Source of the DNA: Amoebophrya sp. A120
Lineage: Eukaryota; Protista; Dinoflagellata
Reading direction: 5' to 3'
NCBI GenBank assembly: GCA_905178155.1
Contig: CAJINV010000001.1
Coordinates: 10,197,432 to 10,261,431, forward strand
Length of the DNA: 64,000 nucleotides
Part shown: positions 1 to 64,000 of the stretch, piece by piece
How the letters are laid out: every line of letters starts with the position of its first letter
Position numbering within the stretch: the first letter of the stretch is position 1
The notes under the pieces: generated by a model
The model's input: the letters and a program-made list of their open reading frames with translations, nothing else
What the model was told of the DNA's origin: nothing
The model's database searches: none
Translations under genes and position numbers: made by a program

Positions 1-1475
1 TCGTCGCGACTGCACCAGCACGAACACGCCCTCCCGGAACAGGAAGTGAAGAACCTGTATTTGATAGAAAGGCATCTGGACTGGTATCCTCTGCAAAAAT
101 CACCTGCGTGCCCCACCAGTTTGTGTCCGCGAGTCATAAGAGAGAACCGCGCATCTGTATCAAACAACCGAAAAACAAAAGAAAGAAAAACGTTACAGCA
201 CGGGTTTGGATTTGACATGAAGATTTTCTTCCTCAAAAACTATCCAGTTCATCTTTGTTTCGCAATGCAACAAGACATATATCCATAACCATATCGTGCA
301 TGAGTATGACTATGACATATGGGTATGATGTTGATAGATGGGGATCGTTGTGTGGGCCGCGTGGAAGTTTTTGAAGGTGATACCTCGCTGGAGATGGAGC
401 TGAAGCCATTCGAGCGGGTGCTGAAGTCCCTGGTTGAGAACTTTGAGGACCGAATACCCGCCGAGGTGCGCGGCTACCTAGAGGACGTGCAGGACAGTCT
501 GCTGGAGATGATGGACAAGTTGTCGTGCTACCAGCGGTATCAAATGCAAATATGTCCGGGTCTGAGAAAATGTTGTGAACTTGTGATGCACATTTCAGAT
601 GACACAAAAAGTAGTTCTCTTGCTTGGGCGGGAAAAGTTGCTCTTCATCTTGTTGTCATCAGAGGAACGCTGCATTTGTAGTCAACATCCAGGCGGATTA
701 GGTATTAAGTATTGAGATTGAATAGAAACAGTCTCACCACCTGTGATGCTAGGGGCTTGCATGGCAGATCTACTTCCTGGCCACGCAGACACTGCATCAT
801 AGACCTCAGCAAACTTCCAGAGGACCCAGACATATGATTTGCGTAGCATAAGCGAGAGTGCGAGTCGCTGAAGGCGGAGCGGCAGAGCTACGTGGACAGC
901 AGTTTGAACCGGTTGCTCACAGTGTTGTATTGAGAGGAAAAATCCCCCCTCCCCATATCGAAAAGGTATGTTTCCGAAAAAGAAAATTTGTCTTGCTGAT
1001 TTGAGACCCCAAATCAAGTCTGTCTTGCAAGAAGACAACGCCGCAGGCCCTGCCGCACTATGCAGGCGGTTTGCCATGCTGTTGGGCCTACAGCATAGAC
1101 GTTTCTCATGCTAAGCGCCTAGGCCAAAAGCTCTCTACTCAGGCTCGGCAGGAGCCTGCAGCCCTCGCCAGCAAGACAGATCTGATTTGAGTACGCAAAT
1201 CCAGCATCAGAAACTTCGTTTTGATATGGGGAGGGGGGATTTTTCCTTTTGATATGTTGACCATCATCACCGCTGCGGCGCTGCCCGCGACCATGATCTC
1301 CGGGTATGCAGGCATGAACTTCGAGACCGCGGACGAGGAGAACCCCGGCCAGGCCGACCCGACCGATCCGTGGCTCACGTGGGAGTACGGTTGGGAGTCC
1401 TACTTCATCATCACCGGCTCGTTCACCCTACTATTCCTCTACTACATCATTGTGGCAGCGAGAGGACTGCTATAG
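1..1475 (+). CDS. CorA/MRS2-family Mg2+ transporter, 5'-truncated by window edge; exons ~<1-84, 388-536, 855-927, 1260-1475
   Basis: Spliced product ...YLEDVQDSLLEMMDKLSCYQRECESLKAERQSYVDSSLNRLLTVLTIITAAALPATMISGYAGMNF...WEYGWESYFIITGSFTLLFLYYIIV has the CorA coiled stalk, TM1 ending in the GMN signature, and TM2. All three introns are TIR-type non-canonical. Confidence 0.85.
85..382. mobile_element. Introner-like non-canonical intron E1 (degenerate TIR)
   Basis: Begins TATCCTCTGCAAAAAT and ends TTTTTGAAGGTGATA; flanks ACTGG/CCTCG (3/5 match); removing 303 nt joins two in-frame CorA segments. Confidence 0.55.
538..850. mobile_element. Introner non-canonical intron E2
   Basis: TATCAAATGCAAATATGTCCGGGTC ... 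GACCCAGACATATGATTTGCGTAGCATA; DR AGCGG(533-537)/AGCGA(851-855); removal gives YQRECESLKAER. Confidence 0.8.
928..1254. mobile_element. Introner non-canonical intron E3 (long foldback)
   Basis: ~36-bp TIR (928-964 vs 1219-1254) with core GGAAAAATCCCCCCTCCCCATATC; perfect DR TGTTG (923-927/1255-1259); removal gives LLTVL|TIITAA in CorA TM1. Confidence 0.9.
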
Positions 1476-2252
1476 GAGATGGAAAGTCATCATGATGTTC
1501 ATGTTGATCACATCAGGTTCAGTGTGTGCTTTTCGATTTCGATTTCGTCTAGACAATAAGTTTAGTAGTTACTCGTTCCAGGTTTAGTTTGTCCTCGTTC
1601 TAGTACAATACATAGTACCATTGCGATTGGATGCACTTATTGAGAGCGACAGCGATCTTCCCCTTCCAGCAGATTGTTCGCTACGAAAATGCTTAGTCCC
1701 ACGCAGGGCTCCTTGGACCGATTGCTTGGCCAACGGCGTAAGACATGGTAAGTACCTTCCGAAGCGAAGATAAAACACAACCTATGATGGTGAATTTCCG
1801 GCGTGCTCGCAAATTTCAATTATTTGCGAAAACAAGGCGAGAGTGTGTTTGTAATGGCAAACGTGCTTCTACATTAAGATCAAGGACCATGACAACGCTC
1901 AATGTGTCCACCTGGAGTGAGGATCTTCGATTTTTGAGCTCGTAAGACAGAGACGGTTATGAACACGAAGGGGAAGAGGCATTTCCTTCAAATTTGGAGA
2001 GGCTCCAGATCATGAGAAGTTCTCTTTTCATTGCCGCGTGTCGAGAGAGGCTCGAGGAGAGAAGCAACTGAGTTGTTGCTTTAAAAGAATGCGTATTAGC
2101 GAAAGACGGTCGTTTTGACCGTAGTCGGTGCCTCTGTGCTACTGTTGTACCGGAACCACCAGAGTGAGTTAAAAGTATTATGCTTCGTGCATTTCCATTT
2201 TCAATTTTACCTTCAGAAGCACCACGATCGGTTACATACTAGTTTAGCCAGA

Positions 2253-4195
2253 ATGACCTCCACCCCTGCTGGGATCAATGTACCGACTGGAGGTGGTGGC
2301 AGTAGCTCCACTGGACCGGGTGCAGGTACGTTTGCCACCCACGCGGATGTCGTGAACGTTTCCAATGAGGGCCTTCAGAGGATAGCATTGGAGAAGCAGA
2401 AAATCCTGTATTCCCTGAAAATTTACTGTCCCGCTCAACATCGAATTTGTCACGCAAAAGATAAGGCAGGGTCTGCTTTTGTCATGCAAAAAGTGAATGC
2501 GGATGCGCATGCGATGCTGATTTTTCACGGAATATTCTCCAGAAGCTGCAGGAACAGTATGTCCACCTGGTACAGACCAACCAGGGATTATCATATTAGA
2601 AAGTGTCCCTACCCCTGAACTTGGAAGAGTTTGTACATGCAAAACTTCTCAATGCCCGTCTATGCATGTATGTAGTACAAATTTTCAGTGCGTAATGGCA
2701 AGAAGTGCAAAAGAGTCCAGCAAGAAGAGCCGGGCCTGTTTGCATATGTAGAAGATGCGTTCTTGCGCCGCAGTCTAGATTCTGCATCGGAAACGAAAGA
2801 CTGACGGTTCCCTCATCATGCGTAGATAAAAAGTTTTTCAGTTGAAAACGAAAACCACATGTGTATCTTCAGAAACACAAACATTAATAAAATTTCCGAC
2901 TCCCGTGGGTAGGGCACTTTTCATTGGGATGGGGATATCAGGAGCTGACAGACCGCATCACAATGCTCGAAAAGCTGGTCCATCACGCTGGCGAGGGAAC
3001 GCAGCTTTTAAAGTCCGCAGCCCTGTGGGGCTTGTCGCACACGCTTCGGGACGCTTTCACCGAAGTGCGAAACCGAGAAGAGCGGGAGGCGTTGCATATC
3101 ACCAGGAAAAATGCCCCACCCGCCCAAATCTTACAGATAAAAAATGCAGTTCGACCGAGCAAGTCGAAAGGCGATTCTATAATTTTATCGCATCTCATTC
3201 TCATCGGCAGACGCAGAAGTTCTCAAAACGAAATGCTCGTTGGCCTGGTGCTATAGAAGAGTAGAACCATCTGCCGCGTCCTCGGTCGTTCTCCGGCAAG
3301 ATGAGCATCATGTTGTTTAGCAGCATCGTAGGCTGCTGGGTCTGACACTGACCTGCTTGGGCTAGTTGAGAATGCGGGTGCTGTAAAAGACACGTTGTGA
3401 CAGACAAGAAATTGACTCGTGCACACAAAAATATGCGTCAAGAAAAAACGTTTTGCTTTTTGTTTGGATGCTGGGATTTTTCCTGGTGATATTGCAAGCG
3501 AAAGGAGACATGGGCACCTTGGATCAAGGTAGGCGTAGTAGAAGACGCAAATCTTTGGCAACGAGCCACTTTTTCGTAGATCACATGCCATGTCGGGAGC
3601 AGCGCAATACTTGCTTATGCTTTTTCTTTTTCTATCTAATAAATTCTAAATCTTTTTCTGCACGCAAACCCAAGTGCTGTCTGGGAAAAAATCACAAAGG
3701 TGAACTGAGCCTGGCAAATTATGAAGTACCGACACGCTACGTGATGGATCCGCAGGATACAACCAAGTTCACGCTCCGCTTGGACAAAACGGACGACATG
3801 GTTCTTCCGAAGGTACATACAAGATATCCTCGTAAAATCATATCAGAAGCGTCACTCGAGAAGTAGCAGATGAACAAATCCTCGCATGCGTTTAGACAGC
3901 GAGGTTCTACAACTTTTTGTATCCATCACGCGACTTTCGCGTTCCGTCTGTTGATCCGTTTCCTAAACCAAAATCAATCAAGGCACGCGGCAACGACACA
4001 CTTTCCGCTCAGTCGCATCAGCAACCCAACCGCGCGTTTCACGCACAGGGGCCGAGTTTTGCCTCGCAGTACCAGTACCACGAAGGCCAGTACGTATCGC
4101 GCGACCAGTTTTCGCGGATCTTTGCCGAGCAACAGCAGAATAGATCTGGCTTGATCGACGGTGGAGGTCTTGCCGAGACGCTAGCCATGCCATGA
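2253..4195 (+). CDS. Hypothetical coiled-coil protein ~266 aa; exons 2253-2408, 2540-2585, 2943-3096, 3497-3528, 3700-3812, 3896-4195
   Basis: Removing three TIR introns and two GT-AG introns (3529-3699, 3813-3895) gives one continuous frame: MTSTPAG...EKQKILQKLQEQYVHLVQTNQELTDRITMLEK...EALQAKGDMG...LAMP*. Confidence 0.7.
2409..2534. mobile_element. Introner non-canonical intron E4
   Basis: TATTCCCTGAAAAT ... ATTTTTCACGGAATA; flanks TCCTG/TTCTC; interior homologous to E7 (two TTGTCAYGCAAAA motifs). Confidence 0.75.
2586..2937. mobile_element. Introner non-canonical intron E5
   Basis: IR AAAGTGTCCCTACCC / GGGTAGGGCACTTTT; DR CCAGG(2581-2585)/TCAGG(2938-2942); removal gives TNQ|ELTDR. Confidence 0.75.
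3097..3491. mobile_element. Introner non-canonical intron E6
   Basis: Perfect 16-bp TIR TATCACCAGGAAAAAT / ATTTTTCCTGGTGATA; perfect DR TTGCA (3092-3096/3492-3496); frame restored (EALQAKG). Confidence 0.9.
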
Positions 4196-4714
4196 AGGCT
4201 GTGGTTCGTTCGATACTTCTAGCGGTTCCCTTCTGTTTTATTTTCCGCTTTCTGCTCATCTGTTTTTGTAATTCGACCGGTACCGGTTTTGTCGCGCTTG
4301 CGACGTATAAATATTCAAGGAATCATGGTTTGAGTTTTTCCAAGCAGGACAACATGCGGCAGCGGCGGCTCTTCTGAAACAGGGAAGACATACTACATGC
4401 GATGGCTGTTCGTCGGCAAGAAAGTTGCAGCACCGTTTTTTCTGTGGTGATCGTGCGCAGCTTCTCTGAAAATGTTTCATTAAACAGGCTTCTGCGTGTA
4501 CATCTTGACACTAAGGAGCCTTGTCGTCCATACATGATATCGAATGTATGAGGGATGTAGTTAGTGTGTGACCACGGCTCCAGACGCAGACCAGCGCAAA
4601 ATGAGCGCGCGTAAGTACTTGTCCTCGTTTACCGTCTTTTTTCCTGAAGGGAAAGTAGCAGAAGCCCGAGAGCAAGAACGAAAGTAGAAATACGAGCAGT
4701 AACAACCTCAGAAT

Positions 4715-5199
4715 ATGAACCTCCTGCAGTTCGCTCTCCGAGCAGCGATGGCGCTGGCCTTGAGCTGCCAGGGTGTCAGCGCTGCCCCGTTCAAATATGA
4801 TTTGAGCAACGCGCAAAACATGGAAAACTTTAACGCAGCCGTCGCTGGGTGGGTATAATCGACGTTGTTCTTGCATTATTCTGTTTGACGAGTGCAAAGA
4901 GTCACGAATTTGGATCGACAAAGATCCCTCTTCCATTGTGTTTCTGATTCTGTGCTATAAGCCTTCCATTCGTTTTTCTTCATACATTCCAAGCAGCATA
5001 CAGTTTGGCAAAAAACACAAAACGGACGCATATGAGTATCCATCAAACAACAAACTTACAGCAAAAGTCCATGAAGGAGAGTATGGCGGCGGACCTGAAA
5101 GCACTAAAGAACAGCGGGAAGGACGGTGAGGCGCAGGTGAAATCTCTGCTCGACAAGTATTATCAGACCGTTCTAAACGACGTGCTTTTTTCTTCGTGA
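4715..5199 (+). CDS. Small putative secreted protein ~91 aa; exons 4715-4852, 5062-5199
   Basis: Signal-peptide-like start MNLLQFALRAAMALALSCQGVSA; GT-AG intron 4853-5061 joins in frame to QKSMKESMAADLK...FSS*. Confidence 0.6.
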
Positions 5200-6113
5200 A
5201 AAATGTAGTTGCGTGAGACTTAGTCTTGTGGATTTTTTCAGTTTCAGTCTTTTGTGCGAAGAAAAACAAACCAGAATGATCAAGTTTCGCTTTCGTAGGC
5301 TGCCTTCGTGTAGTACTTATTCTTTCCGTCCAGGAGATGCAGAGACAAGGATTATATCATGATGTGCAAAGGAAAAAGGAGGCACAGTACGAAGAACGCT
5401 TTGGATGATAGACAACAAGCATAGCAAAGCCAAGCTACATCTTGATCTTCTAGAGGGATCGAGATTTTGTTTCAGCGATGTCAAAGCTCATTTTTTTTGT
5501 GAATATGTGATGAAGTTTTTGAGTCCGTCGCACTCTATCATTGTATTCAAATCAGCGCCGGCTACGCGCTCTCTCATGCTGCTCGGTTTGCAGGAATGTT
5601 TCGTAGATCATCAAGCTTGATATCAATCGTGCAGTGTTCTGCTCGTGTCGGTTGCCTCACGAGGAGACAGTGTGTTGCTATAGGACGAGTGTGGCTAGCA
5701 ATTGCAGTGAATCCTACGTAAAAATGCATGCCTCTGTGCAAAAGCAGTTCGGTCGTGAAGAGCGTTAAGCTGCCTGGAGCCAGTAGGAGGTTCGTTGCTA
5801 AGTGCATGTGCAAGAAGTGCGGGAGCAAGCCCACTTCGTTGAGAGACAAGTGAACAGCACCTACAGGAGGAGCACCGAGAGTCTGAGTCGAAAAAGGATT
5901 GAGACATGATGATGATACAACAGCGAATGCGAACTAAAAAAAGTTGTATCTTTCCGCTTCTCTTCAAGACGCTTCTAGTCTGCTGGATGCAGCGTCTCCC
6001 CCGGGTTTTTTCCTGATTTGGTTTCGTAGATAAAACAACTCGACCAAGAATTAGCGTACGAGGTTGGGAGCAATTATTGTGGTACACTACAAGAAGGCAC
6101 AGAGACAGAAATT

Positions 6114-7067
6114 ATGTTTTCCGGGTCCGGCGCGCCTGGGCGGGGTTCGATCGTGTATTCCGATCAAATGCGAAACTTGGGCACGAAGGAGTGCGACGTC
6201 CTGCTAGACCACGGCTTCTGCAGCACGACTTTCAAATTCCCGATCGGGTCGCATGAACGGGAGGTAGTGAAGGAGATGACGAAGAACGGGGTTCCGCCAG
6301 TGCTGGCAAGCCGAGGGCTCCGTCCGGCGCAGTGGCAGCAGTGCGCGGATGCACTGATTCGTATGACCGATCAGCAGTTCTTCAAAAATTGTCCCGCACT
6401 GGAGGGCGTATACTGGTGCTGCCCCGGTGGGCCGGTGCAGACGGTCGTTTGCGTATTCAATCCGATCTCGTGCGTGTTCTGCATCATGCCGATGGAGGAG
6501 GCGAAGAAAAAATGCGTGGAAATTTGCGATCCCATCCTGCGCCCGCTCGGGTTTCAAGCGGCTGCGCGGGGATCTTTGCAGGATTATATTTGTTTCGAGC
6601 CCATTGAGGGCAGCAACATCACACCCATCTCCGTCGAGCAGTCGCGGATGGTATCCAGGAAAAAACACCCATCCACATCCAATTTGTCATGCAAAACATG
6701 CACAAAGTCCTGTGCTTGTCATGCAAAAAATGGATGTGGATGGGTTTTTTTCTGTGGGTAGATGGCGTTCAATCAGTGGAAGCAATTGGGTTTTCCGAGT
6801 GCAGCTGCTTCGAGCGCTGACGCCATGGGCATGGAGGAAGCGAACGGGTACGGAAGCAGTTTGAATATGTACGGCAATTTTACTCCTGTGCACAACATCA
6901 ACACCACCGGAATAAATCCCTACACCATGGGAGCCGGTGCTGGATCATCGGAGACAAAAATGGGAGAACTATTTCAACCAATGTCCACGTCTGGAATGGA
7001 AGTTCAGGGCAACGACTATGGGCCCGGCCGGAGCAATGCTTCGACTAGCTTCACCTACGTCAGCTGA
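6114..7067 (+). CDS. Cys-rich hypothetical protein ~279 aa (possibly palmitoylated/membrane-associated); exons 6114-6651, 6766-7067
   Basis: ORFs 6114 and 6762 join in frame (QSRM|AFNQW) on removal of TIR intron E7; Cys-rich hydrophobic patch YWCCPGGPVQTVVCVFNPISCVFC. Confidence 0.7.
6652..6760. mobile_element. Introner non-canonical intron E7
   Basis: IR ACCCATCCACATCC / GGATGTGGATGGGT next to A/T tracts; perfect DR GATGG (6647-6651/6761-6765). Confidence 0.9.
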
Positions 7068-7562
7068 GTGACTTTTTGAATCTCTCTTCTTGTGCAATGC
7101 AAGCGCCGAGAACTGGTGCAACGCGCGGATGTGAAAAGCAAGACAAGGGTGTAGCTACCGGCTCAGTGCGCGCTTGTTTTGCGCGGTCGCTCCGAGCTGT
7201 GTATGAACTGCCACGCATCAAGCTCATTGAGAAAATTTCGTGACACTAGCCATGACCCATCTCGTTCCACAGAAATGGAATAGCAAGGTGCTGTGTTCTC
7301 GCTCTCTCTGAGCTTAGCTAGCAGCCTGAGACAGGAGATCAAGATCTTGGCGAAATATAACATGAAAATATCAATATGAATAAATCATCTAACAATTAAC
7401 AAAGGAAGAAAATTGAGTGTCGGACTCCACAAACTACTTTCGTTTGGCGACGAATGAGAATGACGTGAAAGAAATTGAAAAATGTTGACGGATAAAACTG
7501 TTGACAGGGCACTGCAGGTGTGCTGCTCCTGAGATATCACGCTGCTTCCAGAAAACGACAGG

Positions 7563-10500
7563 ATGGTAGAGGGTAAAATCGCGATTCTAGAAGAAGCCTT
7601 GGCGAAGGCCAAGGGCGCTCGGGAGGAAGTGGCCTTCCACGCGTTCAGCGTTTCGACCAACGCGAAACTCGTGCAAGGGGAGAACGAGCGGCTGCTACAT
7701 TTGATTCAGGACTTAGCTGCCGAGGTCCAACACTTTTCAGTTTTGTACGAGAACCTGCGCGCTCTGACCTCGGTCACAAAGCCGCCGCCCACGGCGACGC
7801 ACATATTCCCCTCGCACCAGTCACACCAACCTAGTGGGTTGTCGAGCCACAGCAACAAAGGGGCCACTTTTGGAACGACCAGCAACTACCCCACACTGCT
7901 AGTGAGCAACTACGGGTTGACCTCAGGGACCACTTTGCCCCCGAACAACAATCCAAGCGCACTGACCCGGCACTTGCAGAATCAAGAAGGCAACCAAGGC
8001 TCCACCTTCGGCATGGGTTTGCTCGGAGGAGGACAGAATCAAGTTTCCGGCACCGTAAGGGGAGCCGGATTTGGCTTGGTCGGGGGCAACGGCGAGGATA
8101 AAAGTTCTTTTCCTCATCAACGTGTTGAGCACTCTGCCCATCGCCCCGACGCCTGGGCCAGCGGCCCGTCGAACAACTATGCAGGAGGAGGCGCTCTAGT
8201 ATCATCGTCTGCCGCGAGGACGAACCGGTGCGGAGGCATTCTGTCGTTCAAAGTGGAAAAAGCGGTGCAAACTTCTAGCGCTAATGAGGACAAGGTGCAT
8301 CAGGAATTGTTGCTGGAGAAGCGATTGCAGGAGCAACTGGCAACGAAGATGCGCGAGTACCGGGCTGCAACTTTGACGCAGGAGGAGGCAGCGCGGGAAA
8401 GACATGTTCTGAACGAGAAACGGCGCGCGGAGGCTGTGGAACGCGAACTGGCCCGGAAGGCGGAACTCGAGGCGAACGCCGATTCGATTCGCAGAGGGCG
8501 GGAAATGCGCGCGATGCAGATGGTGGACATCGAGTCCAGGTTTCCCTCCAGTTTTTGCGTAATATCTTACTCCGAAAGCGGGGGTCCTAGGGTCCGGGTT
8601 GCCGAACCCGTGCAGAATTTGCGGGGAACTTGGCTGCGGATTTTTCTCGTCTAGAATATTAGAGCCCGCCCGCGGCCTTTTGCAAATGATCACAATCATG
8701 CAGCACGCCGCGATAGGGAGGCGGGCTTTCGCATGGAGACTCCCGCCGACGCCTGCGATTGCTAGGCAAAGATGATGTCACAGCCTCGCAAAGACGATAC
8801 CACAGCACCATCGTGTAACGTGCGTTAAGTACACGTTGGCCCACTGTTATTTGCTTCTCTTGGCGTTGCCCGGCCTTTCCAAGGTAGAAAGGCCTGCTTT
8901 TGGCGTGTCCATGGCACCGTCGTGAGTAAGGTTAGCCACGATGGAGATGCGTTTGCTTGTTTTCGCAGCTTCGGGCGCAGGGCCATACGCCCGGGACAGG
9001 CGGCCGGAGAGAGTGGCTGACGACTCCACATGCGTGCCGGAGCCCCACCAGGATAGGGCAGCCTCCAGCTGCGCGGCCCGGTTTCGGGGCTTGTGCATGA
9101 GTTGCCACGGTTGTAGCCTGGGGCCCTAATATCTATATCCAAGAGAACCGGCCACAGCTCTCAAGCTCCGGAACTTGGCTCAGAACTTGTTCCAGAACTT
9201 TTTCCAGAACTTGTCCCAGAACTTGTCTCGGAAAGATCGAGGACGCAACTCGATCTTTCCTCAAGGTGAGACGCCCGCCAGCTAGACCCGAGTGAGAGGG
9301 GCAAGGCGCCGCTGGCTCGCCTGCCAGGCTGCGGCTACTTTCTTGGTTAGCGAGCAGCGCCCCTCCTCGCCTTCGTGCCCTATTAATAGAGGAGGCGCGC
9401 CACTCTGCCTGCCCTTGCTTCAAGCAGCTTCTGTTTTGTCTGTCATGTTGACGCCCCCCACGGAGAGGACTTCTTTTTCTTGTAGTTTGGGTTAGCTCTG
9501 TCCATTTGGTATGCCGCTATTGGCCTGCCGATCGGTGCGTGGGTGCTCTGTTTCTTTCAGAGCTGTGGTCGGGCGTTTACTTGGACCCCCGTTGGCGCGA
9601 TGCAGATGGTGGACATCGAGTCCAGGTTTCCCTCCACTTTTTGCGTAATATCATTCACTATCATGCCGAAGCCTCTTACCTTTTTCTTTTCACCATTTTC
9701 CGTGACCCAGAATAGATACATGAGGATTGCCGCATCTTCATTTTTCTCTATTCCTCCTGAGTCACATTTCTTTTTCAAGTTAATAAATCTAGCGTTGTGG
9801 TGGTTATGTCATTCACAAAATCACGGTGTTGGAGGTTTCTTCATGCCAGCGGCGCCCATCGCGAAGAAGTGCGCAGCTTGTCCGTCCGAGTAAAGTCTGC
9901 ACAGCAAGAGGTGCAGCAGCAGAAAAGTGCGAGAGACTCACTGGAGAGCCGGGTGGAGGAGCAGAGGGAAAGCCTTGAAGTGCTGCAACAGGATTTGCAG
10001 CTGCTACTACAGTGCGAGCGCGACTCCAAGGATCGCGAACGGGAAGCGTGGCAAATGCGACAGGAAGACGCCGACGTTCTGGACATGGAAGTCTGGCTGC
10101 CCGCGGAGCTGCGCGACCAGAAGATGCGAACGACTAGTACAGCTGAGGAAAGAACGGCTTTTTCGTCGACCTACGCCCGCATACTTCGGTGCGTGCCCAT
10201 CGCGCTTTTGCCGACACTGGCGACGGAGTTCTTCGAGCGGCTAGAGTTGGAGGAAGCAGCACTTCTCCGAATGCAGCAAGGAAATAACAACCGCACGGGC
10301 GAAGCGGGTCGTGACAACGTCTATGGGGACGGCGGTCTGCATGAGTTCGACGAAATCGACCGGTTAGACGGTGCGGACTCGGTTATCGACGAGCTTAGCC
10401 AGTCCTGGTCAGGCACGGTGGACCACCGGACCCACCGGATGAACCACGACAGCAAGCACAAGGCTGTAACAGCTTCCGGATCGACGCAAATAGACGTCGC

Positions 10501-11365
10501 GTCCCAAACACCACAGCGATTCGTAGACGCTCTAGTGGCGCAGTCGTTGCAGCAAAAAACCTACCGCGGTCGGCAGGCGCTCATGATGGCCCATGGTGTG
10601 GTCGCGTCGGATAGTACAAGTCCTTCTGGCGGGCAAGCGGACCACTACGGGACTGCAGGAACTTCTTCGCCGAGCTATTTGCGGTGCGATCCCGGTGTGG
10701 AACAGGTGATGGCGGGCGTTGTGCTTGCCGGAAGTAGTAATGGCCCGCCCTCGCCGTCGCCCGGCGTCTCGAGTCCCAGCACCAACCGGCACGCCAAGAC
10801 GAAGTTTGCCGCGGCTGTGCGCAAAGCTCAGTGTGGCATCTTTTTCGCGAAGCGCACCACGACCGGGGCGGGGACGGCGGGTGCAGCGGGGATGAATCAG
10901 ATGCTGTCGTCGAATTTGGAGAGCCGAGACGGCAATGCAATGGTAAGCAAAGTCGTCTCGTTGTCATCCACCCGTGGTGCCGCCGGTGTACTGGCGGGTG
11001 GAAGTGCAGTCGGAAGCGGTACCGGCACGGCGTCTGCCCTGCAAAAAACCCAGAGCGTGGCGGCTTCTTTTTCGAATAACGTGAACAAACGAGGATCTTT
11101 GTCGCCAGGGGGAAAAATATTCTCCATGAGCGATCAGGAGCAAGTGGCGCAAGTGGTCACTTCGCCGATTGTCGTGGCTGCAGGAGGTGGGAACAGTGCA
11201 GCTGGGGGCGTCCCGGAGCAACCAATGATGGTAGTTAAGTCGCCGTCAAATCCGAGCCCCGGAAGCCCCCCGGGGAAGCAGAAAGAGAAGATGAAAATGG
11301 CCCAAATTTTGCACAAGCATCGGGTTGTTTCGCGATTTCTTAATTCCATCGGACCAGAACAGTGA
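7563..11365 (+). CDS. Coiled-coil / low-complexity hypothetical protein; exons ~7563-8539, 9835-11365
   Basis: ORFs 7563 and 9797 join in frame through GT-AG intron 8540-9834 (DIESR|FLHASGAHREEV); the E/R/Q-rich coiled coil continues across the junction. Confidence 0.6.
8509..9652 (+). repeat. 58-bp direct repeat (8509-8566 and 9595-9652) flanking a ~1-kb insertion
   Basis: GCGCGATGCAGATGGTGGACATCGAGTCCAGGTTTCCCTCCA(G/C)TTTTTGCGTAATATC occurs twice with one mismatch. Confidence 0.9.
9169..9233. repeat. 12-bp tandem repeat x5 (consensus CAGAACTTGTYC)
   Basis: cggaacttggct cagaacttgttc cagaactttttc cagaacttgtcc cagaacttgtct. Confidence 0.85.
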
Positions 11366-12065
11366 GAGCGACTAATATCGAAATAGTATACACTACTGCA
11401 TCTGCAGCACTTACTTGCAGATTATATGATAACCTGAGTGATTTGACATTGACTTCGAGGAAGTGACATTGCTGTAAAAGCATCTTCACGTTTCTGCTGG
11501 TTTCAAAGAAGTTTCAAAGAGGAAGATAAAAGAACCGTTTCAATTCATCCTTTCTTGTGCCCTGCATGAGTTTCAGAGGCGAAGGAGGATCTTTGCTTAC
11601 GGAAGCAAGCGATTAGAATTTTATCGTTGTTACTCCTGCACCTGCGGAAAGTGTTTGGAGCTGAGACATTTAGACCGAGGAGAGCTCCTTCAGGTGCAGT
11701 TGCAGTTCTGAATCAACATGTTGTCAGGGAGAGAGAGCCTAGGGCCTGTGAGAGATAGAAAAGTTGCTGTTACTAGTACAGACGTCGCCCAGGCCCACTG
11801 GTGCTGTGGCCGAGCTGGCAGATTTCGCTAACATAAGGACTCAGTTTCCAGTCTAAGAAGTGATCTGCTCTTTCAGTTTCAAACTGAACGTAAAATAAGG
11901 ACCTAGGGGAGTTGAAGTTGTGGAGGAAAGATCTCACAGATGTTGGAAGGACGAAATCGAAGTCGTAGCTGGTTCTTGGCGAAAATTGTCCTCCGCGGGC
12001 GGGCCTGCCACTAGCAGAAGCAGCACCGGGGCGAGAGGCCGCCGGCCACGAGACCATTGCCAAGC

Positions 12066-15000
12066 ATGGTCGTGCGCCGGTCGGCTCCGTCGCTGCTTGT
12101 GCACGTCCTGCATTCCCACACTTGTGGGTGGGTGTTCGCTTTCGATCCGTCTTTGAGAGGTATTGAAGTGCCCCGTCCAGCGACCAGTGACGACTTGAAC
12201 TTATCGGCATTGCATCAGCCACAGAAAGGGCTTGCGCTACAGCAACTGAGCGACACTTCCCACGCAGACGCAGCGGCGGATTCGGGAAGTCGGATTGCAG
12301 ACAAAACTAGTCGGGGTGCCGCAGTGGAGCAGATCGGCAGCGAGAATGGAAAAACAAGAACGCAGCTACAGCAGCAGCAGAAGGAAGAAACAACAGCCGC
12401 TCTTTCAGTGGAGCAAAGCAGAAAAGCTGAGGACATTCAGGGAGCGGATCTCTTTGAAGCTCTTGCGGATTTTGCCGAAACGCCGAAAGCCCATAAGGTC
12501 ACGAAGACCGTGAGTTTGAACGTGATTCAGCCCCCTCCGAAACCAAAAAAAGATCCCAACGACCTCCGAGATTTACTCCACGAGCTTGCGAGCTTCGCCA
12601 ACGCAGATGACGAGAACAGGGAAGATGTTGATAAAAATCAGAAGGTCAATGGCGCTGCCACGGAGGGCACGACCTCGGCCGCTCCAAACGTCGCAAAGCA
12701 AGCCGCGGGAAATAAAATAACCCCGAAGAAAGCATCGCCATCAGTGAAAACAGCTGGAGCCGCTGCTGGAGCGTCTTCCTCTTCGGCGGCCTCTTCAAGC
12801 GTGGTAGCCGACAAAACAAGTTTACTGCAAACCACCACGAGAACTACAAATGCAGTACGCGACCAAGATCATCCCCTCGATCCACCACAGACCACGGTTT
12901 CGACGGATGGCACGCCTCCCTTTGACCAGCGCGGCCTTATGGAAACGGAGGGTGAGAAAATACCGCCCGGCCCACCGAAAAAACTCGGACCCGGAGGGGA
13001 CATTACGGTAGACAGCGTCGCAACGGAGGGGATCGTGTTCGGCGCCCCCGGTAACACGCGGGGCATCGATTCCAAGCTTCCAACCTTCGGCTCCGAGCCG
13101 GAGTACGATGCGAAACTGGAGAAGCCGAAGCCCAAGCCACCACCGAAGAAGCCCGAGGAGAACACCGGACCGAACGTGGAGGTCCGGGGCGACAAGAGTC
13201 GCACCGTGATTGTGGCAGACCCGGACGGCAAGCCCGACGGCATGCGCCAGAAGGCAGTGCGGCAGCGCAGCGGTACTGTGGAAATCGCAGAGCACGAGCA
13301 GGAAAAGCGCGACGCGAGGCTGCACGAGACGCGGAAAATTACCCCGGACACGGTGAAGTTTGATCCGCTTGCGAAGGCCGGGGGCAAGGAAGCTGCGAAG
13401 GAGGACGATGGCACCAGTTCTGGGCTCGGAACAAACGTCTCGGTGAACCTCGTCCACGTGAGGCAGCAAGCAGTCGACAGGGAACGAAGTACAGATAGTA
13501 CAAAAGTCGCGCCTGCGGCTGCGCCTGCAAAGGAGATGGGCGGCCGTACTACAACTAGTGCAACATCAGAGCTGCAAGTAGAGCAAACCTCATCCTCCAA
13601 GTCCAATCAGCAAAAGGAAAAGGACGCACAACGGAGGCAAGAAGTGGAAAAAAAGCGCCAGGAGGATGTTTTGGCGAACAGCGTCGTGTACTTAGACAGT
13701 TCTGAAGAGCTTCGGGGTCCGCAGTCGGAAGACGTGCTTTCCCTCCTGGCGATGCAGGCGAGCGCTGAAGACCCGTCTCTGCGGGCCATCGAGCAGGCAG
13801 AAGAGGTCGAGGAAAGCTATGACCAGCTCAAACGGTACAATCTCAAACGTTACAATAGAATCTGAGATTTGTCTTGCATGATCAACATGACAGACTCGGA
13901 CAGCGTTCCACTTTTTGCAATACAAATTTCGCCAGATTGTAGTGCGGATTGGGACTCCAGAACTTGTCATGCGCAATCCTGTGGGAGTAGGGTAGATCAT
14001 GCACTTGTTGCAACACAAATTCCAGATTCTATTGTAACGTTTGAGATTGTAACACCTGAGCGGGTCATAAAAGCGAACACCCTCTGATTTTCCTGCAGGA
14101 GACATCGTCGAGTTATCCTGAGTAAAAACGTGCCCACACCAGAGTTGTAATGCGAATCTGCATGCTGAAAATGTTTCTCATGCGGAGCTCCATGAGAAGC
14201 ATTTTCTAGTCGTGTTTTGCAACTTGTCATGCTCCAATCAGCATGGTATGCTAGATCTGTGATGCTGCTGAGCTAGCTCAAACAGCACTATACTACGAAT
14301 CCAAATTTGTCATGCAAAACAGACAAAACTTGTGGATTTGTCCAGCCGATTCCCCATCTTGACTCTGGTGTGGGTACGTTTTTACTCTGGATACGAGTCT
14401 TCAAAAATTCAACTTCGCAGAGGAACTAGAGAAGCTTGTCGCTACCGCTCCTGCCCATCTAAGAACAAATTCCTCCGCCGCGGCAAATACCTTGACGCTC
14501 ACGTACGGACCAGATCTGTCTGCTCGAAGAGCAGGGGAAAGGCCAGATGAACTACACGAAGATGCTGAACTTCATTTTTGCCACTGTCCAGCAACAAATG
14601 TCGCTTATCCGCTCATCGCTGATAGTACGTCGACCCAACATTCAGCAGAGACCTGCAAGGGCGGAGAATTGCGAACGGCAAGAAATCAGCACACAACTGC
14701 AACTTCTGGATCAACATCCACGCAGCTGCTGCATCAAATTCCTGCTGTCCGCGTTGACTGCGGCATGTTGAAAGTGCCACAAGATGCTGCTCGTGCCGCC
14801 TCTTCTGTGAAAAATCGCGAGCATTTCTCTCCTGGTGCATTTCCGAAGAACCAAGTTCAAGAAAGACAAAAGCTCGAGATGAGAACTACAACCACGTGCG
14901 AATCTACACACGCGGAAGCTTCGCGCCAAGGCATCTGCAGATTGCCGGGTTTGAAATTTTCCGCTGCTGCAGAATGCCACCAATGCGATGCTGTGGAGTG

Positions 15001-15949
15001 CTGCCGACCAGAAAAAGTGGCCCTGGATTGTCGCGAGCAATCGCTTCGAGATACGCGAATTCGCGTCCCAACACCCGGACAAGACGCAAAAACGCACTTC
15101 GACCCGTCGCGGTTCGGGGAAATAGCGAGCGCGGCAGTGAATGCGACCAATTTAGCACACTGTGTCCGCCAGTGCCGGATGCAGCCGCGCTGCCATGCGG
15201 TTTCCTTCCATGGACCATCCGAAAGTACACTCACAGCAACATCAAACAACAACTGCGAGTTGGTCTTGGAGCAACGGTTCGTAGGCAAGCGCGCGCGAAC
15301 CAAAAAAGCGAATGCGGCAAAAAATCTACTCCCGAGTGTTGAGAAGACAAGGCTTTACCACGCCATGAAGCAAACCATGAAGGAAAACGGCTGGCACGAC
15401 GACGACACGTATGACGGCCAGGATTTTGACCTGCACGCGGACCGCACACCGCATTTGAGCATCGCTCTCTCCCTAGGCCCGGACGAGCGGGCAGTGATGC
15501 AACACGAAGCCGGCTGGTCGTCTGTCACGTTTTGTCCCTCCTGCAATGACCGCATCTTCGGCGACAAGATTTGCGGGGTGAAGGACGAAAATGCAGGCCT
15601 CTATTTTTCCTCGTCCTCTGGTGCAGTTTCTGAACAATCTTCTGGAGAGCGAGTTCCAAAAACTGTAGCAACTCCGCCGAGCGACAGCGAGCCACTTTCG
15701 CCGAAGAAAAACATCCAACAGAAGTCCAACCTTCTGATCCGTGCCATTGGGTTCGCCAGTATGGAGGAAAGTCAGCGTGTGATCAGGACGAGTCAAGAAT
15801 CTTCGCAGTTGCTAGTTTGCGCTTGTCCAGATGGAGCGGAAATCCCGGTCTACAGCGCTTTTTCTTCCGTGTCTGCTCGAGACTCGATACCACTATGCTC
15901 TGGCGGAAGGCTAATCGAGAAGGCGCGAGGCGCCGCTGCTGCCATGTAA
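12066..15949 (+). CDS. Putative secreted protein ~1113 aa with a C-terminal Cys-rich region containing a PAN/apple-like motif; exons 12066-13817, 14075-14113, 14399-15949
   Basis: ORFs 12057 and 14492 join through two TIR introns and a 39-nt micro-exon (EEVEES|EHPLIFLQETSSS|LQKFNF); hydrophobic N-terminus; motif AHCVRQCRMQPRCHAVSF...NNCEL. Confidence 0.7.
13818..14069. mobile_element. Introner non-canonical intron E8
   Basis: TIR TATGACCAGCTCA / TGAGCGGGTCATA plus a perfect 29-bp inner IR (13836-13864 / 14023-14051); perfect DR AAAGC. Confidence 0.9.
14114..14393. mobile_element. Introner non-canonical intron E9
   Basis: 32-bp TIR with 2 mismatches, TATCCTGAGTAAAAACGTGCCCACACCAGAGT (14114-14145 / 14362-14393); perfect DR CGAGT. 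Confidence 0.9.
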
Positions 15950-17106
15950 TTACTTCCTTGCTGTCATGTAGTTTTGTGTGGCCTTTTTCGCATGTTTGTT
16001 GTGATGGTATACATACACTGACAACGACGAGTGACGACCTGGCTCGAAAAAACAAAACTAAGATCGACTCCCGGCGGCCGTATTAACACCAGTGCGCCGA
16101 AATCGAGACTTCAGCTTCAGATGCAGAGAGCGGTGTGCGGGCGATCGGCGGACCAACGTATGCAAGACTCCGTGCCAGTTGGAAGCGAGCGACCAGGCCC
16201 GGCTGTGGAGGAATATTGGAGTTTGTAGCTGCATGATATTCTTCGCAACAGCGAAATTCATCGATCCCGCAAGCGAGGGAGTCGTCTGAGAATTTAGCAT
16301 CAAGACCATAGGACGAGTACAAGGACGACAAAAACTCACAAGTCTGAGTTATCTACTTATCACACTGAAAAACAATCAAAGCAAAAGCAAACTTGGAAGC
16401 GAATTTCAAATTTTTACTGAATCAACTTTAATCCTTACACTTTTACTCTTTCCAAGAACATCAACAGCATGAAATACGAGTACCAGGAACCGTTTCAATT
16501 TGAACTGATGTAGGCAGGGAAAAACCCTTGTTGCGATTCATTTGTAGAAAAAAGTTTTACAACAACGCTTACAGTTCTAGTTTTTTTCAGCATGGGGACA
16601 CACATAACGAAAACGATCTCTGAGAACACAGTTTCTTTGCTTCATCTTGTACAATAACACCATCGCGCTCGCCCTCGACGGATAATTGCTGTGAGAAAAA
16701 ATGAACCGATCCCGGAGTTGGCTTTGACATGACAACAAAAGAAGGAAAGAACAGCTGTCGTCTGTAGCAGTTACTACGATAGAAAGCTGTTACTTGGCAT
16801 CGTCACTCGATACGGCCACGCTGACGAGGTTGAGAGCAAATAAGTGCTGAGCGTGTAACGTCAATTATTACGGAAAAAGATTAGATGAAGGGAGAGGTCA
16901 AAATTGACTCATCGAGGAGACGAGTTGGAAAGCGTGTAGTGTTCTCGTCCCTGTTTCGTGTGTCGGATGTGGAGGTTGTGACTTTGCGGCTTCAACAAGA
17001 AAAAACGTGCAGAAGGATTTTACAGTGTTACAGTTTCAAGACTGACTTTGAATTTTCAGAAGTAGGTAACAAGTATGTAGGGCACCACAAGGGTTTTTTC
17101 TACAAG

Positions 17107-17868
17107 ATGCCGGCGCTGATACAGCAGTTTATTGACAAGTGGCACCACGCTGCTGCTGCAGATGCTCCGAACCATGGCGACACCTCTGCGTGGCTTGGTA
17201 AAAATCTCTCGTTGCAGCAGCACTCGAGAGCGGGGAGATCATTGACACGGAGGAATATACCGATACAATTACAAACGCCGCCATCGCACTTGTGGCCGAA
17301 TGGTCGTGGTCCTCCTCGTGCCAAAGCCAAAAGTTCATTTTTCTCGGAGGCGGAGTTTTCCAGCGGCTCGACGCAGCACAAGGTGATGTATGACCCGAGA
17401 AAAGAGGCGCTTGCGGAGGTGCGGAAAAAGGTCGTCGATGCAAAGAAAGACGATCCTAACCACACGGACCCCGAAGCTTTGAAGGACGAGTTCACGAAGC
17501 GAAGAGAGATGGAAAACGCGCATTTAATGAAGTACGGTGGGTTTTTGGGTGGCGGCCCGAGCCTCACCGGCGTCGATTGCCACCTGATGCTATTCGCCCC
17601 ACAATGCGGCTGGCGGTACGGAAACGCGGATCTTCTGGATCTGGACATCGATTTTCACAAGGAGCAAGAGCCGCATGTAGTGGAGGAGTTGATCAAGGCA
17701 GTGGACAAACGACCGAGAATGTCCCTACAGCTGCAACTTCCGAAGCCGCCACCGGTCAACGACCAAGCAGACACAACGAAGGGAATTTTGAACTCGCAGT
17801 TCGCGAAAACGTTCACACCAGATCCGAAATTTGAGAACATCAACAACGTCGCCAAGAGGCATCTGTAA
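17107..17868 (+). CDS. Hypothetical protein (single exon, start uncertain)
   Basis: Long ORF 16885-17868 with coding-like composition from ATG 17107; no recognisable domain. Confidence 0.55.
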   Translation: MPALIQQFIDKWHHAAAADAPNHGDTSAWLGKNLSLQQHSRAGRSLTRRNIPIQLQTPPSHLWPNGRGPPRAKAKSSFFSEAEFSSGSTQHKVMYDPRKEALAEVRKKVVDAKKDDPNHTDPEALKDEFTKRREMENAHLMKYGGFLGGGPSLTGVDCHLMLFAPQCGWRYGNADLLDLDIDFHKEQEPHVVEELIKAVDKRPRMSLQLQLPKPPPVNDQADTTKGILNSQFAKTFTPDPKFENINNVAKRHL

Positions 17869-18660
17869 GACGAGTTCTTGGGACCGCCCATTTGAAATAG
17901 CTGAGCTTTTGTTTCCGTTTCTGCTTGTTTATGTTTTTTGCCAGCACGTTTGTCATGCTCATGTCACGAAAGCGAAGGCGAATGTCAGAGACCAAGCAGC
18001 CAAGAAGAATTCTGAATGTACGATATCCATATCTATTTTTGAACGAAACAAAGAACAGTTACAGTAACACTAACAGCTGACGGTGACGAGCGGCTTTCCG
18101 CACTCTGGCATCAGTGAGAGTTCTACAAAAGACTTCCGGCAGCCCGAGAAAGTCGTACGAGAAGAGATCATGTTTGTTCCGCCTGACTCACGCAGTTTGA
18201 CACTGCAGAGCTTGCGTTAACCAGTTACTTACGCATCATGTCGTGACCGGGGCTGAACTGCCTTAATATCTGAACCGACGAAAAAAAAAACAATATGCAA
18301 GCTCCACGACTTTTCGCCGTTCGGCACTTTGTGAATGATCACTTGCCACCATTTTTGAGTTCTATGCACTGATTTTTGTCAGCCCAAAGAACAAGACTGT
18401 GAATATCTGTTCCTATTTCAACGTCAATTTTGTTTTCTTAAGTGTTTGAAGAAAATGAGAAAAATAGACAGCCAGGGCTACGCATCTCGTTTTACTCTGT
18501 CTCTCTTATTCTTCACAAGCGACAGTACGTAGGTACGATGACTCTCCTTTCTCGCCTTGTTTTGTTCGACATACTTGGTTAAAGCGTTTTACGTACCAGC
18601 TACCTTATCATTATTTTCCTTCTATAGCGACAGTGGCATTGGCAAGACAGCCGATCAAAA

Positions 18661-20735
18661 ATGGGCGACTGGTGCTTGATCGAATCCGACCCCGCGGTTT
18701 TCACCGAATTGGTGGAAAAGGTCGGCGTCAAGGGTGTCAAATTCGATGAAGTGTTCGACATCGATCTCGTCCCACGGGAATCTTACGGTCTCATTTTTCT
18801 CTTCAAGTGCAAAAAAGCAACAGAAAAAAGACAAGTCGTCGCCAATCCGCCCCCCGGACTCTTTTTTGCGAAGCAGGTAATATCTTCTGATTTATTTTCT
18901 GTATGTTTGATGAAAGCAGGACCAGGAGCAGCCACAAGTGTGAGTAGCCCACAGAAGTACAGATGAAACAGAAGCGAAAAAGCAGCCGGCTCCTGCCGAG
19001 AATCTGGCATTCCTCAAATGCATCCATCCCGTTCCTTGAGGTAATCACCAATGCCTGTGCGACGCAGGCAATCCTATCGGTCCTGCTGAACGCACCAAAA
19101 ATAAAGGAGCTCGGGACTACACTTACGGACTTCAAGACATTCACGGCCGCGTACTGATTTTTTTTTCGCTTTGCAGCTTCACAATATGAGAACAAGGAGG
19201 TGGACGTAGGTATCAACCCCGGCGGACCGACGCCAGGCGATATTTATCAGCTGGGGACAGAGCATAAAAAAACGTAGAAAGTGAAGCGAAGCTGCTGCAT
19301 AAACCTGTCAAGTTCGACTAACACAAATCAGGTTCGATCCGCAAATGAAAGGGTTGGCAATATCAAACCAAGACGCCGTCCGGGAAGTGCACAATAGTTT
19401 TTCGAGACAAAGCAGTTTCGATTTCGTACACGACGAAAAGGACCCGAAAGAGGATGCGTTCCATTTCATCGGGTAAAATGCATAGGCTCTGCATTATTTC
19501 GTGGATAAAGTAGAGCTTATTGTAAATAATATGCTTGATAGCGACAATCTGTCACTGTCTCTAACTTCACCTGTATAGCAACGAAGGTCGTGCGTTACGC
19601 ACCTTCTCTCATGCTTGAGTGGGTCACGCCCTCTCCTGCTTGATGATGGTGCAACCGCATCGCAACCGTGATTGTAGCAACTCCTTCTACTAGGTACGTG
19701 CCATACAACGGAAAAGTCTACGAGCTGGACGGGCTTCAGGAAGGGCCAATAGAAATCGGACCAATCAACGACGAGAACTGGATAGAAACCGTCAAGCCAG
19801 AAATCCGCTCGAGAATGGAAAAGTACGAAAATATCGTTTATCCACTTGGTCTTTCGTCTACTTTTTGTAAGTTGTTCGCAGCTTGTTTTCTCATAACGGA
19901 TGCAAGCAACCAGCTGCGATGAACTGCTGTAGCGTGTTTTTTTGCTACAACCCAATGCCAAAATGTCAAAAAAAAACGATGTCCTCACAACTTTTACAGG
20001 TATCAGAGCGAGGGTGAGGGGGAGATACGCTTTAACCTGTTGTCTATCGTCGAGGACGAGGCGTATGAGGTCGAAAAGGAAATCCTGAAGCTCCGACACC
20101 AGCGACAGCGGGCAAATATCAAAATGGTATCCTTTGGCGAAGACATATTCCTCGAGGACGAAGTAGACGATGACGACGCACCCGACGGCGTCATGACCTT
20201 TGAGGAACTGCCGGACGGTACTGCAACGCTTTTTCAATGATAGACGCGCTTTGCTGCTCTAGTAGTTTGGTGGAAAATTTTGATTCTCTTGTTTCTGGTC
20301 CTGTAACAGCAAACTGTAACGAAAGAATTCCATGGACGTTGGCTTTTTGATGCAAATCAATTTCGGGTGGTCTTGCGCTTGCCCTTGACTGATATTCTGC
20401 AACATTTACGAAATCTGAATTGGTCCAAAAATTTTGAAATGTTCCTCACAGACGTCGACGAGCTGAAAAAGTTAGCTACCGACGCAACGAGCAGCATCAA
20501 GACCCTGGAAGAGAGCATTGCCGACAGCACGAAGCGAAAGGAGCAATACAGGAAGGAAAACTCAAGAAGGCGGCACGACTACGTACCCTTCATCTTGTGT
20601 GCCCTGAAGCACCTGGCTAGAAAAGGCTCGTTGATGAATGCGTTCCAAAACGGGAAGGCAGAAGTTGAGGCACAGCTGGCGCGAGAAAAAGAACAGAAAG
20701 AAGCTGCCAAAAATCAGGCAGCTGCCGCAGCGTGA
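18661..20735 (+). CDS. UCHL5: Ubiquitin C-terminal hydrolase UCH37/UCHL5; exons 18661-18876, 19041-19150, 19332-19472, 19694-19822, 20000-20217, 20452-20735
   Basis: WCLIESDP start; catalytic Cys (NACATQA), His (DAFHFIGY) and Asp (YELDGL); IRFNLL; C-terminal ULD motif ENSRRRHDYVPFI; five GT-AG introns. Confidence 0.93.
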
Positions 20736-21349
20736 AGATGTTCATACCTCGACTACGCTTGTCACACCCTCCTGACATCGACTTTTTCAATCAGCAACAG
20801 CTTTGAAGATAGTGTGATGCTGGTTCACAGCTTCGAGCTGATTTTATGGGTATTGCACGCATATGAGAAGAAGAACAAACACAAAGCGATACATAGCCGG
20901 GACCAATGATAAGAAATGTCATTGAGGAGCATGCCGCTTGCCACTGGAAGTGAAGCGCGTTTTTTGGTTTTCTGAAGTGTTCATCTGATCTGTTCAACTA
21001 AGTTGTTGAGAGGCGTAGAAGAAGCAGCCGAAGATAGTATGTCCGCTCTTCGTCCTGCTGTTATGAGCATGCAGTCTTTAGTGTGTTCTTGTTGTTGGGC
21101 GACGTGTCGTGGGATCAGAGAAGGAACAATGAAGGAAATGGCTGAGAGCGGAGAAATGTGTCCACAGATAATTCACAGACCACACTGAGTTCCCTTTGTA
21201 GTCGACCCACTTAATCACACAAAGGAAGTGAAGTTGTTAGATTGAAATACAAATGGATGCCGGCTTGCTGGCTGTCTTGTCGGACAGTTGTACTTTGCAC
21301 GTTTAGAGGAAACGCAATTCCGTAAGCGCCACATTTTAAAATCCTTGCT

Positions 21350-24300
21350 ATGGTTGAAAATTGGTCTGTTCTGCAGCGGAGTTGTGCGGCGCTCCACGAG
21401 GCGTTGGCTTCGCAGACCGACAGCGAGCAGCAAGCGTTGGCGTCTTGGATCGCGCAAAATCACGACAGGTATGTCTTTTCCGTGGGCGACGGCGAAAGTG
21501 CGAAGAACCCACCTGCACAAAAAGAAGAAGGGCAGAATGTTGCTCTCCTCCTAATGCACACTCTTGTTTCGCGCATCTGGTCGCTCTACTTTCCGCTCAC
21601 CGATGTTATGCGTTGTCTGCAATGTCTCCGGATCCTGACCCGAGACACACGACTAGCGACAAGTCTGTTGAAACGTTTCCTGGCCTCGACGAGCTCCTTT
21701 CCCCAGCGGCCCAGCACGAACTACGGCCTCACTCGTGCCGGCGTTCCGGCCGACAATGCACAGCTGCAAGACGGTCCTGGTGGTGGCAGAAATAGGCATA
21801 TCAACGCGGCAGATAATGACCATCAGCTTCCGCAGACACGCACAGCGTGCTGGTGGGACCACGACACTGAAGGTTCTTGGATCAGCGAGCCCCTGCACAT
21901 GTCCGCACCGGAGATTTTTGCGAGAATCGTCAGCGATTACGGTCGGGCGTCAGACCAGTTACAAATTCACGAATGCGCAACCTGTGAGTTTCTTGGCGTT
22001 TTTCTGCACCTGGTCCCCGTCGTCTCCGCCTGCTCCGACACTGAGAGGTCGGTTTACTTTCCGGTTTTTCAGGAGGATCTGCTGCCGGCCTTGGCCCGTT
22101 TGCTGAAGATCCCGCACACAACGTGGACGGTGAGTCAATGCACGTTTGAGCTGCTGTCTCAAATTCTCACCGGCGCGACCCCTCACACAAGGAACAACCT
22201 CCGACAAGAGCCAGCACAACAACAGCTGGAAAGCTCAGCACACCGCCCACGACGAGCCTGCGACGAAGAAGATCTTTCTACGGCGGAGTCGACCATTATC
22301 TCCTCGGTGGGACCACAAGGAGGCACAGGAAGTGCATTTTCTCCTGGAAGTAGCACCTCTTCATCATCGTCTTCCAGCAACTTTTTACAGAGAAACCAGC
22401 TTCGGTTTTTTGAAAAATTTCACTCCGAGCGGCCGTATCGGTCCCTAGTTGAGTACATGTGCTGTCCATCCGCCTCACATAGTCAATTTAGCGCAGACTT
22501 GCTTTTCCGGTTGGTGCAAGTCCTGCAAATCGTGCCCAACCCGCTACTCGATCCTGGGCTGCGCGTGCGCACCGCAGTAAGTGTAAACGACCGCTTTCTT
22601 GGCGCCACGGCAACCACAATGCTGTCGACCGCCCAAACGCCAGCGGCGTACCGCATGGCAGCCACCGGACGCTCCTCGCGCTTCTCGGTCAATGGGATCA
22701 TGGACCACCCGTTGTCGCCGGCGAAGACCCCCGCCGCGACGGCGCAGTTTACCGCGGTCCCGGCACTGTCTGCGATTCTCTTGTTGCTGGAAAAACCGCA
22801 AACGGAACGGCAAGTGCGCGGCCGGGCGTTGGAACTGCTGGAGGTTCTGGCCCGCGACTGGCACCGCGATCCGCGCTGCACCTTGCAGTTTCTCAACGCC
22901 GACGCGGGATACGTTCTCTGGTCCGTCTTGGCGTGTCGCAAGCCTCAAAAGTGCGGCAGCGCGGAGATCGTCTGCACGCTGCGGGCGCTGACGCAACTCT
23001 CCGTCGATGACACGTTTGCTGATCGGCTGCTGCGACGCTGCATTTTTCCGGAGTTCACCTCGTCAGACCAAGATATGCGCTCTAGTACGGCCGGCGGCTT
23101 CTTTCAAATGGAACCCACGGCGACGTCCTCGACCACACCGCTTGCAGCGTACACGAACACCGTACTAGCGGAGGCTTCGGAAATATCCAGCAGCTGCTTT
23201 CTCAATAACAATACCAAAGACAACTACGGCGCGGCGTCAAGTGGCGGAAAGAACTTCGAGCAGGACGATGCGAGTGACCTTCCCGGCGATGACATGGTGG
23301 ACTTGCGACCGATTTTGAACCTGCTCCTCTCTTACCACAAAAACCGGCGTGCAAGTGCAGCTCAACGCCAGGGTCTGGAGCAGGGCATTAGAAGCGCAGG
23401 TAGCGGCTCATCATCATCTTCTGCACTGCAGCAAGTGGTCGAGCCGCTCGCAGCGCTGCGGTTACTTCGGTTTCTGTACTGCTCTGAACGAAATCGCCCC
23501 CTGATCAACATGATGCTGGGTCTGGATGTCACACTCGCCCCTACCGATTCCTTCCGCAGTATCCGCGATTACGAATGGCAGCTGGGCAAATACGAGAAGG
23601 CAGCGGCTGAATTTTTGACCGATTCCTTTCACGCTCGTTGGGACGCGCCAAGGGCCGTGACAAGGTTGCAGACTCATCTTGAGGACGCGGACGATATTCT
23701 TGGGGAAAGTAGAACTACAGCGCGTCAAGCAGTGTCTGGTGGTAATGAGGAGTATGACGCCAACCCGGCTGCACAGCCCCCGCCGACATTAGGGAGTATG
23801 ATCAGGCTACCAGATCCAGAGCAGGTAGGCACAGAAGTGCCAGCATATCATGGTACTAATGTGCCGAAGGTTTTCGACCGCAGCAAGCTGCTGGAAATCA
23901 CGACGACACTGAATACAAGTGAAGACGGAACGCCGGCGCCCGACCGGCGGCCGTCCCTGCAGACCAACATTCGAAAGATGCGCGTTGGCGGGTTCCAGAT
24001 TTTGGAAACGCTAGGCCACGGGGCGTTCGGGGCCGTGCACTGGGCGCAGGACGACCTGGGCGACTACTTTGCGCTGAAAACACTGGAAATTGACCGGAAC
24101 GAAAATAACAACGAAACTGGTGGCGGGTCACATCAATTCTTGGACTCGAGCCTGCTGGAAAACCGGTACCAGAGTTCCAGAAATTCGGCAGAGCAAGGAA
24201 AAGAACCAGGAGAACATTTTCAAGACAACTCGACGGCCTTCGACGAAGAAAAGGGAGAACAAGAGCCACTATTCCCCTCGGTCTCCCCGCGCACGCCGGC

Positions 24301-25882
24301 CGCGGGGACGCTGAAACAAGCGGGACACAAGGACGGTTTTTTCGGCGGTCTGGCCACGGGTCAATTCAACTTGTCTTTGGTTCCTGTTGCGGACTACAAC
24401 TCATCGATGACCAGCCAGAACCATCACGGGAACAAACACAGTGACCAGAAGGTCGTGTGCGAGACGATTCTCCGCGAAGTGAAAATTCTGCAGCGGTGCG
24501 AGCACCCCAACATTATCCGCTTTTTCGATTCCTTTGTCGAAGACAGTACGTTGGTGATCGTGATGGAGTACCACCCAGGCATGACACTGCAGCAGTACCT
24601 CATCTCTTACCGGAACAAAAGCTACGCACTGCAATCCTGCGCGTTGATGAACAACTTCTACACGACGACTTCCAAGGGTAGTTATAGCACAGAGGACACG
24701 TCGGCGGTAGTAGAGCAGCGAGCCGATAATTCGAATCTCGCAACCTTCACATCGTCTAAAAGTGCAGAAGAGCAGATGAACACCACCGCCAGCAGCAGTA
24801 GCCAGATTGCAACCGGGACCGGCGACGTTGCTCAGTTGGATCGCACCACCACTTCGGATAACGACCAGAGCAGCACGGCCAGCAGCACGAAGATCATCAG
24901 CATGCTTCCGGGCTGCCAGCGGTGGAAGATCTTTTCCCAAGTGTGTCTGGCTTTGCGCTACTTGCACAACAAGGTGCGCATCACGCACCGCGACCTGTCG
25001 CCCAACAATTGCCTCATAACTCCGCACACACTGGACTGTAAGCTGATCGACTTCGGGTTAGCCAAGATCATGTCTACTTCAACATCTACTTCCTCTGCAA
25101 CCAGCAAAACTCCTGCTGCTGCGGCAGCGGGCCTCCCGCCACCTTTCGGGGCCGCAAGTGCTTTCGAGGACAACTACAACATCATGAGCCACAGCGTGGC
25201 CAGCTCCTGTGACAGTGATAATTCTTGGTTGCAGAGCCAGTCCATGTGCGTGGGTTCTGTGCTGTACAATGCTCCTGAAATGGTGCGCGGGGAGAAGTAC
25301 ACGGAGAAGGTTGACATCTGGGCCGCGGGATGTCTGTTGTACAAGATGGCCACGTTCGAAGACCCGTTTCAGGGCACGAACCCGCTCTCAGTCGCCCGGA
25401 AAATCGTTGAGTTAGATTACGTGCCTCTTCGCACTAGATTCAGTTCTTCTCGTGGAAGTGAAGTTGTACTAACTGGAGCAAATACATCATCAACTACAGA
25501 TGATAATAAAGGTCGTGCAGTTGGTACGGCAAGCTCAAGGACGTCGTCCACGTCAGCAGCAGCAGCAGCTTCCTCTCCGAGTAAAATAAGAGCGATAAAT
25601 AAAGCGGGCACCATCGGGCTGCAAACAGAAGTAATAGATACGGAGCGACCTTCTCGTGGACCAGCACACCAACAGCTGCAACAGAAAAAACATCACCCCG
25701 CGATGAATCGCTTATACTCCACGATGACAAGTGACGAAGACCGGGAGCTCCTGGTCGAGGTGACAGAAGCCTGCTTTGAGCGCGACGCGGAGATGCGGCC
25801 TGATATCAACGGGCTCTGCCGGACCCTGAGCCCAGTTTTTTGTGCGCAGTTGGAAGAGTTGCACAACGCGTCCTGCACCTGA
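21350..25882 (+). CDS. NEK10: NIMA-related kinase, NEK10-like (ARM-type N-terminus plus kinase domain), 1510 aa, intronless
   Basis: LGHGAFGAV, ALK, HPNIIRF, HRDLSPNN, DFGLAK, YNAPE, DIWAAGCLLYKMAT; pre-kinase LRFLYCSERNRPL resembles NEK10 LRFLFSMERNRPL; HRDL[S/T]PNN is NEK10-type. Confidence 0.8.
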   Translation: MVENWSVLQRSCAALHEALASQTDSEQQALASWIAQNHDRYVFSVGDGESAKNPPAQKEEGQNVALLLMHTLVSRIWSLYFPLTDVMRCLQCLRILTRDTRLATSLLKRFLASTSSFPQRPSTNYGLTRAGVPADNAQLQDGPGGGRNRHINAADNDHQLPQTRTACWWDHDTEGSWISEPLHMSAPEIFARIVSDYGRASDQLQIHECATCEFLGVFLHLVPVVSACSDTERSVYFPVFQEDLLPALARLLKIPHTTWTVSQCTFELLSQILTGATPHTRNNLRQEPAQQQLESSAHRPRRACDEEDLSTAESTIISSVGPQGGTGSAFSPGSSTSSSSSSSNFLQRNQLRFFEKFHSERPYRSLVEYMCCPSASHSQFSADLLFRLVQVLQIVPNPLLDPGLRVRTAVSVNDRFLGATATTMLSTAQTPAAYRMAATGRSSRFSVNGIMDHPLSPAKTPAATAQFTAVPALSAILLLLEKPQTERQVRGRALELLEVLARDWHRDPRCTLQFLNADAGYVLWSVLACRKPQKCGSAEIVCTLRALTQLSVDDTFADRLLRRCIFPEFTSSDQDMRSSTAGGFFQMEPTATSSTTPLAAYTNTVLAEASEISSSCFLNNNTKDNYGAASSGGKNFEQDDASDLPGDDMVDLRPILNLLLSYHKNRRASAAQRQGLEQGIRSAGSGSSSSSALQQVVEPLAALRLLRFLYCSERNRPLINMMLGLDVTLAPTDSFRSIRDYEWQLGKYEKAAAEFLTDSFHARWDAPRAVTRLQTHLEDADDILGESRTTARQAVSGGNEEYDANPAAQPPPTLGSMIRLPDPEQVGTEVPAYHGTNVPKVFDRSKLLEITTTLNTSEDGTPAPDRRPSLQTNIRKMRVGGFQILETLGHGAFGAVHWAQDDLGDYFALKTLEIDRNENNNETGGGSHQFLDSSLLENRYQSSRNSAEQGKEPGEHFQDNSTAFDEEKGEQEPLFPSVSPRTPAAGTLKQAGHKDGFFGGLATGQFNLSLVPVADYNSSMTSQNHHGNKHSDQKVVCETILREVKILQRCEHPNIIRFFDSFVEDSTLVIVMEYHPGMTLQQYLISYRNKSYALQSCALMNNFYTTTSKGSYSTEDTSAVVEQRADNSNLATFTSSKSAEEQMNTTASSSSQIATGTGDVAQLDRTTTSDNDQSSTASSTKIISMLPGCQRWKIFSQVCLALRYLHNKVRITHRDLSPNNCLITPHTLDCKLIDFGLAKIMSTSTSTSSATSKTPAAAAAGLPPPFGAASAFEDNYNIMSHSVASSCDSDNSWLQSQSMCVGSVLYNAPEMVRGEKYTEKVDIWAAGCLLYKMATFEDPFQGTNPLSVARKIVELDYVPLRTRFSSSRGSEVVLTGANTSSTTDDNKGRAVGTASSRTSSTSAAAAASSPSKIRAINKAGTIGLQTEVIDTERPSRGPAHQQLQQKKHHPAMNRLYSTMTSDEDRELLVEVTEACFERDAEMRPDINGLCRTLSPVFCAQLEELHNASCT

Positions 25883-27937
25883 CAGAGTAACTACATCTGC
25901 TCCACGGGGACACTCGGAACAGCTTGTTCTGCAGCGACAATTGATGCACCTTCACGCTGAACAAGTCACCTGGTCCACACGAAGTTGTCACCGAGCACGA
26001 CGAATCAGTTGCAGCAAGAAAACGAAAACGAAATCACAAGTCACGCAGGCGTATGATCTGCGCCATCACAAAAATGACAACAGGGAACTTCTCGTACGCT
26101 CATTACTTTTTCAATAACTTAATCCTCCTTGAACACTAGGATCTGCACTACTTCTCTTTGCTTATGGTTCATAGCGGATCTCATACAAAAAAAAAACTTA
26201 TTTCACTTTGACATAATCGTATACGTCTTCTTGTATTGCTGGTTTCGGTTTCGTTTCTAACAACGTCAGTTTCTTGTCAAGATAGGCTGCCAGGTCGTCA
26301 AGGAAGTGCTGTCGTCGTTCTCAGATTGAGTTACGAGAAAATGCAATATGTTGTATGATTTAAGAAGCTCAAGAAACGCAGCTGCATGCTGTTACGAAAA
26401 AAATATAACACGCGCCTACGGATTAACACGAAAGGCAATAAAAGTATATAGTGTGAGCCAAGACTTGCACTTGATCTGGTTCTGGTAGTGGCAGCCCGTA
26501 TTTGCAAGACACAACGCGGGTCACTATTCCGGTCCATTAAGGTCTGCAGTTCTTATTTCGATCATGGTTCGCCGGCGTCGCCGTCACCTCATGCTGTTGC
26601 GGAAACTGGAAGATCCTTGAAATCGCTCCTCTATTGAAGTGCCGCTTTGGAGGTAGGAGCGCTTTTAGTTCAAAGCAGAATGCGAAGTCCTGCGCAAGTT
26701 GTTGCTCCTCTCGGCATTGTACTTCTACTTCTTTTGATCCGTTAACTTGTCGCCGATGTTGATGAGGAGCAATAATCGACAGCTTCTCAAACGATCTCAT
26801 CAAAAGCCGTTCAAGGAAATGCGCATGATCTCTCATTCAAAATAGGTGTGAAAAATGTGATCACATTTGTAGCTGCAGGGACGACGGAAATGAAGAAGGA
26901 AATTATCTTTGGTTCGTCTAGTTGATCCGGCAGCTGAAAAAAAAATTGATCTCCATCTGCATTTCGCACCATTGCAGGACCGTTTTCTCCTCGTTTCAAA
27001 TCTAGACGTTTTCACCGCGGAAGGATCATCACCGACACACCAGCAGCATCAAATCTCCGAAAGTCTCAGTATTGCATTTTGGGAGGCCCACAGCGACACT
27101 CATGTCAATTCTTGAAGCATCACAAAAAAAAAAACAGCGACAGCGTCATCCACGGCGTAAGTTGTTGAAGTCAGACAAAGAATTTACGCTTTTCATCTTT
27201 CTTTAGTTTCTTTGCAGATGAGAGTATTTTCCAGTAAGTTGTATATATTTTTTTTTCGTATTCCGTCCTTACTCCGGTGTCATGTGGTGTGATTCTCACT
27301 TGAAAATCGTCTTGCACACAGAATAGTCGAGAAGCGAGGTTTACAGTTTGTTAAGTATGCAACCTGTGATTTTGAGTAACTAACAGTAAGTGGAGCAGTT
27401 AGCCGCGGGACTCCTTGTGACAAAAATCTTCTTCAGAAACTCGCTTTTTTTCTTTGCAAAATCCCTGGAGAAGAGCTGATACGGCTAAAAGTATAGAAGT
27501 GCCTTTGTTTCTTCAACAAGTATAAGTAAAAGCAACAGGAGCAACAACTTATTTTCCGTCCAACTCCGATCAGCACGGAGATGAGCACCGGATTGGACAA
27601 AAGTAATTGCTGACTTCCATTTTCAGAGGAAGAATCAAAGCAATAAAATAAAGAAAAGTGTCAACATTGGGAACCAACAAAAGGCTGAGCGCACCGTTTT
27701 TTCTATAATTTGTTTTTGTTTTTCATCACTTTTTCTTTTGCCTCTAGCTACCTACCACTGCCACCAGCTTCTTGGAAAAGTGAAAAAGAAAATGAAAGAA
27801 ATACAAATATACACGACAAAGGCGAATTGAACCTTCCTAGTCTTTTCGAGGAGAAAAGAAGAAAAACTCGGGAGGTCGCATTAGCGTCTTTGGCTTGACC
27901 AGCACCTCCGCACCGTCATCGCTTGCATAGCAATAAA

Positions 27938-30900
27938 ATGGACGCGCCAAGAACCAACTTTCGCTTGCCGGGCGTGAGTCGCGTTCCTGTGGACACCCGC
28001 AGGCTTTTGACCATCGTGTCCGATGAGACGGATAGGACCCAGAATTTTGCGCAGAAGTCGGGGGTGCTCTTCAAGCCAAGCACCAAATACAACTCCCGAG
28101 GAAGTTCCGGCACTCGCCTTCCTGTCAGCACCACCAGAGCGACTGCATGTCAGCAACTACCACCTTTGATCGAAGAAGTAAGCAGCCAGGAAGTTGATGT
28201 ATCCACTTCCACCCCAGTTTTGTCTGATCCCGTTTTATCGGCCGCATCAAGTAGCAGCAGCCACGGCTCGCCGCTGTTGTCTCAATTGCAAAAGGCACCC
28301 AAGTTTTACCGCGCAGTCGAGATTATTGATGATGACGAGTCTCCGGTCGTGACTCCAAGGGCAGATGAAAAGTTGGGTGGTCGTGACGAAGCCAAAAAGC
28401 CTTTCGGCAATACTGCTGCGGCTGCTGTGCCGCTATCGTCGAGCAGGGGATGTGATGAGGAAGACAAGAAGGACGTCCTAGCGGAGGCTCAATCCGCGCC
28501 TTTGGTGGCGATGTCGACCGACGAGGTGGAAACTACGCTTGAAGGAGATCAAATCAAGTCCAATTTTGATTTAGCCAAGCTGCCGCCTCGGAAGATCGTA
28601 CCAAAAAGTTGCAACGACGAACAACAAGAAGGGCACAAACGCAATAAGAAGTCTGCTAGTTCTTGTGCAGCAGGAATAAAGGTGATTGCTCGCATTTCTG
28701 CGCCCGTGTTGAGTACCGACGACGACGAGACACCCCGAAACGCGAAGCGCCCGAACCCCCGCACGATCGCTGCACACCAGGAAGCGAAGAAGAAGCCGAG
28801 CATCTGTAAAAATGCTGCAGAGGACGGAGCTGCACCATCGTCCACTGCTGGTGTAGTTTGTTCAGAAGAAGATGTGGGAACAAATAAACGGGAGGTCGTG
28901 TCGTGCGAGGACCAAAAAAACCGCGAAATATTAAACCCGGAAACGAAACTACAACCTGGAAAGAACTCGTCCTCGGAGTTCTGTCAAGTGTGTAGCGAGG
29001 ACACGACCGTTCTTGCTCCGACCGAAGCTCATGCGACGGGGACCGTCCAAAAGCGTGCCTTGGGGGTCTACCGGTGCCCCAAGTGCCACATGCGGTATTG
29101 CAGCGTAGCCTGTTACGACCAGCACTCGACGAGCTGCACGGAGCAGTTTTTCCAGGCACAGGTGGAAGAGGAGCTCCGGGAGCGGCAGAAGCCGGATCCC
29201 GAGGAACGGCGGAAATTACAGAAGATGTTTCACGGACTGCAGACCCTGGACAAGAATTTCGACGAGCAAGAGTTTTCGTGTGGCGGGGAGCAGGGAAATT
29301 TTAGTTCCGGCTTCGGGTTCGGCACCCCGTCAGGCCGCAACACCACGGGCAGCGGCACGCCACACACGAACTCCGTCTCCCCCTCTTCCCGAAGCTGGTG
29401 GCCGCGAGGAACCACTTCTCCCTGCGACGATGATCAGACCTCCGACTGTAGCTCCGAGCGGTCGTGGGGCAAGAGCAGTGGTCATCCTGCTTCGGACGCT
29501 AGCATCACCCCACCCCCGCGGCGGCCCGCTCTGAGGACAGTAGAGGACCCGGTTTTATTTTATCATGACCGCGATAAACAACTTTGCTTGGAACCCGCCT
29601 CACCCAAAGTTGAAGATGACACCAGCCTTGTTCGGATGAAGAATGCAAAGGGCGACTTCGGCACCGGAAGCACGGAAGATGTCGAAGATTTTCCCAAGCA
29701 GGGGGATCAAGATGTGTGGAAAATTTCCACATCGTCTTCCTCGCACCAGATGAACATCGGAGACGAGGACTGGACGCACGAAAACTTTACGCCGCAGTGG
29801 GAAGAGATGCTCGGAGCTGTGGAGCAGGAAAGCGTCGAAATAAAGCCCTTTTTCGAGCACGAGCCCAGTGGCAGCTTTGCTGCTGACCGCGACTTTCACT
29901 ATCGCAACCAGATCATCGAAGATCTCGACTACCAGCATCTGCAGCACCGGAGCGGGGAATTTGGCGAGAATTTCCGCCCACTGGTGCCTGTCGCGCGTTG
30001 TCGGCGAATGCACGGCGGTACTTCGTCGACCGAGCTGAGTGAGAAGATCCCCCGACCGAACATGTTGGCCGCGATGGCCACACAGCCATCGAAAGGCATT
30101 CTCCGTAACAGAACGAGCACTGTGTCTACTACGGCTTCTTCGTCTTCCACCAGCTGCGGGGCTAGAAATATTAACGGTCCATCTTCTACTGCCAGCTCGT
30201 CTTGCGAAGTCGATATTTTGGGTGCGCCGGCCGTAGTTGCGGACGTCGAGTGCGCCAGCAACCAGGAGCAGCAAAACGAGCTGCACTATTCGACAGTAGA
30301 AAAGGCGCATGGGTATCCGCGGCGCGACTCGGCCACCTACGTTGAGCAGCTGACCAAGTTGGTCATTAAAAACACCGTGACTAACAGCTTGCTGGCGAAC
30401 AAGTCCTCGTGGGCGGACGATAGTGACAGCGACGTCGCCACGCCGGAGGCCCTGGTGAAGCGTGCAAAAATGCCGTCGAAGAAAGCTCGGGTGCGCTTCA
30501 ATTCCATCCCCGTGGAGGAACTTGTTGAATTTTTTCCGGACGCGCTGCCCGGCTTCGGGGAGGTGCGACCGCTGCGGGACGCCAACGTGTTAACGCAGTT
30601 CGAAGACGTAGCGGTAAAACTGAAAAGCCCGACCGAGCACTTTTCCGACTTCTTCAGTGAAACCGCAAAAATTGCGGTCAACGCGTGCTTTTCCGGTACC
30701 CGGGGGACAATCAAGCAGGGACCTCACCATGATCAGACGAACTCGAGCGGTACGTTAGTTTCACAACTGGCCTTGCTCGTATAAAGCGCAGTTTTATTCA
30801 TCGTTCTACTTTGATAATTGAAGTTGAACGCGAACGCTATAGAAGGCTGGGTAGCTAAGAGACGAATGCCTTGTGACCATGTTCATGGTGCTTGGATTGC

Positions 30901-32861
30901 TAGTAAGTATCTATCAGTTGTTGTACCGATCCACTTTCAACATCTTGTAGTTTTCTTCATCGGGGCGATGAAGCTGCGTCGAGTTCTTTCACGTTTTCAC
31001 ATGAAAAGCAAAACGATACACAGGTGGTGCTTTGATTGCCAACGCTACGGAAGCGGAAGCAAGCAGTCCCACCCAATCGGATGCGTGGAAGCAAAATCGG
31101 CGGGCGCACCTGCATGCTGCAGACCCAGCTTGTGCGGAAGAATTGGCGACCACTGCCGGTAGTGGTGGTCGTGGAAGGGCGATCCTAGACGCCGAGCCCC
31201 CCCGGTTTTTTTCGAAAGACGGGCGATCCTTGAGTGACGAGAACTTCTTCACGCACGGCGCCGCGTACCCTGCGCAGGGAAACTTTTATGGCAGGTTCTC
31301 CTCCCCCGACAGTACTTCTTCTTCTTCAAGTTCTTACCCCCACGACAGGGAGGACTCCAGTGTTAATCAGGTTGGCACGATTCGGAACGCTGACGCGGAC
31401 AAAGTGTTGTTGGACGCTTTCGACTACGAGGACCACGATTTCGCGATGCATGGCATCAGTGAAGAGCGGCTGCTCTATCTTTCCCAAAACGCTGACTATT
31501 TGGATGAGGACGACCTGACGGAGCAAGAACAAAAACACTTCTCGGGCTTTCTCTCCAGCGTGAAAGTGAAGGCCACATGGGAGCCCTGGTGGGGCACTTG
31601 TCTCGTCGAGGATGTTGCAGCCGAAGATGCGAATAAGACCGAGGGAGTTGTACAACCGAAGAACAATGCTCTCGGAGGACTTCTCGTCACGACCGACACG
31701 ACGAAGGCGCCGTCAGGTGGAACGGTACAGCACAACGAGGACAGTGTGAGCAGTACTTTTGCGGGCAAGGCCAAGGGAGAAGAACTAGAACAGACCATCC
31801 TTGTTGAAAACAACAACAATGGAAAAGGTACGAGTAGAAGATTTCTGTCCTTCCGGGAACTGGAGCGGCTGACCGGGACATCGATGAGTTCTTGCAATCA
31901 GGATGAGGATCATGATCCACTCGTGCAAGAGCTTGTGAGCCCAGCAAGTAGCAGCACTTGTTTTGCAGCATCAAGCAAGAAAGACGAAACGGGAGACGAA
32001 AAAGCGGCGACAGAGGACCAGAACAGTTCTACTTCACTTGCCGTCCCGCCACCGACGAAGAAGCAGCACACCGACGACACAGCTGTAGTACTGTGCTCGA
32101 AAAGTGTCGCCGACTACACGAAACTGACGCCAATCGTCCCGAGTGTCACGGGACGGGCCGACAGCCTCCGAATGGCGTACTTCGTCGGGCTGCTGCTGTG
32201 CAACTACACATGGCACATGCGCAATTGCAACGGTGACGAGCAGCTGGCGCTTCCCTCAGTCGTGCGGGCTTGGCAAATGTGGTTAGTGAACGTGCTCAAC
32301 CCTGAACCCACCGTCGACATGTGGCGAATCGGCGTGCCAGTGCTAGATGAGGATCAAATGTGGTCGCCGGATCACGAAAGCATGCGTTTCGAGGACGTCA
32401 CCAGTGTCGACCTTCGCGACGCCGCGCTGCTGTGCAAAGACGTGCGGGGCGTCAGCACGGTCTTCTTCCAGATTTTACAGTACCTGCGCAGTCAGGAGTT
32501 GTCGCACAAAATGGACGAGCAGAAGGAATACACGACCAGCTGCTTCAAAGAAAACAAGAAGGAGAACCGCAGTGAAGATGCGGCTAATCTTGTCCTGCAA
32601 GAAGAAACAGATGCAGAAGAAAAGTCCGGGTTTCTGAGGACTTGGTTCGCAAGCAGCAAGCCGAAGGCTCCTAAGGGCATCATGATGCTTCCGCGAGCAT
32701 TCACGCGCCTCAAGTTCATTTTCTCTTTTGTGTTGCACCGGCCAGAACATCTGCGCAATCTCTCCAGCAGCTTGATCGAACAGGCCATTCCGCGTATGGA
32801 AGATCAGGAGGAGGCCGTTGCGCGGCACAACAATCGCCCGCAACTTTTCTACGACGACTAA
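27938..32861 (+). CDS. ZNHIT2: HIT-type zinc finger protein, ZNHIT2-like, ~1549 aa; exons 27938-30749, 31024-32861
   Basis: zf-HIT CQVC...YRCPKCHMRYCSVACYDQH followed by CTEQFFQAQVEEEL; WEPWW motif in exon 2; GT-AG intron 30750-31023 keeps the frame. Confidence 0.7.
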
Positions 32862-35800
32862 ATTTCAGCTTTGATAATTTTAATCATTCAAACGAGGAAA
32901 GCACTTTTTTGCTTTTTTAGTGAGAAGGTCAAGGTTTTCGTTTTCCAGCGAACAAGTAGCGACAGCGACAACTTAGACAGACATGTGAAAGCCTGCGAGA
33001 AACAAGCCGCCGAGGCAGGATCACGATCAACAAAGTACAACAAAAAGCAGTACAAGTAGCGAGTATGAGACGAGCGGTACTCCACCGACGCGAAATCAGC
33101 GAAGCGTGACATTTGGGCCGACGACTTTCTTCACAAATGATCGAGTTCCTTTTCTTTTTGCAAAGGGTAGTACTGTTCTGCAAACTGAGTTCTTACTGTG
33201 AGTGGCGACTGGCACTGACTTCGGTTCCACGACTAGCGGCAGAAGCTGTCGCGCTAGTGTATCGAAGAAAGATTGTGTCTGTACTTTGGATTATCGTCTA
33301 GTATTTTGTGTATCTCTATCTGTTGAAATAGCGCTAACCACGTGAGACGAAAGAACGACTTTCAGAAGGTTCCACGACGTGACAGACCACTCTCAACAGA
33401 CAAAGAAATAGTATTGTATCTTTGTGGTTGTATCTATCTTGTCTCTTGTTGTACTACTATCTTGTATCGTGTATCTCTATCTGTATCTTCATCTTGTACA
33501 ACAAGTATTTTCCGCCCCCAATGTTGCATTGATTGTAGCACTTAGCCTGCCGTTAGTGCTACTGCAGCCCGACACAGACTGTGTCTGCACCAGAAGCATA
33601 TAAACGAGGGAAGCAGACTAGACGAGCCGCCCTTTTTTGTATTAGCGTATCTGAAAAGGAGATCGTCCTTTTTTATTTTTTCGTGCATTTGATTTTGTTA
33701 TTGTTTATAATCTTTGCAACCAGAACCACCGACGTGGCACAGACACCGAAGGGTAGTGTTTTGTTGAGATTCTTGTGCTTGGCGGTAGCAGTAGCACTAG
33801 CACTGTATTGAGTACTAGTGCGTCGACAGCATACGTGTAAAGGCCGGAATGTTGGACTCTGCGGCGTCGCACATTCTGCCTACAGCATTACACTGCCAGA
33901 TTGAATTGATAGACTTCGGTCTTGCTTATACAACCGGTAAACTATTGTCGATTGCAGCTGCTACGGGAACAAGGACAAGCCTCTACATTGCTATAGAATA
34001 AAAGCTTTTTCATACCACAGACGCAGTAACTTGCTGTCGTTGACAAATTGCCTTCGATGCAGCAAGACAAGGCTATCTTATTTTCCTCATCTTGACAAAA
34101 ATGGAAATGGCCCGTGAGGACGGGAAATATACATTGGACTGTTTTTGTAGCGTGAGGACGAAGTAAGAGGTATAATGCTTGCCGCCCCGGATTTTTCGGG
34201 AGACGATCATGATGATCGTCTCCCGAAAAATCCTTTTTTTTTGCATTACACCATCCGGTACCGGTAGTTTTTTCAATGACTTGTACGCGTGATCGACCTG
34301 ATATTGTCCGCACGACAGTATCTATTACTAGCGACAGCTTATCAAGAAAAAAGATAACTACAAATATAAATGTATAGAGAGTTGTGAACAAGTTTTCTGT
34401 TGGAAGTTTCACTCCCGACGCAGTAGTACCCAGATCAGCATCAGAAGATATTATGCAAAACCGTTTTGCATGCAGTTCCGTTTTAAACGGAAAGAAAACC
34501 GTTCTGCACGACACTTCTCGAAAGCTTTCTTTTTGCCCAAGCGACTATGCGAAAACTTTTGGATCTTTATCAATCTTTTTCTTCCGAAGAGTCCATCAAA
34601 AAGGAGCAACATAGAACTACCACTACGAACTTCAACAAGAAATTTTTACCGTCGACTCAGCTGCTCGCGTGGTTCTCTGCCTGCACGGGTTGCAAGATAT
34701 TCGTGGCTACAGTACGCACAACGAAAAATATCCGTAGTACGTAACTTCAACTTGGTCACTTTTATTTTATCTTTTGTAACATCAAGTTCAAGAGGCTGTA
34801 GAATATGTACGTAGAATCTATGCGGTTGCTGACTTGATGGGGCGGTGAACCTCCGGTCGACGACCAAAATCCTCGCCGAGATATATCCGTGACTTCTTGA
34901 GCAAATATGTAATTTCGCGGACAGTTTCTGGCGCTAGCTTTATAGCAGTCGAACATGTGGTAAAAAAGAGTCCTGACAGATTTTTTAGTTCCTGTAGCAG
35001 AAGATGTAGGATAGATTTCATCTACTTCACGACCTGAAGACGAGAAAATCATCGAGTATTTTCCGCTCCTGGACACTGGTAAATATGAACTCTGCTTACT
35101 CGACCAGTGAAGTAGATCAAGATACAGCAAGCATCCGTTTCAGCGAGCAGATAACTTTAGTAGTAGAAGGTGGACAGGCGAAGCTACAGGCTAGCTCGGC
35201 GCAGAATTGGCATCAAAGAGGATGCTGGCCTATTTGGAGAGGGGTGAGTGCGTGTTGCAAGGGGAATGCTTCGTGCTATCCTGTGGTCTTGTCGCTGTCT
35301 TGCTGTAAAAAAAGTAAAGTAATATTTATTTACTTTTGAATAATATATGAAAAATGCCAATAAGTGAAGAAGAAGTAGGGGGCGCAAAGCTACAAGGCTA
35401 AAAATACAGGACGTACGATGTAACATGCTCTACTGAACAAGGATTCTCCGAAAGTGAAAAGATAAAGTGGATTTACGAGGACGTTGTATACAGGTACGAC
35501 ATTGCATGTCGTGGGTCTTCATCTTTTGAAATTGAATTCTTATTCTTCGCTGAAGAAGAAACGATTCGCGCGGATCCTCTATGAGCAAGAAAGGGATCAA
35601 GAACACGACGAATCAGTCGTGACAGAGTCGTACGCACTGAATCCAGAAAATTATGTTCTCCTCAACAGCGGCGCGGTTTGCAGAATTGATCGCAGGTACT
35701 CGAGCAGGCGCGCACAAAGCGACAGTTCTCGCGTTCTCGTGCAGCCGTATCGACAATTTTTCTCATTGTGATGTGCTGACAGAATGAAAAGTGTGAAGTC

Positions 35801-36371
35801 GATCTTTATTTTCGTGCGGATTGTGGTGTGGTTGACGCTGATTTCCCTGGCCAAGGACAACAAGGACTTTCGCTTCTGATGAAGAAGTTGAAGATGGATG
35901 ACTTTTTTTATCGTGATAGCTTTCGTTTCGAAAACAGGTCAATGTGGTTATCATGTGTGAAGATGTTCTTGAAGAAGATCTAAAGAAGGCAAGCGAACGC
36001 GAAAGTACGTGGCGGTTTTGTTTGTAACTGGATCTTCTTCTTCTTGCTTTTGCTAGCAAGATTCTCTTTTCGATCTGAGGCTGATTGCTGTAGCGCGTGC
36101 TGAGATGTGAGGTGCCTAGCAGCATGCGGGCCGCATTTGTTGTAAGTGTACTTACTTACAACAACTATAGCGCTGCCCTTCCTTTAGCTCTCCTTAGCCC
36201 TTTTGTCACTTTATGTGAACCATCTCACAAAGATATCGCACCGTGAATTAGTTGTCCTAATTGAACCCACATTGTTTACCGACTCCGTTTCCAACCGGAG
36301 TAATAAGTACTCGCGGTGCAGCAGCCTAAGCAGAAATAGGAAGTCGAAGTCCATTTGCAGACGTGAAAAAG

Positions 36372-38103
36372 ATGTCTGACAGCTGTACGACCTCTTCTAC
36401 CTTCTCGACGAGCGGACACCACACAGTTGGAACTTCGGCTGTCTCTGGCGGTGGGTCAGCCGTTACAGCGATAGTACCAAACACGAATACGATGAATGGT
36501 ACCTCCAACTACCAGCAACACAACATGTTCAGCACAAGTGTAGCACCAGCTGCAACGTCTTCGCCGCAACAGCTCTACAGCACGGTCCCGAGTGGAGCCG
36601 CGTCGCTGTTAAGCACCAGCGCGTTGAATACATCCGTGGGAGCGGGTGCTTCTGGTACTAGTCTTCAATCCTCGATGCAAGGTGGATGTGCTTACAATCC
36701 GCATGCTGGCGTCCTCGTGCAGCAACACCAGCAGGGATCAAACGGCCAACATCATCTCCAGCACCAGCACCCGCAGCAGTTTCTGAATGTGCATCACCAG
36801 CATGTGGCGGGCCTGCCCGACCCGGCCTCCGTCCAGAAGCAGAAGGAAACCTACATGAAGCTCTTGGACTCGCAGTTAGCCCAGGGTGTCCAGGCTCTCG
36901 ACGTTCAGCTCAAGCAGCAACGGGACGCGATCAACTCGCAAGCGGATCAGCAAAAAAAGGCCTTCAATATGCAAGTGGACATGGAGGTGCTAAATGTTCT
37001 ATAATTGGGCAAGGTTACTAGTGATAAAGAACAAGCAGAAGATTATGTAGTTACGCTACTATTATCAATTACTCACTTGCTTATGCTTCTTCTTGCCATG
37101 AGCAGGAGCTACACGCTTTGTTAGTCGGCGAATGAAGATCATGCCCTACTGCGCGACGTCTCCAAATCCAGGTTGACAGATCTAGATTGTTCGAACAAAT
37201 TTACGACACAAGGTAAAGGCTCAGGAAATGCACTTGCAGCAGCAGTACCAGGAGCAGCAATTGCAGCTGCAGCAGCAGGCGCAGCAGCAAAAGTCACAGC
37301 TAGAGCAGCAGGCAATGCAGTTGACCATGGATTTCCAACAAAAGAAGGCAGAAGAGGAAATGCAACGACAGCAGTATGAAATGGAGCGGCAGCAGCAGGA
37401 GCTGCAGATGAAGCTGCAAAATGAGTACACCAGTCATTTCATTGCTGTCTGTCTTGTCCGTTCCGCGGTACTAGCATTCCTTCAGACCTTTTCACAAGGC
37501 TTTAGGTCGATACAATGTGAAGATGGGAATCTGGGCAGTTGGGTAGCTGATTTTGTAATAGCGTGGCGGGCGACATCAAAATGACTGGAACTAAAGTCGT
37601 GTTGCCTAGGAGGCCTTCATGATTCAAGTTGAGTGTCTCTCTTTGAAAATGATTTTTTCAGATTCCACAGCATGCAAGCGCAGTTGACGTCTTCTCTCCC
37701 CGCGGCCTTTCAGTTCCACCAGGGTGTTGCGGAATCAGCTTTCAAACCAAATGGCCAACGTATCTAATTACGTTAGATGCTGAATTCCATAATTGGTGTA
37801 TTTTTCTGTTTTTAATTCGAAAGAAAGAGCACGGAGCATGTTCATATTGCCGCTAAACTTGGATCAGGGATTATTTTCACGTTGTGACACACGATGAAGA
37901 TCATGAACACTACTACAACAGCTTTTTTTCCCCAGCACCAGGCCGGTCTACACGCTTTGATGTCGGATGTGCACGGAAAAGATTTGAACATGACCGCTTC
38001 TACTGCTCATTCAGTCCGTACCGACACCGAAATTTACGTCTATGGACCGAACGGCGAACTCATCCCGAAATCCAAGCTGTCCGCGCCCTCTGGAGGGCAG
38101 TAA
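36372..38103 (+). CDS. Gln-rich coiled-coil hypothetical protein; exons 36372-36986, 37213-37424, 37662-37759, 37922-38103
   Basis: GT-AG joined frame GLPDPASVQKQKETYMKLLDSQL...VDME|VKAQEMHLQQQY...GGQ*. Confidence 0.7.
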
Positions 38104-39065
38104 GTCAAGCAGCGACGAATTATCAACATAATGTCACAGCCCTCTGAGTATTTAGCCAGTTTTTGTTTTGAAAAAAATGTTTCTCACGACAACTAAGATG
38201 AACCTAATCGACAGAAGTTAGTAACAGACCATCGTCCCAAGAATAAGAAAAAAATGTACCCAGTACAATTACAGAAACATATTCTATTGATTCAACAGTT
38301 CTTGAACTCAGTGCCTGTTTTTAACACTGGAGGAAAACAGAAACTTTTGCTTTCTCTAAAGGATGGCATCGGATTCTATTCCAACACGACACCTACTAGC
38401 GACACACCAATAGAACTCTCGGTTCCTTTAATGCACAAGTACTTTCGTCGCCTATTTTGTTGACTTAGAAATTTCATGGGACCAGGTACCAAATTGGTTG
38501 GCTCGCGTGCTGAATGGAGGCGATTTCGTACCTCGCGGCAAAGAAGAAATGTTCACCTGGTAAATCTACCCTGCTAGCTTGTTGTCCATAGTTGACTAAG
38601 TGGCTTTATGTTGGAGGGAATAGAAAGAATTTGTCGGTGTCCTCTTCGATCTTGATGGCTGCAGCCCCTGCATGCATGTTACATTTTCCGGCAACTTCCG
38701 CGAGTTGTTTGCAAGAACCTTTCCTCCGCGTAACTCTTCGGAAATCTTCTACTTCTTCTGGATTAGTAGCTTAGTTATTGTTTCCATGTTGAAAAGGAAA
38801 AGATAAGATGTGCAGCTCTGTTCGTTAAGTTTAAGCTTGCAACTTTCACCCGGTGCCCGGAGTGAAAGTCTAAACGACTCGTCGCATGCGAGGGGCCCGC
38901 ATTAAAACCTCGTCGATTGGCCGCCATAACATGATCCGGTGCCAGACGCTACTACACGAGCAGCAGTAGTGCCCGAGCAGTCAAGGACCTGCAGTTTGAG
39001 GTCCTCTGCTCTCGGAAGATCGTAGTACGTCGATGGGCTTTACGTCGAACGGCTCGGCAGGTGGG

Positions 39066-41120
39066 ATGGAGCCAATGAGCATTGTAAACAGCACCGACGG
39101 GCCGACGCGGGCGCAGAAGCTCGCGGCGGGATGCTACACTGTAGGGCTCGTGCTCACCACGTTCTGCATTTCCATTGCCCTCCTGAACATCACAAAGTAT
39201 ACAGTTTAAGTTTTATAAATCAAAGCATACTGATCAAGGCTTAGCGTCATCTGACACCACCGGAAAATCCAGAGTTGCAGACCTCCAGAAGTAGAACCTA
39301 CAGGAGCTGTAGAGTATATCTATGTCAACCTGGGCAGAAGTTGCGGATTTAGATAAATTCGAATGCAGCAAACCTTACTCACGGCAGGTGGATATATGTG
39401 GTTTACTCCTTCAAGTATCCACTCTGGATGACGTGCACGCACATGATCGCGAGTTACCTCATGGCTTCATTGATGATTTTCGGCTTCGATATGGTGCCCG
39501 TACGGAGAAGGCTTACTTTCCGAGAACAGGTTTTCGTTGTGGCGCCATTCAGGTATCTGATAGTGTTAATAGTGCTGGTTGAGGAGCACGACCCAGTCGG
39601 AACATGTGCTGACAAGTATAGTAAAATGAACCGCAGTCACGGTCACCGCCGCGAATGATTCGGGTCTTGTTTCTTTTTTTCAGCGCACGAGTAAATTAAT
39701 ATACAACTTTTCACATGTTGACAGTATACTTGGTGCCGCGTCAATAGCCTGCGGCAACGCGGCGCTAGTGTTTCTCTACCCCTCGTTTCACGAGATGCTG
39801 CAGAATACAACGCCGTTCTGGACGGTGGTCTGCTCCATGATATTTGCCGGCAAGCGGTACAACGTGGCGGCGTACTTCGCACTCATTCCGGTCACTTTTG
39901 GCGGCAGTCTGTGTGCCTGGGGGGAGCCCAGTAAGTTCGCCATTTTCGGGCTGGTGGTCTCCATGGGGGCCGCGATTTTTCGTGCCCTGCGAGCAATCGT
40001 CCAAGCCAACATCATGCGGGGCCAGGATCCCATAGACAGCATAACGCTGCTGTTCTACGCAGCACCATTCAACACACTGCTCTTCCTGGTATAATTCAAG
40101 GTTTTTTATTGGGCACACGCACACTCAACAGGTGTCATTTACTAGAGTGGAGAAATTGTATATTGTGTCTGCAAGTGCCGATAAGCATAACTAAAACTTT
40201 GACGTCAATGTTGTGCCGAAGATAGAAGAAGAAGTTGAAGCATTTGTTCCCCAAAGAAATCAACGAATCACAGGGCGGCTCGCTCGCGATAGAAGGAAGT
40301 GGGCCTTGGATAGATATATTCGAGGTGCCATTCAGCGGCTTGCTTTGGATTGCGAGCGCCGCAAGTTGCGCCGCGTGCTATAACGTACCGATTTCTGATT
40401 TTCATTCCATCTTCATTTCGCATGATGATAAAACACGAACCTGCAGCAATCATAACGACTGCCATTGGAAGATGAAAAAGTATTGCCTGAATAAAAAACG
40501 GGATGATGGTGTTGTAGTATGCTCGCAAAAATAAATTCAAACGTTTCAGCTTTTCGCCTTCCTCCTGGTGGGGCACCTCGGCGCCGTGGGCTCCATGGTC
40601 ATGGGGAACCTCAAAACACCGACAATAATCGTCTCAAGCACGATAATATTTGGTAAGGTTGTTCTGGTGTCTTTGTCTATTTGTTTGATTTGTTTGATAG
40701 AATGCGATTTTATGCATAGTGGAAAAATCCATCCTTGTTAAATGTGATTTGCTGGTTATTTGGGCTCATCTTCTTCGTCTTCCGCAAGAAGGGGCACCAG
40801 AACGAAGCATGACAAGTTCAAGTTCTGCTTTTTCATGATTGCACTACAAGTCGATTTGGTGTTGGTCGCATTGTGTTGCAGGTAACCTGATCACTCCCGT
40901 CCAAGTTTTGGGGTTTCTCGTCGCAATGACGGGTGCGTACTTGTACAACACCTACGGACAGGAAAGCCAAAGCGCTGCCGCGGAGAAGATAAAATATACC
41001 GTGCCCACGGCCAGCACGACCGTGGGCAGCGGTTCCGCGGGAGAATTCGGGTTGGACGACGAGGACGAACTCACCAGCGAGTTCGAGCCAACGATGCAGA
41101 AGGCCCGAGGGCGGCCGTGA
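39066..41120 (+). CDS. Triose-phosphate/nucleotide-sugar transporter (TPT/SLC35E, DMT superfamily); exons 39066-39196, 39388-39552, 39725-40088, 40274-40384, 40550-40652, 40882-41120
   Basis: NITKWIY...FKYPLWMTCTHM, GNAALVFLYPSF...TTPFW, DSITLLFYAAP and MGNLKT motifs; ~10 hydrophobic segments; GT-AG introns. Confidence 0.85.
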
Positions 41121-42195
41121 CATGTTCTTCGGTTGGCAGGTCAGAGTTGTAGATCTCCGCGGAGACCACAGCGCATCAAATCAAATTTCTCAACAACTCC
41201 TGGCCTCTAGCTGGTGGGTGGACGCATGATATACATAGAAATAGCCATGAATATACAAATACATGTTGCAGATGCAGAATGTTGCGGCTTCACCTTCGCT
41301 TCCTGCAAGAGGAGCAGCGGTGACCGCGGCCTGAAGCGGCGCAAGATACTCTCGTCAATAGTAATGGTGTTCTCAGCCATTTTGGTGCCGAGATGCGACT
41401 CCAGATCGTCATCGTAAATGCGAAGGCTCTGCTGGCTGACGGCGTGAATCAATATCAATCCTAATCAAGTTTTTATGATCTTCTACATCTAGTAACGTGA
41501 TCGATGCTGATGTTGGATGTGCGTGTTGGTGAGCACTGTGTTGGTCTTTCTCGTTCTGCATTTGTCGGAAGTAAGATCCTCATCGATCTTTGTGGTTCCT
41601 GGTTTCAGAATCAGAGCAAGGATAGATCACAATTTTTGATTTGATCGTGCATTTCTCGGCGGGCTCTTTTGTTTCTGTCATTCTTGGCCTACTTGTGTCG
41701 GTCCTGCTGCTGGTGTGGTAAAAGTAAGGATTTTCGAAACTGAAAAGAGGACCCATCAAAAGCAAAGTGAATGTGTACACAATCGGACCGAGGATGACCT
41801 TGAAGAAAAGTATTCCACCTCTCTTTTCTAGACTATGAAAATATTTACGCAATTGCATTATACATGGGCAGCCCCAAGGCCCGGATGGGGATGCCCATGA
41901 GTCGTCGCTGTTTAGCGCCCAAAAATGATCAAAATCAAGGAATTGTTATTGTATGGGTGCTTTGCGGGATATGAAGAAGAGTACGAGCGCGAAGATGCAC
42001 CAGGAATCATGGTCATTATGCCGGTTGCGGCCAGCATTGGTATGCGACCATGTCTCCCCCCGAGTCGCAAGGCGTCGAATGGCGCCTTCGAGGACGTCCA
42101 ATATCCGCCGTACATCCGCCAGAGGATTATATGACGAGACCACGAGAACGAGGAGCTGGAGCAGACGGCCACGACAACACAACAGACGAGAAAGA

Positions 42196-45100
42196 ATGCT
42201 GTGGGCAGCAGCAGCAATCGCGAGCGCAATGGCGGCGTCGGGAGGGCTACAGCATCTTCACCTTGTAGAAGCGACGCGGGTGACGAAGCGGTCCGCGGAG
42301 AGCGACTATGCGCAAGAGACGATGAAGTATCTGAACAAAAACTGCAAGTACCACTCCCCTCCGACGGACTTGTCGCTGCTGTCCCACACCAATGCGGACG
42401 GGGAAACGCAGGTCTCGGACGTCTACGGGTTTGCGCGAAACCGCGAGCACAGGCTGAAACTGCGTCTCACCGACCTAGCCGTCCTCACCGCGAGCGTGGA
42501 GGGCCACAGCAGCGCAAGCAGCGGCACGGAGGTTGTGGAGATCAAAGTTTTGTCCCGGGGCTCCCCGGTGCTGACCGGCAGCCGCGTGCTGGGCTTCGCG
42601 GGGCACCGGACGAGACGCATATTGCAGGCACGACTGTCAGCGGGGGAGGAATACGAAATTGCGGTTCATGTCGGGCAATTTGAAGACTTGATGGACGGCG
42701 CCGAGTGCATTCCGGCCAGGCTGGATCTCCACGTCGTCCCGGTTTCGCGGGCGGCCTTCGCGTGGCCGACCTCCTGCCCAAAGAACAGCTTAGAACCGCC
42801 AAGCGGTGCTCTGGCGGGCGCGAGTGACCCCGCTGCGTCTGCAAGCAGTGGCGCCCTTGGATCGTCCCTGTCGAAGTGGATTGCGGGGTCCTCCTCGGAG
42901 CCAGAGTTCACGCTGAGCGACACGGTCCCGTTCGCATTGGACTCGCGGACCGGTCAAACGGTCAAAACAGGGGACGACCCTAATTTACCCTCTCCCTACG
43001 TGTATCAGGCGTCAACAGGATCCTCGACGAGCACCTCAGAGACAGCGGACTTCACGCAGAAGATCTGGTCAGTGGTCATGAACGTTCCCCAGAGGCTGCA
43101 TCGGTTCGCAAGGTTCTACTACAAAGCCAGTTTTCGTTTTGCGGCACTACCCATGGCCTTGATACTGGAACAGTACCCGCAAGACGACAGCAGTAGTACA
43201 AGTAGCAGTGGCAGTCTTCCAACAGCTCTTCCGAACTGCGACCAGGGGAGTCATCGGTGTTACGCAGGCGTATTTCTGTCGTGCTGTTGACGCATTTAAG
43301 TAGTGCTCTCGCTGTATCTTTTTTGATGTTTCCGCGAGCCGTACTTATGTCACGCGGTGACACTGTTCCTGTACCTGTTGCTGTTGTTGATAAAAGATTT
43401 TAATATGATTATGTGCGAAGAACATCAACATTTATTCGCACCCACAGGCAAGCATCGGCAACGGGCAAGTTCTGGACCACGCAGTCCCGACGGGCTTCAA
43501 GTACAAAGTGTGGCTGCTCGCACTGGATACCATGGCGAAGGTTTGGGACGCTAGTACCGCGCCGCAGCCTTGTTTGGAGTATGACTTGGACTACAAAGTC
43601 AGCTACGAAAAGAAGCTAACGCCCTTCGAACTCGGCCCCGCGTCGTGGCTGTGCAACGCGGCGACCCTGCCGGCTGCGATCTTTCAGGACGCGAAGCCGC
43701 GGGACCTCGCCAACAGTGACAAGCCAGTGAATTCGTTGCTAAAGAGAAATAACGCGGATGGGGCTGCTAGTGGTAAGAAGAACACCTCCTCCGCGATTGA
43801 CATCTTAACAAAGAACGCTGTCACCGTGGAAGGCAGATCAATCCACTTGCGTGACCACTACTCCTTTCCTCTCGCCGAGGCCGAGCGCATGGAACACAAC
43901 ATGATCCTTGTCATCGGAGAGGAGTCTCTTTTTCGGGCGGCCATTTACCAAACGACACCAGACATAACGGTTAGGATGAAGGTGCTCGCCGGCGATCTGG
44001 CCGCGGAGGGGCAAAGGACAGCCGGGACTGCCTCGGAGTTGCAGGAATATTGCGCGCCACACAGAAACGAAGGACTTGCCGAAAGGCAGTCGGTTTTTTG
44101 CCGATTAGATCCCGGGAAGTACGTTTTACGGCTCACCTCGGAGTACACACTCGGCGGTGTCCACCCCTGCCAGTATTTCCAGTTTCAGCTGGCTATTCGC
44201 CCTTTGTCGCTGATCCCAACTGCGAGAACGGCAAACGAATGCAGCAGTGGCCTGCAGGCCCCGTTGCAGCCGCTAGAGCAGATGGAAGTGCTGGATTCGC
44301 CGTTGGTAAAGTGGCGCGCAACCCAGTTCCCGCTGGTTTTTCGAAACAGCGACGCGAAGTCGGAAAGGGAGAGCGCAAGGAAAGACAAAGCTGACGGGTT
44401 GCAGGTGATTTGGGAGAGAACTCTGCAAGTTTCGGACGACGAGGTTCACCAAAAGGTGTTCCTGAAGCTGGGCGTCAACAGCGATTTTTTGACCGCGGAC
44501 GCCCGGTTTAGCTTAGCGATAAACGACGAGGAGCTTGTGGAGCCGGTGCTCGTCTCCTCCGGATACAGTAACTTGATAGAGCTCGAAAGGACGGGAAAGT
44601 ACCGGCTTCGACTCTATTTTCTAACCGGGTCAACCTCGTCCGCCAACCGCGCCGGCTGGATCTCGTCTGGCGCGCCTCCGCCGATTTTGTGCCCCAAATT
44701 CCAGGTGGACTTCCGGGTTTTACACCGAGACGCGCTGAAAGACTACAAAAACAAGAACGCCATGGACGCCGTGGCCAACCCGTATGGATCGGGGAGCGAT
44801 GTGAACCACGAATTTGAAAATACCGCCAAAGACCCCATGTCAAACACCTTTTCCATGACGAAGGAAACGCTCAGCAGCCCGCACGCCCTTTGGCTGTGCA
44901 AGGTACAGTGACCACTTCTTGCGCCTAGCTTTTTTCTCTTGTCGAATGTGTGTCTTTATGTTTTCCCACGACCTCGGCGCGACGGATTGTTTGTGGAATT
45001 GCCTTGTGTAGTGTTCCTGGTCGTGTCTGTGTCACAATCCAGATCCACACTCAGCACAAAAAATGCATAAAAGGTTGGTCTCCCGTCTCTGCCCTCCAAG

Positions 45101-48100
45101 ATAACGGCTCACATGGGAGAGCCCATCGTTTTGGACAGCCTTTTCATCCTGCCCTTCACTGGGCTGCTCTCGACCGTGATCTATGTTCCAGAAGAGTTCC
45201 TGCTCAAAGTGCAAGTACGGGACTACGACGCGGGCATCGAATTTTCCGTCAAGCCCTACAACCCAGTGAACAATAACAAGGAGAAAGGGTGGAGCAGCAG
45301 CACTCCACAAACGGGCACGACTGCAAAGGACAGCAACGGCCCGGGGGTGTACCAAATCAGCGAGCAAAGCGAAAACTGGTTTCTCGCGGTTTTGTCACCA
45401 CAGAACCCGAACAACGCGAACCGTGAGGTGAGCGACGACAACAAGCCAAACGAGGTAAAGGTCCTCGGTTTTGAACTGACGCTGAAGGTGAAGAAGACCG
45501 GCGTCGGGAAGAAAAAGCACGAGAAGTGTCCGAAACTGCGGGTCAACCTCGTTCTGCAGCCGTTTTCCGCGACGCCCGAGTGCCCCCGAAACGGTGGGGC
45601 ACGGGCGAAGGATTTCCACGGTCTGGTTCCAGCGGAGCTGCAGAAGATGGATCACACCGGGCTCACGACGATGAGCGACGTGGACGAGGACCTGGTGGAT
45701 AGTGAGGCAGCGCACGACGCGGTGAATCTGTTGCAAAAAGCCGAGGGTCCGATGGTGGATCCCAACGCACTGACGGTTAGCAAGTCTTTCTGGATGGACG
45801 CAGTGCACGACTTTGCGGAGCGGTTCCGCGCCGGGTCGGAGGCGAGTATTCGAGTGGAAGCGGTCGTCACCCCCCCGTGGCTGCCGTTGAAGCTGAATCT
45901 TTGGAGAATACGCGGCAATGGGGAGAGGGAGAAAGCGCCGCTGGGGAAGGGCGTTCTTCACGAACAGAGGCTGCTGCTGCTGAAGGACGGGCTCGAAAAA
46001 GGGGAGTACGAGCTGGAGATTGCGACGATGCAGAGTCGCAACAAGGAGATGGCGACCAGCATCTGTGCCCACGTCGCGTTCAACGTGCTCGCGGTTTTGA
46101 AAAACGACGAAGACCGGGAACAGTTGAGGACGGAGTTGGTCGATGTGCCAGACTTATTCGCAGTGGTCCCCTTCCCGCGGCACTTCAACCAAATCGGGTT
46201 GTACGACAAGCGAAAACCGACGGTCACCGTCGGGATTTACAGCTTCACCACGGACAACGACATTGGTTCAACACTGAAGATCGCCGGAACAACAACTACT
46301 GGGCCCGCACCAGCTCAGAAGGACGAGTACGGTTTTTTTTTCGTGACGGAACCAACCTACCTCCGCGTTGCGGGGGAGCCGGCGGACTTGGTGCAAACGA
46401 AAGCGACGCTGGCTGTGCTGGACGGGAAGAAAAACGTGGTTGCGGACGTTCAGGACAATCTTTTTGACCATTTGGTTTTACTGCCGAACGCGGGGAATTA
46501 TCAAATCATGATGACCGCCGCGGTCGCGTACCAGTTGACCTTTGCATTCGCAGGGAAGAAGATTGCGGACGATATGGCCGTGGGTCAGCATTCAAGTGAG
46601 AGTTGCCCGGCGATGGGCCCTGGAAGTAGCGGCATCCTTCCGGTGGATAATCTCCAGGGCGGAGGCGGGATGAGCACAGCTAGTACAATGGCGAGCAAGG
46701 ATTCCTGGGCCTTGGTACTCCCGCGCCAGTACTTCAGGCAAACCTTCGCGAGCAAGGTGGTAGCGGACATGAAACTGAAGATCGGCGTTTCCAGCTTGCT
46801 GCACATGGAGATTGGCGGCAACTTTCTGATCGACCACGCCGCCTTCGCCGTGGAAATCCCGGAGGGCTCGATGATGAGCGAGCACCGGGGCTACAGCAGC
46901 CGCTTGGAGCTGGAGCTGGACCCGGGCGAGTACAAAGTGCAACTGCTGCAGAAGATCCCGTCCGGAAGAGGCAACGCGGTGAGGCCGCCCGAGCACTGCG
47001 CCGAGTTCTCTGCCAACATGTGGCTGGTGCCCTTGAAGGAGTACGACGGAGGCAGTCCCGCGGTTCTAACAAGTGCATCTTCGTCTCGGACGAAAGGGGA
47101 CTCGACCTCCGCGGAGCTGGATATCGCGGCCGTGGAGGACGACGACTGTGAGGATCCGCAAGCGGTTCCGCTCCCGTTCGACCTTGGCCCGGGCGGCGGG
47201 TCGGAGAGCATCGGGGGGCCGATAAACACAAACACGGCCCAGTTGCTGATCCGGTCCAGGGTGGTAGTGACCGACCTGCACGACGGCCGGAAAAAAGTCT
47301 TTCTGCCCGCCCCGACGGGGAATGCCGAGAACCGGCGGATTTTGATCAAAATCGAGGTGCAACACCTGAAGCGGGAAGATCGAGACGCCATCGAGTTTGC
47401 GGTGTCCGAGCCAAAACAGGGAAGTAGCGGCAAGGAGTACCGGCCGCAGAACCACGTCGAACCGTTGGAGCTTTTAACCACCACCGCAGGGTGGGCGGCG
47501 TACTACAGCATGGACACGCAGCGCGTGACCGGGTATTGGCTCACGTTTCACCACACAAAACAGTCCTCTGCCGGGACGAACGCAAATCGCGGGTGCATGC
47601 TGTTTGACTTTGCGCTGGAAACCAGGCCAGAGCAGGACCTTCCACTGCTGACGCAGTGCCAGTTTGACAGCGTCGGCGTGCGGGATGTGTTCCCGCAATT
47701 CCCACCCGCACTAAATTTGCCGTTCAAACACGAGACAGGCTTCAAGTCTGTGCGCGAAGCCGCTGAAGACCGCGTTCTGGTGCAGGGCAGTTTCACTCTG
47801 AAGGAGCCGGCCTGGTTCAGCTACGAGGTTCGTTCCAGTTTCGTCATCTCGCACATGCAACTGCTGGTGCACGATAAAAACGGGGAGGTAAATACAGCTG
47901 ACTCAATGATGTGAAAGAACAATGATATGAACCTCGCATGATGGAATAAAAGCGCGACTATGAATATCGCTGGTAAGGTTTAGAATGCGATGACAAAGAC
48001 AAACTTATTTTCGTTTTCTTCCGCCCTCCTAGGAATGTGGTCAGCGTCGATCTCGATGGGTGTAGGTTAGGGTCTAAGTCTAACGTCAGCATTAGATGGA

Positions 48101-49932
48101 TATGCACGACAATGCTCACATCAGCTTGCTGACGGCGACTTGATGTGGAGCGGGCAGCCCGGGGACGCGTTGACGGTGAAGAAGTGGCTGGGCATCTTGC
48201 TTGACGCGGGCACTTACATGATGGAGTTTCGCGACGAGCTCTGGGATCGGCTTTCGCCAGCCAAGCAGTGGATCCGAACGAACGAAGTGTGCGTCCCGAT
48301 TAGCGTTAGCGTTTTCCTCGTTGGGCTGCAGAACCAACCGAGCATCTTGTCCGTCCTGCCCATGGCCGACTATCCCCTTTGCGCGACGTGCAACGAGATC
48401 CAAGTGCGGTTGCAGTTTTCCCAGCCCATCGGGAATGTGGAGAACTACTTGGCGTCGCAAAGTCCCCCCTTGACGCTAAACGGCGTGCCTCCCAAGCGAC
48501 TGTCCGGGGATGCCGGGAATGTTTGGAGTCTCGAGGCGGAGGACGACGGCCTGGCTTGGGTCGTGACTTTTGCGAACTTGAACATTGCTTCTGCTGGTTC
48601 GTCGGGTGGGAGTAGTAGTAAAATGTCGCTAGCGTTCGGCCCTACCACGGCGAATTTGTTCCGTCGTGTCGTCGTGTGGGAAAATAACGGCCAGCTTCCC
48701 ACGTACTCCGTGGCGCCCAAGACTTGGACAGCGCCGCTTTGGGTGGCGGGGAGAAATACTGGCGCAGTCGTTCCATCATCCTCTTCCGGCGTTGGTACCG
48801 CAACAGTCGCGCCGCTGGGAGGTACGACAACAAGCAATAACCAACCACAACCACCTGGAGCGACATCTTCACCTTTTTCAAGTAGTAACAGCCGCCGTGG
48901 TAGTCCTGCGCAAGAGAGCACCACGCCTAGTCGGCCAGGGGGCTGGAACGCCGATGGCAGCATTGCAGGAGGAGCACCAACAACTTCTGATGCTGTAAAT
49001 CTTCAGCAAGGTGCGTTTTCATCTACATCTACTTCCGCGCAAGGGGTCAGAAGCAGAAGTTCCAGTGCTGACCCGTTTGCCGCAGGAAACAGCAAAGCAC
49101 GGGGTCGGGGTAATTCCAACTCAGATCCATTTGCGGCAAGGAGCAGTAACGACCTCATAGGTGGATGGGGCGAGCCGCAGCAAACTCCAAGCCCGGAGCT
49201 GGTCGGCGGGTGGGGCCAACCGCAGCAAGCTGATGGTGAGTAGAAATATTTGTGTTACAAGTGCAGTAAATGTCTTTGCGCTTCATTTTTGCATTAGCTA
49301 CATTTCGTTTTCGATGCGTTGGTGGACGTCTATTGGGCCTATCACGTGCGGCTTTTTGAAACTAGAGATAGGAGGAAAGCATCTTCATGTTCGTTTCTGC
49401 TCGAAAATAGATTTTACGACTCACGCCAGGCTCCACCCGGCAAGGAGGTCCCGGAAAATATCTTCCGCCCGCGTGGGACGTCGATGGTGCTCAACGAAGG
49501 CAAGCCGCCACAGAACGCCCCGATCCCTTTGCCGCGTCCGGTAGTGGTCGAACTGTGCCGCAAGATGACAGTGCCTCAACGCACAACCAGCAGACAACCT
49601 CGGGCACAGACACGACCTCTCCTGCGACGAAGACGCTCGCCCAGCAAAAAATAGACTGCGATAGCGCCTGGTTTTACACCTGGGATGGGGCAAGTGCGCA
49701 GTGTGAGTTTCTCCTTGCGCCCTCCGTCGCGACCATTGGCGTATATTTGCAACTCGCCGTGGTGGTGGTGTTGTGCGTGTACTGCTGCTCCTTCGGGAGT
49801 TACTTGAAGAAATGGCGGCTGGTGGTGCTGCAACGCGGAGGCCGTGGGCGAAAAGACGCAGAGGACTTCGGGGAGGATTTCAGCATGGGACTGGAAGTCG
49901 AAGATCAAGCGGAAATGGAGGAATTTTTATAG
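42196..49932 (+). CDS. Large type I membrane protein ~2318 aa with repeated extracellular modules; exons 42196-43269, 43448-44902, 45074-47887, 48125-49235, 49430-49932
   Basis: Hydrophobic N-terminus MLWAAAAIASAMAAS; four GT-AG introns join five ORFs in frame; S/T/G-rich stalk; single TM IGVYLQLAVVVVLCVYCC; short acidic tail. Confidence 0.75.
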
Positions 49933-51207
49933 AAAAGACAATGCATCAATAGTATTCGTAAAGCCCGTACAGAATATAAATCTGATGACTTCATTTGATT
50001 CTTCTTTACAGGACAAAATGACTAGAGCACACAAGAAGTATGTGAAACTGAAAGACAATTGTATGAGAGAGTAGGAACACACTTCGAAGTACAAAACGAA
50101 CTGTTTAGCTCGCACTTCGTTCATGATAATCACATTGAGAACCAGCTCCCGAGTGTTTTTGAGACGATTGAATGCAGATCAGATCTAATGAAAAGGTAGA
50201 AGGAAACTACTTACCATGAAATATCAGTCATAGTGCCATCCAAAGTCGCTGTCGCAGCACGACGCTCAGCACAAATTTTGCTTTTTCCCTTGGAAATGAC
50301 GCACTGGCATCAGGTATGCATTTCGACTTTTCGCCTAGAAATGATAAAAATGTTATATGGTGCATGAGGAGGACGATCAGATTCAGAACAGGTAGACCTG
50401 CTCTGGCTCTGGAAGAGCTGCGAAATCGCTCTATCTAATTATTGACTTTTGTCTTGTGATGTTCTTGCTTGGTCCGATGTGGTCTACTCACAAGAGCGCG
50501 ATCACCAATAGAACGCACGATCAAAAGACAATACTTGTGGTATATGTAACTAATGGGCTCAGTTGACCTCGTCTCTCCTCTGATGCTGTGTTTGGTGTCG
50601 AATTTTAGAATCAGAACCATTTTGGCATCGACTTGCTTTTGACGACGAGATCTGCGATTTTTCTTTCTACAAAAAGCAATGATCTCTCTCCTTCATTGAA
50701 ATAAAGTAAGTGATTGCCGGCGATAGCGATCGGAGCAGCTAGGATTTGCTAATGACCTGATATGGTTGATAGTGATCAAAGCGAAATTTTAGGCGATCTC
50801 GTGGCAGTTGTGCCTTCCATCTTCGTATCTTTGATTTTGAAAGATCTTGACGCTTTATTTTTTTTTTTACCGTGAATATGATCCCCTGTACCTGTAGTCA
50901 TCCATTTGCAATTCATTCTTCTAATATGCATTTTCGTTAATCATAACCTCTCAGGCGACCTAAGCAACCAAGTTGTACTTTGTTTGTTTCACACGATTAT
51001 CTTTACCAAGAGAGAGTGACTTCCGCATTGTATCACACCACTTTATTGAGTCTTTCCAATGAAATCGGCCCTGTTGCGGCCGTGAAAGAACAAAAAATCA
51101 TGGACGACCTTGAATAGTCCAGCGTTTGTGCAAGAAGGACGAGGCACAAAAGCGATCCCTGGTCTTCTACCAGCGACAACGACCTGGATACTAGCTGGGG
51201 CAGGAAG

Positions 51208-54200
51208 ATGTCGGGGCGAAAGAAGAGTGGCGAGAATGGGCACTTCGTCACGGAGCTGCCCGTGGACGATGACGGGGGGGACAACTCTCCGGCCGTAAAA
51301 GGTCCTGCAGCCGGGCATGCACAGGCGCAGGTAAGAGCTTTCATCTTGAGCCATGTGGTCCTCGTTGGGAATAAGTAGTAGAAAAAAACAACGGGAGGTA
51401 AAAATATGATCCATACCGTAGAATGCGCAAAGTAAATGCAAAACAGAAAGATCTCCATCTCGATAAACTACAAGTCAACTGGATCTGGAACTTCTATCAG
51501 GTCCAACGAGCCATGATGCAGGAGATCCAGCAGACTGCGGACCAGGCACCACCGGTCACGGGGTCCGGCACCCAGATTACCGCAAGGGAATCTGAATATC
51601 AGCAAAAGCGACTGGAGCGCGCATTGTCACCGCCACGGGCAGATCCCTTCGCGCTCTCCACGCCGGCGGAGGGATTGACGACCTACAAGGAGATCATGGA
51701 GAATAACGCAGCAGAGCGAGAAAACGCGGAGCTGCGGAGGAAAATCCAGAAGATGCGAGAGGAAAAAGGCGACACCCAGTTTGCAGCAGATGTGAACGCA
51801 AACATGAAAGCCATGCAAAACGGAAGCGCGCCCGGCGCGAACAAGGCAGTCGAGGCACAATCAAGAAAAAGAAATCGCTGGGACACCCCGACGGAAGCAG
51901 GTAAAAATGATCGGAGTCCGCTATTAATGATATACGTACTGCGTGCCATGGCCAACAAATTCATGATTACAATCTATCGTTGTTGCTCTTCGCTGTTGCC
52001 GCTAGATACTACGAATGCTTGAAATGCCATGCAGAAACAAAATCAAAAACAAAATCCTCATGACGATTATCGCCCCAACAAAACAGCGATGATGGACACA
52101 CCCGACGAGATGGGCTCGGCCCCCGGGCAAGAAACTCCAGACATGAATGCTATCGGTGCCACCCCCGAGATGGGCGCCTGGGGCGAAACACCCGCTTCCA
52201 TTGACGTGTCCAAGCCAAAAAGAAAGCGCGCGAGATGGGACGAGACCCCTGGAGAAGGCGAACAGCAGATCACGCCGGCACCCGCTGGCGGTGCCGACAT
52301 GGCAACCCCGGTGTCCGGAGGCGACCTCGGCGCGACCCCTGACGCCGCATTTATGGGAACCGTCGGTACCCCCGTTGGTTTAACCCCCGATATGATGACC
52401 CCCGACCAGCTCCAGCAGTGGCGATTTGCGAAGGAAATTGACGAAAGAAATCGACCCATGACCGATGCAGAGTTGGACGAAATCTTCCCTCCAGGGTACT
52501 GAAAAAAAGAACAAACATCATACGTGAGTGCTATGAACTTCTTCAACTTAAGTCGTACATGAACAGCCGAACTACAAACAATGCACCCAAGCAGGAGCAG
52601 GTGAAACAAGAATAGATTCTTTTCGTCGCATTACTTAGCAACTGATGAAAAAACTAAAACAGGTACGAAATCGTGCAGCCCCCAGCGAATTACGCTCCAG
52701 CAAGAAAAAACGTATTCTCCGCACCAACCCCGGGGATGGCAGCGACCCCAGGGTTTATGATGCCCGGCACCCCCTCAACCGGTGACGGTATGACGCAGGA
52801 CAGCGGGCTGGGAGAACTTCACGGCGTTACGGCCGCGGTAAACAGAGTCGCGTCTTTTTCCGTGATTCTTTTTGGCTGCCAATCTGTACTTTGTACTTAC
52901 GCGAGAAAGATTTTTCAGACCATGTCTGTTTCGAAGGTCATAGTCGCAGACATTCACAACGCTATTGAAAAATTAAACCAAACTTCAGACTGGCGACATG
53001 CCTGAGATCAAGGCGGAGGATCGTACGCATTTCGCGCCACTGCTTGCGGGCGACGACGACGACGACCTGGCACCGGAAGAGGCCAAGGAGCGAAAAATCA
53101 TGAAGCTTTTGCTGCAAATCAAGAACGGCGAACCGGCGATGCGAAGACGCGCCCTAAAGGAGATCACGAACAAGGCGCGGGAGTTCGGTGCCGGGCCGCT
53201 TTTCAACCAGATCTTGCCCCTTATGATGTCCTCCACGCTCGAAGAGCAGGAAAGGCACCTGCTGGTAAAAATCATCGACCGGGTGCTGCACCGACTGGAC
53301 GACTTGGTGCGCCCCTACGTGCACAAGATTCTGGTCGTGGTCGAGCCGCTCTTGATCGACGAAGACTACTACGCCCGGGTGGAAGGTCGGGAGGTGATCG
53401 CGAATCTGTCGAAAGCCGCGTATGCTTTGCAAATATGTCTGGGTCTGGAAACTTGTAATGCTAAAAGGGAATGATAGACGCACTGCAATACGCAGCTACG
53501 CATAGCAAATTTTTCGGCTGCCATGTCCTACGTATTCTGCATGGCAAACTGCGTTTGTGCATGACAGGTAAGAGGTCCTTTTCGTGCCTATGCAACACAG
53601 ATTCTCGAGTCATGCTAGACAAGCACGACAAACTTGCAGTCTTCCAGACCCAGACACTTTTGCATTTGATACCGCGGGCCTGCCGACGATGATCGCGACC
53701 ATGCGGCCAGATATCGATCACGTCGACGAGTACGTCCGAAACACCACCGCGCGGGCGTTCGCGGTTGTCGCGTCCGCGTTGGGAATCCCAGCGTTGCTGA
53801 TGTTCTTGAAAGCGGTGTGTAACAGTAAGAAATCATGGCAGGGGAGGCATACCGGGATCAAGATCATCCAGCAGATCGCCATCTTGCTAGGGATCGCGAT
53901 ACTGCCGCATTTGAAGCAGATGGTCGACATCATCGCCCCGGGGTTGTCCGATGAACAGCGGAAGGTGCGAACCATGACGGCCTTGGCGTTGGCCGCGCTG
54001 GCAGAGGCGGCGACGCCATACGGCATTGAAGCCTTCGACTCCGTCTTGCGACCGTTGTGGAAAGGTAAAGCCTTCTAATGGTGGGCTTACTTGTTTGCTC
54101 CTTTGCATCTTTTGCGATGCTGGACCTGCATGATAATATTTCCATCGAAGAGTTGTGACTAGTTACTAACAAGAAGTAGACTGCGAAAGAATGTGGAACC

Positions 54201-56538
54201 TGGTGGAACTGAAACAAGAATCCCACTCGATTTTCATCCAATTTTTTTTTACCTAGGTATTCTCGAGGCCCGCGACAAGGATCTCGCGGCTTTCCTGAAA
54301 GCCATCGGTTACATCGTGCCACTGATGGACGCGGACCACGCGAACCACTACACAAGAGAGGTGATGATCATTTTGATCCGCGAGTTCTCCACCGCGGATG
54401 ACGAAATGAAGAAAATCGTGCTGAAGGTGGTGCACCAGTGCGTCGCCACCGAGGGTGTGGAGTCCAATTACATCCGGGAGGAGGTGTTGCAGCCGTTTTT
54501 TCGAAATTTCTGGGTCGCCCGAATGGCTTTGGACCGGAGAAATTACCGCCAGCTCGTGGACACAACAGTGGAAATCGCAACGAAGGTAGGCGGCGCGGAA
54601 GTCGTTGGGAAAATCATCGAGGACTTGAAGGACGGCAACGAACTGTATTGAAGTGCTTTGTCATGATGTTGTATCTTTTCTTAATCTCTGTTTAAAGTGC
54701 GGCGTAGGTCTTCTTGCTCGCCATGATTAGCTATTCTACCAATAGCTGCTTGACGCTCTGCGTCACGGCCAGCCTGCTCCTTTTAGCATGGCAAGGGCAA
54801 ACTGTATAATAAACCCGCCCACTTTTAATACTTCAACATTCTATTAACCCCAGGTACCGCAAGATGGTTATGGAGACCATCGATATTATTGTTCAAAACC
54901 TCGGCGTTGCGGATTTCGATTCCCGCCTGGAAGAGCTCCTTGTCGACGGCATTATCTATGCGTTTCAAGAACAGTCCACCGAGGACACCACGGTCATGCT
55001 CAACGGCTGCGGGGCCGTGATCAACTCCCTGGGCACTCGTGTGAAGCCGTATTTGCCGCAGGTCGCGGGTATTGTGCGGTGGCGGCTGAACACCCCCAAC
55101 CCGAAAGTCCGACAGCAGGCAGCAGACTTGATCGCCAGGATAGCAGGCGTCATGAAGCAGTGCGGCGAGGAACAGATGCTGGGGCACTTCGGTATTTTTT
55201 TGTACCAATACCTCGGGGAAGAGTATCCGGACGTGCTGGGCAGCATCTTGGGAGCTTTGAAGGCAATCGTGAATGTAATCGGGATGAACAAGATGACGCC
55301 GCCGATCAAGGATCTGTTGCCAAGGTTGACGCCGATTCTGAAGAACAGACACGAGAAGGTGAGGAAGTTGTGGTCTCTCTATTGTTTCTTGCTGTAGTAT
55401 CTCGTAAATACAAATCTGTAGCGTGGTCATGCTTCTCCGGCTAAGGGGTTTTTAAGATTCGACACAGACTTCAGGCCAAAGCCGAAGTGCTGGTAGAAAA
55501 AAGTGATACCAGCAATCATCAATTCCGAATCGACCATAAAATGCAATACAGGTTCAGGAAAACGTGATCGACCTTGTTGGCCGCATTGCAGACCGCGGCG
55601 CAGAACTGGCCCCACCGCGAGAGTGGAACCGAATTTGTTTCGACGTCTTGGAGCTGCTGAAAGCGCAGAAGAAGGCAATCCGGCGCGCGTCTGTAAATAC
55701 CTTTGGGTACATCGCGCGCGCGATTGGGCCGCACGATGTGTTGTCCACCTTGCTGAATAACCTTCGCGTGCAGGAGCGTCAGCTGCGTGTGTGTACCACG
55801 GTGGCCATCGGGATCGTTGCGGAGACGTGTAACCCGTTCACGGTACTTCCCGCGATGATGAACGAGTACAAGCAGCCGGATTTGAACGTGCAGCACGGTA
55901 TCCTCAAGTCCCTATCCTTCATGTTCGAGTACATTGGCGAGATGGCAAAGGACTACATCTACGCAGTCACCCCCCTGTTGGAGGACGCGTTGCAGGATCG
56001 AGACGCAATACACCGACAGCAGGCCATTTTCGCGACGACACACTTGACGCTAGGTGAGTTGTGATGTTGTAGTTTTCTTCTGTTTTTTTTCACTGTTCTC
56101 AACTTTTGCGGCCCGAAAATTCGCCAGATTCATCACGTTAAGGTTCATTTCTCAGTGAATTAGCTGAACAAGAAATAAAAGTATGCAAAGAACCAAAATT
56201 GTTTGACGAAAAAAAATTTCGCAGGTGTCTATGGAATGAATTGCGAAGACGCGATTATTCACTTAATGAACTTCGTATGGCCTAATCTCTTCGAGTCGAC
56301 GCCGCACTTGATTCAGGGTGTCTACAACTGCATTGATGCCTTCCGCACGACGCTCGGGCCAACAAGGATCCTCCAGTACCTGATGCAGGGTCTGTTCCAC
56401 CCAGCTAGAAGGGTGCGCGAGGTCTACTGGAAGCTTTACAATAACATGTACATCGGCGCGCAGGAGGCTCTGGTGCCAAGTTTTCCGAAACTTCCGGAAC
56501 CAGAGTACCATAGATGCGACTTGGAAATGATGCTGTGA
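51208..56538 (+). CDS. SF3B1: Splicing factor 3B subunit 1 ~1211 aa; exons 51208-51330, 51501-51900, 52087-52495, 52663-52837, 52989-53420, 53677-54064, 54257-54644, 54854-55358, 55552-56053, 56225-56538
   Basis: RWDETP ULMs and TP repeats; EIDERNRP; HEAT motifs [44 protein letters not shown] and [10 protein letters not shown]. Confidence 0.97.
53421..53671. mobile_element. Introner non-canonical intron E10 inside SF3B1
   Basis: IR TGCAAATATGTCTGGGTCTGGAA / TTCCAGACCCAGACACTTTTGCA with TAT...ATA ends; perfect DR CCGCG; removal restores the conserved NLSKAA|[14 protein letters not shown]. Confidence 0.92.
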
Positions 56539-57291
56539 TGAAAGATGGTTCACTGCGATACTTGTTGCGGTAGGACACCTAGTAGAACTGCATCAACAAA
56601 CCCAAACGCCAGTGTCTCGTGACCGACAAAAATGACGAAGATACTTATCTGTAGGCGTGACGGTGACTCCTATGGTAATACTTAAGTTAAAGAAAATGGC
56701 AGCGCGTGTTGCATGATCGAGCCGTAGTTCTATTTATTGAATCAGTCGTGCTGGTGTGGTGACCAAGTGAGGGCCACCATAATGAAGATCCGCAGCAACA
56801 AGTGACAAAGAAAAACAAGACACTTATAGATACAATGAACGTGATGCCCAACACCATCGTTAATGCTCCAAAAACATATTTGACATTTTGTTCCTGCCAA
56901 AATGTATGTCGTCTCTGCTGCAGGTAGCTCGTATTTCAATCGGAACCCGCTTGATTCAAGTATTGCTCGGTTCTCTCGTTCAAGTCGGTAGTTGTTGCGT
57001 CCGCGTTCGTCCTACGTTCTTCGTTCGTCTATTCTGATTCTTTTCGTGCGAAACAAATAGAAGACGCCACACTCTGTCGTACGTTTTTGCACAACGAATA
57101 AGAATAATATGCAATCGCAACCGAAATGGAAAACCGCAACCTACTTACACCAGGACCTTCTGAGTCGAATTCAAATTAGTTTCTTTACCCCAGCTGATCA
57201 TTTTTCGTTAGCCAAGAACTTCTTCAACCTTGAGCAGCCTCTTGAGAAAACACAAACTTCCCCTTTCTTCCTGTCACACAATTTTTCCAAG

Positions 57292-59063
57292 ATGCCGATC
57301 GGTCAGTTCGACATTGCGGAATTTTACACGGATGACGAGCTTGGCTCCTTCCGTGCGAAGTTCGACGAGTTTGACAAAACCGGCTCCGGTTACATCGAGG
57401 ATGTCGACTGTCCCGAGCTGATCGCCACCTGGTTCCCGAAACACTTGTCGAAGACCGCGTTCAAGAAAGCCTTTCAGTCCGTAAACTCCGAGCGCCCCGG
57501 GATGTTTGATTTCGAGGAGTTCGTGGTGATCATGATCAAGGTGACCAACGCGCGCCGCCGGGCCGACCGGATCGACTACGCAGACTACCTGGAGAGCTAC
57601 CAACTGCGGGAGCTGAACAAGCTGTACGCCAAGTACGTGAACGAGCACGGATCCATCTCCTCCTCGCAGTTCCGAACCCTGTTTCAGGATTTGGGCATGA
57701 AAGACCTGGACGACAAATCCGTGGCCAACATGATCGAGGAGGTGGACAAGGACAAGTCCGGCGAAATCGAATTTGACGAATTCGCCAACTTGTGGTGCGT
57801 GCTCACTGGAGCGATCAAACGTACTTATTAATTTTGTTTTGTGTAGTTATTTTTTTTTTTCAAATTCGAATGCTGCGCTAAACGATAACGAGGACAAGTC
57901 CCAAAACCCCTAGCTTCCCTTCCCTATGCTAGCAAGATGATGATGATGAAATGAAATCTACAACAACTCTCTTTTTTCATCCTGGGTAAGTCATAGATAC
58001 CAAGGAGTCGCTGCACGATAGTCTCAAGAGGGGCAGATGCAGCAAATACTACGGAAATATATGAATTCACGAACACGACAAAGACGGTATCACAATCAAG
58101 CACCGTATGAATGATGAAAGAACAAGAGGAACGCTCGACTCTTGATGCCAAATCATGCTGAGAAATAAACATAAAACCTTTTCAGGTATCAACTACCGTG
58201 AATTTCTGACGAACGACCAAATCCGGATGTACCGGCGCACGTTTGAGGTTGCGGATGCGGACGGCTCCGGGTTCATCGACATGCGCGAACTGATGGCGCT
58301 CTTCAAACGCCTCGGCATGGCCCACACGCCTGAGCAGGTCCAGGACGAGCTGCGGAAGGTGGACGCGGACAACTCCGGGGAGTTGTCCTTCGACGAATTT
58401 TGCGTATTGATGGTGGGCATCGGCTCGGAAAAGAAGAAGAAAATCATTAACCGAGAGACCTACACCGTGAACCAGCTCGAGGATGAAGAATTCACCATCA
58501 TGGACATTCGCCGCGCGGGGTTCCCGCTGTCCAAGCTTCGCGGCCGGTATCCGGTGAAAGCCCTGATGGAGGAAGGAGGGTGGACCGTGATTGAGTTCCG
58601 CCTGGGTGGCTTTAGCGTGCGCGAAATGCTCAACGCGGGGTGTTCCCCTGCGGAGCTGAAGTGCGCCGGGTTTTCCTCCGCCGAACTGAAGGCGGCCGGC
58701 GTGGACGGGAAGTTCATCGAAAAGTTGCACATCGACCTGTCGGAGCGCCTGAAGACGGAGGACCCGGAGAAGGTGCTCACCGTGTCCAACCTGACCGGCG
58801 TGGAAAATAGCCTGTTGCCGCTGCATTCCACCCCGAGAATCCAGTACCACACCAACTACCGACCCCCCATGAGCCAGGACGCGCAGCAGAAGCTGGCCGA
58901 AGAAATCAAGCGGACCAAAGAGATCGAGCGGAAGGAGAAGGAGGTTTCCGGCAGAACAGAGCAAATGAGCGAGGCCAGGAAGGCACTGAAGACCGGCCAG
59001 GGAGTGCCGCCGCCCTCCATAGCGAACGACGACCCGGATGCGCGACCAATGGAGGGAGCCTAG
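57292..59063 (+). CDS. Multi-EF-hand calmodulin-like protein with C-terminal 10-aa repeats; exons 57292-57820, 58186-59063
   Basis: EF loops DKTGSGYIE, DKDKSGEIEFDEF, DADGSGFIDMREL and DADNSGELSFDEF; GT-AG intron 57821-58185. Confidence 0.85.
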
Positions 59064-60399
59064 ACGGACCCGATTCAAGGTCCGATTTTTCTAGATCTTC
59101 GACCTCCTGAGTAGTTCCAATTTTTGCAGTTTCTTCTGGACACTGTACTCAGATACAGAATAAAAGTTTTTCCATGATTTTTTCGAGTGTGTTATACAAC
59201 ATTACGTATCATTTTGCATATATATTCAGATCAACAACAGCAAAAAAATCTAGATGAGCAGAGTGCCCCCCTGCTGCGCCACATACTTTGTTTCGTTTGT
59301 TTTTACGCTTACATTCACTTTCGCATTGTACGAACAAAAAAATTTGCCTTTCATCTTCACTACCCTGATTTCGCATGCATTCCATTCACCTCATGCCATG
59401 TTGTACCCCAACCGCGTGAAATGATTGTTGCGTGACCACCACAGTAAAATCGATGGCGAACCTCTTGTTTCGGCAAGCGCCCGCATTTACAGCCATGTAT
59501 GTAAGATGAGACCAACCTAGTCCCAGAGCGGATCACGCAGCCAGCCATGGCTGCATCGCTGGAGCGCATTGGCTCCGCGTTCGCTGCAATCTCGTTTTCC
59601 AGCAGTGTTCAAGTACCGGAAAAAATTATTGTTCATCATTTGTGATGCGTGCTCCGGCGGATGCGGCACATGATAAGAAGGACAGCGTAGTAAAAATCCA
59701 CTGAACTCTTGCATAGTCAGCAAAGCATGGATGTGCACACACACAAGACCTGGATTACACACGACCGAAATTGTTAAGAAACCGTAGAAGTACAACCATA
59801 GCGATCCCACCTCTACTTGCGAGATTACTAGGGCACGAAACAAAAAGATTTTTTTCTAGCCCGCACAAGCCAACGCTTACGTCTGTACTAATTAAACGAA
59901 TGAACCTAATAGCGATACGAAGTAGTAGAGTGAAGTTCTAGCATAGTGCATCTGCTGCACCCTTGACAACTTCCGACGAGCACTAGTAAGTCCTCCTAAT
60001 TTCTTAGCTTCAAGCACCAGATACAGATTTTTAATAGAGTAGTAAGTTTCTATATCTATGCCCGTTCCTTCGTCAATGTACAGATCTGCCGGTTTGAGTC
60101 GACGTACTTTATCTAGACGCGCGAACTACGCAACGGCAACTTTCACCGTCTTGAGCAACCAACATAGGACCCTAGTCGTGTCGCGGCATTGGAGAAGCGG
60201 TCGCTCTTTCAGGTACGCGCCGAGACGAAGATCCACGACAGCATGATGAATAAGTTGAGCAGCGGCGCGGGACAAGATAGCAGATGAGATAGGACCTCAC
60301 CTCGCGCAGGGACAAGGGAAAGAACCAAAAGCCACCGTGGTGCGGTCAAACCCAACAGCAAGAGACGTTCGGGCAAAAAACGATAGGAGGATCAAGATC

Positions 60400-63300
60400 A
60401 TGGTGACCAAAGCCCGAAGCTCAAGCTTTCCACTGTCGTTTGCGTCCTCTTCATCAACTACAACATCTTCGGGAAAGAACCAGAGCAATAACCAGCAATA
60501 CTTCTGTGGTTCAGCGAGCCGCCTCATAAGTTCGGGCATCCAAACCCGACACTTGGCTCGGGATAGCATCGTGAACGAGCAGGACAATCCTGATTCTGTT
60601 GTTCTTGGCCGCACGGTCTCAGAAATTTCATCTTACCAGACCACGCTGAGCTGCGGGGGAGGTGGTACGACCACGAAGAGCACGTCCTCCTGTTCTAGTG
60701 ACCATACAACTTCTTCGACCGAGGAAGTAGTAGCCATGAACGTGAATCCGGCTTCCAGAGAACCGTCACCATCGCCAGCGACGGTCTCGAATTACAACTT
60801 GTCAGCAGCGCACGACCAGCAGCGGCCGCCCATGCACGAGATGCTGCAGAGGCCCTCGCCCTTCGGAGGAGGGAATTCGATCTTCGGAAATTTGATGGGA
60901 TCTTCAGCAGGGGCAATAGCTCCGGCCGCCAGTACCTCCTCTATTACAAGCGCAGCGGTCGTGTCCTCGCTAGGGAATGCTGCAAGAAGTAGTGGCACTA
61001 CAACGCTGATACCAACTTCCACAACATCTTGTTCGTCCTCGAGCACACTGCACCCCACAAGCAGCTCCACTTCTGCGAGCGCCTTGGGGATCACAGGCAC
61101 CGCTTCAGGGGTCTTGCACCAGCAGCCGCATGGGGGAACTAGTACATCCTCGTCGGCGTCTTCAAATGTTCCGACCAGCATGATCAACCCCTTCGGCATG
61201 ACCGTGGTGCAGAACTCCGCGGCGTTTTTCCAGCCGCATAATTCTACTACTGCCGCGGCCACACTGCAACCAATATCCGCAACAAGTTCATCGTCTTCAT
61301 CCGGCGCAGGCTCAGGTGGAGGCATAATTTTTGGAGCTCCTAGCACTCCAGCATCCAGTTCTTCATCCGGAAAAATAAATGTGGCAGGAGCTGCCGCGCA
61401 CCAGAGCATGAGTTCATTCGCCTCCGATCCGGGAGGTGGTGGTCCTGGGGGCGGATTGTTGTCACAACATCAGAACAATAGCAATCCCTTTGGACATCAC
61501 CAAAGCGCGATTGGTCCTCCGGGAAACGCTCCTCCCGCTTTCGGGACGACGCCATCGAGCAGCAGCTCTTCATCTTCATTCTTTGGCGGCGTGTTTGGCG
61601 GGGTGGTTCCCACAACGGGAGCAGCAGTTGCGGGCGGAAGTATCTTCGCCTTGGGCGGACCACAGGCGGCGACAGCCGGGCTCACCACGCCGTTTGGCAT
61701 GGGAAACCTGCAGGCAGCCTGCAGCAAGCAGTCCACTTCCGATCTCGCAGAGTCCGCAGAGCTAAATGCGGAGCGCGACATGTGCGGGAGTCCGAAGCGC
61801 CAGTCACCTGTGCCGATGCACGTGGTTGGAACGCCCACCCGCAAAGGTCCGGGCACTCCGAAAGACAAGTCTACCCGGAGAAACCTGAAGAGCCACCTAC
61901 AGCGCCGGCCACGGGAAATTCTCTCCAAGGAGCAGCGCTTTAACATTCTCAGCTTCGAGGATCGGTATTGTCATTTTTCCAACGACGGATAAATATTGAT
62001 CGAATTCTACTCGTTGACTTCTGTCGTTAGTTCTTGAAGATGATCATCTCCGGGATTCCGCCAAAGACGCTCCGTCGTTTTCTGTGCCTCTGTTTCAATA
62101 GCTGTCGCAACATCCTGCGTCTACATGATGAGTGCGCGATCATCTCTCTACTTTTGTCTAATCTTCTACAAAAATGCTATACAGATTTCTTCCTCCGCGT
62201 TGGTGCGAGCCTCCGGCCGAACGCGCCACCCTATCTTTCGAGCTGCTTGATGGAAGTCGCACGAAATTCTTACTGAGTCGAAGGCACCAAGTGATTGGCT
62301 CCGATGCGAAGACGTGCGACGTTGTGGTGCCCGGGCTCGGTACTTTACGTCTCGCTTTTACTCCTCTCTGAATGATGTGTTTCGTCCTTTGTGATTGTGA
62401 AGCATGACAGGAATCCAATCTTCGAGTAATGTTGTACTTGCCTAATATTACTTAACAGCGAAAGAACACTGCGCGCTCGTCTACCACCGGAGCGGACAGC
62501 CATATATTTGTTTTTTCGAGTCTGGCGAACTGCTCGATCATGCGGACGAACCTTCCAGCCACCAAATCCTGGACTACGACAAGTATGAGGAGCTTCGCGA
62601 TTTGCCACAGAGGCTGCGCTTGGGAGACGGGAAGTACATTAAGAAATGGCAATGCACGCTGCTCGTGCTGTTTTTTCGTCTCACAGATGAAAGGTCGCAC
62701 CAGCTACTTCGATGAGTAGTTTCTTTACATGGGAGAGTAGTCTAAACACGGGAGATGTAGTCTGTCACATCCACGTGGTCCACTTGCCTTTATTACTACC
62801 CTGTTTTTTTTTCGTTCTTCTTCTTTGAAAGTGAATGTGACGAAGCGGCCCATAATTTTTATTTGGCAGGTTCGTGCTGACTGGAAACCTGACGTCCGTA
62901 CGGCAGCAGATGTCGAAGAACAAGCGATCAGGCTCCGTCGACGAGGACGATATGATCGATGAGAATGAGCCCGCTCCCCGTTGGAAGAAGAAGGCGCGGC
63001 GCGATTCCGACATGCTCTCGGAGGAGGTGATGTCTGTCCTGTCGGAGGAGAACTCCAGTCAAGTCTCGCCGCTGCACGGTCCCGGAGATTTCCTGGACCC
63101 GCTGCCGGAGGAAATCGGGGTGGAAGCCGCTCAGCCCGGGGACCACATGGAACTGCGCGCACGCACCAGCGACAGCAAAAAGTCCGCTTCTGCCTCCGCC
63201 GCTGATGGCGGAGCAGGGCCCCGGAGCCAGAACAGTGATCACGCCTTCGGGCTGCCCTCGAGCCAGCAGGACTCGCAGTCTTGGTCCGTGGGAGGAGGTG

Positions 63301-63602
63301 CCTGTTTTACTGTTGTTTACCCTATATTTCTTTGCATTAGAGCAGGCACTCGTACTGTGATAAGAAGATAGTGATTTTTGATGATCAAGTTCTTCACAGC
63401 GAGCGCGAAATTCTTTCGATCTTGTCATGATCCAACAGACGTCGATCCCAACCTGCAGCAGCAAAAGGGCGCGTTACCGAGCGGCCTGAGCAGTGCGAAA
63501 CACCGGCAGTCTGTCCATAGCTCGTTTCAATGCAAAAACAAGCGGCGGAGCTCCGGCGTGAGCTTTGCGGAAAACCCTGTGGAGGTTGACGACTCGGACT
63601 AG
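60400..63602 (+). CDS. NIPP1/PPP1R8-like protein (degenerate FHA plus RVxF-type motif) with a long S/G-rich N-terminus; exons ~60400-61964, 62185-62339, 62459-62633, 62870-63297, ~63400-63602
   Basis: FLPPRWCEPP...IGSDAKTCDVVVPGL|AKEHCALVYHRSG resembles the NIPP1 FHA region (CD..+DH.S.SRVHAALVYH); C-terminal KNKRRSSGVSFAE resembles KRKRKNSRVTFSE. Start codon and last acceptor uncertain. Confidence 0.55.
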
Positions 63603-64000
63603 GATTCGCCCGCAGAGCAACAAGGCGTTAGCCACTGCCCTGGACTGCTGGTGAAGCCACTTCCCTGGTGCAGCTTCATGAGACTGCCAGGCCGACGTTA
63701 CGTGGCATCGATCACCTTGACGAGGATTTGCTACACCTACTATACCATTATCATGTTCTTTTCCCGATAAGAGCTCGCGCACCTTTACAGAAGGCGCTCT
63801 CACGGCGACAATGCAAATCCTGATTTCGACTAGGAATTGTAGCGACAAAATCGAGCAAGCATTTTGATTTTGGTGTTAGAAATTGCCACTGTTTGAACTA
63901 GTTGGTGAGAACACTGCGAACATGTCTAAGTCGTGTTTTTTCTGTTCTGCTTTAGTAAGAAACCCAAACACAATTGTCAGCTGTCAACACTGTCGTACTC

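Follow-up and report, generated by a model that had tools for sequence, protein, structure and literature searches.

The splicing-factor gene SF3B1 in Amoebophrya sp. A120

The window, a stretch of 64,000 nucleotides of DNA from the parasite Amoebophrya sp. A120, contains a gene for the splicing factor SF3B1. The features of the gene that are considered here are as follows:

51208..56538, + strand: SF3B1 gene, 10 exons, with eight GT-AG introns and one non-canonical intron; product P0378 (1211 aa)
53416..53671, + strand: non-canonical intron, 256 nt, CC..TA ends with a 5-nt positional ambiguity; joint 53415>53672 present in X1 and X4 contigs
53672..54064, + strand: exon 6, in which E622, R625, N626, H662, K666 and K700 are retained and A660G and Q699R are lineage-specific
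54065..54256, + strand: GT-AG intron 5' of exon 7, 192 nt, splitting the Gly734 codon (G|GT)
54257..54644, + strand: exon 7, corresponding to human residues 734-863, from HEAT repeat 6 onward
54645..54853, + strand: GT-AG intron 3' of exon 7, 209 nt

The translations of all exons occur exactly in the NCBI protein P0378 ('unnamed protein product [Amoebophrya sp. A120]'). This database protein was used for the full-length comparisons, and searches from the window were performed exon by exon. A search of the PDB revealed human SF3B1 as the best match, with residues 152-1200 of P0378 aligned to human residues 279-1290 (E=0, 1532 bits), and yeast Hsh155 is likewise matched with an E-value of 2.5e-282. 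The precomputed Pfam families of P0378 include PF08920 (SF3b1 family), and exons 2-3 encode two motifs of the U2AF-ligand type, 'RNRWDTP' and 'RARWDETPG', which align with the 'RWDETP' repeats of the human protein. By homology, P0378 is a member of the SF3B1/SF3b155/Hsh155 family and a predicted core subunit of the U2 snRNP. The gene identity, the exon 7 assignment and the human numbering proposed in the sequence-only reading are all borne out.

The gene is single-copy, with one match in the A120 genome, and is expressed, as spliced contigs were found in two runs (X1 and X4). Eight of its nine introns are ordinary GT-AG introns. Both joints of exon 7, 54062>54255 (GT..AG, cut +2) and 54644>54854 (GT..AG), are present in spliced contigs of both runs, which confirms the exon border in cDNA-like sequence. 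The intron-less X1 and X4 contigs show 0 mismatches to the genome across 54255-54644, and the mRNA therefore has the same codons; no sign of editing back to Gly is found in these spliced contigs across exon 7.

Two aspartates in the HEAT-repeat-6 loop

At positions 54257-54310 the window reads G|GT ATT CTC GAG GCC CGC GAC AAG GAT CTC GCG GCT TTC CTG AAA GCC ATC GGT. Four codons of the loop are central to the analysis:

54268..54270, + strand: GCC, Ala at human H738
54274..54276, + strand: GAC, Asp at human G740 (P0378 D649)
54277..54279, + strand: AAG, Lys at human K741, retained
54280..54282, + strand: GAT, Asp at human G742 (P0378 D651)

A phmmer search against the PDB aligns exon 7 residues 3-130 with residues 737-864 of human SF3B1 (5ife_C) in a gapless manner. 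In the full-length alignment of P0378 the loop, set against its human counterpart (PLWKGIRQHRGKGLAAF), is gapless over human residues 735-751, and the alignment is anchored on either side by PLWKG and LAAFLKAIG. The loop thus differs from the human one by G740D and G742D, on both sides of the retained K741, and by R736L, Q737E and H738A. It has R-D-K-D in place of the R-G-K-G/V of nearly all eukaryotes. Sequence, frame and alignment agree with the two aspartates and the H738A change first noticed in the letters of the window. The positions equivalent to 740 and 742 in yeast Hsh155 are 409 and 411.

Conservation of the loop positions

The columns of the loop were counted in 266 further SF3B1 sequences in which the motif context is intact. 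Position 740 is Gly in 258 of them (about 97%), the remainder being S (2), E (2), A (2), N (1) and R (1), and position 741 is Lys in 262. Asp at 740 is absent from this set and from about 80 metagenome loci covered by an alignment-based scan. Position 742 behaves differently, with V in 118, G in 111, T in 10, S in 9, A in 9, D in 2, C in 2 and E in 1 among the residues found; Val is the residue of plants and Plasmodium. An acidic 742 occurs in only three of the 266 sequences, two of which are truncated SF3B1-like copies from Capsicum. The two sites are therefore not equivalent: 740 is a near-invariant Gly, and 742 is a variable position at which only the acidity is unusual. The sequence-only reading had placed the two glycines on a par, which does not hold for G742.

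Exceptions at 740 do exist, with Glu in the metagenome fragments P0239 and P0363 and Ala, Ser, Asn, Arg or Thr in others, but those with a nameable source are truncated extra copies rather than a sole functional gene. Gly740 is accordingly a conserved, not a defining, feature of SF3B1, and D740 leaves the family membership of the A120 protein intact.

All 22 other myzozoans, which include Hematodinium, Oxyrrhis, Perkinsus and core dinoflagellates, have Gly at both 740 and 742 and His at 738, and apicomplexans keep Gly at 740. The motif RDKD, whose occurrence in species with canonical introns had been raised as a point to check, is not common in them, and D740 is absent from all other sequences sampled. 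Because Hematodinium, Oxyrrhis, Perkinsus and the core dinoflagellates keep both glycines, the comparison of sequences places the origin of D740 and D742 on the Amoebophrya branch, where they are derived. No SF3B1 of the Amoebophrya type was found among the 80 metagenome loci of the alignment-based scan, and an earlier metagenome scan gave no matches. The nearest fragment, P0151, is 82% identical and has the lineage motifs VVHQC, NFWVA and GYIVPLMD in common with A120; it begins exactly at L743, so that positions 740 and 742 fall outside it. The best metagenome match, L007, was rejected as an Amoebophrya-type sequence, being a core dinoflagellate transcript that is ~90% identical to Scrippsiella and reads GICEHRGKG.

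Other residues of the hotspot pocket

The hotspot and RNA-path contact residues E622, R625, N626, H662, K666, K700, K741, D781 and E783 are all retained in A120, as are K1071, R1074 and R1075 of the hinged pocket for the branch adenosine (KKAIRR, exon 9). The retention of E622, R625, H662, K666, K700 and KKAIRR had been noted from the sequence and is upheld by the alignment with the human protein. The changes are found in residues that flank these contact residues: A660G, Q699R, G740D, G742D, P780A and E782D. The Q699R substitution places an extra positive charge next to K700.

In an alignment of 79 non-redundant full-length homologues, 113 columns are at least 95% conserved, and A120 breaks three of them (A660G, G740D and E980Q). 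Two of these three breaks, A660G and G740D, lie within the hotspot pocket. The HEAT region as a whole carries 61 lineage-specific substitutions, and the Amoebophrya proteome is reported to be fast-evolving (Farhat et al., PMC7789003), so that some changes at conserved sites are expected. Lineage-specific changes are found at 7 of 34 positions beside pocket contact residues as against 52 of 562 elsewhere, a difference that is marginal and was tested post hoc (Fisher p=0.04).

Partners of the pocket

In the human spliceosome the hotspot pocket is occupied in turn by the acidic loops of DDX42 and PRP5/DDX46, by the C-terminal tyrosines of SUGP1 (a predicted contact), and by the intron downstream of the branch site. 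[quoted passage not shown] Hotspot mutants of SF3B1 disrupt SUGP1 binding, and predictions place SUGP1 Y644 and Y645 in contact with K741, K700 and H662, the Y644-K741 contact having been obtained with AlphaFold-Multimer (PMC10760632). The sequence-only reading had assigned the two positions to a SUGP1-binding surface. The tie is indirect: the predicted contact of Y644 is with K741, and the direct experimental datum found for G742D concerns PRP5/DDX46.

A six-frame, exon-by-exon domain scan of the A120 genome, in which hits are lower bounds and absences provisional, detected no gene that combines a SURP with a G-patch domain, as would be expected of a SUGP1-like protein. SURP (PF01805) was found at one locus only (G000:C2, about 5.60 Mb), which is assigned to SF3A1 because PRP21_like_P lies downstream. 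The three G-patch matches are on contigs or at positions other than the SURP locus. With no detectable SURP and G-patch gene, the argument moves from an adapted SUGP1 surface to a pocket that is possibly freed, or adapted to other partners. An orthologue of PRP5/DDX46 is present in A120 (G000:C3, about 1.5845-1.5910 Mb), as indicated by a KH_12 match and by DDX46 as the best PDB match; its long, low-complexity N-terminus gave no alignment with the SF3B1-binding motifs of the human N-terminus.

A proposed change in proofreading

More than 60% of the introns in Amoebophrya A25 and A120 are non-canonical, and hairpin introners have been described (Farhat et al. 2021, PMC7789003), in agreement with the non-canonical intron load supposed from the window. 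In the same study U1 snRNA was undetected in both strains and 83 of 89 spliceosomal proteins were detected; SF3B is nowhere mentioned in its account of the A25/A120 splicing machinery (PMC7789003).

The presence of Asp at the near-invariant position 740 suggests that the SF3B1 hotspot pocket probably functions differently in A120. In the proposed mechanism, two carboxylates would flank the retained Lys741 in the middle of the 'RNA path', the positively charged cancer-hotspot pocket. The Asp pair is expected to weaken or re-tune the contacts of the pocket, as human G742D does for PRP5, and the early proofreading of the branch site and 3' region via this pocket would be altered, probably relaxed, in the Amoebophrya lineage. 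Relaxed proofreading would suit a genome in which >60% of introns are non-GT-AG and neither U1 snRNA nor SUGP1 was detected. We consider the chances that the RDKD loop alters, and probably relaxes, branch-site and 3'-region proofreading in Amoebophrya to be a little short of even. Weighing against it are the retention of every direct contact residue, the range of residues that position 742 accepts in nature, the many lineage-specific substitutions of the HEAT region and the ordinary GT-AG type of eight of the gene's nine introns. A more far-reaching version, which we regard as unlikely, holds that the sole SF3B1 of A120 is a fixed natural equivalent of the oncogenic alleles that disables or re-tunes proofreading of the PRP5/DDX46 and SUGP1 types, the relaxation helping one U2-type spliceosome to accept a majority of non-GT-AG, pyrimidine-poor introns. 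The causal tie between RDKD and the non-canonical introns is a hypothesis drawn from a single lineage, and the hairpin non-canonical introns may instead be defined by their own structure, with no role for the SF3B1 pocket.

Alternative explanations

The substitutions could also reflect neutral or compensated drift of the lineage, with the aspartates tolerated through compensating changes (Q699R, for instance, or changes in partner proteins), splicing through the pocket essentially unchanged, and no tie to the non-canonical introns. This is conceivable, if rather doubtful. The HEAT region with its 61 A120-specific substitutions, the rapid protein evolution of Amoebophrya, the natural variation of position 742, the scattered exceptions at 740 and the charge placed beside K700 by Q699R are all in keeping with drift, and it is a familiar phenomenon that the normal residue of one species is a disease allele in another. 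Against it stand the conservation of G740 (97% overall and complete in the other myzozoans), the location of two of the three ultra-conserved breaks within one pocket, the truncated nature of the extra copies in which the nameable 740 exceptions occur, and the finding that changes at 740 and 742 alter function in human cells.

An adapted SUGP1-binding surface that loosens 3'-splice-site selection dependent on SUGP1/DHX15 would account for the same residues in terms of the disrupted SUGP1 binding of hotspot mutants and the tyrosines predicted at K741, K700 and H662. We judge it quite improbable, as the sole SURP gene detected is SF3A1 and A120 perhaps has no SUGP1 to bind; moreover, PRP5/DDX46, DDX42 and the intron use the same pocket, and SUGP1 is not the sole candidate partner. 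An artefact, be it an error of assembly or sequencing, a misplaced exon border, a pseudogene or a second, divergent copy, has a negligible probability. The reading frame runs uninterrupted through 1211 aa, the NCBI model has the identical sequence, and the anchored, gapless alignment argues against such an origin; the spliced contigs from two runs, the single genomic copy and the identity to the NCBI protein rule out artefact, paralogue and mis-splicing.

Significance

SF3B1 is the splicing factor most often mutated in cancer, and it is debated whether its hotspot pocket enforces the fidelity of branch-site and 3'-splice-site choice through SUGP1/DHX15, through PRP5/DDX46 or through direct contact with RNA. 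Acidic residues fixed on both sides of K741, in an organism whose introns mostly depart from the GT-AG rule, provide a viable natural context for the function of the pocket. If the more far-reaching version of relaxed proofreading holds, A120 would represent a natural experiment on the purpose of the SF3B1 'cancer pocket'; if they are neutral, the near-invariant G740 is still not structurally indispensable. Such a dispensability of G740 would bear on the reading of G740E and G742D as change-of-function alleles and not as folding defects.

Comparison with known systems

A precedent for non-canonical introns alongside changed factors of 3'-end recognition is Fritillaria borealis, in which 95% of introns are non-GT/AG (PMC13326754). 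The changes in this species are duplicated, divergent paralogues of U2AF1 and U2AF2 and altered m6A patterns of snRNAs, and they were shown experimentally; its core components are described as preserved, with nothing reported on the SF3B1 pocket (PMC13326754). Plants and Plasmodium, with the motif RGKV, resemble A120 in departing from Gly742, which is not universally required. Unlike A120, they keep G740 and a neutral residue at 742, and in none of them does an acidic residue at 742 accompany a residue other than Gly at 740.

The closest likeness is to the human mutations G742D (found chiefly in CLL) and G740E, which affect the same two positions of the HEAT-repeat-6 loop flanking K741 and make the same change from Gly to an acidic residue. 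Both belong to a tested panel of change-of-function alleles (PMC7960499). The A120 protein differs in carrying G740D where the human hotspot allele is G740E, and in neighbours (R736L, Q737E, H738A, A660G and Q699R) unlike those of the human hotspot alleles. Human tumours, furthermore, carry a single heterozygous allele beside the wild type, whereas in A120 both changes occur together, in the germ line, and are fixed in a gene that has no second copy.

Gene structure and transcript evidence

The SF3B1 gene of Amoebophrya sp. A120 comprises ten exons. Two public runs, X1 and X4, supplied intron-less contigs that match the exons with 0 mismatches and define their joints. The exon 7 border given in the sequence-only reading agrees with these cDNA-like contigs. 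The first intron (51331–51500) was placed from the NCBI protein P0378 and a loose contig end at 51498. P0378 (1211 aa, 'unnamed protein product [Amoebophrya sp. A120]') contains all exon translations exactly and was used for full-length comparisons; window-based searches were done per exon. Residues are numbered by their human equivalents.

Features of A120 SF3B1 (window coordinates)
51208–56538, + strand: SF3B1 gene, 10 exons, joints from intron-less contigs
51208–51330, + strand: exon 1
51501–51900, + strand: exon 2
52087–52495, + strand: exon 3
52663–52837, + strand: exon 4
52989–53415, + strand: exon 5
53416–53671, + strand: non-canonical intron, CC..TA ends, 256 nt, 5-nt positional ambiguity
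53672–54064, + strand: exon 6
54065–54256, + strand: GT-AG intron upstream of exon 7, 192 nt, splitting the Gly734 codon between G and GT
54257–54644, + strand: exon 7, carrying RDKD
54274–54276, + strand: GAC, Asp at human G740 (exon 7 reading)
54280–54282, + strand: GAT, Asp at human G742 (exon 7 reading)
54854–55358, + strand: exon 8
55552–56053, + strand: exon 9
56225–56538, + strand: exon 10
52086, 52662, 52988, 55551 and 56224, + strand: pyrimidine-poor intron 3' ends, for example ...GAAAAAACTAAAACAG

Eight introns are GT-AG and one is non-canonical. The positional ambiguity of the latter, which is removed in the spliced contigs, is consistent with a short direct repeat. Summed contig depth reaches ~200–990 over 53314–53835 versus ~16 over the exons, with numerous loose ends, which places this element in a repeated (introner-like) family. 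Seven of the eight GT-AG introns were sampled for pyrimidine (Y) fraction, the first being left out. The 3' regions of five are A-rich and pyrimidine-poor (Y fraction of 0.37–0.53 over the last 30 nt), and pyrimidine-rich ones (0.67–0.77) were found only in both introns flanking exon 7. This small one-gene sample suggests that the polypyrimidine tract, which the SF3B1 RNA path naturally binds, is weak or absent.

Substitutions at positions 740 and 742

The A120 protein is an unambiguous SF3B1 orthologue. Exon 7 residues 3–130 align without gaps to human residues 737–864 (phmmer against the PDB), and in the full-length alignment of P0378 a 17-residue stretch covering 740 and 742 is paired with human PLWKGIRQHRGKGLAAF. 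Relative to human SF3B1, A120 carries G740D, G742D, H738A, R736L and Q737E, so that loop 739–742 reads RDKD instead of RGKG. The anchors PLWKG and LAAFLKAIG on either side, together with the kept R739 and K741, rule out a shifted alignment. Also kept are E622, R625, N626, H662, K666, K700, D781 and E783, as well as the KKAIRR pocket (K1071, R1074, R1075). The first three substitutions, and the retention of E622, R625, H662, K666, K700 and KKAIRR, had been claimed from the sequence, and both claims are borne out. Because the spliced contigs of both runs show identical codons, the Asp residues are present in the mRNA, and the single genomic match to exon 7 indicates that a canonical second copy is absent; the same observations essentially exclude an artefact.

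Conservation of the loop

SF3B1 sequences were drawn from 1.84 billion cluster representatives, a 90%-identity cluster database, cluster look-ups of exceptional matches and 80 metagenome loci. Columns were counted in 266 non-A120 sequences with an intact PLWxG...LAAFLKAIG context, a plant-weighted sample in which most Val residues at 742 come from plants.

Residue counts in the loop (n = 266)
Position 740: G 258, S 2, E 2, A 2, N 1, R 1, D 0
Position 741: K 262
Position 742: V 118, G 111, T 10, S 9, A 9, D 2, C 2; E, M, P, L and N one each

The proposal that two hotspots are altered stands in full for G740, which is close to invariant and where Asp is unique within the sample, but only in part for 742, a free position at which only acidic residues are rare. 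The metagenome loci add one Thr at 740 and no Asp, and Plasmodium, like plants, has Val at 742. The nameable exceptions at 740–742 are truncated extra copies: a Capsicum 'SF3B1-like' protein (373 aa, RGDD), a Pisolithus copy (352 aa, R at 740) and a Solemya protein (527 aa, RGKE). Two JGI metagenome fragments of one cluster, P0239 and P0363, read GALEQHEKS-LSAFLKAIG and naturally carry Glu where human has G740; their group is divergent, and its other members (P0024, P0026, P0062, P0296, P0364) read GALEHHGKG.

Among 79 non-redundant full-length homologues (mutually <90% identical), 113 columns reach at least 95% conservation. A120 differs at three of them, A660G, G740D and E980Q, two of which lie within the HEAT 4–6 hotspot pocket; residue 660 is Ala in 77/79 eukaryote homologues. 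Its SF3B1 is not generally aberrant: by this count A120 ranks upper-middle, and 17 of the 79 have more than three departures.

The motif GI[CT]EHRGKG occurs in 22/22 other myzozoan sequences, comprising 14 core dinoflagellates (including Prorocentrum, Scrippsiella and Pelagodinium), Oxyrrhis marina (P0301), Perkinsus olseni, P. marinus, Vitrella, Chromera, P0293 (JGI/Logan) and Hematodinium (P0290; TSA prefix GEMP01, tied to this genus in PMC6642578). RDKD therefore arose on the Amoebophrya branch once this had separated from that of Hematodinium. Against this set the A120 HEAT region has 61 private substitutions, mostly conservative, in keeping with the 'rapid protein evolution' described for Amoebophrya (PMC7789003). 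Seven (A660G, V668I, Q699R, G740D, G742D, P780A, E782D) lie within two residues of pocket contacts, that is, 7/34 constrained positions near the pocket versus 52/562 elsewhere, a marginal, post hoc difference (Fisher one-sided p = 0.04). In exons 6 and 7, A660G, Q699R, H738A, P780A and E782D adjoin hotspot or contact residues, with the contacts unchanged; in human, Q699 hydrogen-bonds PRP5 D205.

Two short Logan/ENA fragments, P0151 and P0077, share with A120 its specific motifs VVHQC, NFWVA and REEVL (82–86% identity) and probably represent other Amoebophrya/MALV-II lineages. Both lie outside residues 735–742, P0151 beginning at L743. Metagenome scans yielded no Amoebophrya-type SF3B1 contig.

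Ligands of the pocket and their A120 counterparts

The surface of HEAT repeats 4–9 forms a positively charged 'RNA path'. In human 17S U2 and pre-A complexes this path accommodates an acidic PRP5/DDX46 loop, and once spliceosomes are assembled it holds the polypyrimidine tract. K741 is central to the PRP5 contacts, with three hydrogen bonds, the others being R625, H662, K666, Q699, K700, D781 and E783; G742D and seven other hotspot mutants reduce PRP5 pull-down (bioRxiv 10.1101/2022.11.07.515429). DDX42 occupies the same path at an earlier assembly stage (PMC13682374). In AlphaFold-Multimer predictions the two final SUGP1 tyrosines sit on K700, H662 and K741, and hotspot mutants lose SUGP1, hence DHX15 (PMC10760632, PMC13682374). 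No SUGP1-binding assay of G740 or G742 themselves was found in the literature searched. G742 mutations occur nearly solely in CLL (PMC11874996).

Partner loci in the A120 genome
G000:C2 5599000–5602000 (L087, ~5.60 Mb): the single SURP-family locus, two SURP matches
G000:C3:1584479–1591000 (~1.5845–1.5910 Mb): PRP5/DDX46 orthologue, KH_12 match, helicase core with DDX46 as best PDB match
L092:2980–5571: first large exon of PRP5/DDX46

A PRP21_like_P domain directly downstream of SURP identifies the first locus as SF3A1, and the three G-patch matches genome-wide all lie away from it. A six-frame, exon-by-exon genome scan, which gives lower bounds only, detected neither a SUGP1-type gene nor SFSWAP or CHERP-type SURP proteins. 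The N-terminus of A120 PRP5/DDX46 is more than twice the human length (helicase core from ~residue 702 vs 314) and RS/RD- and Ala/Ser-rich, and no part of it aligns with the human SF3B1-binding motifs. It contains a possible DPLD-like helix, 'EDDDLLQFVNEML', lacking an acidic stretch upstream.

Interpretation

Two carboxylates flanking K741 are expected to make acidic ligands and the RNA backbone bind less tightly in the middle of the path. As this is the sole SF3B1 of the cell, the constraint on G740 would be either lifted or compensated. We tentatively favour the former, with early proofreading of the branch site and 3' region altered and probably relaxed, because very few columns are as strongly conserved as the one that G740D alters, A660G is a second change of this kind in the same pocket, the human alleles change function, and >60% of the organism's introns are non-canonical, with U1 snRNA not detected in it. 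A link of RDKD to non-AG introns would rest on one lineage, A120. The main rival, compensated drift in a fast-evolving protein, is a serious possibility. The sequence-only reading had centred on the SUGP1-binding surface and relaxed 3' splice-site selection; its SUGP1-centred version loses force, as a SUGP1-type gene seems to be missing, and appears improbable. The sequence finding of that reading is confirmed, and its interpretation is partly supported.

The novelty lies in a pair of acidic substitutions, natural and fixed, that fall on two sites mutated in human cancer, and RDKD SF3B1 offers a clean, testable natural experiment within the scope of one genome. Farhat et al. catalogued the spliceosomal components of A25 and A120, with SF3B unmentioned (PMC7789003). 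Spliceosome adaptation to non-canonical introns has its closest precedent in Fritillaria borealis, where U2AF paralogues and snRNA methylation changed and the core components are reported to be preserved (PMC13326754).
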